Assembly: GCA_963665235.2 (NCBI GenBank)
Contig: CAXXLX010000002.1
Location: 640,001-704,000 of the forward strand
Source of the DNA: Candidatus Poribacteria bacterium
GTDB taxonomy: Bacteria > Poribacteria > WGA-4E > WGA-3G
Length of the DNA stretch: 64,000 nucleotides
Direction: 5' to 3'
Position numbers and translations under genes: made by a program. Shown here in pieces: positions 1 to 64,000 of the stretch. Each line of letters opens with the position of its first letter. Within the stretch, counting starts at the first letter, position 1. The notes beneath the pieces are model-generated. The model was not told where the DNA came from and did not search any database. It worked only from the letters and a program-made list of their open reading frames with translations.

Positions 1-544
1 CTTCCGCACGGGTTGGTTCACGTTGGAGTTCTTGGCATAATGCCGCATACGTCGCGTCGAACTTATTCATCTTGGCAACGATGTACGCCGGTAATCGTAT
101 AGAACGGGCAAAGTTATCTAGCGTACGCATAATGGATTGCTTAATCCACCAGATAGCATACGTGCTAAACTTAAAACCCTTTCTGTAATCGAACTTGCTG
201 GCAGCCTTGATTAACCCGATATTTCCTTCTTGGATCAGGTCTTCGAGGGGGACGTTGTGTCCCTGATACCTAACCGCAATAGAAATGACGAGCCGCAAAT
301 TGGCTTGTACCAGTTGGTCGCGTGCTTCCATATCGCCGGTTTCAATCCGTTTGGCGAGCTCGACCTCCTCTTCGCGGGTTAGTAAGCGGTGTCCCGCAAC
401 ACTCCGGAGCCAACTCGTTAAAGCGCTTCTCTCGCTTCCTTGGTAGTTATCCGAATACTCCATTTCTTCGTCCGGATAAACGTCATCAATGTAAACATCC
501 ACGTTCTGGATATCTTCTGTTTCACCGAAAAACTCGGTTTCCAT
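1..544 (-). CDS. sigma70-family (RpoD/SigA-like) RNA polymerase sigma factor, 5' part; runs off the window
   Basis: Manual translation from ATG at 544 (AGGAG RBS upstream): METEFFGE...[15 protein letters not shown]...[13 protein letters not shown]...[52 protein letters not shown] (regions 1.2, 2 and start of 3). Missing from the ORF track. Confidence 0.93.
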   Translation of the reverse strand, partial: METEFFGETEDIQNVDVYIDDVYPDEEMEYSDNYQGSERSALTSWLRSVAGHRLLTREEEVELAKRIETGDMEARDQLVQANLRLVISIAVRYQGHNVPLEDLIQEGNIGLIKAASKFDYRKGFKFSTYAIWWIKQSIMRTLDNFARSIRLPAYIVAKMNKFDATYAALCQELQREPTRAE

Positions 545-601
545 TTTTCTCCTCTCCTTAAATATAGATTTTTTTCTACTAGAAACTTCTCAATAAATTA
601 T

Positions 602-630
602 AGAATACCTTATATTAGACGTTTTGTCAA
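602..630 (-). promoter_or_regulatory. sigma70-type promoter of the full-length sigma gene
   Basis: Minus strand TTGACA-N17-TATTCT. Confidence 0.6.
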
Positions 631-696
631 GCAAATTAGTGATATAAAATATCGAAATTCCGAATTTTTTACGAAAATCGGATAGAGCGGGCAAAA

Positions 697-1065
697 TTAA
701 TTATTAACCGTGCGTATAATGGATTGCTTAATCCACCAAGTAGCATACGTGCTAAACTTAAAACCCTTCCTATAATTGAACTTGCTGACTGCTTTGATTA
801 ACCCGATATTTCCTTCTTGGATCAGGTTTTCAAGGGGTACGTTGTGTCCCTGATACCTAACCGCAATAGAAATGACGAGCCGCAAATTGGCTTGTACCAG
901 TTGGTCGCGTGCTTCCATATCGCCGGTTTCAATCCGTTTGGCGAGTTCGACCTCTTCGTCGCGGGTTAGTAGGCGGTGTTCTGCAGCACTCCGGAGCCAA
1001 CTCTCATCGATGCAAGCATCCACATTTTGGGTATCTTCTGCTTCACCGAAAAACTCGGTTTCCAT
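697..1065 (-). CDS. truncated tandem paralog of the sigma factor (regions 1.2 and 2 only, 122 aa)
   Basis: Near-identical to 1-544, with an in-frame deletion of about 22 codons and a TAA right after region 2.4 ([13 protein letters not shown]); upstream region also duplicated. Confidence 0.8.
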
Positions 1066-1122
1066 TTTTCGTCTCTCTTTAAGATATAGAATTTTTTCCA
1101 CTAGAAACTTTTCATAAATATT

Positions 1123-1152
1123 AGAATACCTTAATATTAAACGTTATGTCAA
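1123..1152 (-). promoter_or_regulatory. duplicated sigma70-type promoter of the truncated sigma copy
   Basis: Minus strand TTGACA-N18-TATTCT, paralogous to 602-630. Confidence 0.5.
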
Positions 1153-1523
1153 GCAAATTGTTTAAAAAAATAGTGAAATTCTGAAATTTTTTACGAAAAA
1201 ATGAAAAATTTCTTAAAAATTCGAACTTAAATAGCAGTTTGTAGTCTAAATTAGGTGAAAACATAAATCGAGGTGCCAAAACGGGCGGCTGGCAATTGGC
1301 AGATGGTGCTCAGCATCTCTTTTGGCTGAATAAACTTATTCGTGATGTCTTTCGTCTAAAAAGTCGTTTCAAAAATCGGGCCCTATCCTCAACCCGGTAC
1401 ATGTCTTTCTCGTCGGGAAAATCGCGAAAAATTCAAACGTCTAAAACCGTTAGATATTAAACTAATTGGCTTAATTTGCGTCAAAAAGCATTAGTTCATA
1501 AAAAAAATAGAAGGAGCTATCTT

Positions 1524-3383
1524 ATGTTGTACGGGCCATCCCCTAAAAAATCGCTCGTTGACGTGCTACGCGAGGCGGAACTCATTTCTGAGCAAGACCA
1601 CCATAAAATTTTGGAAGAAATTCTTGCAGGTTGGGCAGATAAACCTATCGAGGATGTTGAAGCGGAAGACTTAGCACTGTCCGACTCGGAAAAATATCGG
1701 CAAATCTTAGAAGAAGTTGAGAACACCGGCGCATCAGAGGAAAAGATTATGTCCGCGTATGTGTCCCCTCAGATGATTGAACTTGCCAAAAAGGGGCTTG
1801 AATTCGATGCGGCTATTATTCAATTGGTGGATTTAGAACCGGAGCCGGAGGCACTTGAAAAGGTGACAGCCAGCTTTGCTTATCGGAATAAAATTGTACC
1901 GCTACACCTCGAAGACAACGTCCTCTCTGTAGCAATCGCAGATGTCCGAGATGTGATGCTGGTTGACGAAATTGAGTATGTTACGGAGTGCAAGATTAAG
2001 CTATTCCTTGCGGATGCGGACGAAATTTCGGAGGCAATCGTCAGATTCTACGCTAGGGACGCAGCCGATTTGCTCAGCGCAGGTATTAAGGGCCCCATCG
2101 GTGCAGCGGCAACAGTTGAACGGGAAAAAATTGACGATTTCGGTATTACGGAGAAAGACCTTACACAAGATCCAACCGTTATCCAGGCTGTTAACCAGAT
2201 AATTATTGACGCTGTTCGCGCCGGGGCGAGTGATATTCATATTGAACCCTACCCCACCGAACTCAAAATCCGATTTCGAATTGATGGCGTTTTGGAAGAT
2301 CAGCCGCAACCCCCCGCATACCTCCAATCCGGTATTACCTCCCGTATCAAAATCATGGCAGGTATGGACGTAGCTGAACGCAGACGACCCCAAGATGGTA
2401 AAATTAACCGGGAAATTGGCAGTGTTGGAAACCGTCAAATTGACCTTCGGGTTTCAACCGTGCCAACTGTCGCTACCCAACATAGTGAAAGTGTCGTCCT
2501 CCGTATCCTCGACAGACAATCGATTGAGTTCGGACTAACAGAGCTCGGACTCACCGATGACAATCTGGAACTCTTTCACCGAATGATACGTAAACCGCAC
2601 GGTATCATTCTTGCAACGGGCCCCACCGGTAGTGGTAAAACTACGTCGCTCTACGCTTGTTTGAAGGAGATTAACACGCCGGAGGTCAAAATTATCACGC
2701 TTGAAGACCCGGTAGAATATGAATTAGAGGGGATTAACCAGATTCAGGTAAACCCCGATATTGAGTTTAGCTTTGCTGATGGACTTCGGCATATCCTACG
2801 ACAAGACCCGGATAAGGTGTTGGTCGGTGAAATTCGGGATTACGTGACGGCGGAAATGGCAATTCACACTGCCCTGACGGGACACCTCGTCTTTAGTACA
2901 TTGCACACAAATGATGCCCCAGGGGCTATCACACGGCTTATCGATATGAAGGTTGAACCGTATCTAGTTGCCTCCACGGTAGAGGGGATTATAGCACAAC
3001 GGCTCGTCCGACGGGTTTGCAAAATGTGTTGTGAAATGTACCACCCAACTGACCTGGAACTTGCAGGACTTTTCAGAAACAACGGTGTTGATTTACCGGC
3101 GGATCTGCTGATTCCGCGGGAAAACTCTGCGGGCTGTAAAGAGTGCCGAGGCGGATATAGAGGCAGAGTAGGGATTTTTGAAGTCATCTTTATGACAGAA
3201 GAGCTGCGCCGGATGTCACTCAAACACACCTCAACCAGCGAACTGCGCCGCCTCGCAATACAATTGGGAATGAAAAGTTTACGCGAAGATGGCTGGGAAA
3301 AGGTTACAAGCGGGTTGACAACAATCAGTGAGATAATTCGACTCACCCAAGAAGATGATGTCAATCTAATGACTGATAATTAA
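1524..3383 (+). CDS. gspE: type II secretion ATPase GspE/PilB family
   Basis: ASDIHIEP, Walker A GPTGSGKTT, LRQDPD..LVGEIRD, His box STLHTN, tetracysteine motif; AAGGAG before ATG 1524. Confidence 0.95.
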   Translation: MLYGPSPKKSLVDVLREAELISEQDHHKILEEILAGWADKPIEDVEAEDLALSDSEKYRQILEEVENTGASEEKIMSAYVSPQMIELAKKGLEFDAAIIQLVDLEPEPEALEKVTASFAYRNKIVPLHLEDNVLSVAIADVRDVMLVDEIEYVTECKIKLFLADADEISEAIVRFYARDAADLLSAGIKGPIGAAATVEREKIDDFGITEKDLTQDPTVIQAVNQIIIDAVRAGASDIHIEPYPTELKIRFRIDGVLEDQPQPPAYLQSGITSRIKIMAGMDVAERRRPQDGKINREIGSVGNRQIDLRVSTVPTVATQHSESVVLRILDRQSIEFGLTELGLTDDNLELFHRMIRKPHGIILATGPTGSGKTTSLYACLKEINTPEVKIITLEDPVEYELEGINQIQVNPDIEFSFADGLRHILRQDPDKVLVGEIRDYVTAEMAIHTALTGHLVFSTLHTNDAPGAITRLIDMKVEPYLVASTVEGIIAQRLVRRVCKMCCEMYHPTDLELAGLFRNNGVDLPADLLIPRENSAGCKECRGGYRGRVGIFEVIFMTEELRRMSLKHTSTSELRRLAIQLGMKSLREDGWEKVTSGLTTISEIIRLTQEDDVNLMTDN

Positions 3384-3457
3384 TGGTTTCCAATTACCGA
3401 TTGCTGTCGAACGCGCGGAAACCCGAAACCCTACGAAATTTAATTGGATAAAACACT

Positions 3458-4681
3458 ATGCCAAGATTTCAATATGAAGCACTCACGAGTACCGGAACGA
3501 CAGTCAACAATACCTTAGAGGCGGACTCGAGGGAGGAACTCGCAGCACGTTTGAAACAGATGGGATACTGGCCGACACAGATTGTGGAGGAAGGGGTTGC
3601 CATTGAAACCGAAGCAAAACGGTTGTTTCAATTCGGAACGCGGCGCGTCAAGCTAGCGGAGGTCGAATTCTTCACATATCAGCTAGCAGCATTGGTCGGT
3701 TCACACGTCCCGCTGCCTCGTGCCTTAGAGATTACATTAGAGCAGATTACGAACCCGGGTCTGCATCGTGTCATTTCACAGGTCAAACACGATGTGGAAC
3801 ACGGTGCCACGTTCAACGATGCCTTGAACCAGCATCCGAAAGTCTTTTCTGATCTCTATGTTAATATGGTGAGAGCCGGTGAAACTGGCGGGGTATTAGG
3901 CGAAGTTTTGGAACGTCTCGCTGATTTCGCTGAAAGACAACGGCTTCTCAAAAACCAGGTTGTTTCTGCACTGTTCTACCCGGCCATTCTGTTTGGGCTG
4001 ATGATAATGGCAGTCGCCGTCTTAATGATTTTTGTCATTCCTAAATTCACCGCCATGTTCCTTGAATTCGGACGGGACTTGCCTGCACCGACACAAATCT
4101 TAATCGGTATATCGGACGCATTTGCAGGTTTTTGGTGGTTAGGATTAGCCGTTGCTATTATCATCGGCGCGGCAACACGGCAATATCTGCGGACGGACGC
4201 AGGGAAGCTATGGCTTGATCGGTTAAAGCTTAAAATACCGATTGTCGGCCCAGTTTTCAGCACCTTTGCAATTGTGCGGTTCACGCGTACCATGGCGACT
4301 CTCCTAGAAAACGGGGTACGGATGCTCCCTGCCCTGCGCGTCGTCAAAGATACGGTGGGCAATAGGGTTTACAGCAATATCATCGCTGATGCTGAAACAG
4401 AGGTAGAGCAAGGTTCAACGCTTTCTCGCATACTCGGGCAGAGCGATGAGTTCCCAAAGCCTGTCACCCACATGATTGCGGTTGGTGAAGAATCGGGAGA
4501 ACCGGTTACCATGCTGTCAAAATTGTCTGAATACTACGACATGGAAATTAAGAAAAGCTTGGAACGGTTGACCAGTTCTATTAGTCCGTTAGTTATTTTG
4601 ATTATGGGCGTGCTTATCGGATTTATCGCTGTCGCTATGATTCTACCGCTGTTTGAGGCACAAAACGCATTGGGCGGTTAA
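3458..4681 (+). CDS. gspF: type II secretion inner-membrane platform GspF/PilC
   Basis: MVRAGETGG, ALFYPAIL, MIAVGEESG, three TM segments; follows gspE. Confidence 0.95.
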   Translation: MPRFQYEALTSTGTTVNNTLEADSREELAARLKQMGYWPTQIVEEGVAIETEAKRLFQFGTRRVKLAEVEFFTYQLAALVGSHVPLPRALEITLEQITNPGLHRVISQVKHDVEHGATFNDALNQHPKVFSDLYVNMVRAGETGGVLGEVLERLADFAERQRLLKNQVVSALFYPAILFGLMIMAVAVLMIFVIPKFTAMFLEFGRDLPAPTQILIGISDAFAGFWWLGLAVAIIIGAATRQYLRTDAGKLWLDRLKLKIPIVGPVFSTFAIVRFTRTMATLLENGVRMLPALRVVKDTVGNRVYSNIIADAETEVEQGSTLSRILGQSDEFPKPVTHMIAVGEESGEPVTMLSKLSEYYDMEIKKSLERLTSSISPLVILIMGVLIGFIAVAMILPLFEAQNALGG

Positions 4682-4826
4682 GCCTAAGGGCACATTCGTA
4701 AATTCAATTTTTTCTAAACTATCACAAGACATATTTGTCTAAAATAAATTGACACAAGTTTTGTTAATAGAGCAAAAAACATCAGGACACCGCGTTCTGC
4801 AAAATTTAAAAGGAGTTAACAACAAA

Positions 4827-5282
4827 ATGTTTAAACAGCTTGGAACAGACGAGTCAGGGTTAACCTTAATTGAATTGACAATTGTGATTGTTATCTTAGG
4901 CATTTTAGCAGCGTTCATCGCGCCGAGGGTAATAAACGCGCCGCAAAAAGCAAATGTCGCAAAAGCGGAAACGGAGATTGGCAGTCTTAAAATGGCACTT
5001 GAACTTTATGCCATCCAGGTCGGTGAATTTCCATCCACCGAACAGGGATTAGGGGCTTTGTGGGAGGCACCGAGTCCGGCTCCCCCCAATTGGGATGGAC
5101 CTTATGTTGATAGTCCAGAATTTTTAGACCCGTGGAATAGACCTTATGAGTATCGTTACCCGGGCACCCACACCGGTTATGACTATGACCTTTTCTCGTA
5201 TGGTAAGGATGGGAAGCTAGGGGGGACCGGTTTTGACAAAGACATCACCAATTGGCATCAAGAGACTGAAGCGAGTAATTAG
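4827..5282 (+). CDS. gspG: major pseudopilin GspG
   Basis: Prepilin motif G|LTLIEL, FPSTEQGLGAL, WDGPY, DPWNRPYEYRYPG, SYGKDG; AGGAG RBS. Confidence 0.95.
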   Translation: MFKQLGTDESGLTLIELTIVIVILGILAAFIAPRVINAPQKANVAKAETEIGSLKMALELYAIQVGEFPSTEQGLGALWEAPSPAPPNWDGPYVDSPEFLDPWNRPYEYRYPGTHTGYDYDLFSYGKDGKLGGTGFDKDITNWHQETEASN

Positions 5283-5286
5283 ACCT

Positions 5287-5964
5287 ATGCGTTTAGGTGT
5301 GAATAAATTAGGGCGATTGCGAAAGTTCTGGAGGGATAGTGTCTTTGGGACCGATGGCGGTTTCAGCATTATGGAGCTGTTGTTGGTTTTCACTATCATC
5401 GCCATTTTGTCGTCGCTGTCTATGCCAGCAATGCGGGGTGTCGCTGCCTCGCGCCGCTTGAAAAGTAGTGCGCGTGCAATAGCCGATACGTTCGCCTTTG
5501 CTCGCGACATGGCAATTACGGAGCGGACAGCGCATCTCGTGGTTTTTGATGTTGATGCGGGGCGATATTGGTTGGCTTCTAGTGAGAATTTTGATTTCCA
5601 GAATCCGCTCTCATCAGCAGGCAGTTCAGCGAGTGCAGCAACAGGTGCCGCTGCGTCTGCAAATGGGGGACAGGTTGCTTTAGCACGCGCTGGCGGCGTT
5701 ATGGGAATCCTACAACGGCTCGATCAGAGCATTACGTTATCGGCAATTGTCACAAACCGCAACGGCGTAAACACACAAGCTGATACTGGAGTGGCCTACG
5801 TCTATTTTTCACCACTTTCAACAGCCGAGGGGGCCACTGTCTATCTGCGAAACGTCAGGAACAAAATTATCGCTATCACTGTTGACGCGACGACCGGACG
5901 CACCCGCTTGCAGGACATACCCGCTGAACTGGCGACAACGCTAGGGTTGCAGAGCAAATCCTAG
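5287..5964 (+). CDS. gspH: minor pseudopilin GspH/FimT family
   Basis: G|FSIMELL prepilin motif, FAFARDMAI; operon position. Confidence 0.8.
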   Translation: MRLGVNKLGRLRKFWRDSVFGTDGGFSIMELLLVFTIIAILSSLSMPAMRGVAASRRLKSSARAIADTFAFARDMAITERTAHLVVFDVDAGRYWLASSENFDFQNPLSSAGSSASAATGAAASANGGQVALARAGGVMGILQRLDQSITLSAIVTNRNGVNTQADTGVAYVYFSPLSTAEGATVYLRNVRNKIIAITVDATTGRTRLQDIPAELATTLGLQSKS

Positions 5965-5975
5965 TCCAACGAAGT

Positions 5976-6386
5976 ATGACGAAACCTACATTTTCCCAGC
6001 GTGAAGCAGGATTCACTTTGGTTGAAATCCTTGTAACCTTAGCAATTATGGCAGCCATACTGCCAGCCCTCCTGATGGTCTTTAGGAATGCTGCTAGGAA
6101 CCAGGCACTCTCTGACAATCAGATGACAGCCCTCTACCTTCTCAAATTTCGGATGGCGGAAATTGAGAGGGATGGCTACCCTGAAGTTGGGGAAGCGAGC
6201 GGTGAATTTGGAGAAGGCTCTAACTATCAGTGGGAGTCTGTCGTGGAACCTGTGGAATCTGATATGTTTGATGGGCTCCGGCGACTTCGGGTGACTGTCA
6301 CCTGGCAACATTTAGGGAGACCGAAAGCAATTAGCATGTACAGTTACATGGCTGACCGGCAAATTCAGCAGGCTCAACCACAGTAG
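5976..6386 (+). CDS. gspI: minor pseudopilin GspI
   Basis: G|FTLVEIL, YQW...LRRLRVTVTW. Confidence 0.85.
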   Translation: MTKPTFSQREAGFTLVEILVTLAIMAAILPALLMVFRNAARNQALSDNQMTALYLLKFRMAEIERDGYPEVGEASGEFGEGSNYQWESVVEPVESDMFDGLRRLRVTVTWQHLGRPKAISMYSYMADRQIQQAQPQ

Positions 6387-6453
6387 GGCAGGCTTGTCCA
6401 ATTCCAATTTTTAGGTCGTATTTTGGATGTTCATTTAAGTCAGGTGACGAATT

Positions 6454-7359
6454 ATGAAGAATCGGATAAAAAAACGGGAGAGTGGTTTAACGCTCGTTGA
6501 AATGCTCACGGCTGTTAGCGTTCTCGTAATCATTGGCGGTACGACGTATGCTGTTTTCCGCTCTGCAATAGATGCCTACCAACGAACGCAATCCAAATTA
6601 ATTCGGGCGCAGCGCTGCCGGGTGGCTTTGGATTGGATAGCTACAGATTTAAGCCAGATGCAGGCGGATGCTGCTGACCCGATGTTGGCACTTTATTCGG
6701 AAGATAGACAATCCGCATCAGGTGATGCCGATATACTCAGTATCGTTACCCTAGTAAAAACGGAGCCAGACCCGTTTTTCGTCCAGCAGAATCCTGCAAG
6801 TGCAGCGGCCCCACTTTTAAGCGATGTCCGGCGCGTCGCCTATTTCGTCGCACCTGCCATGTCTATCGAAGAGAGCCAGAGCGGAGCAGGTCTACCCTCC
6901 CCTTATACAACGGAACCGCAGGGAGGACGGAATACTGACACGGAACCGGAAAGCCTTTCACTTTACCGAGTCATAACTACGGCACTTGACCCCGAATTGT
7001 TCGTCAGCTATTTGAGCGGCAACAGCACATTGCCCACCGAAGACGAAAACGGGGTGCCAATTTATACCGAGGTTACACCCCTTATTGATGGGATTCTCAA
7101 CTTCGATCTGAAATATACAGATGACGAAACAGTGTATGAATCCTGGATGGAAACAGAGTCATTTCCGCTTACCGTTCAAATCTTGATTAGTGTTTCCGGT
7201 GATGAAGATGGTGCGCAACCCACAACAGGAGTAGTACCAAGTACACCCTCGCAGGAGGAGACGTTTGTACCACCGAATGCATTGACACAATCAACTATGG
7301 TGTACCTCCCCGCAAGTGCAACTGCTAATGATAGTGGTGGCGGAGGTGCCCAGCAATGA
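6454..7359 (+). CDS. gspJ: minor pseudopilin GspJ
   Basis: G|LTLVEML prepilin motif; position between gspI and gspK. Confidence 0.8.
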   Translation: MKNRIKKRESGLTLVEMLTAVSVLVIIGGTTYAVFRSAIDAYQRTQSKLIRAQRCRVALDWIATDLSQMQADAADPMLALYSEDRQSASGDADILSIVTLVKTEPDPFFVQQNPASAAAPLLSDVRRVAYFVAPAMSIEESQSGAGLPSPYTTEPQGGRNTDTEPESLSLYRVITTALDPELFVSYLSGNSTLPTEDENGVPIYTEVTPLIDGILNFDLKYTDDETVYESWMETESFPLTVQILISVSGDEDGAQPTTGVVPSTPSQEETFVPPNALTQSTMVYLPASATANDSGGGGAQQ

Positions 7360-7420
7360 CCGCGCCGGAATGGCAGCGAGAGCGTTCGGACTTTTTCACA
7401 AAGAGATTGGAGATGTATTC

Positions 7421-9040
7421 ATGAAAGCCTTTCGTAAACTTATGTGGCGATACAGAGATATTTTGGGGAAGCGGAAATTGCAAAAATCCCCCGATACAGC
7501 CGCTCTCTTGGACGATACAGCGGGGTTATCGCTTGTGTCAACGCTTTGGATACTGACCATTCTCTCTGTTCTAGCGATGCAGCTGCTATATTCACTAGGG
7601 CTTGAGAATCGGGCACAGCGCAACTTTTTGGACAGAACGAAGTATCACTACGCTGCGAAATCTGGGTTTGAGTGGGGACTTACCCGATTGCGAATTGATG
7701 AAACCAATTTTGACTCGCTCGGGGAGCTGTGGGCTGAACCGATTCAGGAACAGATTGAAGATGGTGTTCTGGAAGGTAGGTCATTAATGTGTCAGGTAAC
7801 ACTTACAGATGAAGCCTCAAAAATCAATCTCAATACCGCCCCCGTGGAGCTCATCCGAAATTTAATATCGGCATTGGGGGTACAAGCGTCAGATGATGAG
7901 GATGCTGCTATTAGTGCAGATTTAGCAACGCTCATCGTTGAGGGCCGTCCGTACCGAACTGTCCGCGATGTGGCACGGGTTGAAGGCATGACGCAAGAAA
8001 TTTTGTACGGTATCGCTCCACAAACTGCTGCACCCGCTACACCGGGCGATGCTGAAAACGCACCGCCACAGACAGGGGTTCCCCAATTAGCAGCAACAGC
8101 GTCAACTGCAAGTGGGGGGCTTGTCAACCTAACGACTGTCTATTCTGTTGATGCGAATAGCGACAGCAATGGGCAGCAGCGGACTAATATTAACACGGCT
8201 GAAGCACAACAGCTCACGCAAATTCAGGGCAGAAATAATCAATCCGTTTTCTCCCAAGGCGAGGCGGACGCGCTTATTGCAAGCCGCCAATTTGATAACC
8301 TCTCTGACCTATTAGATGTTCAAGCCGTATCGGACGACGTTTTTGACAATATTTTTACCCAAATCACTGTGGAAGGGGGCGATGAGCAAGAGAACAACGA
8401 TGGCGGGCAAGGAAACGGAGAGGGTCGAGGAGAAAATGGTGGGAACCTCGAATTTAACCTCGAATTTGAGGAAACAGGCACTAATATCAATAGGGCTGAT
8501 GCGGACGCGCTTGCGGAGCTTGATGGCATTGATAACGGAATTGCCCAGCGGATTGTTGCACATCGCGAGGCAGAAGGCGACTTTGAAAACATTGATGCCA
8601 TTAAAGATGTTAAACTATTAACAGTGCAGGAATTCGTCGGTATTGTGGATAAAATAACAACGAAAGATGGACAAACCGTGGAGGGGTTAATTAACATAAA
8701 TACTGCCCCTGCGGAAGTCCTACAATTGTTGCCGGGGATGGATGGCACAAAGGCACAAGCCATTATAACCCGCCGCGAAGAGGAAAACCCGGATGCACAG
8801 GCGGCAGAGGAATCTCAAATTAAGGGCAATCCCTTCAGTGCGCTCTCACAAGTTTACGAGCTTGAAGAGATTGACGAGGAAACGTTCAAGCAAATTGCGG
8901 ACTGGATTACATATCGTTCACACGGGTATTATATTGAATCTTCAAGTATCGATCCGAATGGGAAAACCATTGCTACGTGCAGCGGCGTTGTTGTACGCAG
9001 CGGTGGGCAATTGGTAGTCCAATATTGGCGACAAGATTAA
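7421..9040 (+). CDS. gspK: minor pseudopilin GspK with multiple helix-hairpin-helix repeats
   Basis: G|LSLVSTLW (no Glu5), DSLGELWA, DEASKINLN, repeated NIN-T/R-A and L-x-G-I/M-D motifs. Confidence 0.85.
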   Translation: MKAFRKLMWRYRDILGKRKLQKSPDTAALLDDTAGLSLVSTLWILTILSVLAMQLLYSLGLENRAQRNFLDRTKYHYAAKSGFEWGLTRLRIDETNFDSLGELWAEPIQEQIEDGVLEGRSLMCQVTLTDEASKINLNTAPVELIRNLISALGVQASDDEDAAISADLATLIVEGRPYRTVRDVARVEGMTQEILYGIAPQTAAPATPGDAENAPPQTGVPQLAATASTASGGLVNLTTVYSVDANSDSNGQQRTNINTAEAQQLTQIQGRNNQSVFSQGEADALIASRQFDNLSDLLDVQAVSDDVFDNIFTQITVEGGDEQENNDGGQGNGEGRGENGGNLEFNLEFEETGTNINRADADALAELDGIDNGIAQRIVAHREAEGDFENIDAIKDVKLLTVQEFVGIVDKITTKDGQTVEGLININTAPAEVLQLLPGMDGTKAQAIITRREEENPDAQAAEESQIKGNPFSALSQVYELEEIDEETFKQIADWITYRSHGYYIESSSIDPNGKTIATCSGVVVRSGGQLVVQYWRQD

Positions 9041-9060
9041 TAACTAAACGAGGCTTTGAG

Positions 9061-11067
9061 ATGGCAAAAAATCAGGTTATCGCAATTGATGTCGGTACAA
9101 CCACAGCGAAAATCGTTCATATTGAGAAAGTGTCAGGGGCCCTTCGTTTAATCAATGCGGGTGTTATCGCTTACACCGACCGAGATTCCCCTGAGAGTGT
9201 TTTAGCTGCGGTGCAAGAGCTATGGAATCGACTCGGAATTAAACGAAATATTTTCAACAAACACAAGCTGGAGGTTGCGATTGCATTGCCGCGCGGGCTT
9301 ATTGTCACAAAACGTTTATCCAATCTGCCAGCTACGACGCAGGACGCTATGTTGCCTTCACTAATTGAAATTGCGGCTGAAACAGAACTGCCGTTCCCAA
9401 TAGAGGAAGCGATATTTACATATCACGGTGTCCGCCGGACCCCGGAAGCAATTTCGGTCGAATTGGTTTCAACTCGGCGTGAAACAGTGGAACGTTATAT
9501 GGAAACATTGTCCGGCGTAGACGCGTCGCTATCGGCGGTAGTGCCTTCTATGTTAGCCGTTGCAGCAAGTGCTGGTAATGCCTTAGCTGGACGCTTACAA
9601 CGCACGATTGTCGTCGATATCGGTGCGGGCCGAACAGATTTCTGTTTAATGGAAGGAAGTGATTTACTGTTTTCACGTAGTTTCGCTATGGGGGGTGACC
9701 AATTGACAGAGCATCTCATGGCGGAAGCGCAGCTAGATGCGGAAACGGCAGAGCAGGAAAAGCAGGTTATCCCGGCGCATCAATTTCCTACGCGTACCTG
9801 GACAACGCAGCTTGTTGCGGAATTAGAACGTTCTATCGCCGCAGCGAAACGAGAAATTCCCAATGACGCTGAGGAATGGCTTGCCGAAATATGGTTATGT
9901 GGCGGAGGGGCGCGCGTCCCAGAATTGGCCGAGGCTTGTCAGGAACAACTACGCATACCAACCCGGCATTGGCATCTCCGTAATACAGTAGTTTTAGACA
10001 TCAGTCCTGAAGCTGCACCGGTATTTGAGGAGGCAGGCGACACGTTTGCTGTGTCTTTAGGGAGTGCTATACACCTCTTAACCGCTGAAACACCGGTCTC
10101 CCTCTTACCGCAAGAGATAGATGTCAAACGCGTTGAATCGAACCGGAAACGTCAGCAACTAATAGCTGCAAGCATCGGGGGCTTTTTAATTCTCGGAATT
10201 GCCCTCGGCAGTGTTACGTGGAGCAGGTCACAGAACGCAAAGATTGCAGCGTTAGACCAGGAGATAGCGAACTTTGTACCGCTACAGGCGAATGCGAACA
10301 AACAACTTGCACTTGAACTTGTTCTCGCCGATCAGTTAGCACATCAGACTTCCCCACTCGACGTTTTGCACGCTATCAGTACGCTCTTTAAAGACAGAAC
10401 AAAGGTTGCTTGGAAAACCTTCGATATCACCAATTTGGATGATTTGGAAAAAGCACGAGTCTCCTTCAATCTGGAAGCGAATTCGCATCAAGCTATTAAT
10501 AATATGATAGATGTCCTTGACCAGTCAAAACTGTTTCGAAACATTGAGGATGGCGGGGTCACCACTACAGGGGATGAGCGGAGACCGATATTCCAAGTGA
10601 AGGTGCAGTTTAGATTGACGCGGGAAGCGGCACAGCTGTTCGCGCAAAAACGGCATCCGGAACCGGTCTATCAAATCAGAAAACCGGAACCTGAAGAGCC
10701 CGACATATCGCCACCACCGGGGGATACCTCCGAAAAACCGGAGACTGATGACGAGTCTAAAGAACCCGAAAAACCGGAGACTGATGACGAGTCTAAAGAA
10801 CCCGAAAAACCGGAGACTGATGATGAGTCTAAAGAACCCGAAAAACCGGAGACTGATGACGAGTCTAAAGAACCCGAAAAACCGGAGACTGATGGCGAGG
10901 CTAAAGAGCCTGAAAAACCGGAGGCTGATGATGAGTCTAAAGAGCCCGAAAAACCGGAGACTGATGACGAGGCTAAAGAACCCGAAGTAGTGCCCCCAGG
11001 GGAGCCCCCGGAAACACCAAAGGCGGAAGACGAGAACGAAAAAGAGAACGAAGGTCAGAAAGAGTAA
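9061..11067 (+). CDS. PilM-like actin-fold protein fused to TM + PilN/GspL-like periplasmic domain with acidic repeat tail
   Basis: IAIDVGTT, VVDIGAGRT, IWLCGGGAR actin-fold motifs; VSLLP followed by TM helix; C-terminal tandem repeats. Confidence 0.8.
   Translation: MAKNQVIAIDVGTTTAKIVHIEKVSGALRLINAGVIAYTDRDSPESVLAAVQELWNRLGIKRNIFNKHKLEVAIALPRGLIVTKRLSNLPATTQDAMLPSLIEIAAETELPFPIEEAIFTYHGVRRTPEAISVELVSTRRETVERYMETLSGVDASLSAVVPSMLAVAASAGNALAGRLQRTIVVDIGAGRTDFCLMEGSDLLFSRSFAMGGDQLTEHLMAEAQLDAETAEQEKQVIPAHQFPTRTWTTQLVAELERSIAAAKREIPNDAEEWLAEIWLCGGGARVPELAEACQEQLRIPTRHWHLRNTVVLDISPEAAPVFEEAGDTFAVSLGSAIHLLTAETPVSLLPQEIDVKRVESNRKRQQLIAASIGGFLILGIALGSVTWSRSQNAKIAALDQEIANFVPLQANANKQLALELVLADQLAHQTSPLDVLHAISTLFKDRTKVAWKTFDITNLDDLEKARVSFNLEANSHQAINNMIDVLDQSKLFRNIEDGGVTTTGDERRPIFQVKVQFRLTREAAQLFAQKRHPEPVYQIRKPEPEEPDISPPPGDTSEKPETDDESKEPEKPETDDESKEPEKPETDDESKEPEKPETDDESKEPEKPETDGEAKEPEKPEADDESKEPEKPETDDEAKEPEVVPPGEPPETPKAEDENEKENEGQKE
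10732..10983 (+). repeat. intragenic 36-bp tandem repeat x7 (EKPETDDESKEP)
   Basis: gaaaaaccggagactgatgacgagtctaaagaaccc repeated with few substitutions. Confidence 0.95.
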
Positions 11068-11123
11068 TACTTAACATATATCAAACTGCAAGTACACTCA
11101 AATTGACAAGGAAACAACAAAAA

Positions 11124-12356
11124 ATGGACTTAAATCTTCAACTGACACCGCGCGTCAAGTTATTAATTGGCGTTTTGGCCGTTGTCCTAATTGTTGCTGT
11201 CGCGACACAATGGGGGCCAGGTATCTACCGTCTCGTTTCCGACCCTGTCATAGAAACGAAGCGGCAAACACTTCAAACCTCTAAGGATTTGGTGGCGGCA
11301 TCGGAAAATCTGAAACCGGTTGAAACGGGCTTATATAAAGATACCGGACTCGCTGATGACGAAAAAGAAAACACCATTTTTGATGGACACCACCCGGAGA
11401 CGGTCATCCGACAGAAACTTGATGCAATTGTGAAAAAGGCCGGCATTCGTCAGAATTATCAGCTTAACACGAAACCGGCACCGGGCAAAAAATCGCACCG
11501 CGTTTCAACACAAGCCCGGCGGAACCTCGTTGTCTATCTCTATCAGGACCAGCTGATAGCGGAACGGGAGGCACTCAAAGCGGAGCAGGAGGCACTTGAG
11601 GCGGAACTTGAAACCGAAGATGAAGCCTTTGATGCTATGATGAATGCCTGGCTAAACGAAATGGATACAGATGAAAAAACGGAAACACCTGACGAAAATA
11701 CAACGCAACCGGAAGACGCACAGACTCCCAAAACGGATACAGGTGACGAGACAGCCGAAATAGCCGAAACATCTGGTGAAGACGCTGCAGCAACGCCTAA
11801 AAACGATTGGGAATTCGCAGCGTTGCCCAAGGCAATACCGGTACCTATCCGAATTGAACTCATCGAGTTTGTCATGCCGATGCTCAAACGATACCTTGTG
11901 GGCGCAGAAAATACACTGTTTGAAAAACATTTCTTAAAAACACAAACGGCACCAACCCCAGGGTTCTTTGGCATCGGAGCTAAAAAGTCAACTGTCAAAA
12001 TCAACTTTCATCCGAATAGCGTGATTTTAGCCAAATTCACTGAACTGCTTAACATGCACAGTGAGGAACTGAACACGGAAGAACTCACGTCGGTTCTGCT
12101 GGAATACCTTAACCAGGTTCAACAGCAAATCGATCAACTTTCGAAACAGTTAAACCTGGCACCCGCCACCTATTCGCCTGAAAGTTACATCGTTGAAATG
12201 AAGTTTAAAGCGGAAATGGAAAAATTGGTCAATTTAAATCGCCTGATCGAAACAACTACCAAATGGTTGGCGGTCAGAGACCTTAAAATTTCCACTGATA
12301 AAAAACAGAATGTAATAAACGTAGATGTTCTTATGATTGCGAGGGTTTATCAATAA
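11124..12356 (+). CDS. GspM/PilO-like assembly platform protein with large insertion
   Basis: N-terminal TM, C-terminal ferredoxin-like pattern (YIVEMKFKA...LAVRDLKIS...INVDVLM); located between PilMN and secretin. Confidence 0.55.
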   Translation: MDLNLQLTPRVKLLIGVLAVVLIVAVATQWGPGIYRLVSDPVIETKRQTLQTSKDLVAASENLKPVETGLYKDTGLADDEKENTIFDGHHPETVIRQKLDAIVKKAGIRQNYQLNTKPAPGKKSHRVSTQARRNLVVYLYQDQLIAEREALKAEQEALEAELETEDEAFDAMMNAWLNEMDTDEKTETPDENTTQPEDAQTPKTDTGDETAEIAETSGEDAAATPKNDWEFAALPKAIPVPIRIELIEFVMPMLKRYLVGAENTLFEKHFLKTQTAPTPGFFGIGAKKSTVKINFHPNSVILAKFTELLNMHSEELNTEELTSVLLEYLNQVQQQIDQLSKQLNLAPATYSPESYIVEMKFKAEMEKLVNLNRLIETTTKWLAVRDLKISTDKKQNVINVDVLMIARVYQ

Positions 12357-12471
12357 TAAACCTGAATGCAGAAAAGAAGGGACCTATAGCGCAGCAGAAA
12401 AGAGGGAGCCTATATATGCCGAGGCCCGTTTTTTCTCACTTTCACCTTATCAAACTGCAAAGGAGATTCAA

Positions 12472-15459
12472 ATGTGTTGGAATAAGGGTGGCCCAATCGG
12501 GACACGAAAACTTCAAATCTACTTAATCTTTCTTGTGTGCCTCGGCCTGTTTATCGGGACGCTCGATGAAGCACAGGCACAACGGGGAATGGAGGTCGCC
12601 GAAAGGGATCCGGAAGGACGCGCCATACGGTTCAACTTCAACTTTACCAGCCAAGAACTTAAAAACCTCTTCGAATGGCTGTCCAAAGAAGCGGAACTCT
12701 CTATCATCGCAAGTGAAAACGATGTCCGAGGCAAATCATTCTCCCTCATTAACCTCCAAAATGTTACCATCGACGAGGTCATTGAGACAATCAAAACAGT
12801 ACTCGCACAATATGAACTCACATTCGTTAAAAGTAATAGCACTTTCATCGTCACAACCTTTGAAAAGGCAACTGTGATGAATGTACCCGTTAAACGCATT
12901 ACACCTGACCCGGAGCAGGTCGAGATTACTGATGAAATACACACGTACATTATCCAATTGGAGAATGCGATTGCGTCGGAGCAGGTCTCATCGCTGAAAC
13001 CCTTATTGAATAGAAGGGCGAACATCTTCGCAGACGCAATGACGAACGCGCTCGTCATTACCGATGTCGCATCCAACGTCCGCAGAATCGTTACCATTCT
13101 TCAATATGCGGATACAGGTGAACGATTCCCATTAAAGGTTACAATCATTCCGCTAACTTATGCCGACGCTGAAGACCTGGAGCAAACCCTCACAAAGGTG
13201 TTCGGGGAAGATGGACAGGATGATAAATCGTCACAGGGCGCGAAAGGTGTTGACGCAGAACAGGTTAGAGCAGCTATTGAACAAGGCTTAGGCGTTGAGA
13301 TGATCCCAGGCCAAATTAAGGTTTACGCGGATACCAACTCAAACTCCCTCATTCTCAAAGCTACTGAGGAAAATCTAATTATCCTCAGGGAGATCATCCT
13401 CCACCTTGACACCGACCCTAGTGTGCAAACCGAAATCCGAACATATCACCTCAACTTTGCATCAGCGGAGGACGTTTCAACAACCTTGGGAGAAATTATT
13501 ACTGGAGAAAGTGGGCAGCGTTCAGGCTACTATGACAGATGGGACCGCGACAGAAGAAGGGACAGAGAACGCAGTGAAGATGCCACGTACCAAGGAATTG
13601 TCGGGTCCGTAAATATTTCGAAAAATGATAGATTAAACATCGTGGTTGTTTCGTCCGACCCACGCAATTTTCCAATCATTGAAAAGATTATCGAATCCCT
13701 CGATCAGGAGCAGACACAGGAAGAAATTAAGATGTACTTCCTTGAGTATGCAAACGCTGAAGACCTGTCGGCGGAGCTACAAGACCTTTTTGAAGGCGGA
13801 AGTGCCGGGGCTGATCGAGACCGCCCCTGGTGGGAACGCCGAGACCGCGAACCTACACGAGATGGCGGCTTTGGCGTGCAGGGAAACGTCCATATTGTCC
13901 ATGATGTCAGACTCAACGCGCTGCTCATCTCTACCGCCTCACAAAATTTTCTGATGATTGACGACCTTATTTCTAAACTTGATGTCAATATGCCAGACCA
14001 GGAATGGGGTACACGCATATTTTATCTCAAGTATGCGGATGCCCAAAATGTGGCGAACCTAATTAATACACACTACCAAGGGCAAGCAGACCAGAGCAGT
14101 AGTAGGAGAAGCTACTACTACGACTTCTATTATCTCCGCAACCGACAATCCTCATCGTCACGGACACAAGGCGCGCTGGCTGGTAATGTTTCCGCTGAAC
14201 CTTATGTCAATCTCAATGCGATTATTGTCTCTACCGGGACAAAACGCAACTTTGACATGGTTGAGGAGTTTATCAAACAGATTGACATCCCGACACCCCC
14301 GGAACAGGTAGAAATCACCGATATTGTTCGGCTTGAATATGCTAATGCCGAGGCACTTGCCCAAGTGCTTGCACAGGTCTGGCAAGACCCGCAGTCAGAA
14401 GGTGAAGGGTTCGGTTTCAGTTTCAGCAGATTCCTTGCCTCCCAGATGAGCGGTGATGAGCCTACGGACATCAATTCGTTGCACGGGAAGGTCACTATTT
14501 ATGCCGATGCAAGCACTAATTCGCTTATTATCACAACCCGTCGGCGGTATATGGAGGAGGTTAAAGCCCTTATAGCACGTCTTGACTTCGTGCGGGGTCA
14601 GGTGCGGATTGATATTCAGATTCTTGAAATCACCCTGGATGAAACCACAAAACTCGGTATTGAATTAGCCGCGCAAGAAAACAGACTCTTCGGAGCTGAA
14701 CTTGCCCCGACCAATCCGCTTGTTGGGACAGCAAATAGTCAACTCGGGCTTGAACAGGAGATTTCAGGATTCAATTACGGCCTGGCAACCAAAGAGTACA
14801 TGGCAATGCTTCATACGCTCATCCGTGAGAATAAGGTGCAGACCCTCTCAACACCGTCTATCTTGACACGCGATAGTCAACAGGCTACGTGGAGTAGTGG
14901 GCGCCGCATACCTTATCTCCAGAGCGTTGATACCAACAGTATCCTTGGAGAAACCGCTACGCAGCCGCTCTTCAACTATGACTTTATTGACCCGCCTGTC
15001 GGTATTAACATCGACCTCACCCCGTTTATTGCCAAATCGCAGGCAGAAGCGGATGGGAAACGGACAATCGGTTTACAGATTACAAATATTAGTGCCAGCA
15101 ACTTCATCGAGTTTACAGAATTCAACGCACCCATTACTGACGACAACTCGCTCAGTACTTATGTTGATGTTAAAGATGGACAGCAGCTTATCGTTGGCGG
15201 TATCATCCGGCAAAAACAGAAGCAGGTTGAAAACAAAGTGCCTATCCTTGGAGATATTCCTTTACTCGGAAGGTTGTTCAAAAGCACCGAAACCGAAGTC
15301 CAAAATACGGAAATCGTTTTCATTATTACACCGCATATCATAGATATTAAGAACCCGGACGACTTGGAGAAGAACCCGGGTGACCTAGAGCGGTTGCGGC
15401 AGAAAGCGGATAACTGGCAAAATAACGGCATGAACGGTCAGAAAAAATCTGGCAAATAG
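12472..15459 (+). CDS. gspD: type II secretion secretin GspD with six N domains
   Basis: Signal peptide, N0 domain, six L-x-[YFN]-A-x-A repeats, QVRIDIQILEI, KVPILGDIPLLGRLFKS; AAGGAG before ATG 12472. Confidence 0.93.
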   Translation: MCWNKGGPIGTRKLQIYLIFLVCLGLFIGTLDEAQAQRGMEVAERDPEGRAIRFNFNFTSQELKNLFEWLSKEAELSIIASENDVRGKSFSLINLQNVTIDEVIETIKTVLAQYELTFVKSNSTFIVTTFEKATVMNVPVKRITPDPEQVEITDEIHTYIIQLENAIASEQVSSLKPLLNRRANIFADAMTNALVITDVASNVRRIVTILQYADTGERFPLKVTIIPLTYADAEDLEQTLTKVFGEDGQDDKSSQGAKGVDAEQVRAAIEQGLGVEMIPGQIKVYADTNSNSLILKATEENLIILREIILHLDTDPSVQTEIRTYHLNFASAEDVSTTLGEIITGESGQRSGYYDRWDRDRRRDRERSEDATYQGIVGSVNISKNDRLNIVVVSSDPRNFPIIEKIIESLDQEQTQEEIKMYFLEYANAEDLSAELQDLFEGGSAGADRDRPWWERRDREPTRDGGFGVQGNVHIVHDVRLNALLISTASQNFLMIDDLISKLDVNMPDQEWGTRIFYLKYADAQNVANLINTHYQGQADQSSSRRSYYYDFYYLRNRQSSSSRTQGALAGNVSAEPYVNLNAIIVSTGTKRNFDMVEEFIKQIDIPTPPEQVEITDIVRLEYANAEALAQVLAQVWQDPQSEGEGFGFSFSRFLASQMSGDEPTDINSLHGKVTIYADASTNSLIITTRRRYMEEVKALIARLDFVRGQVRIDIQILEITLDETTKLGIELAAQENRLFGAELAPTNPLVGTANSQLGLEQEISGFNYGLATKEYMAMLHTLIRENKVQTLSTPSILTRDSQQATWSSGRRIPYLQSVDTNSILGETATQPLFNYDFIDPPVGINIDLTPFIAKSQAEADGKRTIGLQITNISASNFIEFTEFNAPITDDNSLSTYVDVKDGQQLIVGGIIRQKQKQVENKVPILGDIPLLGRLFKSTETEVQNTEIVFIITPHIIDIKNPDDLEKNPGDLERLRQKADNWQNNGMNGQKKSGK

Positions 15460-15472
15460 AGGACATAGGAAC

Positions 15473-15529
15473 GGGCGATAAATCGCGCTACTGTGAGCCC
15501 ATGTTCGTAGTAGGGCAATTCATTCGCCC
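15473..15529. repeat. inverted pair of REP-like palindromes between convergent genes
   Basis: gggcgataaatcgcgctac ... gtagtagggcaattcattcgccc; similar pair at 63843-63901. Confidence 0.55.
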
Positions 15530-15533
15530 TATC

Positions 15534-16205
15534 CTACCGGATATGTCGATAGAGTTTTGCAAGACGTTCCAAAGAAAACCCAAAAAAATAGAGCCAGGTA
15601 ATGAGCCAGTTTTTTACGGTTGTACGGACGATGCCGCCTGCTTCCCACCGCCGTGCCGATATATGGATACGCGGGTGAATCAGTCCTGTTTTTCCAAGTT
15701 TACGCAACGCCTTAGAAAATTCCATCTCCTCCATAATCGGCACCTTCGGAAATCCCCCGATACGCTGAAAGTTGCTTCTTGAGACAAAAATACCGCTATC
15801 CCCGTAAAAAATTTTTAAGTATTTACCACGCATATCTGCTGTTATCTCAATGATACGGTATAGGATACTTTTCCCATCAATCTTTTGAAAAAATCCACCG
15901 CCGACATACTTAGTCGTAAGTGCTTTTTCCACAGCTGCAAGGGCCCCCGGCTCAAGCCAGATGTCTGCATGTAAGAAGACCAATATATCCCCCGTTGATG
16001 CTGCTGCACCTGCGTTCAGCTGTTTTGCACGTCCCCGTTCAGCTCTAATGACCTTCCCATACTTTTCTGCTATGTGGACAGAACCATCAGTGCTACCGCC
16101 ATCTACAATGATGAGCTCATGGTCCCCCAATTCGGGTTGTAGTCGCGCAAGTGTGTCTTCTAAAATTTTTGCCTCGTTCAGAATAGGAATGATGATTGAA
16201 AGCAT
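15534..16205 (-). CDS. glycosyltransferase family 2 (TIGR04283-like)
   Basis: LSIIIPILNE, VDGGSTD, GRAKQLNAGA, FLHAD, YGDSGIF, MEEMEF, SARRW. Confidence 0.88.
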   Translation of the reverse strand: MLSIIIPILNEAKILEDTLARLQPELGDHELIIVDGGSTDGSVHIAEKYGKVIRAERGRAKQLNAGAAASTGDILVFLHADIWLEPGALAAVEKALTTKYVGGGFFQKIDGKSILYRIIEITADMRGKYLKIFYGDSGIFVSRSNFQRIGGFPKVPIMEEMEFSKALRKLGKTGLIHPRIHISARRWEAGGIVRTTVKNWLITWLYFFGFSLERLAKLYRHIR

Positions 16206-16216
16206 AATGCAACTTA

Positions 16217-16428
16217 TACCATTTCTAATTGAAAATGTCTCTTTATTGTAGCATAAACTTCCAGTTTGTGCTCTTTATTGTAGCATAAACTTCCAGTTTG
16301 TGCTCTTTATTGTAGCATAAACTTCCAGTTTGTGCTCTTTATTGTAGCATAAACTTCCAGTTCGTGTCTTCCGTTCTCCGTTTGATTTCTAACAACCGGT
16401 AATGATAGAATAATTAATAAAAATGGTA
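16217..16428. mobile_element. MITE family A copy 1, containing four tandem 32-bp REP-like units
   Basis: TIR TACCATTT...AAATGGTA flanked by TTA on both sides; internal (ctctttattgtagcataaacttccagtttgtg)x4. Confidence 0.8.
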
Positions 16429-16649
16429 TTAGATTAAAATAGCCATAATTTCTACTTATGCTACCTAGCTGTCCTTGTAGGTCCAAATCAACGCTGAATG
16501 CGCGTATGGCATTCAGCGGGTTGAAGAAGTAAAATCCGACAATGGCTGTTGGTTTATGACTATTGGAAACTGTTGGAAACCTATAGCTTCGCTGGTTATT
16601 GGAAACCGTTAGAAACCAATGGCAAGAGGAAGAGCCCTCTTATATTTCT

Positions 16650-16683
16650 TGCCAATTGCCAATTGCCAATTGCTAATCGCCAG
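16650..16683. repeat. heptamer short tandem repeat (GCCAATT)n
   Basis: gccaattgccaattgccaattgctaatcgcca; reverse-complement copies near 46394-46430 and 46593-46617. Confidence 0.6.
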
Positions 16684-16716
16684 TGGCAACTTTGGACATA
16701 TTATACAAAAAAACGT

Positions 16717-16745
16717 TTGCCATAACAAGCAAAATGTTGTATAAT
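16717..16745 (+). promoter_or_regulatory. sigma70-type promoter
   Basis: TTGCCA-N17-TATAAT upstream of the dehydrogenase. Confidence 0.7.
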
Positions 16746-16806
16746 TTGGGTAAGCGTTCTCCGAATGCCTACCCAAATTCAATTCTCTAATGATGGGAAA
16801 GATAAC

Positions 16807-17913
16807 ATGTCCGAAAAAATGGATAAATTCTCACAGGTTGCCCTATTTCATGCACCGAACACCCCCTTTGAAATATGCGATGTCCCTGTGACACCTACCG
16901 AAAACAGTGCCCTTGTGCGCGTTAACTTAGCCACTATCTGCGGTTCCGATTTGCACACCGTATCAGGGCGGCGCAGTGTGGAGGTCCCGTGTATCCTCGG
17001 ACATGAAGTTGTCGGCACCGTCGCTGCACCTACACAGCTCCGTACAGTCGACGGCAAACCGCTGAAGGAGGGGGACAGAATCACATGGAGCCTTGCGGCG
17101 TCCTGCGGAACGTGCTACTTTTGTGTCAACAAAAATCTTCCGCAAAAATGTGAAACCTTGTTCAAATATGGTCACGCGCGGCATATCGATACCGGTGCTT
17201 TGTCCGGCGGGCTCGCCACACACATCTGGATACGCCCCGGAACAGCTATCTATCACATACCGGAAATCCTTAAAGATACGGAGGTTGTGCCTATCAACTG
17301 CGCGCTGGCAACTGTGCTAAACGGGTTAGCGGTTATCGGCGTATCGCCTGGAGACACGGCTGTCATCCACGGTGCTGGCATGTTGGGCATCTACGCCACC
17401 TGCTATCTGCGCGAGCAGGGGTACGATATCGTTGCAGTCGTTGATAAGAAGGTCGACCGTTTACGAATTGCTGAGCGTTTTGGCGCGACGCATACCTTCA
17501 CTCCAGATACCACCGCCACACCAGACATCAAGGCAGCCTTACAACAACTCACGAAGGGACGCGGCGTTGACCTCGCCGTTGAAGTCAGCGGGGCACTCAC
17601 CGCATTGGCCGATTTGATAGAGTGGCTGGCAATTGGCGGAAAATGTTTAACGCTCGGTTACGTCTATCCGCACGCCACGCTATCCGTGGATGCACATCAA
17701 CTTGTCACAAAATGTGTGACACTACGGGGGGTTCACAATTATCATCCTACTGCACTTGGCGACTCGCTCCGTTTCATAGAGGCACATCGGACGCGCTATC
17801 CGTTTGCCGAACTCATCGGCGAGACCTATCCACTAACCGAAATTGATACTGCCTTTGCACATGCGTTGCGTCAAGATGCTATCCGCATCGCAATAGAGCC
17901 CATGCGTTCGTAA
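16807..17913 (+). CDS. zinc-binding alcohol dehydrogenase (MDR family)
   Basis: ICGSDLH, GHEVVG, CGTCYFC...C, GAGMLG; start could be 16765, 16807 or 16819. Confidence 0.9.
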   Translation: MSEKMDKFSQVALFHAPNTPFEICDVPVTPTENSALVRVNLATICGSDLHTVSGRRSVEVPCILGHEVVGTVAAPTQLRTVDGKPLKEGDRITWSLAASCGTCYFCVNKNLPQKCETLFKYGHARHIDTGALSGGLATHIWIRPGTAIYHIPEILKDTEVVPINCALATVLNGLAVIGVSPGDTAVIHGAGMLGIYATCYLREQGYDIVAVVDKKVDRLRIAERFGATHTFTPDTTATPDIKAALQQLTKGRGVDLAVEVSGALTALADLIEWLAIGGKCLTLGYVYPHATLSVDAHQLVTKCVTLRGVHNYHPTALGDSLRFIEAHRTRYPFAELIGETYPLTEIDTAFAHALRQDAIRIAIEPMRS

Positions 17914-17932
17914 GGCAATACATACCTCTTCT

Positions 17933-18002
17933 GTAGGAGCGTGCTTCGCACGCGATACATTATATCGCAACTCCTCTGTAGGAGCGTGCTCCGCACGCGA
18001 TA
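17933..18002 (+). repeat. two direct GTAG-REP copies
   Basis: gtaggagcgtgcttcgcacgcgata and gtaggagcgtgctccgcacgcgata. Confidence 0.7.
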
Positions 18003-18100
18003 TTGAGCAGCAGGGAACTGTTGGTTTCCCAATTAGAGGAGCGGCCGGTTTGCCCAAATACTGGCCAAATCCGCCCGCTCCTCAAATAACTGTTTCACTG

Positions 18101-19843
18101 TCATTTTTCATAGGGCTGATATTCCATCAAGACCGACCGCCCCACGATTGCAACGATACGCACCAGCAATGCCTTACCTCCAGCATCCGTGAGACGTAAA
18201 TCCTCACCGGGGATGCAGTGAACCGGCTCCGATTGTCCCCTATTTATGTCAATATTGGAGGCGTAGAGCGAGGTCCGTTCGTAAGCATCAAAAACAAAGT
18301 TCAGTTTTCCTGATAAGCCTGGTAGGTTTCCGGCTCCTTCGGGGAAGAATACCGAACTCCTCGCTGTCAGTCTTTTCATTTCAATTTCTAGTTTTCCGTT
18401 TGCTGGCACCCAGCCTTGTTCCAAATGTGCTGCGAAACCCGATGCAGCGGCAAACACTGTCATTGGAAGGTGTGTTGTATGCAGATTAACGAATGCCTCG
18501 CCATTTTCATCAGTTGTTGCCTGGTGCCAGGTATTGTTTGGAAACAGGAGCAGCAGTGCTATGCCTGACACAGCTTGACCTCCGTGTCGGCATAAGATAA
18601 CAGCTGTCGACGGTGTCGCATCCGTCACAGCTGCTGGAATTGTGAGAACGAGCTCCGAATCATCTATCAGTTCATATCGGGGAGATTTCCCGGTTAACGC
18701 CTCCGTTTCTCGAAATATCGTTGGCACCCCATCGCCACGTCTTTCCATGAAGAACTGCCGCTCACCCGCCCCACGAATATCTCCTACGGAGATTCTTCCG
18801 AGTATTGAGGCGAGTGTTTCGTTTCGTGTTGATTGCCGAGCAGTCATACTGTCAATTGTTAAATTGTTAGGTAAACCGCCCGGGGAATTTATTTCGATGC
18901 GGTCTACAAACATTGATATCCGTATTCGGCTGCCGCGAATTGCATAGTCCCGATGTGCAACTGCGTTGACAATTGCTTCAAACAGTGCTTTTTCGCTATA
19001 TTGGGGCAGGTCGGTGCGTGCGGGATTTTTGTATGCGCCGACGCGCATGTTGCGGACCGCAAAAACAACCGCCTCCGCAACTTGCTGGTCCAGCGGCCCG
19101 GTAATTGTTTGGGCATCTATTTGTCCAGAGGCGCGGTCTGTGCCTCGGTAACAGGTTGCGGAGATGCAGGCGTTCGGCAGCCATTCTTCAGGTGAGCCGG
19201 TGCAAAAGAGAACCCCTGCTACCGTAGCGCGCATCGTTCCGTATTCATCGGTCGCGAGAATACCTATCTTCTCCAAAGCCGATTCAGGCGCAGCGGCACC
19301 CGCTGCACTTAATAGCTGTTTCCAGAGAGAGGGCTCTAATGAACCGAAACCGGTTCTCGGAACCGGCTGTTTGTCAAACCAGAGAAAACGTGCCTGAGCG
19401 CGGCGTTGTGCAAGCCGCAATCGCTCGTCGGTTGTCATGGGACGTTTTGTACTGCCAACCCGGTGAAAACTGCCGCCAGGGCTATCGTGTTGGGCATACC
19501 CTCGCGCGATTTCAACTAGCAGAAAGGGTTTGCCCGCCTCTATTTCCCTACGAACGATAGTAGGCCGAATTGGGGGTTTAATCATATCGGTACACACTTC
19601 GGTCAGGAAGCTCTCTAGAGTGTCCATCTGCTCCCGTGACAGACCTTGTGCTGTACCACTATCTGTCACACCGCATAGTAGCACCCCGCCCTCCGTGTTA
19701 GCAAAGGCGGCAAGTTCATCTGCTAGGTCAGTCCGCCGGGGCCCCTTGAGGACATTCCCTGCGAACACAATTTCCTTGAATTCCCAGTGGCTGTCTTCCC
19801 CCAGGCGCATGTGGCGTTTGATTTCGGCATCACTGAAGTTCAT
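18101..19843 (-). CDS. Schlafen/AlbA_2 domain + HATPase_c_4 protein with extra C-terminal beta domain
   Basis: GEDSHWEFKE, LAAFANTEGGVLLCGVTD, EAIVNAVAHRDY, SPGGLP, MERRGDG. Confidence 0.85.
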   Translation of the reverse strand: MNFSDAEIKRHMRLGEDSHWEFKEIVFAGNVLKGPRRTDLADELAAFANTEGGVLLCGVTDSGTAQGLSREQMDTLESFLTEVCTDMIKPPIRPTIVRREIEAGKPFLLVEIARGYAQHDSPGGSFHRVGSTKRPMTTDERLRLAQRRAQARFLWFDKQPVPRTGFGSLEPSLWKQLLSAAGAAAPESALEKIGILATDEYGTMRATVAGVLFCTGSPEEWLPNACISATCYRGTDRASGQIDAQTITGPLDQQVAEAVVFAVRNMRVGAYKNPARTDLPQYSEKALFEAIVNAVAHRDYAIRGSRIRISMFVDRIEINSPGGLPNNLTIDSMTARQSTRNETLASILGRISVGDIRGAGERQFFMERRGDGVPTIFRETEALTGKSPRYELIDDSELVLTIPAAVTDATPSTAVILCRHGGQAVSGIALLLLFPNNTWHQATTDENGEAFVNLHTTHLPMTVFAAASGFAAHLEQGWVPANGKLEIEMKRLTARSSVFFPEGAGNLPGLSGKLNFVFDAYERTSLYASNIDINRGQSEPVHCIPGEDLRLTDAGGKALLVRIVAIVGRSVLMEYQPYEK

Positions 19844-19920
19844 GGTTCGTCTCCAAGGCCTCGCGGTTGCAAATTTTTAAATATAAACATAGGACAAAAG
19901 ACATGCTCCCATGTGTATTA

Positions 19921-20423
19921 TACCATTTTTATTAATTATTCTATCATTACCGGTTGTTAGCAATGAAACGGAGAACGGAAGACCCAAACTGGAAGTTTAT
20001 GCTACGATAAAGAGGCACAATCTGGAAGTTTATGCTACGATAAAGGGCACAAACTGGAAGTTTATGCTACGATAAAGAGGCACAATCTGGAAGTTTATGC
20101 TAACGAGTTGTGCTAAATGACTTTTTGTACAACATTATTTCACACAAACAGAACGTTTTGTCCGTGCTTCTCATTGGTTTGGATGCTCTTCAGTCCCAGT
20201 ATTCGGGCAAGCAGCCCGCTCTTTAAGGACGATATCTTTATAGCTAAGCGTTCCACCTTTCTCTTTAGTCCCATAGGGACGATATGTTTGTATGACAACA
20301 TCCAATATCTGTGAGAAAAACAAAAACAACCAGTTAACTGGCACAAGTCATTATGCTACAATAAAGAGGCACAATCTGGAAGATTATGCTACAATAAAGA
20401 GACATTTTCAATTAGAAATGGTA
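19921..20423. mobile_element. MITE family A copy 2 (inverted relative to copy 1), five REP-like units, with a nested insertion
   Basis: Same TIRs and TTA flanks; reverse complement of 16217-16428. Confidence 0.8.
20103..20351. mobile_element. MITE family B nested inside family A
   Basis: Imperfect TIR acgagttgtgc/gcacaagtcat; flanking duplication TATGCTA (20096-20102, 20352-20358); related sequence at 46788-46950. Confidence 0.72.
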
Positions 20424-20474
20424 TTATAACACTTTTCTGTGAAATTGACGATATTAATTCATTTTAGAAAAAGG

Positions 20475-20503
20475 TTGACATTTTTCTAAATTTGTGATAC
20501 ACT
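20475..20503 (+). promoter_or_regulatory. sigma70-type promoter with extended -10
   Basis: TTGACA-N17-TACACT preceded by TG. Confidence 0.7.
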
Positions 20504-20569
20504 TTGTAAAATTTATGAACAAACTTTACTTCGGTGACAACTGAATCGCTAACACATTAGGACAACCCG

Positions 20570-21754
20570 ATGCAATATTGGCTAAGAATTCTAATCATCC
20601 TCTGCTTGTGTTGGCCGTTAGCTGGCCCCACTGTCGAAAAACCGGACCATAGTACGTACGTGCAGCACGTCGAGCAGGGATTTAAAATGCTATTTCAGGG
20701 CAACAATAAAGGGGCTATCGCTGCGTTTGAAGCTGCACTCGCTATTGAACCGGAGCATTATGAGATTCTGCACTATGTAGGCATGGTATACGCCTCAGAA
20801 GAATTTGGAAACAAAGCGGTTGCGGCTTACCAACGTTCTTTGGCACTGATGCCCGATAACATTGAGGCACTCTATTCGTTAGGCGTTGTCTATTTCAAAT
20901 TGAAACAGTGGGAAGATGCAGTTGCCCCGCTGCAAAAGGTTATCAAACTTTCCCCGGAGCATGCCCGCGGCCATGAAGCACTCGGGAAGACGTACGTCAA
21001 GCTTCGCCAATATCCAGAGGCGGTTGACATCTTAACGCGCGCTATCACACTAAACCCTAGCGTTGTCGAGAACTATAATCAACTCGGCACCGCATATCTG
21101 AACTTAAAGGCGTACCCGAAAGCGATAGAAAACTTTAAGCAGGCGATAAAGTTGAGCCCGCCACGCTATGCTGAACCGCACTACGGCCTCGGCATGGCGT
21201 ACCTCCGTTCAGGCAATAAGGAGAAAAGCAGAGCTGAAATGCGTATATTTCAGCAGCTGCAAAAGGAATTTGTTGAATATGAACGGCTCGCCCGGCTAAC
21301 GCACACAGAACCGGATAACCTTCAAGGTTGGACAGACTTAGCGAAGTTGCTGATGCATCAAAAGGATTACGGAGAAGCGATTCAGACACTGCAAAAGTGC
21401 ATCGCGCTCGGACAACAGCAAAACGCCTCTAAAAACAACATGTCAAACTTTTATCACGGGATGAGCCAAGCGTTTATCAACCTCAATTATCCGAAGCACG
21501 CGCAGGAAGCCGCCAGCAAAGCGATTCAACTCACACCGAATCAAGCCGTGCTTTATAACACCCTCGGTAGCACTTATGCCATGCAGGGGGATGTGAGAAA
21601 CGCCATCGGCGCGTTCCAAAAAGCGGTTACATTAGATAATGAGCAACCCTACTATCATCTCAACCTCTCAAAATTATATGAAAGGCTCGGAAACCGCAAA
21701 CTTGCCCAGGAGCACTATCGCGCCTATGAACACTTCCTCTCCAAACAGAAATAA
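20570..21754 (+). CDS. exported tetratricopeptide-repeat protein
   Basis: Signal peptide; repeated LG..Y......A...F..A..L.P units. Confidence 0.92.
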   Translation: MQYWLRILIILCLCWPLAGPTVEKPDHSTYVQHVEQGFKMLFQGNNKGAIAAFEAALAIEPEHYEILHYVGMVYASEEFGNKAVAAYQRSLALMPDNIEALYSLGVVYFKLKQWEDAVAPLQKVIKLSPEHARGHEALGKTYVKLRQYPEAVDILTRAITLNPSVVENYNQLGTAYLNLKAYPKAIENFKQAIKLSPPRYAEPHYGLGMAYLRSGNKEKSRAEMRIFQQLQKEFVEYERLARLTHTEPDNLQGWTDLAKLLMHQKDYGEAIQTLQKCIALGQQQNASKNNMSNFYHGMSQAFINLNYPKHAQEAASKAIQLTPNQAVLYNTLGSTYAMQGDVRNAIGAFQKAVTLDNEQPYYHLNLSKLYERLGNRKLAQEHYRAYEHFLSKQK

Positions 21755-22589
21755 ATATCCACAGCGATGGATTTTTATCGTTCTGTCACTGCTCTTTTTT
21801 AGCCTTGACATTTCTGCCGAAAAGGAGCAATCGCAAACTGCACGTCCTGATGCTGCCCCGAAGGTGGAAGAACAGCTGATATTGATACCCGCAGGCACCT
21901 TTACGATGGGCAGCAACAAACGCGCTACGGATGAAAAACCGGCGCATAAGGTCTACCTAGAGGCTTACTATATCGGTAAATATGAGGTCACAAACGCAGC
22001 GTATTATGAATTTTGGCGTAGCTTGAAAACCGAGAAACACACCCCGGAGAGCTTCCCGCACCTCTCACATATCGGGGATTGGCCTGCCCGAGCGAAACAA
22101 TTTCCGAATCACCCTGTCGTCGGCGTGTCGTGGCAGGATGCCAAAGCTTACGCTGCGTGGAGAGGCGTACGCCTCCCAACGGAAGCCGAGTGGGAGAAAG
22201 CAGCCCGCGGCTACACCGATAGGATATGGCCCTGGGGCAACGCAAGAGAACGTTATGCTAATACCAGCGCGAAGGATGACGGTTATGAAGACCGCATTGC
22301 ACCCGTGGGCAGCTTTCCGAAAGGAAAAAGCTACTACGGTGTCCTGGATATGGCAGGCAATGTCTGGGAGTGGACTGCCGATTGGTACAGCGATGCCTAC
22401 TACTTCAACAGTCCGAAACGGAACCCGACAGGGCCAGCAGTCGGCAGCTGGCGGGTTATCCGAGGGGGCTCCTGGATTGACACCCTCACCCGGTGTAGCA
22501 CCACATTCCGATTTCATCTCTATCCGACCCTCAAAACCTCCTTCGTTGGGTTCCGCGTGGCAAAAACCGCAGCAAAAGAAAACCCGTAG
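21726..22589 (+). CDS. FGE-sulfatase (SUMF1) domain protein
   Basis: IPAGTFTMG, YEVTN, PVVGVSWQDA, RLPTEAEWEKAARG, DMAGNVWEW, RGGSW, GFR. Confidence 0.92.
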   Translation: MNTSSPNRNKYPQRWIFIVLSLLFFSLDISAEKEQSQTARPDAAPKVEEQLILIPAGTFTMGSNKRATDEKPAHKVYLEAYYIGKYEVTNAAYYEFWRSLKTEKHTPESFPHLSHIGDWPARAKQFPNHPVVGVSWQDAKAYAAWRGVRLPTEAEWEKAARGYTDRIWPWGNARERYANTSAKDDGYEDRIAPVGSFPKGKSYYGVLDMAGNVWEWTADWYSDAYYFNSPKRNPTGPAVGSWRVIRGGSWIDTLTRCSTTFRFHLYPTLKTSFVGFRVAKTAAKENP

Positions 22590-22609
22590 ACCCGATTGAA
22601 CACGCTGAA

Positions 22610-24287
22610 ATGAAGTTTAAGAATTTAATTCCGCCTTGGATTCACCTCACGTTATCCCTCCTATTTATTATCGGCGGTGCCAACGCACAACCCCCGCTCT
22701 TCGTGGATGTCACTGAAGAAGTCGGGTATACACTTCAAGCATAACAACGGTAAAACTGAGCACAAGCACGTCATTGAGACGATGGGCTCTGGGGCTGTCT
22801 TTTTTGATTACGACACGGATGGCGATGTCGACCTCTATTTCGTTAATAGCGGGCCAATTCCGATAAATCCCACCGCCAATCGGGATACCCAAGACGCTGC
22901 TATGAACACCCTATACCGCAATGATGGCGATGGCGGTTTTACAGATGTTACGAACATTTCACGGACCGGGGACACCGGTTACGGCATGGCGGCATCCGCA
23001 GGAGACATAGATAACGATGGCGATGCGGACCTCTATGTCGCCAACTTTGGGCAGGATACGCTTTACCGCAACAACGGCGATGGCACGTTTACCGACATCA
23101 CCGAAGCGGCAGGCATTGATAATCCGCTCTGGGGCATGGCCGCTGTCTATCTCGATTTTGATGTGGATGGCGATTTGGACATCTTCGTTGTGAACTACCT
23201 AATTTACGAGCTATCCATGCCGAAGACAACCTATAAAGGAATTGTCGGCTACGGACACCCGCTGCGTTATGAGGGGACAGCGGACGTGCTGTATCGAAAT
23301 AACGGCAATGGAACGTTTACCGATATCGCCAAGACAGCGGGAGTCATCAATCCAACTGAAGGCCGCGGCATGGCAGCTATCGCTTGTGATTACAACAGCG
23401 ACCGACTCCCTGACCTTTACGTTACCAACGATATGAACCGCAATTTCTTATATCGCAACAACGGAGATGGCACCTTCACTGATGAAAGTCTGTTCCTCGG
23501 TGTGGGATACGATGAAAACGGAATTCCGGAAGGCTCCATGGGGGTGGACTGGGGGGATTATGACCGAGACGGTTATTTTGATCTTATCGTTGCCAATTCT
23601 GAGAAGGCTACGCTCTATAAGTTACAATATCTTGAAGACGATGGTTTCTTCTTTGTCGATGCAACCGCAGCGAGCGGATTGCAACAACCCACGCTACCGT
23701 TTGTCGGGTTTAGTCCACTCTTTCTGGATTACGATAACGATGGGCACCTCGATATTTTCTGTGCAAATGGACATCCACAAGATGTGATTGAACTATTGAC
23801 CGACCAGGAAACCTACGCACAACGTGACCAGCTTTTTCACAACAACGGCGATGGAACATATACAGACGTTTCAGAGGTTGCTGGCCCTTACTTCGCTGAA
23901 GCACTCGTCGGACGGGCAGCCGCAGCCGCTGACTACGACAACGATGGGGATACCGATATCGTCGTTATGAATTCCAATCAACGTGCTGTGCTGCTGCGAA
24001 ACGACATCGGCAACCGGAAAAATTGGATAGGGGTTAAACTTATCGGAACGCGGAGCAACCGAGACGGTATCGGCGCGAAGGTCCAGCTTGTAACAGGTAG
24101 CATTACACAGTCAGCAGAAGTGAAAAGCGGTTCAAGTTATGCCTCTGGAAGCGATGTCCGATTGCTGTTCGGCTTAGGAGACGCACAGCAGGCTGATAGT
24201 CTTACCATCTTATGGCAGCATGGAAGCACACAAAAATTGGGAAAAATCCTCGCGAATCAAATCTTGACAATTACAGAAGCACAGTAG
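22610..24287 (+). CDS. CRTAC1/ASPIC-UnbV family FG-GAP repeat protein with a +1 frameshift at about 22724-22726
   Basis: DYDNDGDxD repeats and C-terminal NRDGIGAKV...LLFGLG; signal peptide and FVDVTEEVG are in a different frame starting at ATG 22610. Confidence 0.85.
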
Positions 24288-24341
24288 GCATGTCCCGCCT
24301 TTAATTCCAGTATTCGGGCTCACACAAGTATAGGACCAAAC

Positions 24342-24384
24342 AAAAAAGCCCTTATCCGACCGAATGTGGATAAGAGCTTTTTTG
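24342..24384. terminator. bidirectional intrinsic terminator
   Basis: aaaaaagc-ccttatcc...ggataag-agctttttt hairpin between convergent genes. Confidence 0.75.
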
Positions 24385-24401
24385 TTTACGAGCTTCAGTA
24401 A

Positions 24402-25148
24402 TTACTTCCGCTTAATATCTGCCCACCGAGTTGCCAATTTACCTTTCGGCTCTACAGGGGTCAGAATATCAAGGAATCGTCCATCTAGCGTTGGCGCGAT
24501 TTTGAGGTCAGCGTCGCTTTCTTCAAAGCGGAGGTTGAGGTAATCGCCACCGCCCCCTTCGCCGCACTTGAAGTGCAGAAAGTTTTCTCCCTTCACAAGA
24601 TCGACCTCTGTGGGGTGGGTTGCGTTATTAGCACCGCTAGTCCAAGTTGGGTTGTCATAAACCTTCAGACCGTTGAGCCAAATTTCTGCATGGTCATCGT
24701 GTGCTGGGTACATCGTTGTCGTCCTATCATCCGGAGATAGGATAAGAATGATACCGTGCCACGTAACGAAATCTAAGTGACCCGCAACACCGTGGCTTGT
24801 TGATATGTTGTAAGAGTCGTTATTGGTGTTAATCGTTACGACGCGCCAATTGAGTGCCCCGCCGTTATTCGGTGGTAGGATTACAGGAAGGTTTCCTGTC
24901 AGTCCAGCCCCTTCGCGAGTGGAAACGGACGAGTTCGTAATCACGGGTCTTCCCGTGCTTTCGTCCATAGTGCCTTCAGCGAGGTAGTCGTGTTCCGCCG
25001 ATGCGGCGAATCCGCCAGTATTTAGGACCAGATCAAGGCCCCACCATTTCTCAATCCATGTGTCGCCTGCGGGCTGCCAGTCTTGTGCAAAAGCCGTTGG
25101 CGCGAGAGTGATACAAGTGATTGTAAGCAAAATCACTAATTTTTTCAT
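24402..25148 (-). CDS. exported beta-sandwich (PA14/galactose-binding-like) protein with C-terminal VEPKGKLATRWADIK tail
   Basis: MKKLVILL...AFA signal peptide, HDDHAEIWLNG, LVKGEN; AAGGAG RBS. Confidence 0.75.
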   Translation of the reverse strand: MKKLVILLTITCITLAPTAFAQDWQPAGDTWIEKWWGLDLVLNTGGFAASAEHDYLAEGTMDESTGRPVITNSSVSTREGAGLTGNLPVILPPNNGGALNWRVVTINTNNDSYNISTSHGVAGHLDFVTWHGIILILSPDDRTTTMYPAHDDHAEIWLNGLKVYDNPTWTSGANNATHPTEVDLVKGENFLHFKCGEGGGGDYLNLRFEESDADLKIAPTLDGRFLDILTPVEPKGKLATRWADIKRK

Positions 25149-25453
25149 AGCTACGAAATCTCCTTGTTCCGTATAACCCAAGTTCAGAATGTTTGAGTAA
25201 GAAGCGCGCTTCCCAAAAATCCTGTACCGAGTCAAACAAAAATTATATTTTTTACCAAATTTCGGGTCCCTGCAAGTTACGCCGAAATTTATTTTTTCTC
25301 ACGGTGATAGCAGTACTGCATGCAAATCACGCGATACGATGCTGACAGGTATTCGCATATCCACAAGTTAGCGGATATGGAATCTATTCAGCTGTGCGAT
25401 TCCTCACTCCCTCGCGGGGCTAGATATGTTCCCGCAAGAAGCAAGTTAAACAT

Positions 25454-25483
25454 ATTATAGCATTTTTAAGTACTAAAGTGCAA
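25454..25483 (-). promoter_or_regulatory. sigma70-type promoter giving a leader of about 300 nt
   Basis: Minus strand TTGCAC-N18-TATAAT. Confidence 0.5.
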
Positions 25484-25927
25484 GAAAAAAATTAAATCGC
25501 ACCAAATGAATTATAGCATAAGAAAAAAAAATGTCAAGTCTGAATTTTCGTATTCCTATAAAAAGTATGGGTTTTTTTGTGTCTATTTGTGGTTATACTG
25601 TAATGTTTAGAGCCGTGTTCATTCGGTATTACGGGGTTATTGCGAAGTCGGGTTTCCATTTAATCCGTATTTTTAAACCTCACAAAGACCTAAAAAACGC
25701 AGAAAATCGCGAAAATAGTGTCCTGACACAAATTATCAATATATTAGGGCCAGAAGTCAAAAATATTTATTTCCCAGATCCGTAACTGCGGAGTGTAGGT
25801 GATAACTATGTACAAAAACTTTACACACCCGAATATCGAATTTTAACTTGCTAATCTCCGTAAATTGTGGTATCATGTTAACATAATAAAATTAATGTAA
25901 AAAACAAATCGGAGTTATAACATAATT

Positions 25928-27910
25928 ATGCCGAATGCCTTATTTGTTTACCCGAAGTTTCCGCCATCTTATTGGGGTTTTCAGTATGCCTTAGAATTTG
26001 TCGGGAAAAAATCGTCAATGCCCCCGCTTGGATTATTGACCGTTGCGGGGATGTTTCCAAAGAATTACGCGCTAAAAGTCGTTGATATGAACATTGAACC
26101 ACTGACAGATACGGATTTAAACTGGGCAGATGTCGTGTTCACTTCAACAATGATTGTTCAGAAAGAATCGCTTTATCAGGTCGTTGAACGTTGTAATCGC
26201 GCAGGGGTACCTATCGTAGCAGGCGGCCCACATCCTACCTCTTACCACGATAACATTCGAGAAGAGACCGATGGTACGGTGGACCACTTTCTTTTTGGTG
26301 AAGTTGAGGAAATCTTTGAGGAGTTTCTGACAGATTTTGAGAGCGGGAGCGCCAAGGATGTCTACCGTGAGAAGCGGAAACCGGATATCACCCAAGCCCC
26401 CTTACCGCGCTATGACCTCATCAATATCGACGCTTACGGTTCTATGGCACTTCAATTTTCTCGGGGGTGTCCATTCAATTGTGAATTCTGCGATATAACG
26501 AAGCTGTTCGGACGGGTGCCGCGCACCAAAAGCAACGAGCAGATGCTTGCCGAGTTTGAGATGCTTTATAAGCTCGGTTGGCAGGGTTCGATGTTTGTCG
26601 TTGATGATAACTTTATCGGCAATAAGCGCGATGCAATGCGACTGCTGCCCGCTGTCACCGAATGGCAGGAGGAACGCAATTATCCCTTCTCCCTCTATAC
26701 CGAAGCGAGTGTGAACCTCGTCGAAATTCCGGACATGCTTGATGCGATGAGCGAAGCCGGCTTTAACATGGTCTTCCTCGGCATTGAGAGTCCGAATGAT
26801 ACCGCGCTTCTCGGCACCTCTAAGGGACAAAATACAAGCAAAGAGGAGGAAGCTAGCAGCTATCTGCTCCGCGCTATCAGAACAATTCAGAGCAAGGGGA
26901 TAGAGGTCACAGGCGGGTTTATTATCGGGCTTGATGGCGATACGGAGTTCGATTCGCATATCAACTTTATTCAGGAAGCAGGCATACCGATGGCGATGGC
27001 CGGGTTGCTAACCGCTTTGAAGGAGACGGACCTCTGGCACCGCTTAAAGCAAGAGGATCGGTTGCTTGTAGAATCAAGTGGCAATAACACCGACATGAGT
27101 CTGAATTTTGTACCAGAAATGCCGCGCGAGCAGCTCATTGCGGAATATCGCCGCGTCGTTTCAACACTGTATGACCCGACTCTGAAAAACTACTTTGAAA
27201 GATGTTTGACCTTACTTGAGCACATGCCGTACACCTCACATAACGTTAGAGCGATTGGGAAATCCGAGTTTATAGCCCTGCTGCGGTCGCTAAAACGGCA
27301 ACTTTTCTCTAGACAGGGACCGGCCTATGCACGCTACTTGATGAAGGTTTTCAAAGACCATCGCGTTATGCTACCAGAAGCCATCCGGCTCTCAATTATG
27401 GGGTATCACCTTGAGAAAATGACGCGGCACACTGACGCTGTTGAAGATTTCAGAAACTTCTTAGCCGCGGAGATGGATACGTTTAAAGAGAAGGTCGCGC
27501 AGGTCGCGCAGGTCCAAGAGGCCCGCATCAATGAAATCAATCGGTATGCTCACCAACTCTTCAAGCGTGTAAGGAATGAATATGAAGGAATTCACGAAGA
27601 TTTTCAGTATGCCGCACGGAATGCCTTCGCCGTTTTTCAGGACTCTTTCCTAAAGACGTATCTAGAAGCGGAGTTCAACGCTTTTAAAGAGGCAGTTAGC
27701 GCGTTTGCTAAAACACAAAGCGACCGCCTCTCCGAGGTACAAGTTTATGTCTCTAACCTCTATGAGCGGGTTCGCGCACAGCACGAACAACTTCACGAAG
27801 ACTTCATGCAGAACGTTCAGGAGACATTTGACGCTTTCCAGGAATCTGTCAGCCGGCATGTAGAGCAACTCTTCGGTTTTGTTCCTGACCCAATTCCGGA
27901 ACTGTCGTAG
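25928..27910 (+). CDS. B12-binding radical SAM protein (DUF4070/HpnP-like) with helical C-terminal extension
   Basis: PPLGLLTVA, GGPHPT, SRGCPFNCEFC, DDNFIGN, GIES, GFIIGLD. Confidence 0.9.
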   Translation: MPNALFVYPKFPPSYWGFQYALEFVGKKSSMPPLGLLTVAGMFPKNYALKVVDMNIEPLTDTDLNWADVVFTSTMIVQKESLYQVVERCNRAGVPIVAGGPHPTSYHDNIREETDGTVDHFLFGEVEEIFEEFLTDFESGSAKDVYREKRKPDITQAPLPRYDLINIDAYGSMALQFSRGCPFNCEFCDITKLFGRVPRTKSNEQMLAEFEMLYKLGWQGSMFVVDDNFIGNKRDAMRLLPAVTEWQEERNYPFSLYTEASVNLVEIPDMLDAMSEAGFNMVFLGIESPNDTALLGTSKGQNTSKEEEASSYLLRAIRTIQSKGIEVTGGFIIGLDGDTEFDSHINFIQEAGIPMAMAGLLTALKETDLWHRLKQEDRLLVESSGNNTDMSLNFVPEMPREQLIAEYRRVVSTLYDPTLKNYFERCLTLLEHMPYTSHNVRAIGKSEFIALLRSLKRQLFSRQGPAYARYLMKVFKDHRVMLPEAIRLSIMGYHLEKMTRHTDAVEDFRNFLAAEMDTFKEKVAQVAQVQEARINEINRYAHQLFKRVRNEYEGIHEDFQYAARNAFAVFQDSFLKTYLEAEFNAFKEAVSAFAKTQSDRLSEVQVYVSNLYERVRAQHEQLHEDFMQNVQETFDAFQESVSRHVEQLFGFVPDPIPELS

Positions 27911-27986
27911 TACCTGATGTAGGTTTGGATAATTTGGCCGTGCTAGATAGTTTGTGATGAGCCCATTTTAGAGGTTTTAACACTCC

Positions 27987-28026
27987 CCGTCAAATCCCCA
28001 TGCTTTAGCTTGTGGGATTCAGACGG
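27987..28026. mobile_element. palindromic remnant resembling an IS200/IS605 subterminal hairpin
   Basis: ccgtc-aaatccccatgctttagcttgtgggatt-ca-gacgg. Confidence 0.4.
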
Positions 28027-28066
28027 CTAAGGGTGTTATTGAATATTCGGAATTCAGGAAGATACC

Positions 28067-28336
28067 ATGACAACCTATATTGTTACCTTCGAAGTCCCCG
28101 ATGCTTCCAGAAAGAGTGTTCTTAAAGAGAACCTCAAACGATATAACACCTATTGCCCCATTCATGATAATTGTTGGGCTATTCTCTCCGATCAGACACC
28201 TTCTCAAATTCGAGATTCTTTAGCAGGGGTACTGTCAGAATCAGATCGAATATTCGTTATTCGGTCTGGAACATACGCTGCGTGGAAAAACCCCTATGGT
28301 CTCGAAAATAGTGAATGGTTAAAGGAAAAACTGTAA
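28067..28336 (+). CDS. small ferredoxin-fold protein, Cas2/VapD-like
   Basis: YIVTFEV strand, helix, CWAI, IRDSL...DRIFVI; 89 aa; AGGAAG upstream. Confidence 0.6.
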   Translation: MTTYIVTFEVPDASRKSVLKENLKRYNTYCPIHDNCWAILSDQTPSQIRDSLAGVLSESDRIFVIRSGTYAAWKNPYGLENSEWLKEKL

Positions 28337-28337
28337 A

Positions 28338-28760
28338 ATGATGGATTCTAATTCCCCCCGCAGCGATGAAATGCCCCGCATAAAACGTGGCAGAGTTGAT
28401 TCTGTCAACTTGTATGAAGTCAAAGAGCATGAATTAGAGGCACTAGAAAAGGGCCAGGTCGGAACACTCCAATTGAATTTAGCAATTTTTCTATTTTCAA
28501 TAGCGTTCACGTGTATAGCTGCTTTAGCAACCGCTGATTTTAGGTGGAAAATCGCGGAAACGATTTTTATTTTTATCATTGTAGTAGGTACCCTATTAGG
28601 TATATGTCTTATACTTATCTGGTGGCGGACTAAGGTATCAATTACGAAAGTAGTATCAACAATCAGAAATAGGATAGATGCTGCTCTTATACCAGTTCAA
28701 ACGCAGGAAGAATCTGAGAATCAGCCCAAAGAATCGGACGATGAGACACCTAATGGTTAA
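28338..28760 (+). CDS. two-TM membrane protein
   Basis: Two hydrophobic helices; starts 1 nt after the previous stop codon. Confidence 0.7.
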   Translation: MMDSNSPRSDEMPRIKRGRVDSVNLYEVKEHELEALEKGQVGTLQLNLAIFLFSIAFTCIAALATADFRWKIAETIFIFIIVVGTLLGICLILIWWRTKVSITKVVSTIRNRIDAALIPVQTQEESENQPKESDDETPNG

Positions 28761-28928
28761 GCCCTCAAAACAGAAGAACTCACTATACCAAAACAAAATT
28801 TCGCAGAACCGTCTCCTTTTCTAATCTGAATCGAAGCACACCTACAAACGGTGAGGTCCCGTATAGACGCTAAATTGACACTCATGTACGAAAACTTTAC
28901 ACACTTTTGATGGACACAACGAACTGCC

Positions 28929-30470
28929 ATGGTGCCTATTCAGATAGAGAACCTCCGTTTCACCTATCCGAGCCGGGAGACCCCCACACTTCGAGGCATC
29001 AGCACACATGTCGCCCCCGGTGACTTTGTGCTGCTAACTGGCCCAACAGGTTGTGGGAAGTCCACCTTGTTGCGGACGATGAACGGATTAATTCCGCATG
29101 CATCGGCAGGAACGTTCAGTGGAGCCGTACGGCTCAATTGCACAGCTGTCGCTTCGCAACCGCTTGCTGTGACGTGCAGGCACGTCTCGCTGCTCTTCCA
29201 AAATCCGGAGCAGCAACTCTTTTGTACACAGGTAGAGGATGAAATTGCCTTTGGGCTTGAAAACTTGGGCTTTCCCCCCGCGGAAATTGAGAAGCGGATT
29301 ACTACTGCACTGAAACAGGTAGGATTATCTGGATTCCGGACGAGGCGAACCCGAACGCTCTCCGGCGGTGAAAAGCAGCGCGTGGCCCTCGCAGCCATCT
29401 GTGCAATGCAACCGCAGGTGCTCCTCCTCGATGAACCGACCAGCTATCTCGATTCCCAAGCAACGCAAGATATTCTCAACATCATCACACAACTCAACGC
29501 GGAAATGGGGATAACAGTTGTCTGGGCAACCCATCAAATTAGACAGGTGGTACCGTTGTGCAACCGCGTCTGGCTCATGCATGATGGACAACTCGTCCTA
29601 GATTTACCGAAGGCGGAAGCGTTTCGCGACCCTACCCCTTATCGCCGTTTAGGCGTACAGATTCCCTATGAGGATGTCCCTGAACCCTCCCGTGATGCAC
29701 GGACATTGGAGAAGCCTGCTGTCCCAGTGTCACATCCTCCCTCGCCGCGCAGGCCTCTTATCAGTCTCCGCTCGCTCAGTTTTAAGTATCCGAAAAATGA
29801 TAAAATGGCAGTCAACTCTGTCGCATCTACGGTAACCCGCGGTGAGGTGATAGCTGTCATGGGGGCAAACGGTTCCGGCAAAACAACGTTGCTGCATCTC
29901 ATGGCGGGCCTACTTCGTCCAACAGCGGGGGAGATTGTTATAGCAGGGAAAACCTTAAAACGCGTCAAGCTTCATCAATTGGCAGGAAAGGTCGGCATCG
30001 TTTTTCAAAACGCTGACCTTGTGTTGCAAGCGGAAACCGTTCGGGATGAGGTCGAATTTGGGCCTAAAAACCTGAAGGTGCCCCCGGAAACGCGCCAAAA
30101 ACGGGTGGATGAGACGCTCGAGCTATTCGCGTTAGCGGCATTTGCCGAAGAGACCCCATATTCACTTTCCCGTGGACAACGACAGCGCGTCGCAGTCGCC
30201 GCAAATGTTTCACTCCATCCTGACCTCCTGCTGCTTGATGAACCTACAACAGGTCAAGATGCACAGCACCTCGACCTGTTGATGGGTGAAGTTTGCAATA
30301 AAATTAAACAGGAGAATAAAAGCCTAATTTTCACGACGCATAACATGCAGCTCGCCTTGAAATATGCCGACCGTGTACTGCTGCTCCGTGACGGTGAATT
30401 AGTCTTTGATGGTGCCCCCGATACCGGTTTCGCAGATATGACGTTGCAGACAACAAAAACAGATAGCTGA
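28929..30470 (+). CDS. ecfA: ECF transporter fused double ATPase (EcfA-A')
   Basis: GPTGCGKST and GANGSGKTT, LSGGEKQR and LSRGQRQR, two LLLDEPT. Confidence 0.92.
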   Translation: MVPIQIENLRFTYPSRETPTLRGISTHVAPGDFVLLTGPTGCGKSTLLRTMNGLIPHASAGTFSGAVRLNCTAVASQPLAVTCRHVSLLFQNPEQQLFCTQVEDEIAFGLENLGFPPAEIEKRITTALKQVGLSGFRTRRTRTLSGGEKQRVALAAICAMQPQVLLLDEPTSYLDSQATQDILNIITQLNAEMGITVVWATHQIRQVVPLCNRVWLMHDGQLVLDLPKAEAFRDPTPYRRLGVQIPYEDVPEPSRDARTLEKPAVPVSHPPSPRRPLISLRSLSFKYPKNDKMAVNSVASTVTRGEVIAVMGANGSGKTTLLHLMAGLLRPTAGEIVIAGKTLKRVKLHQLAGKVGIVFQNADLVLQAETVRDEVEFGPKNLKVPPETRQKRVDETLELFALAAFAEETPYSLSRGQRQRVAVAANVSLHPDLLLLDEPTTGQDAQHLDLLMGEVCNKIKQENKSLIFTTHNMQLALKYADRVLLLRDGELVFDGAPDTGFADMTLQTTKTDS

Positions 30471-30473
30471 GAA

Positions 30474-30659
30474 AGGCACAAACTGGAAGTTTATGCTACA
30501 ATAAAGCACACAAACTAAAAGTTTATGCTACAATAAAGCACACAAACTGGAAGTTTATGCTACAATAAAGCACACAAACTAGGAAGTTTATGCTACAATA
30601 AAGCACACAAACTGGAAGTTTATGCTACAATAAAGAGACATTTTCAATTAGAAATGGTA
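30474..30659. mobile_element. MITE family A partial copy with five REP-like units
   Basis: (gcacacaaactggaagtttatgctacaataaa)x5 followed by the gagacattttcaattagaaatggta end. Confidence 0.78.
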
Positions 30660-31508
30660 TCACTCTTGGAATCCCGCACAAAAATCCTCATAATGCTGAT
30701 AAGCGGTTGCCTCGTTATCCTACTGGATAGCCCAAGTGCCTTGCTTGCATGCTTCCTTGCAAGTCTCTTACTGAGTGTCTTGTCCAGGCCGACCTTACAT
30801 CAGATCCGGTTGCTTCTTATTTTTCTCTTTTTTACGACGTGGGGTTTACTTTACAGCCAGGCGATTTTCTATAACGAATTTCCGCGTACGGTGCTGCTAA
30901 CGCTTGTTCCTGCTGAGCTGCCGTTCATCGGTGAGGCGACTGGGGGCATCCGAATCTATCGAGAGGGGCTGTTTCATGGCATTGTCCAATCCCTCCGGTT
31001 CAACACAACGCTTGTCATCGGTTTTTTCATTGTCTGGAGCACACAACCGCGCGACCTCCTCCTCGCGTTAGTGAGGTTACGCGTGCCGGGCACGCTTGCC
31101 TTTATGGTGACAACCGCTTTACATTTTATTCCGATGATTGCGAACGAGACTGGTGCCGTGCTCCGTTCACAGCGGTTACGAGGGTTTCGCTATCTACAAT
31201 TCAACCTACGTGCTACTGTACGGGGTATTCTCAATAGTTTTCGCCCTATTTTGGCGGGTAATATTCGGCACGCGACCCACCTCGGTGCATCGGTTGAGAG
31301 TCGCGGCTTCTCTACGGACACGGTGAGGCATCGTACCGCATTGCGGACCTCGAAGATGGGCCCGTGGGATTTCAGTCTACTTGCGCTGTTATTTCTCTGC
31401 TTAATCGGCTTATGCTGTTTAAAGATTCTCTATTTCTGCTATGTCAACGGCATCTATTACCAATCGTGGTTGCGGGAAGTGTATACCTTTACCCGCGAGG
31501 TGCTGTGA
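30654..31508 (+). CDS. ecfT: ECF transporter transmembrane component T
   Basis: SRTK, TM helices, RSQRLRG and VESRGF motifs. Confidence 0.88.
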   Translation: MVSLLESRTKILIMLISGCLVILLDSPSALLACFLASLLLSVLSRPTLHQIRLLLIFLFFTTWGLLYSQAIFYNEFPRTVLLTLVPAELPFIGEATGGIRIYREGLFHGIVQSLRFNTTLVIGFFIVWSTQPRDLLLALVRLRVPGTLAFMVTTALHFIPMIANETGAVLRSQRLRGFRYLQFNLRATVRGILNSFRPILAGNIRHATHLGASVESRGFSTDTVRHRTALRTSKMGPWDFSLLALLFLCLIGLCCLKILYFCYVNGIYYQSWLREVYTFTREVL

Positions 31509-31531
31509 GGCTTCGTGTAGTTTAGAATGGA

Positions 31532-31646
31532 CAGGACTTACGCAAATTTAAGACATATCCTCGTAGGGGCGAGGTCACCTCGCCCGCTAGGTCTTCCTTT
31601 AAAGCCCATTATCATAAGGACTTATCAACGCGCTGCGTAAGTCCTG
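31532..31646. mobile_element. MITE family C copy 1 with internal GTAG-REP
   Basis: TIR CAGGACTTACGCA/TGCGTAAGTCCTG; ATGGA duplicated on both sides. Confidence 0.85.
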
Positions 31647-31651
31647 ATGGA

Positions 31652-32170
31652 TTAACGGCCTACCTCCCAGGCCAAATGCTGTAGTTCTGGCCCGATGAGT
31701 TTTTCCCAAGCGAGCTGTACGGCAGCAGTGGAGCCGGGGGTAGAGATAACCACTTTTCCACGGTAGACTCCCGCCGTTGCGCGGGATAGCATCGCTGCTG
31801 CGCCAACCTGGTCATAACTGAACATCCGAAAAAGTTCTCCGAAGCCCGGTAACGTCTTTTCCAATTTGCGATTCAGAATATCAAACGTAGTGTCGCGCGG
31901 GGCAATACCGGTACCACCGTTAAATAGAATGACTTGTGCCTCGCTTTCCGCCATTTTATCCAAAACAGCGTCGACCTGGTCCGGTTCATCTTTAATAATC
32001 TGATAAGCCGCTACACTGTTCCCCGCTGCCTCAAGTTGTTCACGTAGGAACACAGCATTCTTGTCCGTTTCTGGCGTACGTGTATCACTTACGGTGACAA
32101 TAGCGACGGCTACCGGTCCTTCTTCGGTTGCCATTTCCCGGTGTTGCTGTGTGCTTGTTGAAGTCGTCAT
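31652..32170 (-). CDS. moaB: molybdenum cofactor biosynthesis protein B
   Basis: [37 protein letters not shown]. Confidence 0.93.
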
Positions 32171-32196
32171 ATTTCTTTTCTCACTTTCTTTACAAA

Positions 32197-34407
32197 TTAT
32201 TGATTCGGGTAGGTTTTCTTCAAATACCTGGGCATCTCAAAGAGAAGTCCGCCTGTTCGCTGAGCAAGTGTTGATTGAAAATCATCCGGGTCTGGATGTC
32301 CGACAACATAGACGCGAAGCCCTAACGACTGACAGAGTTGGACAGCTCGTTCGGCAGGATATTTTCCTGTTGTGGGTTCATCTGTTAAGATTAGCAGGAA
32401 TCGGCTTGCGTACGGACTGAACTGCATTTTCGGGAGCCCCTCCACGATGGCATCAATAAGGTGTTCGTCTCCGCCGAACGGGTCTTCCATCAAGCTTTGC
32501 AGTGTCGCTTCGTTGAGCGACATCTGTCGTGTTACAACGGCACCGTTGATAACCTTAATTGCTCCTTTCGCTTCTGCGAAACGGATGAGGCCGATGCGGT
32601 ATTTTATCGGTAGAATTTCCAACCTGCCGAGGAGTGTGCTTAATCCAAGCATAATTGCTTGTGACCTGCCGCCCATGCTCTGACTATAATCCAGCATGAT
32701 AGCGATATCGACGATAGGTTCAGAGTCCTCAGCAGCTGCACCGGGCTGCCCGCCGCCATAGATATTTAGGCGGTCCTTCTCACTTCGGATAGTGTACATC
32801 CGGTTGTTTTCGCTGTCATTTACACGCCATATCTTATCGCGTCGCAACGTGCGCGCGTTGAGATTCTTATTGAGATTCCAACTTTCTGGATAGATTCCGC
32901 TGTAGACATTCAATTTATCGCCGACTTTTCGGATGGTATAAACGAGCCCGCTCTTGTGGTCAGTCATCACCCACAGGTCGTTCTCATGTTTTTTCCGCAA
33001 CGTTGCATCTTCAGAGTAATATAGATATTCCTTTAGCTCAATCCCGTGTTTTTTAAATTCACGGATTAATTTTCGTGTTGGAATATTCCCATCTTCAAGC
33101 GTTACGTCAAATTTTGCCTCTAGGCTAAACATCAATTTACCGCCGTTCCGGCGGATGTCGGTCGCGATATCTCGGAAAATCTTGAGAAACGGCTGATTTC
33201 CGACCCGTGTACTTGGGAGTGCAGTGGCACTCTTGGTACCGCCGGGGATGAGCTGCCACAAGCCCCCTGTTATTTCGGCTAACTGCTGCTGAAAAGGTTC
33301 GGGATGTCCGAGGACATTGACGCTAATCTCCTCAAGTTTATAGTTATCCATGACCCTTTCCTTCATCGTCGTATAAGCCCCGCCCTTTTTCATACGGGTT
33401 GTTGCAGGTTCATCGGTGACGAGGATGATGTGCCTATCCGCATCTGAGTGAAACTCAATAAAACTCAATGTATCGATGAGCGCGTCGAGTGCATGTTCGT
33501 CACCACTCATCCTCACCGCCTGCATCTCGCGGCGGAGCATGGCGACATCGGGCCGCAGCGTTCGAACCCGGACCTCCTGTCCCGCGGTGCGTACACTAAA
33601 CTCCGACAGGCCGAAATGATACTCCAAATTAACCAGATCGAATGCGTCACTCATGCTGTATAAATTTTTGGCGACCTGCTGAATGTTATCCCGCATACTT
33701 GCACTTGTATCCACCACAAACACGACGTTGACTTTATCTACCTGGCGGGTGTTAATGATATGGTCAGCAATTTCTTTGAGGGCTTCAGCGAAAGGGTTCG
33801 TGATATAATTATCGCCGCCCTCACCGCCGCTACCTTTTTCTGCTGAGCCGTCCCCGATTGTTCCTACTTCGGCGGTCCCGGTGGATTCAAGTCTATGAAG
33901 TCCGTCGCCGCCCTCACCTTTGGTGCGTTGTCGGACACTCTTGACCCCAGCACCATCGGTTACCTTAAATGGACTTTGCACCGCTTCTGAAATAGCTCTG
34001 GCTCGACTATCAAACGGTTTCGCGTAAGTGGTTACTTCCGGCAGCGGTTGCTGTACATCACTCACAGCATCTGTCGCGCTATGCATCAGGACCTTCTCAG
34101 AGGGTCGAACGGTCTCATCGATTAAATTATCGGAGGCGGTTAGCTTCACGTGTTGTGGGCGGTATTCTCTCACGGTTTCCGAATATTTTGGGGTAAGCAG
34201 CCGCTTCGGGGGCGGTCGCTTTAGCACGCGTTTCTGTTTCTCCTGCTTTTTCGTTATAATTTCCGCGCTGAGGGTATCTTCAAAATCGTTTTGTACCTGT
34301 TTGTAAAAGACAAATGTCAGGATAATTGCACAGCAGAGGTGAGCAATGCCTGAGATGAGGAGCGCGCTTACGGAACGCCTTCTTGAGTTTGAGTCGGAAC
34401 GAATCAT
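32197..34407 (-). CDS. membrane-anchored protein with two vWA domains
   Basis: N-terminal TM (S..AH), MIDAS motifs DTSAS and DYSQS, two TDEP motifs. Confidence 0.85.
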
Positions 34408-34461
34408 TTTTTTTCTCCTTTTGCGTTATTTTCTATAAACATACTAAACTTTGGACAATTT

Positions 34462-34616
34462 TAACGCGAGTTTGAAAAAAGTTTTGACCTAGAGCGTTCT
34501 GTGGTAGTTTTAGCAAAAAACTGCACAAACTAGGAAGTTTATGCTACAATTATACCGCTTTTTTCGCGATGAAACAGGTTTAGAGCAAACGGATATTTAT
34601 TATCAAGCTCACGTTA
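34462..34616. mobile_element. MITE family D copy 1 with one REP-like unit
   Basis: TIR taacgcgagtttga/tcaagctcacgtta; near-identical inverted copy at 51460-51614. Confidence 0.8.
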
Positions 34617-34813
34617 AATAATAACATATTTGACGCAAACTGTCAAGAAAAACCAAAAAATGTCCCCCAAACCGCGCAAAAACCCCAAAATTCGGGAGAT
34701 TGGAGAAATAAAAATGTTTTTTTTGTAACCAATTGAGGAATAGAAACGTTATTATCTTTTAAAGTTGTTAAAGTACGCGTAATTTTTAACTGTACAAAAA
34801 GGAGGATGAAACA

Positions 34814-35095
34814 GTGGTAAAACAAACAACAGAAATGTTCGCTGCCGTTAATCCGCTTGTTGGGCTTTCCTCTAAGGCAATACGTTTGTATAATGCGCTG
34901 GAGGTTTTTCAAACTCAAAACAGGGAGTGTTGCCCTGACGGCCCGGAGTGGTTTCAAGTTTCACAACGTGAACGTATCTTAAGAAGAGCCGGATTTTCTA
35001 AAATAGAAATTGATAAAGCTATCACAGAATTATTAGACGCAAATTTACTACAGATTCAGGATAAAGAAAATATAAAGTGGTATTGCCTGAAATAG
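34814..35095 (+). CDS. hypothetical protein, possibly winged-helix
   Basis: AGGAGG RBS before GTG; 93 aa; directly upstream of maf. Confidence 0.65.
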   Translation: MVKQTTEMFAAVNPLVGLSSKAIRLYNALEVFQTQNRECCPDGPEWFQVSQRERILRRAGFSKIEIDKAITELLDANLLQIQDKENIKWYCLK

Positions 35096-35102
35096 CAAGG
35101 CT

Positions 35103-35702
35103 ATGCTTACGTTGAAAATCCCGCGCCTTATTTTAGCTTCAGCGTCCCCGCGACGCGCGGACCTCTTATCTCAAATTGGACTGACGTTTGAGGTACATCC
35201 CAGCGATATTGTGGAACCGGCCCCGAGGCCATCTATGAAACCAGGGGTGTTTACACAAGAGCTTGCACTGCTGAAAGCAAAATCTGTCGCGAAGCAGTAC
35301 ACCGAAGGAGTCGTTATCGGCGCAGATACGTTAGTCTCCTTAGCAGGGGAGCTGCTCGGCAAACCGAGGGACGACGCACACGCCCACGACATGTTGACGC
35401 GCCTCAGCGGCACCTGCCATGAGGTCATCACCGGGGTTGCATTAATTGAGATAGAACAGCAGAAAACGGTAACATGGTCAGAAACAACCCGGGTTTACTT
35501 CAGAAAGCTCTCCTATTCAGAAATTGCCGCCTACGTTGAAACAGGGGAGCCCTCCGATAAAGCCGGGGCTTACGGAATTCAGGGCCTCGGCGCAGCCTTC
35601 GTTATACGAATTGAGGGCTGCTATTTCAACGTAGTCGGTCTACCGTTGGCAAAACTTGTTGAACAATTAGCAGAATTTCACCCGAACGATGCTGACACAT
35701 AA
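35103..35702 (+). CDS. maf: Maf family nucleoside triphosphate pyrophosphatase
   Basis: LILASASPRR, VIGADT, LGKP, DKAGAYGIQG, NVVGLP. Confidence 0.95.
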   Translation: MLTLKIPRLILASASPRRADLLSQIGLTFEVHPSDIVEPAPRPSMKPGVFTQELALLKAKSVAKQYTEGVVIGADTLVSLAGELLGKPRDDAHAHDMLTRLSGTCHEVITGVALIEIEQQKTVTWSETTRVYFRKLSYSEIAAYVETGEPSDKAGAYGIQGLGAAFVIRIEGCYFNVVGLPLAKLVEQLAEFHPNDADT

Positions 35703-36351
35703 AAGCTGGACAGTTGCAGAGGGATATACCCGCATCCTCACCCCTGGCGAGCTGGGGATTACAAAACTCCATTTTGGCATTCTGAACCTTGCACCTGAGG
35801 CAACCTTCTTTGACCATTCTGATGATACCGAAGTCGCCTTGATAGCACTAGCAGGACAAGGCACCTTATTGGTAGGACATAACGGCAACAAAGCCAACGG
35901 GATTTTAGGTGAACGCCCGGATGTGTTTCAGGGGGATGCATGTGTGGCGTATATCCCGCACCACACCACTTATGAGATTTTAGCGAGCAAGATAGGGGTT
36001 GAAATAGCAGTTTGCAAAACCCCCTCCGATATGGATGTTCCTGCTGTCATCTTCGCTGCAGGCGAGGCGGACGCGCAAACAGATTATCAACTCAACATTA
36101 GAGAAAACGATATAACCGTTGGAAGCGGTTGCGAGGCAGTCTGTCTCTATCGATTCCCGAATGCAGAAGGCAGTGCTACGGTAGAGCTCGCGCACCCTAC
36201 ACAGGCGGCTAAGCCTCTTATCCTGCACCACAACGATGTCCTTGTGATTCCAAGTGCACACCACGCCAACGTGTTAAGTCATGAAGGTGTCTGCTATCAA
36301 TTATGTGTAACGTGTCCTACTCGCCTTCAATCAGTTCTCCCCCCTTTTTGA
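35689..36351 (+). CDS. IolB/KduI-like cupin protein, shortened
   Basis: N-terminal IolB-like E.ALIAL.G...GERPDVF...AYIP. Confidence 0.6.
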   Translation: MLTHKSWTVAEGYTRILTPGELGITKLHFGILNLAPEATFFDHSDDTEVALIALAGQGTLLVGHNGNKANGILGERPDVFQGDACVAYIPHHTTYEILASKIGVEIAVCKTPSDMDVPAVIFAAGEADAQTDYQLNIRENDITVGSGCEAVCLYRFPNAEGSATVELAHPTQAAKPLILHHNDVLVIPSAHHANVLSHEGVCYQLCVTCPTRLQSVLPPF

Positions 36352-36622
36352 TAAAAGCGACGGCACTCCGCGAGATTTGAACCTTTACCTCCTGATTATT
36401 CAATTCCGCAACCGTAATCAGGATAATGTTCTTATCGTTGCTGAGCCCCAGGATTTTGCCGTGCAATCCGCCGTTGGTTACGATTTCATCGCCCTTTGTC
36501 AGATTTTCGAGCATATTTTGGTGTTTTTTACGTCTCGTTTGTTCCGGCCGAATCAGCAGGAAGTAAAAAATAGCTCCGATTAGGATAAACGGAACAAGCA
36601 TGCTTATTATTGGATCTCCCAT
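36317..36622 (-). CDS. yajC: preprotein translocase subunit YajC
   Basis: FYFLLIRPE, LTKGDEIVTNGGLHG. Confidence 0.93.
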   Translation of the reverse strand: MGDPIISMLVPFILIGAIFYFLLIRPEQTRRKKHQNMLENLTKGDEIVTNGGLHGKILGLSNDKNIILITVAELNNQEVKVQISRSAVAFIKKGGELIEGE

Positions 36623-36641
36623 TATTGTTCTCCTTATTTTT

Positions 36642-37670
36642 TTAAAGAATTAGCATGGCATCGCCATAGCTGTAAAAACGGTAGCTATGTCGAAGTGCTT
36701 CCTGATAAGCCTCCTGAATCAAGGGGACATCAGCAAAAGCACTCACAAGCATAAGCAGCGTTGATTTCGGTAGATGAAAGTTGGTGACCAACGCATCTAC
36801 GACTCTGAATTGATACCCGGGATAGATAAAAAGTTCGCTGTGTCCGTTATAAGGGGTGAGCGTGCCTGTCGCGCCCGCTGTTTCGAGAGCACGTACCACC
36901 GTGGTACCGATGGCGACCACTTTTGCCCCCGCTTCCCGAGCCGTGCGAATCCGGTTCGCTGTTGTCTCAGAGAGGTTGATATATTCAGCGTGCATTTTGT
37001 GTTTCTCAATATCCTCCACTGAAACCGGTTGGAACGTTCCAAGCCCGACATGTAACGTTAACGTTGCTGTTTCTATTCCGTTTTCTCTCAATTCCGCCAA
37101 TAGTTCTCGTGTGAAGTGCAACCCTGCTGTCGGTGCAGCAATAGCCCCTTCGTGAGCCGCGTAAACTGATTGATACCGCACCGTATCCGCTGCGTTCGGT
37201 GCACGGCGGATATACGGAGGCAGTGGAAGTTGTCCGACCGCCGCGAGGATAGCTGAGAACTGCCCCCCGTAGCTAAACTGGACGATACAGTGCCCATTTT
37301 CCGGCATCGCGAGCACTTCTGCCTTGAGCACATCCTCACCGAACACAAGCTGTGTACCGATGCGGAGACTCCGGCGCGGCTTTGCTAGCACTTCCCACGT
37401 ATCAGGGGCCGTTTCCTGGATAAGAAGCAGCTCTATCTTGCCCCCGGTTTCACTTTTGTTCCCGATTAATCGCGCCGGTATCACCTTCGTATCGTTTAAG
37501 ACTAGGAGCGATGCATCCGGTAAAAATTGCCGAATCCGTGAGAAGTGGGTATGGTGAAACTCACGCGTGCTTCTATTGATAACCATGAGCCGTGACGCAT
37601 CGCGTGCTTGCAACGGGTGTTGTGCAATCCGCTCAGCAGGCAAATGGTAATCAAAATCTGTAGATTTCAT
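36642..37670 (-). CDS. queA: S-adenosylmethionine:tRNA ribosyltransferase-isomerase
   Basis: FDYHLP..RIAQ, LPPYI, AAPTAGLHF, TNFHLPKSTL, FYSYGDAM. Confidence 0.96.
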   Translation of the reverse strand: MKSTDFDYHLPAERIAQHPLQARDASRLMVINRSTREFHHTHFSRIRQFLPDASLLVLNDTKVIPARLIGNKSETGGKIELLLIQETAPDTWEVLAKPRRSLRIGTQLVFGEDVLKAEVLAMPENGHCIVQFSYGGQFSAILAAVGQLPLPPYIRRAPNAADTVRYQSVYAAHEGAIAAPTAGLHFTRELLAELRENGIETATLTLHVGLGTFQPVSVEDIEKHKMHAEYINLSETTANRIRTAREAGAKVVAIGTTVVRALETAGATGTLTPYNGHSELFIYPGYQFRVVDALVTNFHLPKSTLLMLVSAFADVPLIQEAYQEALRHSYRFYSYGDAMLIL

Positions 37671-37677
37671 TTTTTTT

Positions 37678-38676
37678 TCAAAATAACGTGTACTGCGTGC
37701 CTGTTGGATACCCGAAGTATTCGTAGGCTGCATCCGTTGCAGTGCGTCCTGCCGGGGTCAATGTCAAAAATCCCTCTTTGATATAATAGGGTTCATAGAC
37801 CTCTGAGATGGTTCGTTCATCCTCACTGAGGGCGACAGCGAGTGCTTTAAGCCCAGCACGTCCGTTAAAGTTCTTGATAAGCGTGTGAAAATAGGCGTAG
37901 TCTTGGGCATTTAAACCGCGCTCATCAATACCGAAGAACTCTAATGCCTCCTCTACAACATCAAGCGTAAGCGTCCCATCGCCTCTAACTTCAGCATAGT
38001 CTCTGACGTTTAAAAGCAATTTGTTAGCAATTCGCATAGTCCCGCGTGCACGCCGGGCTAAGGCGAATTCGGCTTCATTTTCTATATCAATTTTGAGTTT
38101 CACGCTATTGATGCGGATAGCCTCCTGAATCTCCTCTGGCGCATAGTAGTCCAAGTGGATACGTATACCGAATCTATCGCGAAACGGGCCGGCAAGCAGC
38201 CCTTCCCGAGTTGTCGCACCGACTAGCGTGAACCGGGCGATGGGCACTTGTACAACATCCGCCGCTGCACCTTGACCCATAGCGAAATCCACCTGATAAT
38301 CCTCCATCGCAGGGTACAGCGATTCTTGAACGTAACCTTTCACCCTATGGATTTCGTCAATAAACAGAATATCCCGTTGTTCCAGGTTCATTAACATTGA
38401 GGCGAGGTCAAGTCTTTCCATCAGAGGCCCGATGGCCTGCTTGAAATTGCTTGCGGATTCATTGGCAATAATTTTAGCAAGCGTTGTTTTTCCAAGCCCC
38501 GGGGGACTGACAAGGAGGACATGTTCCAGCGCATCGCCTCGGTTTTTCGCGGCTTCAATATGAATTCGGAGCTGCTCCTTCGCCTTCGGTTGACCGATAA
38601 ATTCGTTCAGGGTTTCTGGACGGAGGCTATATTCAAAGCTTTCCTCTGTCATATCGCGAATGTCGTGGCTATCCAT
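37678..38676 (-). CDS. ruvB: Holliday junction branch migration helicase RuvB
   Basis: LRPETLNEFIGQ, PPGLGKTTLA, FIDEIHR, LYPAMED, GATTR. Confidence 0.96.
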   Translation of the reverse strand: MDSHDIRDMTEESFEYSLRPETLNEFIGQPKAKEQLRIHIEAAKNRGDALEHVLLVSPPGLGKTTLAKIIANESASNFKQAIGPLMERLDLASMLMNLEQRDILFIDEIHRVKGYVQESLYPAMEDYQVDFAMGQGAAADVVQVPIARFTLVGATTREGLLAGPFRDRFGIRIHLDYYAPEEIQEAIRINSVKLKIDIENEAEFALARRARGTMRIANKLLLNVRDYAEVRGDGTLTLDVVEEALEFFGIDERGLNAQDYAYFHTLIKNFNGRAGLKALAVALSEDERTISEVYEPYYIKEGFLTLTPAGRTATDAAYEYFGYPTGTQYTLF

Positions 38677-38686
38677 TGTGGGTTAC

Positions 38687-39292
38687 CTATGCTGTTTGAT
38701 TACCGATGTAGCGGAAAGCTTGTTTAACCAAATTTTCCCGCTCGGCGGTATCGCCAAGCAGTTGTCGTGCCTTTTCTACCGCTTGTTCCGCCTCAAGTTC
38801 CGAAGCCCCCAAACCAACAAGTATGTCGATGACCGATTGGTCAGTGCTTACAGGACTATCTCCTTCAACTTCTCCCTCTAATTTGACTTTGGCGATGTTC
38901 TTTTTCAGTTTAATGATTATGAGTTGTGCAAGCTCTTTGTTTAACCGTGGCACGCGCATCAACGTTGTCGCGTCCGCGCTGTGCACTGCCCGCTGAAACT
39001 GTGACGGGGATAGTCTCGTAACGATGTTTTGGGCAAGTGTAGGCCCAACCCCTTTCACGGTCAGAGCCATTTTAAAAATTTTCAGGGCATCTCTTGAAGT
39101 GAACCCGTAGAGTTTAATTTCATTTTCTCGGCTTTGATAGTAGTAGGTGTAGAAGGTAATAGGTTCACCTTCGGCCGGTAGTTCGTCGGCGGTTCGCGGG
39201 GCCACTTCAACCGAATATCCGATACCGTTTACATCCACAATCACCTCTTTTGTGTCTTTAAAAGAGATAATACCTTTTACATGAGCAATCAT
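38687..39292 (-). CDS. ruvA: Holliday junction binding protein RuvA
   Basis: DVNGIGY, LYGF, VKGVGP; between ruvC and ruvB. Confidence 0.93.
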   Translation of the reverse strand: MIAHVKGIISFKDTKEVIVDVNGIGYSVEVAPRTADELPAEGEPITFYTYYYQSRENEIKLYGFTSRDALKIFKMALTVKGVGPTLAQNIVTRLSPSQFQRAVHSADATTLMRVPRLNKELAQLIIIKLKKNIAKVKLEGEVEGDSPVSTDQSVIDILVGLGASELEAEQAVEKARQLLGDTAERENLVKQAFRYIGNQTA

Positions 39293-39349
39293 TTAATCAA
39301 CTTTCCTTTCGATGAATCGGTCCTGGAACTCAGAGTAGAAACGCGCTAC

Positions 39350-39844
39350 TTAAATTTTACCTTGAAGTCGGAGCACTTTGTGGGAACGAGCGTGACAAAT
39401 TGCGAGGGCAAGCGCATCCGCTGCATGGTCAGGTTTTGGTAGCTCTTTCAGTTTCAGTAAAACCTGCACCATTTTTTGTATCTGCTGTTTTGTGGCTTTT
39501 CCGTAACCGACAACGGCTTGCTTGATTTGAGATGGCGTGTACGTTACAACGCGTAAATCTTTATATGCTGCTGCCAGTTTAACAATGCCTTTGACTTCGC
39601 CTACCACGAACGCACTGCTTACGTTTCTGTTGAAGAAAATGTCCTCTAAAACAATTATGTCAATATTGAACTCTGTAATCACTTCTGTTATGCTATCGTA
39701 AATCTGTTGTAAGCGTTTTTCTGGCGCGGTTTTCGGACTCGTTCGGATATTTCCGAAGTGAAGCGGCTCCACGCGGTTCGCGCTCGCTTTAACAACGCCG
39801 TATCCCGTATTTGCAATACCGGGGTCAATCCCAAGGATAATCAT
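39350..39844 (-). CDS. ruvC: crossover junction endodeoxyribonuclease RuvC
   Basis: ILGIDPG, GYGKATKQQI, DHAADALALAICH. Confidence 0.96.
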   Translation of the reverse strand: MIILGIDPGIANTGYGVVKASANRVEPLHFGNIRTSPKTAPEKRLQQIYDSITEVITEFNIDIIVLEDIFFNRNVSSAFVVGEVKGIVKLAAAYKDLRVVTYTPSQIKQAVVGYGKATKQQIQKMVQVLLKLKELPKPDHAADALALAICHARSHKVLRLQGKI

Positions 39845-39856
39845 TTTTTTTCTCTA

Positions 39857-40603
39857 CTAGGCGGCTGCCTCCAGGAGGTCGTCTGGGATGTCAAAGTTGG
39901 CGTAAACTTTCTGTACGTCATCTAGTTCATCCAATGCTGCCATAAGTTTCAGCATGCGTTCCGCCTCTTTCCCATCTAATTTTACCGTATTCTGCGGAAT
40001 CATGCTGATTTCAGCGAGTTGGATTTCGGCTTCTGTCTCCTGAATGGCGGTCACGACGGTGTCAAACTGTTCGAACGGGGTGATGATTTCAATAGCGGTT
40101 TCTAGCGGTGTCAGCTCCTCCGCTCCTGCATCCGCTGCGACCATGAACAGTTCATCTTCATCTATGCTGTTCGCTTCAACAACGATAAGCCCACACTTGT
40201 CAAAACCCCAAGAGACGCAACCGCGCTCCCCAATTCTGCCGTTGTATTTGCTGAGGGTGTGCCGGACTGCTGCCACTGCCCGATTACGGTTGTCCGTTAT
40301 CACCTCTATTATTAAAGCGACACCGCCCGGTCCGTAACCTTCATAGACCAGCTCTTCGTAGTCTTCGCCCTCCAAGTCCCCAGTACCCCGAAGGATTGCC
40401 TTTTCAATATTATCATTCGGGACGTTGCTTGACTTAGCAGTCGCAATAGCGGTGCGGAGCCGTGGGTTTGCGTCAACGTCACCCCCACCGAGACGCGCCG
40501 CAGCGGTAATCTCTTTTATCAATTTTGAGAAGAGTTTACCGCGCCTGGAATCGTTAGCTGCTTTCTTGTGTTTAATTGTTGACCATTTGGAATGTCCTGA
40601 CAT
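39857..40603 (-). CDS. yebC: YebC/PmpR family protein
   Basis: [37 protein letters not shown]. Confidence 0.95.
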
Positions 40604-40676
40604 AATCTCCGTCCTTTCTGAATTTTCTGTGTTCACAAAAATGTTGAAAATAGAGTTGTCTAGCTTTTAGATAGTA

Positions 40677-40820
40677 TAACCCAAGTTGCTACTTATAAGT
40701 TTTTAGACCCGGAAACACCGTCGTTAATGAAAATATGCTGATAATTAGGCACTATTTGTAGCGTCCACTTTTAGTTTGCACAATCTGGAAGATTATGCTA
40801 CTATGTGGCAACTTAGGTTA
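40677..40820. mobile_element. MITE family E with REP-like units
   Basis: TIR taacccaagttgctac/gtggcaacttaggtta; TAGTATA at both junctions; internal gcacaatctggaagattatgctac. Confidence 0.7.
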
Positions 40821-40984
40821 GTATAGCACAAAGTGAAAAAAGAGGGTGTGTAAATAGCTTGCCCATGGGGTCTCAATTTAGCATTTAGCTTCCCACTGTT
40901 TGTAGGCTCCCACCAACGTTTGTAGGTGTGCTTTGATGTGAATGCCCCACGCGTTTACAAAGCACACTTACATGGAGACACACG

Positions 40985-41824
40985 TTACCACTTTATATCC
41001 TCGAGGGATTGTGCCTCTAATGCCTGTGTGAATATAGCATCGAGGCGTTTTAGGCTGCGCATTCTCCCAATCTTGCGGGTAATTTCATCCGGCACATCGT
41101 CAAAACGCGCGTGTAGGGTTTTCAGGGTATCCTCACGTTTCGCACGAACCACACCGATTTCTATACCGCGTTGTTCACCGATTTCTATACCGCGTTGTTC
41201 ACCGCGTTGTTCACCGGCTTTCATACCATCCTCAAAAAGGGATTGGGCGATTGTTTGCACCTTTGATTCCTCCTTCGCTCTAAGCGATTTATCCTCTATC
41301 AAATCGTGAATCACATGAACTAAACCTTCACGCTCTTCACGCGGCCTACGACCAAAAATCAACATATACAGATACGACAAAACTTTGTCACGCTGGTTTT
41401 CTTCATCAGGACCAAGCGATAGCAGACGCTCAACCGCTGAAACTATTGCCGAACGCAACGCCGCCTCACTCTCATGTTCCTGTTGTAATACCGTCAAACC
41501 CCAACCCAACGGATGATCCGGACCTGTCAACGTCTCCGCAGACGTGTGCTTCACATCTAACAACAGAAAACGACAGTCCGGAACATATACGTCAAAAGGA
41601 CCACGCGGCGTTGACAACTCGCGCAACGACAACGGAACTGACCATCTCCGGTCCCCTGTGTAAAACACTATACCAATCACAGTTGGCAAACGCCACTCAC
41701 TCAGAGGAAGCGACTTCGATTTATGCTCACTGAGATTCCTATCCCATATCTGCGACATATAAGAATGTAAACGATACGCCATTATCGAGTCAACTTCCAA
41801 AGTACTGATTATTTTATTGTTCAT
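40985..41824 (-). CDS. Rpn/YhgA-like (recombination-promoting nuclease family) protein, N-terminally truncated
   Basis: MAYRLHSYMSQIW, LPTVIGIVFYTGDRRW, TIAQSL, (GEQR/GIEI)n, ARF..VP. Confidence 0.8.
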   Translation of the reverse strand: MNNKIISTLEVDSIMAYRLHSYMSQIWDRNLSEHKSKSLPLSEWRLPTVIGIVFYTGDRRWSVPLSLRELSTPRGPFDVYVPDCRFLLLDVKHTSAETLTGPDHPLGWGLTVLQQEHESEAALRSAIVSAVERLLSLGPDEENQRDKVLSYLYMLIFGRRPREEREGLVHVIHDLIEDKSLRAKEESKVQTIAQSLFEDGMKAGEQRGEQRGIEIGEQRGIEIGVVRAKREDTLKTLHARFDDVPDEITRKIGRMRSLKRLDAIFTQALEAQSLEDIKW

Positions 41825-41999
41825 AAATTCCCTCCTTCTCTAATGAAGGGATATTCATAACTAACCAATTATAGAATAACATACTTCACAGAAAATGTCA
41901 AATGAATTCACGTCGAGATTTTTTACAAGATTGGAAAAAAGCCGAAAAATGTGCTAAAATATTTATATTCACGCTGCGAAGGAGGCTAAACACGCTGCC

Positions 42000-42776
42000 A
42001 TGTTACCTTTTATTCTCAAAACTGTTGGGACACCGGTTCAACGGTTTCACCTTCCTCAGAACGAAAATCACGTCATTGACGTGGAAGTTAGAAATGAATT
42101 TTACACAAGCGATTACAAGGTGCCGTCCCATACCCGGGCAATTTGGCTGCGGAACTTTGTGATGTGGGAGAAGGCAGAGCAGACCGCATATAAAGCCTTT
42201 ACAACGTTTCTCCACCAAGTGTCTGAACCCACCCCGTTTCTCCCTATTGAACGGTTGGAACGGTATCCGTATCGTCGATATGCGTTGCTGCTCTCGGTTG
42301 CCTATTTGTACGAACTGACAGAGGGAACCCTAGATGCACATCGGATAAGAACAGGCCGCTTTGTGCTTGAATATGCCGGATATGAGCTCACTATCCATGC
42401 TAACCGTCATGTATCCGAGGGCTCCGCTTATTTGGTCTCTCCAGCAAAATACGCGCTCTTTGTACGCCGGATGAACGAGGATGGGACGACAACCGCTCGA
42501 TTCTACCGGAGCGAATTTATTAATCTAAACGATAATCTCCTCCCGCCTCTCCATCTAGATGCTGAAGAGGTTATTGCGGCCATCCAGCAGGATATTGCTA
42601 CGCAGGAGAGCGCAATACCCATCGGCCAGCTCCTCCTGTTACCCCCTTCACTTAAGACAGAGACAGATGGAGGACTTACCGAATGCCCGATGTGCAAAGG
42701 CAACGTGAGAAGCATCGGTGAGAATTATTTCTGCTTGCAATGTGATTGGGACAATCTGCCGCCTCTGTTTCCCTAA
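42000..42776 (+). CDS. hypothetical protein with C-terminal zinc ribbon
   Basis: AGGAGG upstream; CPMC...CLQC at the C-terminus. Confidence 0.7.
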   Translation: MLPFILKTVGTPVQRFHLPQNENHVIDVEVRNEFYTSDYKVPSHTRAIWLRNFVMWEKAEQTAYKAFTTFLHQVSEPTPFLPIERLERYPYRRYALLLSVAYLYELTEGTLDAHRIRTGRFVLEYAGYELTIHANRHVSEGSAYLVSPAKYALFVRRMNEDGTTTARFYRSEFINLNDNLLPPLHLDAEEVIAAIQQDIATQESAIPIGQLLLLPPSLKTETDGGLTECPMCKGNVRSIGENYFCLQCDWDNLPPLFP

Positions 42777-43378
42777 ATCGGTGCGAAATGGAAGACTACC
42801 GCCGTATTTGCAGCCGCCAGCAGCGTGCCGACAACGGTTTGGAGAAGTGTATGCCGCTTTCGATAAACCCGCGCCCAGGCAATCAACGGAATCAGCAGAA
42901 AAAGCCACCCCAACTGACTATCGACAAGAAAACCTAAAACCATTATACAGCCTGTCGTGACGCTTGTGTGAAAACTTATTTTCCATAAAGGTGTAATGGC
43001 AGTGAATACAACTGTGTTCACAATATAGGCGATGCATGCCCAAACGATTTCCCGGCTTGCACCAATCTGATGAAGCAGCACCGTCCCCAGAATCAGGCTC
43101 ACAAGCGTGAAGCAGAGAGGAAGTAGCCTATCTTCTTTGGTGTGAAGATGCCAATCGTTTACCTGTGAAAACCGAGACAGCCACAGTATTCCTAGTATCG
43201 GCAGCACCGTTACAAATGCTATCACAACTGCCAACCAGAGTGCCGTTTCCTGATTCGTTTCCGCATGCGCCCGGATAACAAACACAGCGGTCACAATCGG
43301 AACCAAAAACGGACTAAAAATAATAGATGTACCCAACGCAACCCGGGCGGGAAGTGTTGAGAAGGTCCTATGCGTCAT
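42773..43378 (-). CDS. PAP2-like membrane protein
   Basis: Multiple TM helices, WKISFH, WARVYRKRHT...G. Confidence 0.75.
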   Translation of the reverse strand: MTHRTFSTLPARVALGTSIIFSPFLVPIVTAVFVIRAHAETNQETALWLAVVIAFVTVLPILGILWLSRFSQVNDWHLHTKEDRLLPLCFTLVSLILGTVLLHQIGASREIVWACIAYIVNTVVFTAITPLWKISFHTSVTTGCIMVLGFLVDSQLGWLFLLIPLIAWARVYRKRHTLLQTVVGTLLAAANTAVVFHFAPI

Positions 43379-43381
43379 TAA

Positions 43382-44410
43382 TTATTTCGGCGGTTCCAAG
43401 GTTCGGAAGAAATCCACTAAATCCGCCCCGTGGGTGCTGGCATTGACGTTTTTGTCAATCTTCACAATCTTTCCCGTGTTATCAATAATAACGGTGTGCC
43501 GTTTGATTCGACCGTCAGGTTTATCCACAGCCCCGAAAAGCAGGGCGAGGTTCCGTCCGGTGTCAACTAAAAGTGGAAAGTTCAGGCTGTTTTCTTCTGA
43601 AAATTTCTGATGCGACTTTGCATCGTTCGAGGTAATCCCAAAAATTTGAACATCGTGTGCGACAAAATGGCTCGACTCATCCCGGAGTGAGCAAACTTGT
43701 GCCGTTCAGCCGCGTCCAAAATCTCGCGGATAAAATACTAGAGCAACCCTCTTTTTTTCAGGGTTCTTCTCCGCATGGAACTTGCTCAGTTGGTGCGTTT
43801 TTCCGTCGCCATCGATTGCAATAAAATCGGGAGCTGGCTCGCCAACCGCTATCTTCGGAAGCACTTTCTTAAGCATCCGGACGACATCTTCGCCATGTGT
43901 CTTGGTGTTCACTTTTTTATCAATTGCACGGATGTATCCCGCTTTATCAATAATGAAGGTGACCCGTTTTGACGCGTTGAACCGTTCTATAATACCGCTG
44001 TACCGTTTGCTGACCTCAAATTCAGTGTCCGCTAACAGGGAAAAGCCGAACTTATGTTCTGCCCTAAACCGTTTATGTGAATCGACGCTGTCTACGCTTA
44101 CACCGAGTAGCACGGTTCCCGTTTCTTCTATCTCGCTCAATTTTTCCCGGAGCGAGTTGAGTTCAGCTGTTCAGCCACCGGTAAAATCTTTCGGATAAAA
44201 GGCAAGAACGACGTTTTTCTTCCCTAAGAATTCGGTGAGACTCCGTTCTGTGGCGGTCTCATCCTTTAGTTTAAAATCGGGGGCAACCATCCCCACTGTG
44301 AGTTCCTTTACTTTTTCCACATCCTTATTCTCCGCTAACGCTATCGGCACGAAAAGTACTGATATTAACAGCACGATGCCAACACCTTGAATAGATACGT
44401 TTTGAAACAT
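43382..44410 (-). CDS. exported tandem two-domain peroxiredoxin (BCP/PrxQ type) with two selenocysteines (U80, U235)
   Basis: Single frame of 343 codons with in-frame TGA at 44171-44173 (FYPKDFTGG-U-TAELN) and 43706-43708 (FYPRDFGRG-U-TAQVC); Prx similarity continues after each; ends at TAA 43382. Confidence 0.88.
43670..43692 (-). promoter_or_regulatory. candidate bacterial SECIS 2
   Basis: GCTC-ACTC-CGGGAT-GAGT-C-GAGC; loop begins 21 nt after the UGA. Confidence 0.65.
44132..44156 (-). promoter_or_regulatory. candidate bacterial SECIS 1
   Basis: CTCGCTC-CGGGAAAAATT-GAGCGAG; loop begins 21 nt after the UGA. Confidence 0.65.
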
Positions 44411-44522
44411 GTTTCAATTCCTCAAAAAGATAGATTAAATTATGTTGCACGGCACTCTGGGTGTCGTGTCCGGTGGATTATACCGATTTTCCATTACCAT
44501 GTCAATGAAATTTTGAAGAGTG

Positions 44523-45386
44523 CTAAGTAGAGATGACACCGTTCTCTGTGAGCCATACCTTCAAAGGCACATCCGCATCTTTCGGTGAGAAGTGCCCATT
44601 AGCATTCGTTCCGCCACCAAGGAGCTGTTGCCGTATTGGGTCATTCTGTGCAAAGAGCTCCGGTGGAATTGTCATATCGTCTTTGCTTCGCAGCCAGCGG
44701 TAACCGTATCCATAGAACAACCCTTTCCGCGTAATGTCCGAATCGTTTTCGCTGCGGGCATGCCAGAGGCGACGGTCGAAAAAGACCGCATCGCCAGGCT
44801 TACAACAGACCGGTATTGCACCTTCAGGCATTGACCCATCTTTCGGCCGTTCAAGTGTATCCGACAAATGGCTCCCCGGGATGATATAAAAGTTGCCTCT
44901 GCCCGGTTCGGAACAATTGGAGAGCCAATACACCACTTTAATCGAGAGCCGGGGACGTGGTGAACTCTCTATCTCAATGTTGACACGTCCGCTATCTTGA
45001 TGCCATCCAAGCGGTGCCGTTTTGCCGCGTTCCGACTCTGGACGTGGCGGGGTGATAATCAGATGACTATGGTAAGAGTAGATATTCCACCCTAGAATGC
45101 CCCACACCTTCGGAAACGTCTTATACCAATCCAGCACATTGATGAAAACCTGATCTTTTCCCAGAAAATTCGGATAGAAAAAATTGTGGGTTGAGGTCAG
45201 TCGTCTTTTCGTGTACGGGTCGTACTCGGCATCTAGGTGAACTTGATAGATAGCGTCTACTCGCGCTTCCAATTCGGCAACGAGGTCTAACGGCAGTGCA
45301 TTTTCTATCGTGAAATATCCATCAGCGTTTAGCGCGTGTAGTTGCTCGTCACTAATCTGATGTTGGAGATGGCGTTCGTCAAGCAT
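44523..45386 (-). CDS. phytanoyl-CoA dioxygenase (PhyH) family protein
   Basis: DGYF.IENAL, WHQD, IPGSH, PGDAVFFD.RLWH. Confidence 0.92.
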   Translation of the reverse strand: MLDERHLQHQISDEQLHALNADGYFTIENALPLDLVAELEARVDAIYQVHLDAEYDPYTKRRLTSTHNFFYPNFLGKDQVFINVLDWYKTFPKVWGILGWNIYSYHSHLIITPPRPESERGKTAPLGWHQDSGRVNIEIESSPRPRLSIKVVYWLSNCSEPGRGNFYIIPGSHLSDTLERPKDGSMPEGAIPVCCKPGDAVFFDRRLWHARSENDSDITRKGLFYGYGYRWLRSKDDMTIPPELFAQNDPIRQQLLGGGTNANGHFSPKDADVPLKVWLTENGVIST

Positions 45387-45407
45387 CTGTTTCGTCTCCT
45401 CATTTCA

Positions 45408-46358
45408 CTAGGGTAAAGGGCCCTCAATCTGGTCGACGAGGCGGATGGAATGAATTACATCGCGGAGGTCGGTAAGCGGTACTTTCCGGTTTTGAACGCA
45501 ATCAACGAAATGCCGATGCATCGTAAGAACGCCCTCATAACTTGGCGAATCGCGCTGGTCAACGCCATCGACCTCCCAACCGCCCATCACATGCCTATTG
45601 TTATTCTCGTAAATTTCAATTTCTTCCGGTATCTTCATATAACATCCGATGCCGACACCGTGCAACTCGGAGCGCAGCACCCGGCCTCCTGATGCTCTAT
45701 TCCCGAACACTACACCTGTTGCATTGTTATCAAAACGGACAAAAGCGGTATAGAAATTTCGTTGTTCTGCACCGAACTTATCCCGATGTGCTGTGACTTC
45801 AACCGGTTCACCGCCTGCCATATAGCGCAGCAGGTCAACCACGTGGCACACATCATTCCAAAGCGTTGTGGTAAATTCGCGATTGTTGCCGAGTATCTGT
45901 TTGTTGAAAGTGGTAACCGCTAACGAAACCGGTCCTTTTTCTGTAACGCGCCGCATCGCCTCGCGTGTGACAGCAGCATATCTCCGTTGAAACCCTACCA
46001 TACAGTAGACATCGTTGGCTACCGCTGCCTCTAGCAATTGTTGGGTTTCATCGCTCGTCGCGCCCGGTGGTTTTTCAATAAACAGATGTTTTCCTGCGTT
46101 TAGACAATCCAAGGCGGGTTGTAAAATCCACTTCTCATTCATGACACAATAAACTACGTCCAAATCCAACGTATCTAACATCTTACGGTGGTCTGTGAAC
46201 GTATGCGGAAACTCATATTTCTGTGCGACCTGTGCGAGTTTTCCATCGTCTAATTCACATGCACCGAACATCTCAACATCATCTTCTAGGCGGTTGACGC
46301 TGGGATAATGTGCCCCTTGACTACGTCCACCTGCTCCGATAAAACCTGCTTTAAGCAT
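45408..46358 (-). CDS. Gfo/Idh/MocA family oxidoreductase
   Basis: GFIGAGG, AGKHLFIEKP, VGFQRRY, DVCHVVD; GAGGAGG before ATG 46358. Confidence 0.92.
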   Translation of the reverse strand: MLKAGFIGAGGRSQGAHYPSVNRLEDDVEMFGACELDDGKLAQVAQKYEFPHTFTDHRKMLDTLDLDVVYCVMNEKWILQPALDCLNAGKHLFIEKPPGATSDETQQLLEAAVANDVYCMVGFQRRYAAVTREAMRRVTEKGPVSLAVTTFNKQILGNNREFTTTLWNDVCHVVDLLRYMAGGEPVEVTAHRDKFGAEQRNFYTAFVRFDNNATGVVFGNRASGGRVLRSELHGVGIGCYMKIPEEIEIYENNNRHVMGGWEVDGVDQRDSPSYEGVLTMHRHFVDCVQNRKVPLTDLRDVIHSIRLVDQIEGPLP

Positions 46359-46787
46359 TGGAAATGTCCTCCTCAAATTTCGTATTTACCTATTTGGCGA
46401 TTAGCAATTGGCAATTGGCAATTAGCAAGAGGTTTGTGCTTCTAAGAACATATCTGAAGCGCGTCAGAGACCTCTTTCTCTGGTTTCCAATAGTCAACAG
46501 CCCTTGTCGGATTTTAATCCACTCAAGCTGACATACAAGGACAGCTAGACAGCAAATTGCGTTAAAATAGACAAGTTTAGTATAACACAAGTTGGCGATT
46601 AGCAATTAGCAAGAGGTTATGATTCTAAGCAATTTTCTGTTGCGCGTCAGTGTCCTCTTTCTCTTGCCATAAGCCAATAGCCAATAGCCATTTTAGTATA
46701 ACACAATTTGACAAAACATGGCAAACTTTTTTTGCCGACCGGCCTATGGGGGTGTGTAAAGTTTTGTACAAAACCGGTGTAAATGTT

Positions 46788-46950
46788 ACGACTTGTGCTA
46801 GTTAACGCATTGTTTTTGTTGTTTTCACAGATATTTGACATTCATATAAAGATATCGTCCCTATGGGACTAAGAGGCCGGGGCGGAAACGACTTTCTATA
46901 AAGATATCGTCCTTGAGGAGCGGGCTTGTCGCCCGAATACTGGGACTAAA
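46788..46950. mobile_element. MITE family B partial copy
   Basis: Diverged reverse complement of about 20190-20351. Confidence 0.6.
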
Positions 46951-46961
46951 TGGTCTGCAAT

Positions 46962-46990
46962 TTGACTTTTTCAACGTTTTGTGGTATCTT
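46962..46990 (+). promoter_or_regulatory. sigma70-type promoter
   Basis: TTGACT-N17-TATCTT with TG extension. Confidence 0.6.
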
Positions 46991-47032
46991 AACAAAGACG
47001 TTAACCTATACACTTTACGCAAGGAATTATTT

Positions 47033-48745
47033 TTGGACAACAAACTTAAAATCGCAATAAGCATCCTGATCTTTTTCGGGGTGTGTCTTATCCTGATATG
47101 GCAATCTACTCACATTACCGCTGCTAATGCTGACCTAGTGTGGTACAGCGTCATTCCGCCGTTGCTCGCTATAACCCTGGCAGTGGCGACCTCCCGCTTG
47201 TTTCTGAGCCTCGGTGTGGCGGTCGGTGCTGGATTTCTGATCGCGTGGGGTTGGCAAAATTGGACATTTGAGGCGTTTACCTCGGAATTTGTCTGGTTTG
47301 TACGCGAGGTGAGCGTTGGCAACGATGGAATTGACCTTTTCAACGTCTGGGTTATCCTATTTGTCCTTTTCATGATGTCCACGATTTCGGTAGTGGTAGC
47401 GTCCGGTGGGATTGCCAGTGCGGTGTCGCTATTATCGCATCTGGCAAGGGGGCCGCGTTCCAGTCAATTCGTCACTGCGCTGATGGGCACATTAATCTTC
47501 GTTGGTGATTATAGCAACGCGATGCTTGTCGGGCCAACAATGCGGCCGATTACCGATCAGAACAACGTCAGTCGGGAAAAGTTAGCCTATATTGTGGATT
47601 CTACGAGTGCCCCGATTGCTGGACTTGCATTTGTTAGCACGTGGATTGGTTATGAGGTCGGGTTGTTCGACGGGATTTCGAAGACGCTGGGGCTGGGCAC
47701 GGATGGCTATGAAATGTTTTTTGATGCCTTGGCGTTCCGGTTCTACTGCATTTTGACGATTATTTTTGTGATAATCAATGCTATCAGTGGACGAGATTAC
47801 GGGGCGATGCGTACGGCACAAAAGCGTGCACGAGAAACAGGACAGGTTGCCGCCCCCGATGCGAAGGTGATGGAGAATATCACTGCGGACAACGATACCG
47901 AAAAAACGAAGGGTCAAATCTTTTCAGCCCTCATTCCGCTTGCCCTCCTTTTTGGCCTCATCCTTGGCGGGTTATGGGTAGATGGAAATAGGGCAGGTGG
48001 GTCCATTTTCGCCTTATCAACATGGCAAGTTGTGTTTTCGAAACCGATCTTCTCATTAAATGCATGGCGGGATGCGCTTTCAAACGCGAACAATGTTATG
48101 GTGCTTGCCGCTGCATCGACAACAGCATTTATCGCCGCAATTATCTGCGGAAAGTTGTTCTCAAAAATGCCGTTTAGCGACATCGGTAAAGCCGTTTGGA
48201 AAGGGCTCTCCGGAACGTTGATGCCGATAGGTATTATCCTCTGTGCATGGGGTTTAAAAGCGAGTTGTGATAAACTGATGACAGGGCAGTTCATCGCGGC
48301 GATGCTAAGCGATGTTGTCTCCCCGCTGTGGTTTCCTGCCCTTGTTTTCTTTATCGCTTCGCTGATTTCCTTCTCGACCGGCACCAGCTGGGGCACGATG
48401 GGTATTCTGATACCCACCGCGATTCCGGTCGCTTTCGCTCTTGACAATGGCAGCTACGGCATTACCACAATCATCTGCCTCGGCGCGGTGCTTGATGGCG
48501 CGATTTTTGGCGACCACTGTTCACCGATTTCGGATACAACTATCCTCAGTGCAATTGTTAGTAGTTGCGACCCGATGCATCACGTGAGAACACAATTGCC
48601 TTATGCCCTCACGGTTGCATGTATCGCCTTAATGTGCGGTTATCTTCCCGCTGCACTTGGATTACCTTCCTGGATTGGTATCACTATCGGCGTAGGTATA
48701 ATTGGGTTACTGTTTTATGTGCTCTATCGGCTGCGGCCGGATTAG
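47033..48745 (+). CDS. Na+/H+ antiporter NhaC family transporter
   Basis: SREKLAYIVDSTSAP, STGTSWGTMGI, GAIFGDHCSPISDTT; TTG start after AAGGA. Confidence 0.9.
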   Translation: MDNKLKIAISILIFFGVCLILIWQSTHITAANADLVWYSVIPPLLAITLAVATSRLFLSLGVAVGAGFLIAWGWQNWTFEAFTSEFVWFVREVSVGNDGIDLFNVWVILFVLFMMSTISVVVASGGIASAVSLLSHLARGPRSSQFVTALMGTLIFVGDYSNAMLVGPTMRPITDQNNVSREKLAYIVDSTSAPIAGLAFVSTWIGYEVGLFDGISKTLGLGTDGYEMFFDALAFRFYCILTIIFVIINAISGRDYGAMRTAQKRARETGQVAAPDAKVMENITADNDTEKTKGQIFSALIPLALLFGLILGGLWVDGNRAGGSIFALSTWQVVFSKPIFSLNAWRDALSNANNVMVLAAASTTAFIAAIICGKLFSKMPFSDIGKAVWKGLSGTLMPIGIILCAWGLKASCDKLMTGQFIAAMLSDVVSPLWFPALVFFIASLISFSTGTSWGTMGILIPTAIPVAFALDNGSYGITTIICLGAVLDGAIFGDHCSPISDTTILSAIVSSCDPMHHVRTQLPYALTVACIALMCGYLPAALGLPSWIGITIGVGIIGLLFYVLYRLRPD

Positions 48746-48762
48746 GTATTGGGGAGGTAGAA

Positions 48763-50370
48763 ATGAAGACGTTTGGAACCCACGGTCCTGTGAATCCTGA
48801 AGTCAACTACGTTGTCAGTCGCACCGAGGAGGTTGCAAGTTTTATAGACTTGGTGAAAAAGGGCAAGTATATCACACTCTTTGCGCCACGCCAGACAGGT
48901 AAAACTACCTTTTTCCGATACGTCCTAGATACATTCGTCACCGAGGCGCTTGACTACTTTCCTATGCAACTGAATTTTGAGCTGTATGCGGATTATACCG
49001 CCGCCGACTTTTACGCATCCCTTTGTAAAAGGTTGCACGAGGAAATTGAATACGTTTTTCAGAAACGCGGCTGTACACTCTCAGCGGCATTAAGCCGATT
49101 TTTGGAGAACGCGGAGATAACCGACCACGTTTCAATGATGGAGTTCTTTAAACAGCTGATGCGTTTTCTAACGCACGGCGAGAATCAGCAAAAGGTTATT
49201 CTCATCATTGACGAGTTTGATGGCATACCATCGGAGGCTGTGCGCGGTTTTCTTCATACACTACGTTACATCTATCACACGCGGGTTGGGCTTCGATGTC
49301 CGTACAGTGTCGGGCTTGTCGGTGTCAAGAATATCACAAAACTTAACTACGACCGGTCAATCTCTCCGTTCAATATTCAAGCTGAGTTTCACTTATCCAA
49401 TTTTACGTTTGCACAGCTAGTGGAACTGCTTTCGCAGTACACGGATGAAGTCGGGCAGACGTTCACCACAGAGGTGATTACTGCTATTTACAAACAGACC
49501 GGCGGACAACCGTTTCTTGTAAATCGTTGCGCGCAAATTCTCACCGAGGAGATGGACATTCCCAAAAGCGAGCCGATTACGATAACACACTTTTCCGCAG
49601 CACATACGCAGCTGCTTAGCGAACGCAACACGAACATTGAGCATCTGCTTACCAATATTCGCAGAGATAGGCGATTCGAAAACCTTCTCCTACATATTGT
49701 TTCTTATGAAAGAGGCGTGCCTTTTAGTTTAGACAATGACATCATCAATGAACTTGCAAACTATGGGGTCATAGCAGAGGGCCCTGATAGGATGTGTGAG
49801 ATTGTCAACCCGATTTATCAGCACCGTATCTTGGAGACTTTCGAACCGTTGTTTAACGGATTAGAAGGAGAATATTTCGCTGAGGACACCGGAACCGACT
49901 TCATCGACTATCTCACAACAGCTGGAGAGATTGAGATGGGGGCACTCCTTGATAACTTTCAAAAATTCATTGAACGAGTTGGTTTTCGTATCCTGCAGGT
50001 CCCAGATACACCACGGGAGTATGTCGGGCAATATTTGCTTTACGCCTATCTAGACCATTTTGTTCGCGTCATTCAGGCCGATATGTTTCTTGAAGTCCAA
50101 ACGGGACGCGGCAGGATAGACCTCCTTATTATCCATAACCACCGTAAATACATCGTTGAAACAAAAATTTGGGAAGGCGATAGACACCATCGGGCAGGGA
50201 AGAGGCAGCTTGCGGCTTACCTTACATCGGAAGAAGCAACAGAGGGGTACTATGTTGTATTTGACCATCGTAAGAATCCGGAACCACGCAGGGAAACAGA
50301 GACTGTGGACGGTTTAACGATTCAGACCTATCTTATTCCCGTGATACAAGAACACCCCTCATCAGTTTAG
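48763..50370 (+). CDS. AAA-like ATPase with C-terminal PD-(D/E)xK nuclease-like domain
   Basis: APRQTGKTT, IIDEFD, SPFNI, TGGQPFLV, GRIDLLI...IVETK; GGAGG RBS. Confidence 0.85.
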   Translation: MKTFGTHGPVNPEVNYVVSRTEEVASFIDLVKKGKYITLFAPRQTGKTTFFRYVLDTFVTEALDYFPMQLNFELYADYTAADFYASLCKRLHEEIEYVFQKRGCTLSAALSRFLENAEITDHVSMMEFFKQLMRFLTHGENQQKVILIIDEFDGIPSEAVRGFLHTLRYIYHTRVGLRCPYSVGLVGVKNITKLNYDRSISPFNIQAEFHLSNFTFAQLVELLSQYTDEVGQTFTTEVITAIYKQTGGQPFLVNRCAQILTEEMDIPKSEPITITHFSAAHTQLLSERNTNIEHLLTNIRRDRRFENLLLHIVSYERGVPFSLDNDIINELANYGVIAEGPDRMCEIVNPIYQHRILETFEPLFNGLEGEYFAEDTGTDFIDYLTTAGEIEMGALLDNFQKFIERVGFRILQVPDTPREYVGQYLLYAYLDHFVRVIQADMFLEVQTGRGRIDLLIIHNHRKYIVETKIWEGDRHHRAGKRQLAAYLTSEEATEGYYVVFDHRKNPEPRRETETVDGLTIQTYLIPVIQEHPSSV

Positions 50371-50396
50371 ATAGGGCATCCCGAGCGAACGAAATT

Positions 50397-51305
50397 TTAG
50401 ATAACCGCTTTAGTAATCGCCTCTGCAACAACCTCCGCAGCGAGGATGCCAACTGTATTCACGTGAGCCTCGGTATGTGTACCGAGGGCGAGTGTAAAAA
50501 GCGTGTCACCATCGAACATTGTGTGTGCAGGCCGGATAGCGCGTGCAATGCCGTCATGTGCCATCTCTGCAACACGTCTCGCTTCTGCGGGGGAAAGTGC
50601 CGCATTTGTAGCAACAACACCGATAGTCGTATTCGTTCCAGGGACAATGTTTGCGTCTAAAAGGCGTTCCGTAATATCTACAAACCTACCGTTCTCTTTA
50701 CCGCCTGCGATAATCTCACCGGTTGATGGATGCACTACGTTTCCGAGCGCGTTCACAACTGTGAGTGCTGATACAATTAAGCCGGTGGTGAGATATCTAC
50801 ACGCCGAGCCTACGCCACCGGGCGAAGTCTCCACACCGGGGGCTTTGCCGACAGTTGCACCTGTGCCTGCACCAACAGTGCCCATCGCTACCGGTTCAGT
50901 CGTGGCATTAAGGCATGCCTGATATCCCGTTTCTTGCGTAGGGCGTACCTTTGCATCGCCAACGCTAAGGTCGAAAATAACAGCGGCGGGAACAATCGGC
51001 ACCCGTACCGGCCCCGCAGGAAAACCAACGTTCTGTGTTTCAAGGTATTGGACGACACCGCTTGCAGCGTCTAAACCGAACGCGCTTCCGCCTGTGAGAA
51101 GAACACCGTGCACTTTCTGAACTAAACGTCCGGGCGCGAGTGCAGCGAGCTCCCGTGTACCGGGCGCAGCCCCGCGCACGTCCACGCCTGCCGTCGCACC
51201 TGTCGGGCAGAGGATGACGGTACACCCTGTTCGCGCACCCAAATCGGTCGCATGTCCAACCTGAATACCTTCAACGGCTGTAAGGGTCTGATTTGTTGAT
51301 GCCAT
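50397..51305 (-). CDS. peptidase family S58 (DmpA/P1)
   Basis: VDVRGAAPGTRE, GGSAFGL, GAGTGA, NTTIGVVATNA, HTMFDGD. Confidence 0.92.
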   Translation of the reverse strand: MASTNQTLTAVEGIQVGHATDLGARTGCTVILCPTGATAGVDVRGAAPGTRELAALAPGRLVQKVHGVLLTGGSAFGLDAASGVVQYLETQNVGFPAGPVRVPIVPAAVIFDLSVGDAKVRPTQETGYQACLNATTEPVAMGTVGAGTGATVGKAPGVETSPGGVGSACRYLTTGLIVSALTVVNALGNVVHPSTGEIIAGGKENGRFVDITERLLDANIVPGTNTTIGVVATNAALSPAEARRVAEMAHDGIARAIRPAHTMFDGDTLFTLALGTHTEAHVNTVGILAAEVVAEAITKAVI

Positions 51306-51340
51306 AATTTGCTGGTTAGTTTACGTTTTTTTATTTAGAA

Positions 51341-51455
51341 TAGGACTTACGCAAATTTAGGAGGAGTCTTGTAGGGGCGGGGTCTCCCCGCCCGTTATGT
51401 CTGCCCCTATGCTCCCACTATCATAAGAGTTTATCAACGCGCTGCGTAAGTCCTA
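51341..51455. mobile_element. MITE family C copy 2
   Basis: TIR TAGGACTTACGCA/TGCGTAAGTCCTA; TTAGAA duplicated. Confidence 0.85.
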
Positions 51456-51459
51456 TTAG

Positions 51460-51614
51460 AACGTGAGCTTGATAATAAATATCCGTTTGCTCTAAACCTT
51501 TTTCATCGCGAAAAAAGCGGTATAATTGTAGCATAAACTTCCTAGTTTGTGCAGTTTTTTGCTAAAACTACCACAGAACGCTCTAGGTCAAAACTTTTTT
51601 TCAAACTCGCGTTA
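51460..51614. mobile_element. MITE family D copy 2
   Basis: Reverse complement of 34462-34616. Confidence 0.8.
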
Positions 51615-51800
51615 TTAGAAGCAATTGTAAGACAAAATAGAGCCATTTGTCAACAAAACGTTCTTGGCTGTTCGGGGTTATTTAGTTTTCCATAAAAATC
51701 TGGAAAAAATCGTGCGGATTTGATATAATCTCTGCAAGAGATGTTGCGTTTGAATGATTAAAACAACCTATCAACTAAGTATAGCGCGGAGGGAACAGAC

Positions 51801-52991
51801 ATGGCAAAGTTAGCACTAAACGGTGGTGAACCCGTTGTCAAAGACGGTTTAGGAAAAAGTTGGCCGATTTTTGATGAAACGGAGGAGCAAGCCCTTTTAG
51901 CAGTATTGCACAGTGGTGCATGGAACAGACGCGAAAAGGTTGACGAAGTCGGTGAAAAGTTTGCAGCATATCACGATGCGAAATACGGTATTCCGCTTGC
52001 AAACGGCACCGTGGCGTTGCAATGCGCCCTAAAAGCTGCGGGTATCACCGCAGGAGATGAAGTTATCGTTCCGGCACTCACATTTGTGGCAACCGGCACA
52101 TCGGCTGTCTGTGTAAACGCAGTGCCGGTTATCGTTGACATAGACCCACTCACCTATAACATCGCCCCCGATGCAATTGAAGCAGCGGTTACCCCCCGAA
52201 CAAAGGCTATTATTCCCGTGCATAACGGGGGTTATCCGGCGGATATGGACGCGATTATGGATATTGCGGAAAGACATAATCTCAAAGTCATTGAGGATTG
52301 CGCCCATGCACACGGTTCGCAGTGGCGTGGGAAAGGGGTCGGTTCAATTGGACACTTCGGCACGTTCAGTTTTCAGATAGGCAAAACGCTCACGTGTGGC
52401 GAAGGCGGTATGGTTTTAACGAACGATGAGGGGCTAGCAAACAGCGCACGCCAATTCGCACAGTTGAACATGCGGATGACAAACTTCCAAGCGGCACTGC
52501 TATTGTCCCAACTAGAACGACTTGATGAACAGGTACAGACGCGCGAACGGAACATCGCTTATCTTGTAAAGGGGATGGAATCGATAGAAGGGCTCAATCC
52601 AATTCCGCGCGATGCCCGCGTTACACGTTGGTGTTTCTATTATTGGGATTTCCGTTTCGTCTCTGAGGCATTCGGCGGTATTTCACGCGACCGTTTTTTA
52701 CAAGCACTAGGTGCGGAAGGTGTGCCTTGTGGTGTCGGTGCACATGGACAACCTATCTATAACGAAGGCCCTTTTGGCAATCCTGCCCTGTTTGACCAAC
52801 TCGGGTTGCCTCGGGAACACCTCGGAGACCGGGCAATTGATTACAGCACGCTCCACTGTCCAGAAGCGGAACGGGTGTATCGGGAAGAGGTCTGCAGCTT
52901 CGGGCATGCCATGTTCTTAGGCGACACAGACGATATGCAACGCATTTTAGATGCATTCCAAAAAGTCCGGAGGCATGTGGATGAATTGTAG
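51801..52991 (+). CDS. DegT/DnrJ/EryC1/StrS family PLP aminotransferase
   Basis: NGTVAL, GDEVIVP..TF.AT, IEDCAHAHG, SFQIGK...GEGG. Confidence 0.93.
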   Translation: MAKLALNGGEPVVKDGLGKSWPIFDETEEQALLAVLHSGAWNRREKVDEVGEKFAAYHDAKYGIPLANGTVALQCALKAAGITAGDEVIVPALTFVATGTSAVCVNAVPVIVDIDPLTYNIAPDAIEAAVTPRTKAIIPVHNGGYPADMDAIMDIAERHNLKVIEDCAHAHGSQWRGKGVGSIGHFGTFSFQIGKTLTCGEGGMVLTNDEGLANSARQFAQLNMRMTNFQAALLLSQLERLDEQVQTRERNIAYLVKGMESIEGLNPIPRDARVTRWCFYYWDFRFVSEAFGGISRDRFLQALGAEGVPCGVGAHGQPIYNEGPFGNPALFDQLGLPREHLGDRAIDYSTLHCPEAERVYREEVCSFGHAMFLGDTDDMQRILDAFQKVRRHVDEL

Positions 52992-53314
52992 GACGCTGTC
53001 TATATTAACGTGAGTTTAGAAAAAGTTTTCCGCTAGTATTCGGGCTACAAGTTCGCGCATAGTGGGCAATTCATCACCTGTCAGAGCCCCATTCAGTATT
53101 CGGAGTGAAACCCTGCTCCTCTGGGGCGATTCATCGACCGTTTTGTCAAAATCGCGGAGTATCGCGGAATACACGGAAGGCGCGGAGAGGGTTTTGGTAT
53201 ATTTCAGTTTCCATTCACAAATGCGTAGCTGTTAGCAAAAAGCCTCTTCTTTCCGCGTTCTCTGTGTCCTCTGTGCCATCTGCGATTCTGACAAGCGAGA
53301 AACCGCCAAAACCA

Positions 53315-53538
53315 CGTTGCAAACCGCAACATACGTTGCATTTTGCATCATGTCCCGATAAATCCTACCCCTCAAAAATTTCAAACCAACCCCGCATCAA
53401 ATCAGATAGGCGAGAAATCCCCTAGAATTCTGTTGTATTTTGCGACATACATCATATTTTGCAACGAACTCCGATAAACCTTGTCGTATCAAGGTGCCAA
53501 AGCCAAATTTTCCGCAAATCCTGTTGCATTTTGCAACA
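53315..53538 (+). promoter_or_regulatory. array of five 17-bp inverted-repeat sites (TGTTGCA-N3-TGCAACA), candidate enhancer
   Basis: Sites at 53315, 53334, 53431, 53450 and 53522 (the last is perfect). Confidence 0.7.
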
Positions 53539-53662
53539 ATTCCATAAAGACATCCATAACACTTATCCGCCCACCAAAAAAATTTTTCACCCCCGATAAA
53601 CCCTTACCACACAAGGCTCCACACGACATCCCAATAATACCAAAAAGACCAATTTTAGCTAT

Positions 53663-53678
53663 TGGCACGGCAATTGCA
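53663..53678 (+). promoter_or_regulatory. sigma54 -24/-12 promoter
   Basis: TGGCAC-GGCAA-TTGCA, GG-N10-GC. Confidence 0.8.
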
Positions 53679-53846
53679 CAATAGGGAAACAGATAAAGAA
53701 TTTTTCGCGGTCTCGAAATTGGTAAAATCACTTTTTTTCCCTATCAACCAAATTGAGACACTTCGGGGACGCATTCAAGCGGGAAGAGCGGTCTACCTGC
53801 TGACAACTGACACAAAATTTTTACGGAACGGAACAAGGAGGAGCTT

Positions 53847-56800
53847 ATGAAAATGTTATCACAAATTATTTCACGAAAAAATTTCAGTAACACCTTAACC
53901 CGAAACTTATTCACAGGAGCACTGATGCTCCTATTGTTAACCGCAGGCATGGTGCTAATAACACCACAAGACGCACATGCACAAAGCGTAACGGTGAATT
54001 TCTCGGAACCCACAGGCACACAGACAACCAAAACATTCAAGGTGGGAGTCACGTTAAATCTCGTTGCCTCTGCCGGTCCCGGTGGTAATGGTACTTTTAC
54101 CACGGGAGATGTTTCAGTGACAACAACCCGCACACAAGGTTCGGGAGATGCCACAGTGGTGGCAGTGACCGGGAGCGGAAAAATTTACGACGTTGAGATT
54201 AAACCGCCGGGTAACGCAAAAGGAAGTATCACCTTTACCGTAAAACAGAATTCAATTTCTGCAACCCATACATCGTTAGGATGGGTGCATGGGCCTTCCT
54301 CGGCGAAAACCACTAATAGTATTAGTTTTGATACGACAAATCTGTTGACGGTGGATTTCACAGAACCCACAGGTGTACAGACAAGCAGTACGTTCACTGT
54401 GCCAATCGCTTTCAGTCACACTGTCACCGGCTTTACCGCGTCTGACATCACAGTGGCAACAACCCGCACATCCGGTTCAGGAGATGCCACAGTGTCATTG
54501 AGCGGCTCGGGCAGTAGCTACACCGCCACGGTTACACCACCGACGAACGCGATAGGGGGTGTAACCCTTACCGTAAAAAAGGATTCCGTAACCTTTAATA
54601 CAAACCTCAACGGGCCTTCCACGGCGGAAACCTCTAAGAGTATCGGTTTTGATACGATGCCGCCGCCGACGGTGAGCTTCACAGAACCCGCAGGCACACA
54701 AGCAGGAACTACGTTTACCGTGCCGATTACCATCTCCAAGAGCGTCACGGGTTTCGCAGCGAGCGACATCACGGTGACGACAACGCGCACGAGTGGCACG
54801 GGCAATGCCACGGTGGCGTTGAGCGGGTCAGGCACTTCCTACACCGCAACTGTTACATCACCCACGGCAGCAAAAGGCACTATCACATTGGAGGTTGCTA
54901 AAGATGCGGTCACGGATGGCAGCAACCGCACTGGTCCCACAAGCGCAGCTACATCCTCTGCCATTTCCTTTGATACAACTGTGCCAACGGTAAGTTTCTC
55001 GCTACCCACAACCACACAGACAGGTGCCACATTTGGAGGTTCGATTACCTTCTCTAAGAGTGTTACAGGGTTTGATCAAAATGACCTAACGATCACTACC
55101 ACACACACAAGCGGCACAGGCGATGCAACGTTCACGCTCAGCGGCTCCGGTAAAACTTATACTGTCACGGTCACCCTGCCGTCTGCTGCGAAAGGCACCG
55201 TTACACTGGAAGTTGCAAAAGATGCTGTCACCGATGGTACGCGTACCGGTCCTTCAAGTAAAGCTACATCTTCTGCGGTTAATTTTGATACTACAGCACC
55301 GACAGTTGCCTTTACCGAACCCGCAGACACACAAGCGGGAACCACCTTTGACGTGCCGATTACCTTCTCTAAAAGCGTTACAGGGTTTTCTACGGCCGAC
55401 ATTACGATAACAACAACACGCACAAGTGGCACAGGAAATGCTACGTTCACGCTCAGCGGCTCCGGCGAAGACTATACCGCCACGGTGACATCACCGACCG
55501 CAGCCAAAGGCACTATCACACTGGAGATACGGAAAAATGCAGCAATTGGTGCCGGCAAACGCAGCGGTCCTGTAAACAAAGTTACATCCGATGCCATTTC
55601 CTTTGATACCACCGTGCCAACGGTGACTTACACCGAACCCGCAGGCACACAGGCAGCAGCCACGTTTGACGTGCCGATTACCATCTCTAAGAGCGTTACA
55701 GGGTTCGCCGCAAGTGACATTACGGTGACAACAACGCGCACGAGTGGTACCGGTGACGCAACGGTGGCGTTGAGCGGTTCAGGTACTTCCTATACCGCCA
55801 CGGTGACCTCACCGACAGCAGCCAAAGGCACCATCACATTGGAGGTCGCAGCAGATTCTGTCACGGATGGCACGCGCACGGGTCCTGCCAGCAAAGCCAC
55901 CTCTTCTGCGATTAATTTTGATACCACAGTGCCAACAGTCAGTTTCACAGAACCGGCAGGCACACAGATAGCAGATACATTTGACGTTCCGATTACCATT
56001 TCTAAGAGCGTCACAGGGTTTGCTGCAAGTGACATTACAGTGACGAGTAGCACAGGCACTGCTTCGGTATCGTTAAGCGGATCGGGTACGTCTTACACCG
56101 CCACGGTTACCTCACCCACGGCAGCGAAAGGCACGGTTACATTGGAAGTTGCGGCAGATTCGGTCACGGATGGCACGCGCACCGGTCCTGCCAGCAAAGC
56201 GACATCTTCTGCCATCAATTTTGATACGACGGTGGCAACGGTGAGTTTCACAGAACCGGCAGGCACACAGATAGCAGATACATTTGACGTTCCGATTACC
56301 ATTTCTAAGAGCGTCACAGGGCTTGCTGCAAGTGACATCACGATCACAACAACGCGCACAAGTGGTACAGGTGATGCCACGGTATCGTTGAGCGGTTCAG
56401 GTTCATCCTACACCGCCACGGTGACATCGCCAACCGCAGCAAAAGGTACCATCACCTTGGAAGTTGCAAAAAATGCGGTTACGGATGGAACACGTACAGG
56501 TCCGGCAAGTAAAGCAACATCGTCTGCGATTAGTTTTGATACGAGCACCATAACAGTAGATTTCACAGAACCGACAGGCACACAGATAGCACCACTGGGA
56601 ACTTTTAGAGTGCCGATCACCTTCTCAAAAAATGTTACGGCCTCAGACCCAAAAAGTGATACGGGGAGTTTTAAGACTACGAATTTCTCTGTGACGACGA
56701 CATTGACGAGTGGCACAGGGAGTGCTTCGGTGCAAAGCGTAATCGGTAATCCAGGAGGTACTGGTTATGACATAGATATCTCCTTGCCGTCTGCTGCGAA

Positions 56801-59800
56801 AGGCACAGTCACACTTACGGTCAACGCAAATGTGGCAACGGATGGCACACGCAAAGGCCCGGCAAGCGACACAACATCTGATGCGATGAGTTTTGATACA
56901 ACCGTGCCAACGGCAGATTTCACAGAACCGGCAGGCACACAGTACGGAAACACCTTTAATGTGCCAATTACCTTCTCTAAGGTCGTTTCAGGATTTGCGG
57001 CAAGTGATATCACGGTGACCACCACGCGCACGAGTGGCACAGGCGATGCCACGGTAGCGTTGAGCGGTTCAGATTCTTCCTATACTGCCGCGGTGACCTT
57101 ACCGACGACTGCAAAAGGCACGGTCACACTTACGATAGCCAAAAATTCGGTCACGGATGGAAAAATCCAAAAAGATTATGGAGTACGCAAAGGTCCGGCA
57201 AGCGACACAACATCTGATGCCATTTCCTTTGATACAACCGTGCCAACGGTGACTTACACCGAACCCGCAGGCACACAGTACGCAAATACCTTTACCGTGC
57301 CGATTACATTCTCTAAGAGCGTCACAGGGTTTACGACAGTGCCGAACCTCACTGGTAATGCTGACCTTACGGTGAAGACGACGCGCACGAGTGGTACCGG
57401 CAATGCGACAGTTTCGTTGAGCGGTTCAGGTGCCTCCTATACCGCCACGATTACTTCACCTACGGCAGCAAAAGGTACCATTACGTTGGAAATTGCCGCA
57501 GATTCGGTAACAGATGGCACCCGCACGGGACCTGCCAGCAAAGCCACCTCTTCTGCGATTAGTTTTGATACAACAGTAACAACAGTGAGTTTCAATGAAC
57601 CCGCAGGCACGCAGTACGGAAACACGTTTGATGTGCCGATTACATTCTCTAAGAGCGTCACAGGTTTTACCGCAAGTGACCTCACGTTGACAAGTAGCAC
57701 AGGCACTGCCTCAGTTTCGTTGAGTGGATCGGGCACGTCTTACACAGCCACGGTTACCTCGCCCACAGCAGCGAAAGGCACTATTACCTTAGAAGTTGCG
57801 AAAGATGCGGTTACGGATGGGACACGCACTGGACCTGCCAGCAAAGCGACATCTTCAGCGATTAGTTTTGATACGACGGTAGCAACAGTGAGTTTCACAG
57901 AACCGGCGGGCACCCAGGTATCAGATACGTTTGACGTGCCGATTACCTTCTCCAAGAGCGTCACGGGATTTGCAGCCAGCGACATCACAGTGACAAGTAG
58001 CACAGGCACTGCTTCAGTGTCGTTGAGTGGCTCGGGTACGTCTTACACAGCCACGGTGACTTCACCCACAGCAGCCAAAGGGACCATCACCTTGGAGGTT
58101 GCTGCAGATTCTGTCACGGATGGCACGCGCACCGGTCCGGCAAGCAAAGCGACATCTTCAGCGATTAGTTTTGATACGACAGTGGCAACGGTGAGTTTCA
58201 ATGAACCGAACGGTGTCCAAACATCGAATAACTTTGACGTTGGGATTGATTTTTCTAAGAGCGTCACAGGGTTTACCGCGAGTGATATTACGTTGGTCAC
58301 GACTCTCACGAGTGGTTCCGGCACGCCATCGGTTAGCCTCAGCGGCTCGGGTAGTGCCTACACCGCCACGATTACATCTCTGACAACAGCGAAGGGCACC
58401 ATCGTGCTGGAGGTTGCAAAAGATGCGGTTACGGATGGCACGCGCACGGCTCCTGCCAGCAAAGCGGTCTCTGCCGCCATCGCTTTTGATACGACGGTAC
58501 CTACCGTCACTTTCTCTGAACCGAAAGGGACGCAAACGGCGGATACGTTTACCGTAGGGATTAATTTCTCTAAGAGCGTCACAGGATTTGAAGCAGGTGA
58601 TCTCACATTAACGACAACGAAGACTGGGACACCACCTACAGTGGACGCTACCCGTGAATCAGGTGATCTCACATTAACGACACCCCCCCCACAAGGTTTC
58701 GGTGATGCCTCGTTCACACTGAGCGGGTCAGGTTCATCTTATACCGCCACGGTGACATCACCGACAGAAGCGAAGGGTACGGTGAAATTCGAGATTGCCA
58801 AAGATGCTGCGACCGATGGCACGAAACAGGTGCCGAAAAACAGGCAGACATCCAAGAATATCGCCTTTGACACCACAACGCCACAGGTCACTTACGACGA
58901 ACCACAAGGTGTCCAGATCGCTGATACGTTTGATGTGGGGATTCTTTTCTCTAAAAGCGTCACCGGGTTTGAAGCAGGTGACATTAGGTTGACCACGACA
59001 CACAAGGTTGGCACAAGCGGCACAGGTAACGCCTCGTTGACGTTGAAGGGGTCAGGTGAGTCTTGGATCGCCAGAATTACACCGCCGAAGGCATCCAAAG
59101 GCACGGTGAGATTAACTATTGGCGCATACACAGTCACCGATGGCACACGCACCGGGCCTAACAGCGAATTGATCGGTTCTGCTATCGCGTTTGATACCAC
59201 AGTTGCAACGGTGAGTTTCAGTGAACCAACAGGTGTCCAGACAGTAGGTGTCTTTGATGTCCCGATTACCTTCTCCAAGAGCGTCACAGGGTTTAATACG
59301 GTTCAGGACTCCCTTAATAACCGCACTGGTGTCGTTGCTGACCTCACGGTGACAATCGTGAGTGAAAATGGAAGTGGAGGTGCCACGGTAAAATTAAGGG
59401 GTTCGGGGTCCGCTTATGTCGCGGCGATTATCCCGCCCACGGCAGCGAAAGGGACTATAACACTACAAGTTGTGAGAGGTGCAGCCACAGATGGCACACG
59501 CCCCGCTCCTGCCAGCAAAACTACATCTAAGGCTATCGCTTTTGATACCACAGTTGCCACGGTGAGTTTCAATGAACCCACAGGCACACAGTACGGAAGC
59601 ACCTTTAACGTTGGGATTACCTTCTCTAAGGGTGTTACAGGGTTTGAAGCAAGTGACATTACTGTGAAAAGTAGCAGTGGGACTGCCTCTTTGACGTTGA
59701 GCGGCTCCGGCACGGACTACACTGCCAGGGTTACCTCACCGACAAATGCCAAAGGCACCCTCACGCTTCAAATCGCCGCAAATTCGGTTACGGATGTTAC

Positions 59801-62800
59801 CGATGGTGCCCGCCGTGCCCCTGCAAGCAATGCCAACTCCAAGGTTATTGCGTTTGACACCACCCAAGGCACGGTGAGTTTCAGTGAACCCGCAGGCACA
59901 CAGCGAGCGGACACCTTTAACGTTGGGATTACGTTCTCGAAGTCTGTCACCGGGTTTGAAGCGGGTGACATCACGCTCACGACAACACACACCAATGGTT
60001 CCGGCAATGCTACGTTCACGTTGAGTGGTTCAGGGACCTCCTATACCGCCACGGTGACTTCACCGACCGCAGCCCAAGGCACGGTGACACTCGCCGTCGG
60101 CAAGCATACCGCGAATGATGGGGCAAACAGTGTGCCTGCAACCACAGAGACATCACAAGCTATCGCCTTTGATACGACACTCCCGGCGGTCAGTTTCACT
60201 GAGCCGCAAGGTGTGCAGACAGGTGCATTTAATGTCGTTATCACCTTCTCCAAATCTGTCACAGGTTTTGAAGTAGGCGATCTGACATTGACAACAACTC
60301 GGACAAGTGGCACAGGCACTGCTGCTCTTAGCAGTTTAACAGGCTCCGGCACCAATTACGCCGCTTTGATCATACCGCCTGCAAATGCTGCGGGTAGTAT
60401 CGACCTCACTGTGAAAGCGGATGCGGCGACAGATGGCGTGCGCAACGGGCCGTCTCAAAATGCAAGTGTATCGGTAAGTTTTGATACACAAGTGAACACG
60501 CCGCCTGTGAATTTGGATCCGATTAACGCGCCCCCGGCTACATTAGTTTTCAGTGAACCTTCGGGAACGCAACGCGCCGACACGTTTGATGTAGGGATTA
60601 CCTTCTCTAAATCGGTCACTGGGTTTGAGGCAAGTGACATCACAGTGGTGAGCACCTCTGGCACTGCCTCGTTAGTCCTTAGCGGTTCGGGTACGTCTTG
60701 GACAGCTACGATTACATCGCCAACCGATGCAGCCGGGAGTGTCACGCTTGAAGTTGCTGCCGATGCTGCCAACGATGGTGTGCAGGATGTGCCGACTACC
60801 GCGCAAACATCCGCAAGTGTCGCTTTTGATACGACAGTGCCGTCCGTCAGTTTTACTGCCCCACAAGGTGTGCAGTCGAGTGCGTTTGATGTGGGTATCA
60901 CCTTCTCGAAGTCTGTCACCGGGTTTGAAGTAGGCGATCTGACATTGACAACAACTCGGACGCATGGCATAGGTGATGCGACTATTGCTTTGGCGGGCAG
61001 CGGTGCCGATTACACGGCTACCATCACGCTCCCTGTTGATGCTGCTGGCGGAATCTCCCTCACCGTGAAAGCGGATGCAGCGTCGGATGGCGTGCGGAAC
61101 GGGCCGTCTGAAAATGCGAGTGTATCGGTATCTTTTGATACACAAGTTAGCACGCCGCCTGTGGATACGCCTCCGGCTAACACGCCGCCTGTGGATACGC
61201 CTCCGGCTAACACGCCACCTGTGAATACGGATCCGACTAACACGCCGCCTCTGAATACGAACCCGACGACGCTAGTTTTCAGCGAACCTTCGGGAACGCA
61301 ACTTAACAACACGTTTGATGTCGGTATCACCTTCTCCAAACCTGTCACGGGGTTTGAAACGGATGATATTACCCTTATCACAACGCGTGCCGATACCAGC
61401 GGCGGCACCGTCTCATCGGTATTGACAGGTGAAGGTGCAAACTATACAACCACAATCACCGTGCCCGCCGAGGCCAAAGGCACGTTACAGGTTCAAGTCC
61501 GTGCTGATGCTGCAAACGATGGTGTGTATGATATGCCGACTGCCGTTAGAACATCGGAAAGTATCGCTTTTGATACAACAGTACCGACGGTCCGCTTCAC
61601 AGTGCCGCAAGATGTGCAGACGGGTCCGTTTGATGTCGATATTACCTTCTCCAAACCTGTCAACAGGTTTGAATTGGGCGATATGACATTGACGACAACT
61701 CGGATGTATGGCATAGACGATGCGACATTCACTTTGACAGGCAGCGGCACGGACTACACGGTTACCATCACGCCCCCTGTTGATACTGCTGGCGAAATCG
61801 TCCTCACTGTGAAGGTGAATGCGGGGACAGACGGTGTCCGAAATGGGCCTGCTGCAGATGTGAGTATAACGATTGATTTTGAAACCGAGTCGCAACTGGT
61901 TGACACAGGGTCTACAGAGGAGTATGGCTCCGATTTCGGCAAAGTCATCTTCAACGAGATATACAACGGGACGGAGGATAAAAATGACTGGATAGAACTG
62001 AAGAACGTAGGACAGCGGAGCGTTAATCTTGGAGATTGGGAAATCGGCATCGTAACAGGCAACGGCAAGACCCTGGAGGAGAAAAAGATTATCACACTGC
62101 CAAGCTACGAGCTGCTGCCGAACCATATCCTTTTGATTCTCAACAGTGCGACGGAGAAAACCGCAATCGCAGCGGGTATTGACATCTACACCGGCCGGTG
62201 GGATGATGCCGTCCTGGAAAGTTGGAACGTCTCCCGGTATCTGGTCACCAAAAAGTTGAAACTTCCGCTTCCGGTCGAGGAGAAATACCTTCTCACTTTG
62301 CGTGAGAAGAAGGATAGGATTGGCACCTCCGAAGCGATTGTTGATGTTGCCAGCACCTATTGGCCGAACAATCTAGACCACGAAACGTTGCTGTGGCCCC
62401 TGTATATCCAGAAACCGACAGGGATACGACCGGTCTTTGCATTGGATGCAGCGTGGCGGCGGACCGATAAGAAAATACCCGGCACGACCGCAACGAAGAA
62501 GTTGCCCGGCTATCTCGCAGCGGCGTGGACAGCCAGCGGATACCAAGAGGGACGCGGCTACGATAAGGATGCCCCGAAGGCAACCAGCCTCGGCACCCCC
62601 GGACATCTCAACGATTATCCGGTAGCCACAAATCTGCCCAGTGGGCCGGTTTCTATCAGTGAGCTAATGTTCGCCACGCGAGACTTCGGTCGTGCCGCCC
62701 CGCAGTGGATAGAGTTTTACAATACCTCTAACAAAACTGTTGACCTGAGAGGGTGGCAGTTTAACTTAGAAGTGAAACCTGAACCGAACACGTTGCGAAA

Positions 62801-63638
62801 TACAACGTGGGGTTTCACCTTTGAAGGGGTTCATATTGGCCCCAAACAAACGCTGTTAATCGTAACGCAGCGAGGCTCCAACTCTGGGCATTTCCCAGAG
62901 CACAAAGTTTACGATGTGTCAGTGCAGCACGCAGACATGCCCGGCGTAAGTGAACTACTTGACGTAAACCGATATTCGTTGTTAAGTAGTGCCGGGTTTA
63001 GTCTGATGCTGTCCGATGCCAACGGTAAAATGGTTGATAAAATTGGCAACCTTGATGGTGATTCCAAGACGATGGACAAACCCGCCTGGAAACTGCCCGC
63101 TGGCAGAACGTTAGAGGGGTATCGGAACTCATTAATCCGTAAGTATGAAAATGGCGAACCGCTTCCGGGCACAGAACAGTCAAGTTGGCAGGTGGCGAAA
63201 GATCTGAAACTCAGTTTTAGAACTTACTGGGGACATAGCACAGATATCGGTAATCCGGGCTATCGTCAGGGGGGTTATTTACCTGTATCGTTGTCGCATT
63301 TCGATGCGCTGTTCACAGGGACAGAAGTTGTGCTGAAGTGGACGACCGAGTCCGAGTTAGACAATGCGGGTTTCAATATCTATCGGAGTGAAACGCGGAC
63401 CGGTGCGTTCAAACAGATTAACGCTGAGCTAATTCGAGGTGCGGGTACGACAGGCGAGCGTCAGCAGTATGAATGGAAAGACACAACGGCGAAGCCGAAT
63501 GTTTCGTACTACTATCGTATAGAGGATGTATCGTTTAGCGGTGTGCGTGAACAGCTGCAGACGGTTCGGATGCGTGGACATGTATCCGCCTCTGGTAAAG
63601 AGCTACGGACTTGGGCTTCTATAAAATCGGATAGATAG
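53847..63638 (+). CDS. giant exported protein: about 24 Thr/Ser-rich Ig-like repeats, two lamin-tail-like domains, LPVSL domain and GKELRTWASIK tail
   Basis: Signal peptide ending AHA-Q; ~105-aa repeats (FSKSVTGF...FDT); VIFNEI..DWIELKN and VSISEL..QWIEFYN; AAGGAGG RBS. Confidence 0.9.
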   Translation: MKMLSQIISRKNFSNTLTRNLFTGALMLLLLTAGMVLITPQDAHAQSVTVNFSEPTGTQTTKTFKVGVTLNLVASAGPGGNGTFTTGDVSVTTTRTQGSGDATVVAVTGSGKIYDVEIKPPGNAKGSITFTVKQNSISATHTSLGWVHGPSSAKTTNSISFDTTNLLTVDFTEPTGVQTSSTFTVPIAFSHTVTGFTASDITVATTRTSGSGDATVSLSGSGSSYTATVTPPTNAIGGVTLTVKKDSVTFNTNLNGPSTAETSKSIGFDTMPPPTVSFTEPAGTQAGTTFTVPITISKSVTGFAASDITVTTTRTSGTGNATVALSGSGTSYTATVTSPTAAKGTITLEVAKDAVTDGSNRTGPTSAATSSAISFDTTVPTVSFSLPTTTQTGATFGGSITFSKSVTGFDQNDLTITTTHTSGTGDATFTLSGSGKTYTVTVTLPSAAKGTVTLEVAKDAVTDGTRTGPSSKATSSAVNFDTTAPTVAFTEPADTQAGTTFDVPITFSKSVTGFSTADITITTTRTSGTGNATFTLSGSGEDYTATVTSPTAAKGTITLEIRKNAAIGAGKRSGPVNKVTSDAISFDTTVPTVTYTEPAGTQAAATFDVPITISKSVTGFAASDITVTTTRTSGTGDATVALSGSGTSYTATVTSPTAAKGTITLEVAADSVTDGTRTGPASKATSSAINFDTTVPTVSFTEPAGTQIADTFDVPITISKSVTGFAASDITVTSSTGTASVSLSGSGTSYTATVTSPTAAKGTVTLEVAADSVTDGTRTGPASKATSSAINFDTTVATVSFTEPAGTQIADTFDVPITISKSVTGLAASDITITTTRTSGTGDATVSLSGSGSSYTATVTSPTAAKGTITLEVAKNAVTDGTRTGPASKATSSAISFDTSTITVDFTEPTGTQIAPLGTFRVPITFSKNVTASDPKSDTGSFKTTNFSVTTTLTSGTGSASVQSVIGNPGGTGYDIDISLPSAAKGTVTLTVNANVATDGTRKGPASDTTSDAMSFDTTVPTADFTEPAGTQYGNTFNVPITFSKVVSGFAASDITVTTTRTSGTGDATVALSGSDSSYTAAVTLPTTAKGTVTLTIAKNSVTDGKIQKDYGVRKGPASDTTSDAISFDTTVPTVTYTEPAGTQYANTFTVPITFSKSVTGFTTVPNLTGNADLTVKTTRTSGTGNATVSLSGSGASYTATITSPTAAKGTITLEIAADSVTDGTRTGPASKATSSAISFDTTVTTVSFNEPAGTQYGNTFDVPITFSKSVTGFTASDLTLTSSTGTASVSLSGSGTSYTATVTSPTAAKGTITLEVAKDAVTDGTRTGPASKATSSAISFDTTVATVSFTEPAGTQVSDTFDVPITFSKSVTGFAASDITVTSSTGTASVSLSGSGTSYTATVTSPTAAKGTITLEVAADSVTDGTRTGPASKATSSAISFDTTVATVSFNEPNGVQTSNNFDVGIDFSKSVTGFTASDITLVTTLTSGSGTPSVSLSGSGSAYTATITSLTTAKGTIVLEVAKDAVTDGTRTAPASKAVSAAIAFDTTVPTVTFSEPKGTQTADTFTVGINFSKSVTGFEAGDLTLTTTKTGTPPTVDATRESGDLTLTTPPPQGFGDASFTLSGSGSSYTATVTSPTEAKGTVKFEIAKDAATDGTKQVPKNRQTSKNIAFDTTTPQVTYDEPQGVQIADTFDVGILFSKSVTGFEAGDIRLTTTHKVGTSGTGNASLTLKGSGESWIARITPPKASKGTVRLTIGAYTVTDGTRTGPNSELIGSAIAFDTTVATVSFSEPTGVQTVGVFDVPITFSKSVTGFNTVQDSLNNRTGVVADLTVTIVSENGSGGATVKLRGSGSAYVAAIIPPTAAKGTITLQVVRGAATDGTRPAPASKTTSKAIAFDTTVATVSFNEPTGTQYGSTFNVGITFSKGVTGFEASDITVKSSSGTASLTLSGSGTDYTARVTSPTNAKGTLTLQIAANSVTDVTDGARRAPASNANSKVIAFDTTQGTVSFSEPAGTQRADTFNVGITFSKSVTGFEAGDITLTTTHTNGSGNATFTLSGSGTSYTATVTSPTAAQGTVTLAVGKHTANDGANSVPATTETSQAIAFDTTLPAVSFTEPQGVQTGAFNVVITFSKSVTGFEVGDLTLTTTRTSGTGTAALSSLTGSGTNYAALIIPPANAAGSIDLTVKADAATDGVRNGPSQNASVSVSFDTQVNTPPVNLDPINAPPATLVFSEPSGTQRADTFDVGITFSKSVTGFEASDITVVSTSGTASLVLSGSGTSWTATITSPTDAAGSVTLEVAADAANDGVQDVPTTAQTSASVAFDTTVPSVSFTAPQGVQSSAFDVGITFSKSVTGFEVGDLTLTTTRTHGIGDATIALAGSGADYTATITLPVDAAGGISLTVKADAASDGVRNGPSENASVSVSFDTQVSTPPVDTPPANTPPVDTPPANTPPVNTDPTNTPPLNTNPTTLVFSEPSGTQLNNTFDVGITFSKPVTGFETDDITLITTRADTSGGTVSSVLTGEGANYTTTITVPAEAKGTLQVQVRADAANDGVYDMPTAVRTSESIAFDTTVPTVRFTVPQDVQTGPFDVDITFSKPVNRFELGDMTLTTTRMYGIDDATFTLTGSGTDYTVTITPPVDTAGEIVLTVKVNAGTDGVRNGPAADVSITIDFETESQLVDTGSTEEYGSDFGKVIFNEIYNGTEDKNDWIELKNVGQRSVNLGDWEIGIVTGNGKTLEEKKIITLPSYELLPNHILLILNSATEKTAIAAGIDIYTGRWDDAVLESWNVSRYLVTKKLKLPLPVEEKYLLTLREKKDRIGTSEAIVDVASTYWPNNLDHETLLWPLYIQKPTGIRPVFALDAAWRRTDKKIPGTTATKKLPGYLAAAWTASGYQEGRGYDKDAPKATSLGTPGHLNDYPVATNLPSGPVSISELMFATRDFGRAAPQWIEFYNTSNKTVDLRGWQFNLEVKPEPNTLRNTTWGFTFEGVHIGPKQTLLIVTQRGSNSGHFPEHKVYDVSVQHADMPGVSELLDVNRYSLLSSAGFSLMLSDANGKMVDKIGNLDGDSKTMDKPAWKLPAGRTLEGYRNSLIRKYENGEPLPGTEQSSWQVAKDLKLSFRTYWGHSTDIGNPGYRQGGYLPVSLSHFDALFTGTEVVLKWTTESELDNAGFNIYRSETRTGAFKQINAELIRGAGTTGERQQYEWKDTTAKPNVSYYYRIEDVSFSGVREQLQTVRMRGHVSASGKELRTWASIKSDR
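61151..61270 (+). repeat. intragenic 30-bp tandem repeat x4 (TPPVDTPPAN linker)
   Basis: cacgccgcctgtggatacgcctccggctaa, degenerating toward the 3' end. Confidence 0.85.
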
Positions 63639-63648
63639 GATAAATTAA

Positions 63649-63762
63649 CAGGACTTACGCAAATTTAGCAGGAAACTCGTAGGGGCGGGGTCTCCCCGCC
63701 CGCTAGGTCTGCCTCTAAATCCCACTATCATAAGGGTTTATCAACGCGCTGCGTCCGTCCTG
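63649..63762. mobile_element. MITE family C copy 3
   Basis: CAGGACTTACGCA...TGCGTCCGTCCTG; ATTAA duplicated. Confidence 0.82.
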
Positions 63763-63772
63763 ATTAAGTTAC

Positions 63773-63901
63773 GTAGGTCGAGTCAAGCGCAAGCAAAACC
63801 CGGCCTACAATAAAGTTTACCTGGATATTTCGGTAATCGACAGGCGATGAATCGTCCTACTACGAACATGCATGTTTGTAGTAAGGCAACCATTCATTGC
63901 C
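63773..63901. repeat. cluster of GTAG-REP-like palindromes
   Basis: gtaggtcgag...cccggcctac; ggcgatgaatcgtcctactac / gtagtaaggcaa. Confidence 0.5.
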
Positions 63902-64000
63902 TGTCGTGCGTTAAGGATTAGGTGTCTGTGGTGTCAGGCGGTTCAGGAAACGGTTCGGTGAATGGTTGATTTCGTGCCTCAGCATCAAGTCGTCTGTTAT

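Follow-up and report, generated by a model that had tools for sequence, protein, structure and literature searches.

A conserved tandem peroxiredoxin gene of Candidatus Poribacteria with predicted selenocysteines at both peroxidatic positions

We analyzed a window of 64,000 nucleotides from a genome of Candidatus Poribacteria, a sponge-associated bacterium. The minus-strand locus at 43382–44410 is very probably a single real gene; it encodes a tandem BCP/PrxQ peroxiredoxin with selenocysteine (Sec, U) at both peroxidatic sites and has a SECIS for each UGA. The features of the locus are as follows.

44477–44505, minus strand: sigma-70-type promoter TTGACA–17 nt–TATAAT, 12 of 12 consensus matches
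44418–44423, minus strand: Shine–Dalgarno-like GAGGAA, 7 nt before the ATG, read from the sequence
43382–44410, minus strand: whole gene, 342 codons and a TAA stop, with two in-frame TGA (Sec) codons
44333–44410, minus strand: signal-peptide-like N-terminus, residues 1–26 (...PIALA/ENK), from hydrophobicity and the AxA heuristic only
43925–44296, minus strand: domain 1, BCP/PrxQ fold, residues 39–162 (Pfam stretch), with P73, T77, U80, and R149
44171–44173, minus strand: TGA 1, Sec80, peroxidatic position of domain 1, from translation, alignment, and TGA in 98/98 distinct sequences
44132–44156, minus strand: SECIS-like hairpin 1, 7-bp stem CUCGCUC/GAGCGAG and 11-nt loop CGGGAAAAAUU, MFE fold with which RNAalifold agrees
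43439–43846, minus strand: domain 2, BCP/PrxQ fold, residues 189–324 (Pfam Redoxin stretch), with P228, G232, U235, C240, and R304
43706–43708, minus strand: TGA 2, Sec235, peroxidatic position of domain 2, from translation, alignment with a Cys homologue, and orthologue counts
43670–43692, minus strand: SECIS-like hairpin 2, 8-bp stem with one bulged C and 6-nt loop CGGGAU, MFE fold
42773–43378, minus strand: downstream 201-aa polytopic membrane protein, starting 4 nt past the stop of the gene

Translation of 44410–43382 (minus strand) with TGA read as U gave 342 residues with U80 and U235 as the sole interruptions, which bears out the single frame broken by two TGA codons proposed in the preliminary description. 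The mechanical ORF list contained only the pieces 44171–44410 (79 aa) and 43706–44140 (144 aa); the third segment was not called because it has no start before 43528. In the orthologue alignment, this segment was conserved like the remainder of the frame, with invariant residues throughout. The integrity of the gene, its Sec decoding signals, its conservation, and its domain family are shown by this analysis.

A full-length match with two TGA codons was found in 37 of 41 related genomes (50–77% identity), and the gene was confined to four families of one Poribacteria order (154/176 genomes of the phylum). The orthologue set consisted of 120 loci (103 distinct), of which 117 were tandem. TGA was kept at both sites in all 117 tandem loci across the four families, and neither TGT nor TGC occurred in any of them. 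Natural single forms were also present, namely a domain-1-only form (L143) and a domain-2-type form; one orthologue, L058, carried an extra in-frame TAA. For the single-domain form g8, an origin by recombination between the two motif-plus-SECIS repeats was considered and set aside as undecidable, its N-terminal part being equally like both (65% to domain 1 vs. 63% to domain 2). Public orthologue gene calls on short contigs were made with TGA read as Trp, and 10 of the 12 full-length database proteins examined had W at both sites; these are miscalls of TGA as Trp and not Cys forms.

Pfam recognized two AhpC/TSA stretches (PF00578, 221.8 bits, cut-off 26), and the protein scored 169.6 bits with the NCBIfam BCP model NF006960 (cut-off 140); the score with the PrxU equivalog NF040737 was 106 bits, below its cut-off of 270. 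The closest solved relative of domain 1 was 3drn (Bcp1; E 9e-24), whose active-site position, Ser in the 3drn entry, aligned with the site of domain 1, while R149 aligned with the Arg of 3drn in RiTFvID. Pro (P73, P228) and Arg (R149, R304) were invariant in both domains in 98/98 sequences, the latter being presumably the catalytic Arg of peroxiredoxins. BCPs of the 1-Cys type exist as well as those of the atypical 2-Cys type. The motif of domain 1, FYPKDFTGGU-TAELN, contains the Thr and has Asn at U+5, lacking a resolving Cys here; in the motif of domain 2, FYPRDFGRGU-TAQVC, Gly replaces Thr and Cys240 stands at U+5. Judged by these motifs, domain 1 is of the 1-Sec type and domain 2 of the U-x4-C type. 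The peroxiredoxin active-site motif is defined as PxxxT/SxxC(U) in a 2026 review (PMC13188914); domain 2, lacking the motif Thr here, may therefore not be a normal peroxidase.

The placement of each TGA at a peroxidatic Cys position and the motifs of both domains had been described correctly for this gene. The asymmetry between the domains was not the same in all orthologues. Thr was present in the motif of domain 1 in 98/98 distinct sequences; Gly in its place in domain 2 was found in 85/98, all from the family of this genome, and the 13 sequences with Thr belonged to the other three families. Cys at U+5 was found in domain 1 in 36/98 and in domain 2 in 96/98 distinct sequences. The two domains arose by a single old internal duplication.

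A hairpin after each TGA with a loop starting 21 nt downstream had been noted, and the folds agreed. Counted from the T of TGA, the stem of hairpin 1 comprises nt 18–24/36–42 and that of hairpin 2 nt 17–24/31–34+36–39, the latter taking in two bases of the Cys240 codon (43691–43693). The conserved loop consensus among the orthologues was CGKGAU. Single-sequence folding was not significant (z = −1.42 and −1.47; 18/200 and 17/200 shuffles folded at least as well) and was not used as support, which came from the comparison with relatives. Hairpin 1 was paired in 96.5% of 455 cells (65 distinct sequences), with the pair 18–42 alternating between C-G (36) and G-C (12); hairpin 2 was paired in 99.6% of 688 cells (86 distinct sequences), with compensatory changes at two pairs and a covariation score reached by 0/500 shuffles. 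Both hairpins showed compensatory changes across relatives; the covariation rests on one or two pairs per hairpin because few stem positions vary, and the sequences compared are related to each other.

Codon usage pointed in the same direction. Of 87 conserved codon columns with four- or six-fold degeneracy, the 11 that varied least adjoined the two TGAs without exception, and mean codon entropy was 0.62 near the TGAs vs. 1.63 elsewhere (Mann–Whitney p = 7e-9). It had been cautioned that the shared Ser-Leu-Arg codons force part of the sequence common to the hairpins; these residues have six codons each, yet the codons after the TGAs were nearly fixed (TCG in 93/98, CTC in 97/97), far above the same residues elsewhere in the gene, which answers the objection. 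After the TGA of domain 2, the hairpin codons GAT, GAG, and CTC were fixed in 97–98 of 98 sequences.

The bSECIS model, as given in PMC13188914, specifies a loop of 3–9 nt, a stem of 4–16 bp, G in the first two loop positions, a distance of 16–37 nt from the UGA, and an MFE of at most −7.5 kcal/mol. Hairpin 2 agreed with it at all points (loop of 6 nt, 8 bp, spacing of 21 nt, and −15.1 kcal/mol, an energy that refers to the entire 51-nt segment with its outer helix). Hairpin 1 agreed in its stem (7 bp), spacing (21 nt), G at the second loop position, and energy (−10.1 kcal/mol), and departed from it in its loop of 11 nt, which is over the limit; in the other three families, the hairpin of domain 1 had the form with a 6-nt loop. 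A scan of the region with Rfam yielded no family and only two matches at chance level.

The Sec machinery was found in the genome: tRNA-Sec (78.1 bits, cut-off 47; identified by ARAGORN as SeC with anticodon tca), the adjoining selB (357 bits), selA (601 bits), and selD (359 bits), the three genes scoring above their curated cut-offs. The selD gene itself carries one TGA, and in it, as in two UxxC genes of this genome, a hairpin lies at the offset from TGA seen in the peroxiredoxin gene. Elsewhere in the window TGA serves as a stop and ends 5 of 30 long frames. A crude genome-wide screen for TGA with a hairpin and a redox motif left 141 of 10,602 as candidates, mostly spurious and unusable as a selenoprotein count; an earlier motif screen had likewise given noise.

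In bacteria, Sec insertion and release factor 2 compete, which favors a reading in which efficient decoding is limited to the first UGA. An exported single-domain Sec-peroxiredoxin of 234 residues with a tail would then be the main product, and the full-length protein would be made only when selenium is plentiful, making the second UGA a selenium-sensing switch. The single-domain forms (L143 and the domain-2-type form) show that each domain can stand alone. However, domain 2 and its hairpin are constrained at least as strongly as domain 1 (99.6% pairing, fixed codons), which indicates that domain 2 is translated often enough for selection; we consider this reading improbable. Still less probable is that the TGAs are true stops and that the locus is a peroxiredoxin gene in decay or split apart, or else a set of two or three small genes as annotated by gene callers. 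Mechanical ORF calling does yield separate pieces, TGA ends other long frames in the window, and L058 carries its additional in-frame TAA; however, both TGAs lie exactly at the catalytic codon in 117/117 tandem loci of four families, down to 50% identity, the third segment is conserved like the remainder despite having no start codon, and SECIS-type hairpins and full Sec machinery are present. A reading of TGA other than as Sec, whether as one of the standard amino acids (Trp or Gly under genetic codes 4 and 25) or through near-cognate read-through, suggested by the TGA=W calls of public orthologues, is barely credible given that the genome has tRNA-Sec, SelA, SelB, and SelD, that TGA ends 5/30 long frames in the window, that the hairpins lie at the SECIS offset, and that TGA falls only at catalytic Cys positions, where Trp or Gly would kill the enzyme.

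The reading that both UGAs encode Sec is the one that we retain. The product would be a precursor of roughly 38 kDa, consisting of a signal peptide and two BCP/PrxQ-type domains. SelB with Sec-tRNA(Sec) would read each UGA as Sec owing to the SECIS hairpin within the coding sequence, whose loop lies 21 nt downstream; given the 465 nt between the UGAs, a separate hairpin is required for each and is present.

The N-terminus is signal-like by the heuristics used, in line with the signal peptide of the preliminary description: the best 12-aa window has a mean Kyte–Doolittle value of 3.23, and an AxA-type site is found at residue 26. A hydrophobic window was present in 81 of 86 distinct orthologue N-termini and may also represent an uncleaved membrane anchor. 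The protein is probably exported to the periplasm or cell envelope. Of 97 distinct upstream regions of orthologues, 52 contained a 12/12 promoter site. The 201-aa membrane protein, probably co-transcribed with the peroxiredoxin gene, was directly downstream in 103/120 loci, all of the family of this genome; its match to PAP2 was weak (16.5 bits, cut-off 27.2), and NCBIfam gave nothing useful for it. In another study, three RNA libraries yielded contigs that cover the gene at 90–99% identity and span both TGAs unchanged; since such contigs may contain DNA, they give a hint of expression. Some parts of the gene (e.g., 44284–44410) had no contig cover, to which no meaning is attached.

Peroxidase chemistry, the reductant, and any relay between the domains, like export and a selenium-dependent output, are predictions from the sequence. 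The mature protein would reduce H2O2 or organic hydroperoxides, with oxidation of the selenolate to selenenic acid. In domain 2, Cys240 would resolve Sec235 in the U-x4-C layout of atypical 2-Cys BCPs, giving a selenenylsulfide, while domain 1 would act in 1-Sec fashion and be regenerated by either an external thiol or domain 2. The genome encodes a DsbD-like protein of 651 aa, and electrons would probably cross the membrane via this homologue and a thioredoxin-fold carrier.

In the family of this genome, domain 2 has lost the motif Thr, carries a newly acquired Arg beside Sec (FGRGU), and always has Cys at U+5. It is conceivable, if rather unlikely, that domain 2 is here no ordinary peroxidase but a built-in module that resolves or recycles the 1-Sec domain 1, the selenenic acid of Sec80 passing to Sec235/Cys240 through an Se-Se or Se-S bond. 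If such a relay is true, the fusion imitates the inter-subunit relay of typical 2-Cys peroxiredoxin dimers, with selenium on both sides and outside the cytoplasm.

PrxU of Eubacterium acidaminophilum is reportedly the prototype of Sec-containing peroxiredoxins; unlike PrxU, the protein studied here belongs to the BCP/PrxQ subfamily. Solved BCP/PrxQ relatives (3drn, Bcp1 of S. solfataricus; 1xvw, AhpE of M. tuberculosis; 3gkk, a BCP) are cytoplasmic. Our protein shares with them the sequence family (E 9e-24 to 2e-13), the CP-x4-CR spacing in domain 2, and a domain 1 resembling the 1-Cys layout; in contrast to these single-domain Cys enzymes, it is a tandem protein with Sec and a signal-like peptide. 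A table in the review lists the Sec-containing Prx family under PF00578 with the motif TxxU and one Sec (PMC13188914). The AhpC/TSA fold, Sec at the PxxxTxxU peroxidatic site, and the in-gene SECIS just past the UGA are common to that family and our protein, whereas two domains and two Sec per chain, the signal-like N-terminus, and, in the family of this genome, Gly for the motif Thr in domain 2 set ours apart from the table entry.

The same architecture was found in P0125, a 375-aa metagenomic tandem BCP-BCP protein with Cys, a signal-like N-terminus, and two AhpC/TSA stretches. The two proteins are colinear over 331 residues with 32% identity, and both Sec align with Cys of P0125, which differs in its use of Cys at the two sites and in the C-x4-C pattern of each domain. 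The domains of P0125 are much more alike each other, so they probably result from an independent duplication. A precedent outside the cytoplasm is PprX, described in PMC3322552 as a cell-envelope peroxiredoxin reduced through ScsB/TlpA, i.e., fed by a DsbD-type membrane electron transporter, of which this genome has a homologue. Unlike our protein, PprX is a single-domain Cys enzyme, and a pairing with DsbD is a possibility suggested here by the presence of the gene. Double-Sec bacterial proteins named in passages of PMC13188914 include MbdU, the HUGP/GUXX-star fusion, and UxxU proteins, which likewise have more than one Sec in one polypeptide; among those named in these passages there is no peroxiredoxin and no protein that repeats a single catalytic domain in tandem.

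The literature searched on selenoproteins of Poribacteria and sponge symbionts did not describe the gene, and that on tandem, double, or two-domain peroxiredoxins, judged from titles and the openings of abstracts, contained only engineered probes. The enzyme type is already known; its doubled two-Sec form is absent from the literature searched, though it may be listed in a supplementary table of the selenoproteome surveys. To our knowledge, bacterial proteins with two separately decoded Sec are rare and exported ones rarer.

Within a single chain, two homologous Sec sites differ in their setting (Thr vs. Gly, resolving Cys present or absent) and offer a natural test bed for the benefit that a peroxiredoxin derives from Sec and for the active-site residues that it can then do without. 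Two SECIS hairpins evolving within a duplicated coding sequence, one of them remodelled by a 5-nt shift of the 3' arm, illustrate cleanly how a SECIS can change while constrained by the coding sequence. In public annotation the gene is either split or mistranslated, and therefore the inventories of antioxidant proteins and selenoproteins of these genomes are too low. Its retention in nearly every genome of one Poribacteria order and its consensus promoter suggest that the enzyme is probably a major peroxide defence of the cell envelope, and a di-Sec peroxiredoxin probably ties these sponge symbionts to selenium supply.

The gene on the reverse strand at 44410..43382 is a real, mis-annotated di-selenocysteine tandem peroxiredoxin. 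Its translation gave a single frame of 342 codons followed by TAA and interrupted only by two TGA codons, as the preliminary description had read it. Mechanical ORF calling recovered the two pieces named there; the final 107 codons were left uncalled because the first start codon occurs only at 43528. The features of the gene were as follows, with hairpin nucleotides numbered from the T of each TGA:

44505–44477, reverse strand: perfect promoter TTGACA-17-TATAAT (sequence scan)
7 nt ahead of the ATG, reverse strand: GAGGAA (read from the sequence)
44173–44171, reverse strand: TGA 1, residue 80, domain 1
nucleotides 18–24 with 36–42 from TGA 1: hairpin 1 (domain 1), stem of 7 bp, loop of 11 nt, CGGGAAAAAUU
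43708–43706, reverse strand: TGA 2, residue 235, domain 2
nucleotides 17–24 with 31–34 and 36–39 from TGA 2: hairpin 2 (domain 2), stem of 8 bp with one bulged base, loop of 6 nt, CGGGAU

The protein matched AhpC/TSA in Pfam (PF00578, 221.8 bits, best stretches at residues 39–162 and 189–324) and belonged to the BCP thiol peroxidase family of NCBIfam (NF006960, 169.6 bits versus a cut-off of 140). Identity as PrxU was rejected (NCBIfam, 106 bits versus a cut-off of 270). Its nearest solved proteins were archaeal and bacterial BCPs and AhpE of M. tuberculosis. Each TGA takes exactly the position of the peroxidatic Cys of these proteins, in the motifs FYPKDFTGG-U-TAELN (domain 1) and FYPRDFGRG-U-TAQVC (domain 2); in solved Bcp1 (3drn), the residue aligned with the domain 1 site is that of the active site, Ser in this entry.

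The 80 best related public loci all belonged to Candidatus Poribacteria or metagenome bins. A set of 41 genomes from the same order comprised 37 with a full-length match carrying two TGA (50–77% identity), three with a single-domain form carrying one TGA, and one draft with no match. We inspected 120 loci, 103 of them distinct, which came from partly overlapping sets and are kin rather than independent. The TGA/Cys comparison across homologues suggested in the preliminary description gave TGA at both catalytic codons in 117/117 tandem loci, and TGT or TGC at neither codon in any of them; one locus (L058) had an extra in-frame TAA. Apparent full-length public proteins carried W at both sites in 10 of the 12 inspected and W in domain 1 with a degenerate domain 2 in the remaining two; they are therefore TGA=Trp miscalls on short contigs and not Cys forms.

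The entire selenocysteine machinery was encoded in the 5.3-Mb assembly containing the window (G000), where all four components proposed for a search were found: tRNA-Sec (78.1 bits versus a cut-off of 47; called SeC with anticodon tca by ARAGORN), directly adjoining selB (357 bits), selA (601 bits), and selD (359 bits). TGA otherwise serves as a stop: in the window, 30 stop-to-stop frames reach at least 250 codons, and TGA terminates 5 of them. The selD gene (L019, G000:C1:3841015-3841941) itself contained one in-frame TGA, in KCAGU, and a GGG-loop hairpin downstream of it; thus, selenophosphate synthetase is also a selenoprotein in this genome.

Other candidate selenoprotein genes were observed in the same assembly. 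Five long frames on contig C1 (1202195-1208561, forward strand), which gave six matches in a crude screen, two being within one frame, each had an in-frame TGA in DE[SA]CUG[ST]G[KR] with a small hairpin after it; they have the appearance of candidate selenoprotein genes clustered in tandem. In-frame TGAs in VTGMTUGGC or VTGMTUGSC contexts (C1: 2949018 and 2949508 on the forward strand; 1517333 on the reverse strand, counted from the reverse-complement start) resemble the heavy-metal-binding GMTCxxC motif with Sec for the first Cys. An FDH-like RAUHAPT site was present on contig C2.

Both TGA codons were followed by a predicted hairpin with a loop starting 21 nt after the TGA, as first described; folding and comparison upheld this. 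Single-sequence folds were unremarkable (z = -1.42 and -1.47), and the case for these predicted structures rests on comparison with relatives, not on fold stability. In 86 distinct segments of the domain-2-type hairpin (misfiled row L140 left out), 99.6% of 688 cells were paired versus 25–39% with the partner slid; compensatory changes occurred at two pairs (G/A-U to U-A in 3 sequences, C-G to U-A in 2), and the covariation score was matched by 0/500 shuffles. The domain-1 hairpin of the window's own family was paired in 96.5% of cells (65 distinct segments), its closing pair 18–42 being C-G in 36, G-C in 12, U-G in 3, A-U in 1, and mismatched in 13. Domain 1 of the other three families has a 6-nt-loop hairpin like that of domain 2 (13 segments, 88.5% paired; covariation score reached by 3/500 shuffles), so the 11-nt-loop form represents a remodelled 3' arm. 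The proposed covariation check thus found pairing kept, with compensatory changes at few pairs in both hairpin types, and RNAalifold, not given the structures, yielded both. The bSECIS model in the accessible text of PMC13188914 has a loop of 3–9 nt, a stem of 4–16 bp, G among the first two loop nucleotides, a distance of 16–37 nt from the UGA, and an MFE <= -7.5 kcal/mol; hairpin 2 agrees with every point, and hairpin 1 with all except loop length (11 nt).

Codon usage met the caveat that shared SLR codons force the hairpin similarity. In 98 distinct tandem genes (L058 was left out deliberately, and L069 because its motif escaped the search pattern), Ser near the TGA was TCG in 93/98 and Leu was CTC in 97/97, and further downstream codons were similarly fixed (TTG 92/98, AGC 92/95, GAT 98/98, GAG 98/98, TCG 90/91), whereas identical residues elsewhere in the gene were spread over three to six codons without such a preference. 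Codon entropy was compared over 87 conserved columns with four- or six-fold degeneracy: its mean was 0.62 in the 17 columns at U-2..U+13 versus 1.63 in the other 70 (Mann–Whitney p = 7e-9), and the 11 lowest-entropy columns all lay inside the two U-2..U+13 segments. Contig depth was several-fold higher exactly over both motif-plus-hairpin segments (43669-43750 and 44120-44201), a pile-up of short high-depth contigs common to many strains that mirrors their extreme nucleotide conservation.

Regarding active-site residues in 98 distinct sequences, Pro and Arg were invariant in both domains, Thr was always present in domain 1, and 91 sequences had no further Cys. The asymmetry initially described (Thr without resolving Cys in domain 1; UxxxxC with Gly for Thr in domain 2) holds in the window's gene but is not uniform: position U+5 of domain 1 was Cys in 36 sequences and Gln/Asn/Arg/Lys/Ser/Glu in 62, that of domain 2 was Cys in 96, and the domain 2 Thr position was Gly in 85 (own family, nearly always beside Arg as FGRGU) and Thr in 13.

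Matches at E 1e-30 or better were found in 154 of 176 genomes of the phylum: 107/111 of the own family plus the window's own genome, 11/11, 29/29, and 6/7 of three other families of the order. Seven further families, represented by 17 genomes, gave no match, so the gene characterizes a single order. A domain tree of 34 sequences (the two domains from each of 14 tandem loci, picked out of the 117 to span the four families, and variant forms) separated domain-1 and domain-2 clades, each with 100/100 support, so a single duplication predated the divergence of the families. Identity between domains was 36.6% in the window's gene, compared with 47.9% and 44.5% in the genes of two further families. 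Variant forms included a gene consisting of domain 1 alone behind a signal peptide (L143) and single-domain Sec-BCP genes of the domain-2 clade in one genus (L059-L061, L144, L145; two copies in genome G067), probably cytoplasmic because they lack a hydrophobic N-terminus. In a second tandem copy (L142, G102:C108), domain 2 had Sec whereas the domain 1 ahead of it had decayed, with Ser instead of Sec (FCP...S replacing FYP...U) and an SLRD relic of the hairpin region still present; database proteins P0016 and P0019 were the converse, with domain 2 decayed.

In a 50%-identity representative library, 11 proteins reached E 1e-30 or better. Outside the order, 13 multi-domain matches were inspected: P0125, an exported tandem BCP-BCP protein, had Cys aligned with both Sec positions (331 colinear residues, 32% identity), several joined a BCP to a TlpA-like thioredoxin domain, and in several an active BCP came after a Prx-like domain that had decayed. 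Tandem Prx-fold architectures thus occur elsewhere too; what is unique among the sequences found is the two-Sec form. The widespread exported BCP–TlpA-like fusions (P0127, P0135, P0137, P0147, P0171, P0174), with a conserved GC[SAGT]IKR tail, look like peroxiredoxins with a built-in reductant. The accessible text of PMC13188914 lists Sec-peroxiredoxins as a family with one Sec (PxxxTxxU), unlike the two Sec in tandem domains here, and several double selenoproteins, with no tandem peroxiredoxin among those covered. In one selenoprotein paper, as far as the accessible text of PMC13582414 goes, Poribacteria figure with a hydrogenase only, and the article texts searched contained no description of this gene.

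Of 97 distinct regions upstream of orthologues, 52 contained a promoter with 12/12 consensus matches. Contigs of three metatranscriptome libraries from another study covered most of the gene at 90–99% identity and crossed both TGAs with codons unchanged (e.g., 43812-44256, 43369-43843), a mere hint of transcription because such libraries can contain DNA. By heuristic rather than a dedicated predictor, the N-terminus (MFQNVSIQGVGIVLLISVLFVPIALA|ENK) was signal-like, and 81 of 86 distinct orthologue N-termini had a strongly hydrophobic stretch and, after it, an AxA-type site with acidic residues. A gene for a 201-aa polytopic membrane protein (42773-43378, reverse strand; weak, sub-threshold PAP2 match) begins 4 nt past the peroxiredoxin stop and keeps this place in 103 of the 120 loci, every one from the own family. 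Convergent with it is a 258-aa ORF (42000-42776, forward strand) with a C-terminal zinc-ribbon-like CPMC...CLQC motif and no Pfam match. The genome encodes a DsbD-like protein of 651 aa, made up of an N-terminal part, a membrane part, and a C-terminal thioredoxin part with CxxC; a candidate electron route to the envelope is thus present. Two Prx-like UxxC thioredoxin-fold genes (G000:C1:2941117-2941581, reverse strand, and 3284403-3284876, forward strand; motifs GGUGFC and RFUPFC), with SECIS hairpins at the peroxiredoxin offset and an export-type N-terminus in at least one, encode possible envelope redox partners. Their hairpins and that of selD share the geometry of the peroxiredoxin hairpins (stem end at nt 20–24, G-initial loop).

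What the analysis establishes is a single gene with a pair of BCP domains and a pair of UGA codons, each UGA followed by a conserved SECIS hairpin, in a genome equipped for Sec incorporation. From peroxiredoxin chemistry and the motifs, each selenolate would attack peroxide and form a selenenic acid; in domain 2, Cys240 would resolve this acid, giving a selenenylsulfide in the manner of atypical 2-Cys BCPs, and domain 1 would work as a 1-Sec enzyme that depends for its recycling on an external thiol or on domain 2. PprX, according to the accessible text of PMC3322552, is a Cys peroxiredoxin working in the cell envelope; the enzyme described here, as its N-terminus and the DsbD homologue suggest, would act there too.
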